A DNA stretch of 64,000 nucleotides from the human T2T-CHM13v2.0 reference genome, Homo sapiens. The notes under the pieces are model-generated. The model made no database searches and was not told where the DNA came from. It saw only the letters and a program-made list of their open reading frames with translations. The stretch spans positions 33,024,001 through 33,088,000 of the forward strand of contig CP086569.2 of assembly GCA_009914755.4 (NCBI GenBank). Direction: 5' to 3'. Of the stretch, positions 1 through 64,000 are shown piece by piece; position 1 is the stretch's first letter; every line of letters starts with the position of its first letter. The position numbers and the translations under genes are program-made.

Positions 1-867
1 AGTATATGATATATAACATACAATATATGATACCTAGTATATATGGTATACAATATATATTTTATGATATGTATTCTATATGTTTTATATTCTGTTATAT
101 ATAACTATTTGAAATTATATATAACTGTATAATATTTTATGTAAATATGTAATATAATATATATAACTATATAATATATTATATATAACTATATATTATG
201 TTATATATACTTTTATAACATAATTTACATAAAATGTCATAATATAATATATATTATATTATTTCACATTACATAATATATTTTACATATCACCCAATAT
301 AAGTAACATACATAATATTATAATATAGATTATATTATGTTATATTAAATATCATATATATCATGTATCATATATTCTATAATATATATTACACATTATA
401 TAATATGTATGTTGTCTATTTTGTGATATATAAAACTATATATATAATTATATTATTATACATATAACTAGATAAACATGTAATTCTACATATTTTCATT
501 TGTAATATATAGAATTATATAATCATATATAATTATTTATATTCTATAAAAAATTATATCATTATATAAATTATAATATAAAAAAATTATAATATGTACT
601 ACAAATATACATATTATATATCATATATGATATAGTACCTTTGTTATATATCATAATACATATAAATGTGTATTATGTTATCTTTAATTATATAATTTCA
701 TATATAAGATGTATAATATGTATTATATATTGTCTAGGTTATGTAATATATATAGTATATGTAAGCTGACACAGGATAAATATTATATACTATGACATAT
801 AAAATATATGAGGTTATATGTTACATATAAGGCATAGCACATAACATGTAATATATATCATATATAA
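1..867. repeat. Partial unit: AT-rich block belonging to a unit that starts upstream of the window
   Basis: Co-linear with the AT-rich blocks at 2404-3282 and 4819-5697, for example atgatatataacatacaatatatgatacct and the segment running to aggcatagcacataacatgtaatatatatcatatataa. Confidence 0.9.
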
Positions 868-1162
<295 letters not shown>

Positions 1163-1740
1163 TCCATATTTTTTAAATGAAAAAAAATTTCAAAGGTACT
1201 CTGCTTGGTACAATAATCAAATGTATAAACTGAGGAATAAAACATAACCATGAAACCTACTTATAACTGCATATGGAAAATACAGAGGATAATTTTTTAA
1301 ATAACATATTTTGAAAGCCTTAACTAGTAATTTGAAGAGTTGGCATTTGAAAGGCCAGTATGAATATACCTTCAAAGCAGCAACACAGGTTCCCCATGAG
1401 AAAAAGCAAACACAGGGAAAATAAAAACACAAAGGTTCAATCTCTTCTGACCTTTGAAAGACACAGCACAGACAGTGGTCCTTAGGACGAAGAGCAGGAG
1501 ACCCCTAATTCCGTCACCATGGCGATAGGGCACAAACATTGCTGGGTGAGGGCACAATCCACATTGAGAGGTCCAACTGCTGCCAGGAAGACAGGAGTGC
1601 TTTTACATAGACCGAAAGGTCATTGAAGGCTCAGAGTTTTGTTTCAAGAACTGAATCCCAAGCCCACACGTTATTAGGCTGCGCTTCTTAAAACAAGTTA
1701 TGAGATGAGAAAAAGGGCACCCACAAACATACGTATACAT
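1163..1740. other. Non-Alu segment of about 580 bp and unknown origin (shown for unit 1; recurs in every full unit between the Alu and the AT-rich block)
   Basis: Moderate GC, not Alu-like. Runs from atattttttaaatgaaaaaaaatttcaaagg to gggcacccacaaacatacgtatacat. Contains only the short, non-credible minus-strand ORFs. Confidence 0.6.
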
Positions 1741-3282
1741 TATGTATATAATAATATACAGTATCATATATATAATATATATAACCTATGTATAATATTG
1801 TTTTACATCCTGCATCTTATATTATATATATTGTATAAAATATAATAATTCATAATATATAACGTTTATATTTATACAATATGACATATAGTATATATTA
1901 TAATTTATGACATATATAATATATGTTATATATCATATATAGAATATATTATACGGTTAATATACGTATTAAATATAAATTATACATTATATATATTATA
2001 TAAAATATATCTGTTATATATAATACCCTTTATGCATAATATATATATTATGTCTATGTTATATATAGTATAAAACAACATATAATAATATATAATTGTA
2101 TATATAAAATGCGACATATAATATATATTATATTTTATGACATATGTAATATATATTATATATTATATATAATACGTTGTATGTATAATACCTATATTAA
2201 ATATATATTATATGACTATGTTATTAATTACATGTCACATATGTTATATATTATATATTTTACATAGAATATACCGGTTACATGCAATATATACTATGTT
2301 ACCTATAATGTATAATTGATTACATGTAAAATAAAGAATGCAATATATTATGTATAATTTATAATATACAATATGTGGAATGTGATATATATAACATATA
2401 ATATATGATATATGATATACAGTATATGATATATAACATACAATATATGATACCTAATATATATGGTATACAATATATATTTTATGATATGTATTCTATA
2501 TGTTTTATATTCTGTTATATATAACTATTTGAAATTATATATAACTGTATAATATTTTATGCAAATATGTAATATAATATATATAACTATATAATATATT
2601 ATATATAACTATATATTATGTTATATACACTTTTATCACATAATTTACATTAAATATCATAATATAATATATATTATATTATTTCACATTACATAATATA
2701 TATTACATATCACCCAATATAAGTAACATACATAATATTATAATATAGATTATATTATGTTATATTAAATATCATATATATCATGTATCATATATTCTAT
2801 AATATATATTACACATTATATAATATGTATGTTGTCTATTATGTGATATATATAACTATATATAATTATATTATTATACATATAACTAGATAAACATGTA
2901 ATTCTACATATTTTCATTTATAATATATAGAATTATATAATCATATATAATTATTTATATTCTATAAAAAATTATATCATTATATAAATTATAATATATA
3001 AAAATTATAATATGTACTACATATATATATTATATATCATATATGATATAGTACCTTTGTTATATATCATAATACATATAAATGTGTATTATGTTATCTA
3101 TAATTATATAATTTCATATATAAGTTGTATAATATGTATCAAATATTATATATGTGTGTAATATATATAGTATATATAAGCTGACACAGGATAAATATTA
3201 TATACTATGACATATAAAATATATGAGGTTATATGTTACATATAAGGCATAGCACATAACATGTAATATATATCATATATAA
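1741..3282. repeat. AT-rich block (>85% A+T), non-simple and TATA-like (shown for unit 1; recurs in every unit)
   Basis: No single short motif repeats, but there are older internal similarities, for example gacatataRtatatattataWtttatgacatatRtaatatat at about 1883 and about 2113. Confidence 0.85.
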
Positions 3283-5697
<2,415 letters not shown>

Positions 5698-5976
5698 TTT
5701 TTTTTTAGACAGAGTCTTGTCCTGTTGCACAGGGTGGGGTACAATGGCGCCATCTTTGCTCACTGCAACATCTGCCTCAAGGGTCCAAGCGATTGGCCTC
5801 CCTCAGCCTCCCAGGTAGCTGGGACTACAGCAGCTGCCACCATGCCTAGCTAATTTTTTGGATTTTTAGTAGTGACAGCGTTTCACTGTATTGGCCAGGA
5901 TGGTCTTGATCTCTTCACCTTGTGATCCCCTTGCCTTGGCCTCCAAATTTGCTGGGATTACAGGCCTGAGCCAAGA
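5698..5976 (-). mobile_element. Alu copy, unit 3 (lacks the 16-bp internal duplication)
   Basis: Same Alu; reads gggactacagcagctgcc. Confidence 0.92.
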
Positions 5977-8101
5977 TCCATATTTTTTAAATGAAAAAAA
6001 ATTTCAAAGGTACTCTGCTTGGTACAATAATCAAATGTATAAACTGAGGAATAAAACATAACCATGAAACCTACTTATAACTGCATATGGAAAATACAGA
6101 GGATAATTTTTTAAATAACATATTTTGAAAGCCTTAACTAGTAATTTGAAGAGTTGGCATTTGAAAGGCCAGTATGAATATACCTTCAAAGCAGCAACAC
6201 AGGATCCCCATGAGAAAAAGCAAGCAAAGGGAAAATAAAAACACAAAGGTTCAATCTCTTCTGACCTTTGAAAGACACAGCACAGACAGTGGTCCTTAGG
6301 ACGAAGAGCAGGAGACCCCTAATTCCGTCACCATGGCGATAGGGCATAAACATTGCTGGGTGAGGGCACAATCCACATTGTGAGGTCCAACTGCTGCTAG
6401 GAAGACAGGAGTGCTTTTACATAGACCGAAAGGTCATTGAAGGCTCAGAGTTTTGTTTCAAGAACTGAATCCCAAGCCCACACGTTATTAGGCTGCACTT
6501 CTTAAAACAAGTTATGAGATGGGAAAAAGGGCACCCACAAACATACGTATACATTATGTATATAATAATATACAGTATCATATATTTAATATATATAACC
6601 TATGTATAATATTGTTTTACATCCTGCATCTTATGTTATGTATATTGTATAAAATATAGTAATTGATAATATATAAGTTTTATATTTATACAATATGACA
6701 TATAGTATATATTATAATTTATGACATATATAATATATGTTATATATCATATATAGAATATATTATACGGTTAATATACGTATTAAATATAAATTATACA
6801 TTATATATATTATATATAATATATCTGTTATATATAATACCCATTATGCATAATATATATATTATGTCTACGTTATATATAGTATAAAACAACATATAAT
6901 AATATATAATAGTATATATAAAATGCGACATATAATATATATTATATTTTATAACATATGTAATATATATTATATATTATATATAATACGTTGTATGTAT
7001 AATACCTATATTAAATATATATTATATGACTATGTTATTAATTACATGTCACATGTGTTATATATTATATATTTTACATAGAATATACCGGTTACATACA
7101 ATATATACTATGTTACCTATAATGTATAATTTATTACATGTAAAATAAAGAATGCAATATATTATGTATAATTTATAATATACAATATGTGGAATGAGAT
7201 ATATATAACATATAATATATGATATATGATATACAGTATATGATATATAACATACAATATATGATTCCTAATATATATGGTATACAATATATATTTTATG
7301 ATATGTATTCTATATGTTTTATATTCTGTTATATATAACTATTTGAAATTATATATAACTGTATAATATTTTATGTAAATATGTAATATAATATATATAA
7401 CTATATAATATATTATATATAACTATATATTATGTTATATACACTTTTATAACATAATTTACATAAAATATCATAATATAATATATATTATATTATTTCA
7501 TATTACATAATATATATTACATATCACCCAATATAACTAACATACATAATATTATAATATAGATTATATTATGTTATATGAAATATCATATATATCATGT
7601 ATCATATATTCTATAATATATATTACACATTATAAAATATGTATGTTGTCTATTATGTGATATATATAACTCTATATATAATTATATTATTATACATATA
7701 ACTAGATAAACATGTAATTCTACATATTTTCATTTATAATATGTAGAATTATATAATCATATATAATTATTTATATTCTATAAAAAATTTTATCATTATA
7801 TAAATTATAATATATAAAAATTATAATATGTACTACAAATATATATATTATATATCATATATGATATAGTACCTTTGTTATATATCATAATACATATAAA
7901 TGTGTATTATGTTATCTATAATTATATAATTTCATATATAAGATGTATAATATGTATCATATATTATATATGTTATGTAATATATATAGTATATATAAGA
8001 TGACACAGGATAAATATTATATACTATGACATATAAAATATATGAGGTTATATGTTACATATAAGGCATAGCACATAACATGTAATATATACCATATATA
8101 A
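5698..8101. repeat. Repeat unit 3 (2404 bp; transitional subtype; lacks the 16-bp intra-Alu duplication)
   Basis: Reads gggactacagcagctgccacc instead of gggactacaccacactgggactacaccagctgccacc. Mixes agagtc and acatctgcc (edge-like) with ggggtaca (core-like). Confidence 0.88.
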
Positions 8102-17777
<9,676 letters not shown>

Positions 17778-18072
17778 TTTTTTTTTAGACAGAATCTTGT
17801 CCTGTTGCACAGGGAGGGGTACAATGGCGCCATCTTTGCTCACTGCAACTTCTGCCTCACGGGTCCAAGCGATTGTCCTCCCTCAGCCTCCCAGGTAGCT
17901 GGGACTACACCACACTGGGACTACAGCAGCTGCCACCATGCCTAGCTAATTTTTTGGATTTTTAATAGTGACAGCGTTTCACTGTATTGGCCAGGATGGT
18001 CTTGATCTCTTCACCTTGTGATCCCCTTGCCTTGGCCTCCAAATTTGCTGGGATTACAGGCCTGAGCCAAGA
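17778..18072 (-). mobile_element. Alu copy, unit 8
   Basis: Periodic copy. Confidence 0.93.
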
Positions 18073-20197
18073 TCCGTATTTTTTAAATGAAAAAAAATTT
18101 CAAAGGTACTCTGCTTGGTACAATAATCAAATGTATAAACTGAGGAATAAAACATAACCATGAAACCTACTTATAACTGCATATGGAAAATACAGAGGAT
18201 AATTTTTTAAATAACATATTTTGAAAGCCTTAACTAGTAATTTGAAGAGTTGGCATTTGAAAGGCCAGTATGAATATACCTTCAAAGCAGCAACACAGGT
18301 TCCCCATGTGAAAAAGCAAACACAGGGAAAATAAAAACACAAAGGTTCAATCTCTTCTGACCTTTGAAAGACACAGCACAGACAGTGGTCCTTAGGACGA
18401 AGAGCAGGAGACCCCTAATTCCGTCACCATGGCGATAGGGCATAAACATTGCTGGGTGAGGGCACAATCCACATTGTGAGGTCCAACTGCTGCCAGGAAG
18501 ACAGGAGTGCTTTTACATAGACCGAAAGGTCATTGAAGGCTCAGAGTCTTGTTTCAAGAACTGAATCCCAAGCCCACGCGTTATTAGGCTGCGCTTCTTA
18601 AAACAAGTTATGAGATGGGAAAAAGGGCACCCACAAACATACGTATACATTATGTATATAATAATATACAGTATCATATATATAATATATATAACCTATG
18701 TATAATATTGTTTTACATCCTGCATCTTATGTTATATATATTGTATAAAATATAATAATTGATAATATATAAGTTTTATAATTATACAATATGACATATA
18801 GTATATATTATAATTTATGACATATATAATATATGTTATATATCATATATAGAATATATTATACGGTTAATATACGTATTAAATATAAATTATACATTAT
18901 ATATATTATATATAATATATCTGTTATATATAATACCCATTATGCATAATATATATATTATGTCTACGTTATATATAGTATAAAACAACATATAATAATA
19001 TATAATTGTATATATAAAATGCGACATAGAATATATATTATATTTTATAACATATGTAATATATATTATATATTATATATAATACGTTGTATGTATAATA
19101 CCTATATTAAATATATATTATATGACTATGTTATTAATTACATGTCACATGTGTTATATATTATATATTTTACATAGAATATACCGGTTACATACAATAT
19201 ATACTATGTTACCTATAATGTATAATTTATTACATGTAAAATAAAGAATGCAATATATTATGTATAATTTATAATATACAATATGTGGAATGTGATATAT
19301 ATAACATATAATATATGATATATGATATACAGTATATGATATATAACATACAATATATGATTCCTAATATATATGGTATACAATATATATTTTATGATAT
19401 GTATTCTATATGTTTTATATTCTGTTATATATAACTATTTGAAATTATATATAACTGTATAATATTTTACGTAAATATGTAATATAATATATATAACTAT
19501 ATAATATATTATATATAACTATATATTATGTTATATATACTTTTATAACATAATTTACATAAAATATCATAATATAATATATATTATATTATTTCATATT
19601 ACATAATATATATTACATATCACCCAATATAACTAACATACATAATATTATAATATAGATTATATTGTGTTATATTATATATCATATATATCATGTATCA
19701 TATATTCTATAATATATATTACACATTATATAATATGTATGTTGTCTATTATGTGATATATATAACTCTATATATATTTATATTTTTATACATATAACTA
19801 GATAAACATGTAATTCTACATATTTTCACTTATAATATGTAGAATTACATAATCATATATAATTATTTATATTCTATAAAAAATTTTATCATTATATAAA
19901 TTATAATATATAAAAATTATAATATGTACTACAAATATATATATTATATATCATATATGATATAGTACCTTTGTTATATTTCATAATACATATAAATGTG
20001 TATTATGTTATCTATAATTATATAATTTCATATATAAGATGTATAATATGTATCATATATTATATATGTTATGTAATATATATAGTATATATAAGATGAC
20101 ACAGGATAAATATTATATACTATGACATATAAAATATATGAGGTTATATGTTACATATAAGGCATAGCACATAACATGTAATATATATCATATATAA
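17778..20197. repeat. Repeat unit 8 (2420 bp; core)
   Basis: Periodicity and core variants. Confidence 0.9.
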
Positions 20198-54120
<33,923 letters not shown>

Positions 54121-55173
54121 TCCATATTTTTTAAATGAATAAAAATTTCAAAGGTACTCTGCTTGGTACAATAATCAAATATATAAACTGAGGAATAAAA
54201 CATAACCATGAAACCTACTTATAACTGCATATGGAAAATACAGAGGATAATTTTTTAAATAACATATTTTGAAAGCCTTAACTAGTAATTTGAAGATTTG
54301 GCATTTGAAAGGCCAGTATGAATATACCTTCAAAGCAGCAACACAGGTTCCCCTTGAGAAAAAGCAAACTCAGAGAAAATGAAACCACAAAGGCTCAATC
54401 TCTTCTGACCTTTGAAAGACACAGCACAGACAGTGGTCCTTAGGACGAAGAGCAGGAGACCCCTAATTCCGTCACCATGGCGATAGGGCATAAACATTGC
54501 TGGGTGAGGGCACAATCCACATTGTGAGGTCCAAGTGCTGCCAGGAAGACAGGAGTGCTTTTACATAGACCGAAAGGTCATTGAAGGCTCAGAGTTTTGT
54601 TTCAAGAACTGAATCCCAAGCCCACACGTTATTAGGCTGCGCTTCTTAAAACAAGTTATGAGATGGGAAAAAGGGCACCCACAAACATACGTATACATTA
54701 TGTATATAATAATATACAGTATCATATATATAATATATATAACCTATGTATAATATTGTTTTACATCCTGCATCTTATGTTATATATATTGTATAAAATA
54801 TAATAATTGATAATATATAAGTTTTATATTTATACAATATGACATATAGTATATATTATAATTTATGACATATATAATATATGTTATATATCATATATAG
54901 AATATATTATACGGTTAATATACGTATTAAATATAAATTATACATTATATATATTATATATAATATATCTGTTATATATAATACCCCTTATGCATAATAT
55001 ATATATTATGTCTATGTTATATATAGTATAAAACAACACATAATAATATATAATTGTATACATAAAATGCGACATATAATATATATTATATTTTATGACA
55101 TATGTAATATATATTATATATTATATATAATACGTTGTATGTATAATACATATATTAAATATATATTATATGA

Positions 55174-55346
55174 CCTATATTAAATATATATTATTTATAT
55201 ATATTTATTATATATTTAATATATATTATATATAATATAAATATATTTAATATATATAATATATATTAAATATATATTATATGACCTATATTAAATATAT
55301 ATTATATAATATATATTTATAATAATATAAATATATATTATATGTA
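55174..55346. repeat. Unit-specific palindromic AT-rich insertion or local amplification
   Basis: atattaaatatatattat(atgacc) alternates with its inverted copy atatttaatatatattat/ataatatatattaaatat. It is absent from the equivalent position in all other units. Confidence 0.8.
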
Positions 55347-56384
55347 ATGTTATTAATTACATGTCACATGTGTTATATATTATATATTTTACATAGAATA
55401 TACCGGTTACATACAATATATACTATGTTACCTACAATGTATAATTGATTACATGTAAAATAAAGAATGCAATATATTATGTATAATTTATAATATACAA
55501 TATGTGGAATGTGATATATATAACATATAATATATGATATATGATATAGAGTATATGATATATAACATACAATATATGATACCTAATATATATGGTATAC
55601 AATATATATTTTATGATATGTATTCTATATGTAATATATTCTCTTATATATAACTATTTGAAATTATATATAACTGTATAATATTTTATGTAAATATGTA
55701 ATATAATATATATAAGTATATAATATATTATATATAACTATATATTATGTTATATATACTTTTATAACATAATTTACATAAAATATCATAATATAATATA
55801 TATTATATTATTTCATATTACATAATGTATATTACATATCACCCAATATAAGTAACATACATAATATTATAATATAGATTATATTGTGTTATATTAAATA
55901 TCATATATATCATGTATCATATATTCTATAATATATATTATATATTATATAATATGTATGTTGTCTATTATGTGATATATATAACTACATATATAATTAT
56001 ATTATTATACATATAACTAGATAAACATGTAATTCTACATATTTTCATTTATAATATAGAGAATTATATAATCATATATAATTATTTATATTCTATAAAA
56101 AATTATGTCATTATATAAATTATAATATATAAAAATTATAATATGTACTACAAATATATATATTATATATCATATATGATATAGTACCTTTGTTATATAT
56201 CATAAAACATATAAATGTGTATTATGTTATCTATAATTATATAATTTCATATATAAGATGTATAATATGTATCATATATTATATATGTTATGTAATATAT
56301 ATAGTATATATAAGATGACACAGGATAAATATTATATACTATGACATATAAAATATATGAGGTTATAATATATATCATATATAA

Positions 56385-58804
<2,420 letters not shown>

Positions 58805-59099
58805 TATTTTTTTAGACAGAGTCTTGTCCTGTTGCACATGGTGGAGTACAATGGCGCCATCTTTGCTCACTGTAACATCTGCCTCATGGGTCCAAGCGAT
58901 TGTCCTCCCTCAGCCTCCCAGGTAGCTGGGACTGCACCACACTGGGACTACACCAGCTGCCACCATGCCTAGCTAATTTTTTGGATTTTTAGTAGTGACA
59001 GCGTTTCACTGTATTGGCCAGGATGGTCTTGATCTCTTCACCTTGTGATCCCCTTGCCTTGGCCTCCAAATTTGCTGGGATTACAGGCCTGAGCCAAGA
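58805..59099 (-). mobile_element. Alu copy, unit 25
   Basis: Periodic copy; poly-T shortened (atattttttt). Confidence 0.92.
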
Positions 59100-60924
59100 T
59101 CCATATTTTTTAAATGAAAAAAAATTTCAAAGGTACTCTGCTTGGTACAATAATCAAATGTATAAACTGAGGAATAAAACATAACCATGAAACCTACTTA
59201 TTACTGCATATGGAAAATACAGAGGATAATTTTTTAAATAACATATTTTGAAAGCCTTAACTAGTAATTTGAAGAGTTGGCATTTGAAAGGCCAGTATGA
59301 ATATTCCTTCAGAGCAGCAACACAGGTTCCCCATGAGAAAAAGCAAACTCAGGGAAAATGAAACCACAAAGGTTCAATCTCTTCTGACCTTTGAAAGACA
59401 CAGCACAGACAGTGGTCCTTAGGACGAAGAGCAGGAGACCCCTAATTCCGTCACCATTGCGATAGGGCATAAACATTGCTGGGTGAGGGCACAATCCACA
59501 TTGTGAGGTCCAACTGCTGCCAGGAAGACAGGAGTGCTTTTACATAGACCGAAAGGTCATTGAAGGCTCAGAGTTTTGTTTCAAGAACTGAATCCCAAGC
59601 CCACACGTTATTAGGCTGCGCTTCTTAAAACAAGTTATGAGATGGGAAAAAGGGCACCCACAAACATACGTATACATTATGTATATAATAATATACAGTA
59701 TCATATATATAATATATATAACCTGTATATAATATTGTTTTACATCCTGCATCTTATATTATATATATTGTGTAAAATATAATAATTGATAATATATAAG
59801 TTTTATATTTATACAATATGACATATAGTATATATTATAATTTATGACATATATAATATATGTTATATATAATATATAGAATATATTATACGGTTAATAT
59901 ACGTATTAAATATAAATTATACATTATATATATTATATATAATATATCTGTTATATATAATACCCATTATACATAATATATATATTATGTCTATGTTTTA
60001 TATAGTATAAACCAACATATAATAATATATAATTGTATATATAAAATGTGACATATAATATATATTATGTTTTATGACATATGTAACATGTATTATATAT
60101 TATAGATATTACGTTGTATGTATAATACCTATATTAAATATATATTATATGACGATGTTATTAATTACATGTCACATATGTTATATATTATATATTTTAC
60201 ATGGAATATACCGGTTACATATAATATATACTATGTTACCTATAATGTATAATTTATTACATGTAATATAATGAATGTCATATATTATATATAATTTATA
60301 ATATACAATATGTGGAATGTGATATATATAACATATATGATATATGATATAAAGTATATGATATATAACATACAATATATGATACGTAATATATATGGTA
60401 TACAATATATATTTTATGATATGTATTCTATATGTTTTATATTCTGTTATATATAACTATTTGAAATTATATATAACTGTATAATATTTTATGTAAATAT
60501 GTAATATAATATATATAACTATATAATATATTATATATAACTATATTTTATGTTATATATACTTTTATAACATAATTTACATAAAATATAATAATATAAA
60601 ATATATTATATTATTTCATATTACATAATATATATTCAATATCACCCAATATAAGTAACATACATACTATTAAAATATAGATTATATTATGTTATATTAA
60701 ATATCATATATATCATGTATCATATATTCTATAATATATATTATGCATTATATAATATGCATGTTGTCTATTATGTGATATATATAACTATATATATAAT
60801 TGTATTATTATACATATAACTATATAAACATTTAATTCTATATATTTTCATTTACAATATATAGAATTATATAATCATAATTATTTATATTCTATAAAAA
60901 ATTATATCATTATATAAATTATAA
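58805..60924. repeat. Repeat unit 25a (about 2120 bp; distal about 250 bp of its AT-rich block missing)
   Basis: Alu, non-Alu segment and about 1.3 kb of the AT-rich block are present, ending at aaattatatcattatataaattataat. It then joins directly onto the end of a non-Alu segment. Confidence 0.8.

Positions 60925-64000
<3,076 letters not shown>

What the first reader, a model, noticed from the sequence alone, without database searches (positions are those of the whole stretch)
55150..55360. Palindromic AT-rich local amplification (about 173 bp) that could form a hairpin or cruciform
The motif atattaaatatatattatatgacc is present once in every unit. In unit 23 it has been expanded into alternating direct and inverted copies: atattaaatatatattat ... 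atatttaatatatattat ... ataatatatattaaatat ... atattaaatatatattatatgacc. This creates a nearly pure AT palindrome. Palindromic AT-rich repeats are established hotspots for double-strand breaks and rearrangement in human DNA; the PATRRs at the t(11;22) breakpoints are the known example. An inverted-repeat expansion inside an already unstable array is a plausible fragility point. It lies in the structurally most disturbed part of the array, next to the deletions at 49.1 kb and 56.37 kb.
Basis: partly seen in the sequence, partly recalled or inferred. Interest (0 to 1): 0.5.

Follow-up and report, generated by a model that had tools for sequence, protein, structure and literature searches.

The report
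AT-rich palindrome cluster in DYZ2 satellite
One copy of a human 2.4-kb heterochromatic satellite repeat (HSat1B/DYZ2 type) carries a private 171-bp, almost pure A/T insertion made of local direct and inverted copies of an 18-base motif; it forms several short hairpins but is far too short and imperfect to count as a PATRR-like breakage hotspot, so it is an ordinary satellite length variant.

Summary
The insertion is real. Between two conserved flanks the distance is 46 nt in 24 other units of the window and in about 27 public copies, but 217 nt here (net +171 bp, 97.7% A+T). It contains four exact and two near-exact copies of ATATTAAATATATATTAT, three inverted-like copies, and a 45-bp exact direct repeat. 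It also holds the longest perfect inverted repeats of the 64 kb, with arms of 26, 18, 17 and 14 bp. It is the best-folding 221-nt stretch in the window (about -41 kcal/mol, z = -5.2 on both strands).

It is not one palindrome. The best whole-region symmetry is 82-nt arms at 74%, and a permissive self-reverse-complement score barely exceeds dinucleotide shuffles. The motif is itself 78% self-complementary, so "inverted" copies differ from direct ones by 1-4 bases.

The array is human HSat1B (DYZ2-type, modal unit 2,420 bp). Its AT-rich part is published as highly length-variable, and its peripheral units are published as more diverged. The insertion sits in such a diverged flank. The neighbouring deletions map elsewhere in the unit.

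Best reading: a passive local duplication and template-switch product with modest hairpin potential. PATRR membership fails on length and symmetry. Interest is low.

The parts
55132..55359 (+). Site between the conserved flanks ACGTTGTATGTA (starts at 55132) and GTTATTAATTA (55349-55359). The start-to-start distance is 217 nt here against 46 nt in every other unit.
   Evidence: About 27 public HSat1B copies also have 46 nt.
55177..55347 (+). The net 171-bp insertion, 97.7% A+T. Its exact placement is ambiguous by a few bases because of the repeats. It is private to this unit.
   Evidence: The junction 26-mer is absent from two public collections.
55150..55194 (+). First copy of a 45-bp exact direct repeat. 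It contains the junction ATGAC|CTATATT of a 25-bp tandem duplication, with a 2-nt AC microhomology.
   Evidence: D 45, offset 111.
55261..55305 (+). Second copy of the 45-bp exact direct repeat, 111 nt downstream of the first.
55209..55276 (.). 68-nt palindrome with 26-bp perfect arms (55209-55234 / 55251-55276) and a 16-nt spacer. It is the longest perfect inverted repeat in the window. Hairpin energy is -16.3 kcal/mol.
55241..55275 (.). Alternative, overlapping palindrome with 17-bp perfect arms and a 1-nt spacer (-8.6 kcal/mol).
55292..55319 (.). Palindrome with 14-bp perfect arms and no spacer. One motif copy is followed directly by its own reverse complement.
55304..55343 (.). Palindrome with 18-bp perfect arms and a 4-nt spacer (-10.8 kcal/mol, z = -5.5).
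56385..56680 (-). Context only: the antisense Alu-derived part of the same repeat unit. It identifies the array as primate HSat1B/DYZ2-type.
   Evidence: Sequence read; sub-threshold hit to mir-1268, which I read as Alu-derived (own knowledge); published unit description.

Best explanation
The window is a human HSat1B (DYZ2-type) satellite array. Its units are 2,420 bp: an AT-rich part, an ancient Alu fragment and a GC-richer part.

In one unit, inside the more diverged flank of the array, the AT-rich part gained 171 bp by local, self-templated copying around an 18-nt quasi-palindromic motif, ATATTAAATATATATTAT. The steps visible in the sequence are:
- a 25-bp tandem duplication with a 2-nt microhomology;
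- a later duplication that left a 45-bp exact repeat 111 nt apart;
- short inverted copies laid directly next to their templates, with zero to four bases between the arms.

This is the footprint expected from replication slippage plus strand or fold-back ('snap-back') template switching.

The product is a cluster of short perfect A/T palindromes. These can fold into 28-68-nt hairpins whenever the DNA is single-stranded, and they might extrude small cruciforms under torsional stress. I consider it a passive mutational product with no function. Its likely consequence is only some further local length instability, not PATRR-type chromosome breakage.

Shown: the insertion, its privacy to this unit, its repeat anatomy, its folding potential and the identity of the satellite. 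Inferred: the copying mechanism, the order of events and the lack of biological effect.
For: Identity of the array:
- The modal unit is 2,420 bp, equal to the published 2,420-bp DYZ2 consensus length.
- The unit is tripartite with an antisense Alu.
- A central unit is about 99% identical over 2.4 kb to HSat1B-type contaminant contigs in unrelated bacterial assemblies. This is a known phenomenon.

The insertion is derived:
- 24 in-window units, about 27 public copies and diverged subfamily copies (85-88% identity) all have the short form.

The insertion is self-templated:
- It has a 45-bp exact direct repeat and a 25-bp duplication junction that keeps the canonical ACCT.
- A copy-parse of the insert needs 13 phrases against 19.4 +/- 1.1 for shuffles.
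- No donor above about 85% identity exists elsewhere in the window.

Inverted copies sit next to their templates: 14-bp arms with no spacer, 17 with 1 nt and 18 with 4 nt.

Folding: the region is the lowest-energy window of the 64 kb, z = -5.2 on both strands, whereas the canonical site has z = 0.13.

Context:
- The AT-rich part of DYZ2 is 'highly variable in length', and divergent units accumulate at array peripheries.
- HSat1B is enriched in inverted repeats.
- Perfect 16-28-bp-arm A/T palindromes recur in other HSat1B copies.
- Snap-back and loop-out synthesis is documented to create inverted and direct templated insertions (PMC5728401; PMC11724301, abstract only, listed).
Against: - The mechanism cannot be read uniquely. 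The motif is 14/18 identical to its own reverse complement, so an 'inverted' copy can differ from a direct copy by a single base.
- Allowing inverted copies improves the parse only from 15 to 13 phrases, about as much as it does for shuffles.
- The pure-A/T filler segments (55195-55260, 55306-55343) cannot be traced to a specific template.
- Documented templated insertions are mostly 5-34 bp, so 171 bp needs several rounds.
- No reads were available to validate the assembly at this position.
- Absence from public contaminant contigs is weak evidence of rarity, because those contigs mostly represent the majority form.
- Y-chromosome versus acrocentric origin is not determined.
Confidence: 0.72

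Rival explanations
1. One reading: the insertion is a PATRR-like palindromic AT-rich repeat. It extrudes a cruciform, is cleaved at its centre, and acts as a fragility and rearrangement hotspot that helped to disturb this part of the array.
For: It is >90% AT. It has the strongest folding potential of the window. It holds the longest perfect inverted repeats. Indels cluster within about 12 kb of it.
Against: - It is not a near-perfect spacer-less palindrome: 82-nt arms at 74%, and the whole-region symmetry score is 112 against 99.5 +/- 5.5 for shuffles.
- Its perfect elements are only 28-68 nt, whereas PATRRs are 190-600 bp.
- Even the symmetric ~190-bp PATRR17 does not extrude at physiological salt, and a 9-nt spacer greatly reduces extrusion.
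- The neighbouring deletions break at a different place in the unit.
- Those deletions coincide with a general substitution gradient typical of array edges.
Confidence: 0.08
2. The insertion arose by direct duplication only. It is a small AT-rich minisatellite-like expansion by replication slippage, plus a few point changes. The inverted symmetry is a by-product of a motif that is itself nearly palindromic.
For: - The motif is 78% self-complementary, and the copy at 55212 differs from a direct copy by one base.
- A direct-only parse is already far better than shuffles: 15 phrases against 20.9 +/- 1.1.
- TRF sees the tract as degenerate 2-, 9- and 11-nt A/T repeats.
Against: - Perfect 26-bp arms occurred in 0 of 500 shuffles.
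- Perfect arms of 14-18 bp sit with spacers of 0-4 nt directly beside their templates. Direct copies of the motif pair perfectly over only a 10-nt core (read from the motif).
- No regular period exists: motif spacing is 20-36 nt.
Confidence: 0.15
3. Assembly or sequencing artefact: the 171 bp do not exist in the genome. They were produced by mis-assembly or consensus error in an extremely AT-rich, repetitive region.
For: The block is seen only once in the window and in none of the public copies sampled. Satellite arrays are hard to assemble.
Against: The block is highly structured, with a 45-bp exact repeat and clean junctions that keep canonical flanks. This is unlike typical consensus errors, which from my own knowledge are small homopolymer or dinucleotide indels. 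The flanking sequence is in register on both sides. The neighbouring units also carry private variants, as expected for real diverged units.
Confidence: 0.05

Closest known systems
Length variation of the AT-rich portion of DYZ2/HSat1B repeat units (Hallast et al., bioRxiv 10.1101/2022.12.01.518658; Rhie et al., bioRxiv 10.1101/2022.12.01.518724)
   Same: The unit length matches (2,420 bp) and so does the tripartite composition. The AT-rich part is described as highly variable in length. Divergent units accumulate at array peripheries. HSat1B is noted as enriched in inverted repeats. The insertion is an instance of this.
   Different: The cited papers, as far as I read them, do not describe this particular 171-bp block or its palindrome cluster. 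Its junction is absent from the public contigs I could scan.
PATRRs (PATRR11, PATRR22, PATRR17, PATRR8) at constitutional translocation breakpoints
   Same: Extremely AT-rich, with inverted symmetry and predicted hairpin or cruciform potential.
   Different: PATRRs are single, nearly perfect, spacer-less palindromes of about 190-600 bp. This is a 171-bp patchwork of 28-68-nt palindromes mixed with direct repeats. Its overall arm complementarity is 74%. There is no evidence of breakage.
Templated insertions from synthesis-dependent or polymerase-theta-type end joining and fold-back priming (snap-back and loop-out; PMC5728401, PMC2943611, PMC11724301)
   Same: The inserted DNA copies the immediate neighbourhood in direct and inverted orientation. 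Inverted copies abut their templates, and one junction has a 2-nt microhomology.
   Different: Documented events are mostly 5-34 bp (PMC11724301, abstract listed). Here 171 bp would need several rounds. No break is documented, and replication slippage with template switching would give the same footprint.
AT-rich minisatellite expansions at rare fragile sites FRA16B and FRA10B (my own knowledge; general statement in PMC5295012)
   Same: An A/T-rich motif of a few tens of bases is amplified locally and can form hairpins.
   Different: Those alleles are regular 33-42-bp tandem repeats expanded to kilobases. Here there are seven irregularly spaced copies in 171 bp.
Short inverted repeats as local mutability or instability motifs (PMC5737083; Lu et al. 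2015, as cited in PMC5295012)
   Same: Perfect arms of 14-26 bp with spacers of 0-16 nt fit this class.
   Different: That class is very common genome-wide and has small effects. Nothing here shows an effect.

Membership tests
HSat1B / DYZ2 satellite | Tandem unit of about 2.4 kb (published consensus 2,420 bp) | tested here: met
   Anchor spacing is 2,420 bp in most units. Consensus length.
HSat1B / DYZ2 satellite | Composite unit: extremely AT-rich part, ancient truncated AluY and a GC-richer part | tested here: met
   GC profile. Antisense Alu read at 56385-56680, followed by about 550 bp of unique sequence. Published description.
HSat1B / DYZ2 satellite | High identity between units, with more diverged units at the array periphery | tested here: met
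   10-21 substitutions per unit centrally, 41-53 and then about 8% toward the 3' end; compare.
HSat1B / DYZ2 satellite | Sequence identity to reference HSat1B, and chromosomal location (Yq12 or acrocentric short arms) | tested here: inconclusive
   No human reference was available. Indirectly, the unit is about 99% identical to contaminant contigs in bacterial assemblies of the kind reported as HSat1B contamination. The chromosome cannot be assigned.
PATRR | >90% A+T | tested here: met
   167 of 171 bases are A or T.
PATRR | Several hundred bp long (about 190-600 bp) | tested here: not met
   The insertion is 171 bp, and the perfect palindromic elements are 28-68 nt. PATRR sizes.
PATRR | Single, nearly perfect palindrome without a central spacer | tested here: not met
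   The best region-wide inverted repeat has 82-nt arms at 74%. The permissive palindrome score is 112 against 99.5 +/- 5.5 for shuffles. The fold splits into three or four hairpins.
PATRR | Rearrangement breakpoints at the palindrome centre; cruciform extrusion shown experimentally | not testable with these tools
   Within the window, the neighbouring deletions break elsewhere in the unit. Plasmid assays and population data are needed.
AT-rich minisatellite fragile sites (FRA16B/FRA10B type) | Regular tandem repeat of a 33-42-bp AT-rich unit expanded to kilobase scale | tested here: not met
   Motif copies are spaced 20-36 nt apart irregularly. TRF finds only degenerate 2-, 9- and 11-nt periods. 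Total size is 171 bp.
Short inverted repeat / cruciform-type non-B motif | Perfect complementary arms of at least about 10 nt with a short spacer | tested here: met
   Arm/spacer pairs of 18/4, 17/1, 14/1, 14/0 and 26/16. Hairpin energies range from -5.6 to -16.3 kcal/mol.
Templated-insertion scar (snap-back or loop-out synthesis, template switching) | The insert is composed of direct and inverted copies of the adjacent sequence, with microhomology at the junctions | tested here: inconclusive
   Parse of 13 phrases against 19.4 +/- 1.1 for shuffles, and inverted copies abut their templates. There is a 2-nt AC microhomology at the 25-bp duplication junction. However, the motif is quasi-palindromic, the filler segments are untraceable, and the size exceeds typical events.

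The most novel reading that the evidence does not exclude
The block is a 'proto-PATRR' caught at an early stage. It would be a scar of one or a few break-repair or fork-restart events in which fold-back synthesis on a quasi-palindromic A/T motif laid down alternating direct and inverted copies. That would show how long palindromic AT-rich repeats are born from ordinary AT-rich satellite sequence, and this unit would be measurably more length-unstable than its neighbours.
Probability: 0.1. Interest if true: 0.4.

Novelty: new member of a known kind. Interest (0 to 1): 0.15.

Why it matters
It matters little as it stands. It documents one more private length variant in the AT-rich part of a DYZ2-type unit, a region already known to vary in length.

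Three modest points of value:
- It is a clean worked example that whole-region 'palindromes' in nearly pure A/T sequence are largely a composition effect. Only perfect short-spacer arms and shuffle-controlled scores carry information.
- Its unique junction k-mers (for example TATTATATGACCTATATTAAATATAT) give a single-copy marker inside an otherwise unmappable satellite. This could be used to track this unit in pedigrees or pangenomes.
- If intermediates were found, it could illustrate how inverted A/T repeats grow.

Tried and rejected
- Donor search. BLAST of the block against the rest of the window found nothing above about 85% identity. The best hits are the paralogous sites, anchored by the shared motif.
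- A 111-bp duplication of the upstream flank. The 83% alignment mismatches at every G/C of the canonical sequence. The filler segment alone scores no better there (35) than at unrelated places in the unit (35-36). I rejected it as unsupported.
- One large palindrome. The permissive self-reverse-complement score is not clearly above shuffles or other AT-rich windows. Rejected.
- Other copies or haplotypes. The junction 26-mer has 0 matches in genome contigs and metagenome contigs. The flank anchor gave only canonical copies.
- Rfam scan of 52-58 kb. It gave only a sub-threshold mir-1268 hit (33.9 bits against a gathering score of 83) inside the Alu. There is no RNA family.
- TRF. It gives no 25- or 111-nt period, only degenerate 2-, 9- and 11-nt A/T periods.
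- Protein, structure and phage/plasmid tools were not used. The region is non-coding primate satellite.

Full report
**What the window is.** The 64 kb is about 26 head-to-tail copies of a 2.42-kb unit. Anchor motifs recur every 2,420 bp. Each unit has about 1.6 kb of extremely AT-rich sequence, an antisense Alu-derived segment (for example 56385-56680) and about 550 bp of GC-richer unique sequence.

This matches the published description of DYZ2 = HSat1B. [quoted passage not shown] Hallast et al. give a final consensus of 2,420 bp. A central unit is about 99% identical over its whole length to 2.4-kb contigs found in unrelated bacterial assemblies such as Mycobacterium, Senimuribacter and Actinomadura, and in metagenomes. 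That is the HSat1B contamination reported in the T2T-Y paper. I therefore treat the window as human HSat1B. I cannot say whether it comes from Yq12 or an acrocentric short arm.

**Checking the observation.** The conserved flanks ACGTTGTATGTA and GTTATTAATTA are 46 nt apart in 24 other units and 217 nt apart at 55132-55349. A MAFFT alignment of all units shows a single 171-bp insertion in this unit.
- The 18-mer ATATTAAATATATATTAT occurs once at this site in normal units and four times here. Two further direct-like and three inverted-like copies have at most 2 mismatches.
It occurs only here, twice, because 'atgacc' is the junction of a 25-bp tandem duplication.
- The insert has 4 G/C in 171 nt.

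**Is the inverted symmetry more than chance?** At short range, yes.
- The longest perfect inverted repeats of the window all lie in the insert. They are 26-bp arms with a 16-nt spacer (55209-55276), 18-bp arms with 4 nt (55304-55343), 17-bp arms with 1 nt (55241-55275), and 14-bp arms with 1 and 0 nt.
- No dinucleotide shuffle out of 500 reaches a 26-bp arm. Six arms of at least 14 bp are seen against 0.7-1.1 expected.
- The region is the lowest-energy 221-nt DNA fold of 1,595 windows: -42.4 kcal/mol against -34.0 for the best window outside it.
- Against shuffles, z = -5.24 on the + strand and -5.22 on the - strand. The canonical site has z = 0.13.

At the scale of the whole block, no.
- The predicted fold is three or four separate hairpins.
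- The best region-wide inverted repeat has 82-nt arms at 74% complementarity.
- A permissive self-reverse-complement alignment scores 112, against 99.5 +/- 5.5 (maximum 118) for shuffles. Other AT-rich windows reach 104-107.

So there is a cluster of short perfect palindromes, not one 173-bp palindrome. The motif is also 14/18 identical to its own reverse complement. Its first 11 bases are ATATT-A-AATAT, so the 'inverted' copy at 55212 differs from a direct copy by one base.

**Anatomy and likely origin.**
- A 45-bp exact direct repeat lies at 55150-55194 and 55261-55305, offset 111 nt. Each copy contains the 25-bp duplication junction ATGAC|CTATATT. That junction joins the canonical 3' side to the canonical 5' side over a 2-nt AC microhomology, and the internal copies keep the canonical ACCT.
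- Inverted copies abut their templates. 55306-55319 is the exact reverse complement of 55292-55305 with no spacer, and that segment in turn pairs with 55326-55343.
- A greedy copy-parse of the insert from the sequence to its left needs 13 phrases, against 19.4 +/- 1.1 for shuffles. With direct copies only it needs 15, against 20.9 +/- 1.1.
- No donor exists elsewhere in the window. The pure-A/T filler segments cannot be traced.
- The short form is ancestral. It is found in all other units, in about 27 public copies and in diverged subfamily copies.

I infer iterative local duplication by slippage, with some strand or fold-back template switching. Snap-back and loop-out synthesis is documented to generate exactly such direct and inverted templated insertions, though usually much shorter ones (PMC5728401; PMC11724301, abstract listed). 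The order of events and the share of truly inverted copying remain uncertain.

**The fragility interpretation.** PATRRs are several hundred bp, >90% AT, nearly perfect and spacer-less (PMC4940405). Cruciform propensity depends on length and central symmetry. A 9-nt spacer with four mismatches greatly reduces extrusion, and the symmetric ~190-bp PATRR17 does not extrude at physiological salt (PMC1851657). The present block meets only the AT-richness criterion.

The 'disturbed neighbourhood' is better explained by position in the array.
- Substitutions per unit are 10-21 between 7 and 48 kb and 41-53 between 48 and 60 kb. Identity to the central units falls to 92-94% in the last 4 kb.
- Hallast et al. 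report that divergent units accumulate toward the periphery of DYZ2 arrays, and that the AT-rich part is highly variable in length.
- The neighbouring deletions are 244 bp after 49106, 32 bp after 56365 and about 1.1 kb near 61 kb. They do not break at the insertion. All three remove the same segment at the AT-rich/Alu junction.
- Perfect A/T palindromes with 16-28-bp arms also occur in other public HSat1B copies, and HSat1B is noted as enriched in inverted repeats.

**Verdict.** This is a real, private, 171-bp A/T insertion in one HSat1B unit. It was made by local self-templated duplication and has genuine but small-scale hairpin potential. It is an ordinary example of known length variation in this satellite and is not a member of the PATRR class. 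Rarity could only be tested weakly: the junction has no match in two public collections. Read-level validation was not possible. Interest is low.

Noticed in passing
window 49106, 56365 and about 60925-61140: Three deletions in three different units (244 bp, 32 bp and about 1.1 kb) all remove the same consensus segment at the junction of the AT-rich part and the Alu (tatgttacatataaggcatagcacataacatg). This may be a recurrent deletion site in the unit (BLAST boundaries).
   Followed up: partly
window 1-64000: Divergence gradient. Units between 7 and 48 kb differ from the array consensus by 10-21 substitutions. Units at 2-7 kb differ by 33-37 and units at 48-60 kb by 41-53. The last 4 kb is only 92-94% identical. 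The window therefore runs from a homogenised core into a diverged flank or sub-block boundary.
   Followed up: yes
window 60484-60589 (homologous positions in other units, e.g. about 55676-55781): Each unit carries a quasi-palindrome of about 106 nt that includes G/C positions (ATATTTTATGTAAATATGTAAT...ATAACATAATTTACATAAAATAT). In the diverged unit it gives the second-best self-reverse-complement score of the window.
   Followed up: partly
window 33604/36024 and 43284/45704: Adjacent unit pairs share private substitutions (for example gtaaaatacct and acattgtatg). This suggests recent duplications of single units or two-unit blocks.
   Followed up: no
window about 5818 (unit 4635-7033): This unit lacks a 16-bp segment (ctgggactacaccaca) that is present in the Alu part of the consensus of the other units. 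In the unit read that stretch looks like a tandem duplication.
   Followed up: no
loci L001, L003, L008, L021, L032, L043 and others: Contigs deposited as bacterial genomes or metagenomes (for example Mycobacterium sp. LZSC01000004.1 and Actinomadura cremea BMRF01000089.1) are about 99% identical to the satellite unit over 2.1-2.5 kb. This is human HSat1B contamination.
   Followed up: yes
L002:53-113: A low-coverage contaminant contig has a perfect A/T palindrome with 28-bp arms and a 5-nt spacer, about 50-100 nt upstream of the same site. That stretch aligns poorly with the canonical unit. It could be another private palindromic variant near this site or an assembly chimera.
   Followed up: partly
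loci L016, L030, L034, L038, L041: A diverged HSat1B-like subfamily (85-89% identity for the copies aligned) reads ...ATACATATATTA(T/A)ATATATATTATATGTCTATG... at this site. It shares the ACAT seen 5' of the insertion in the window's unit (canonical ACCT), but it has no expansion.
   Followed up: partly
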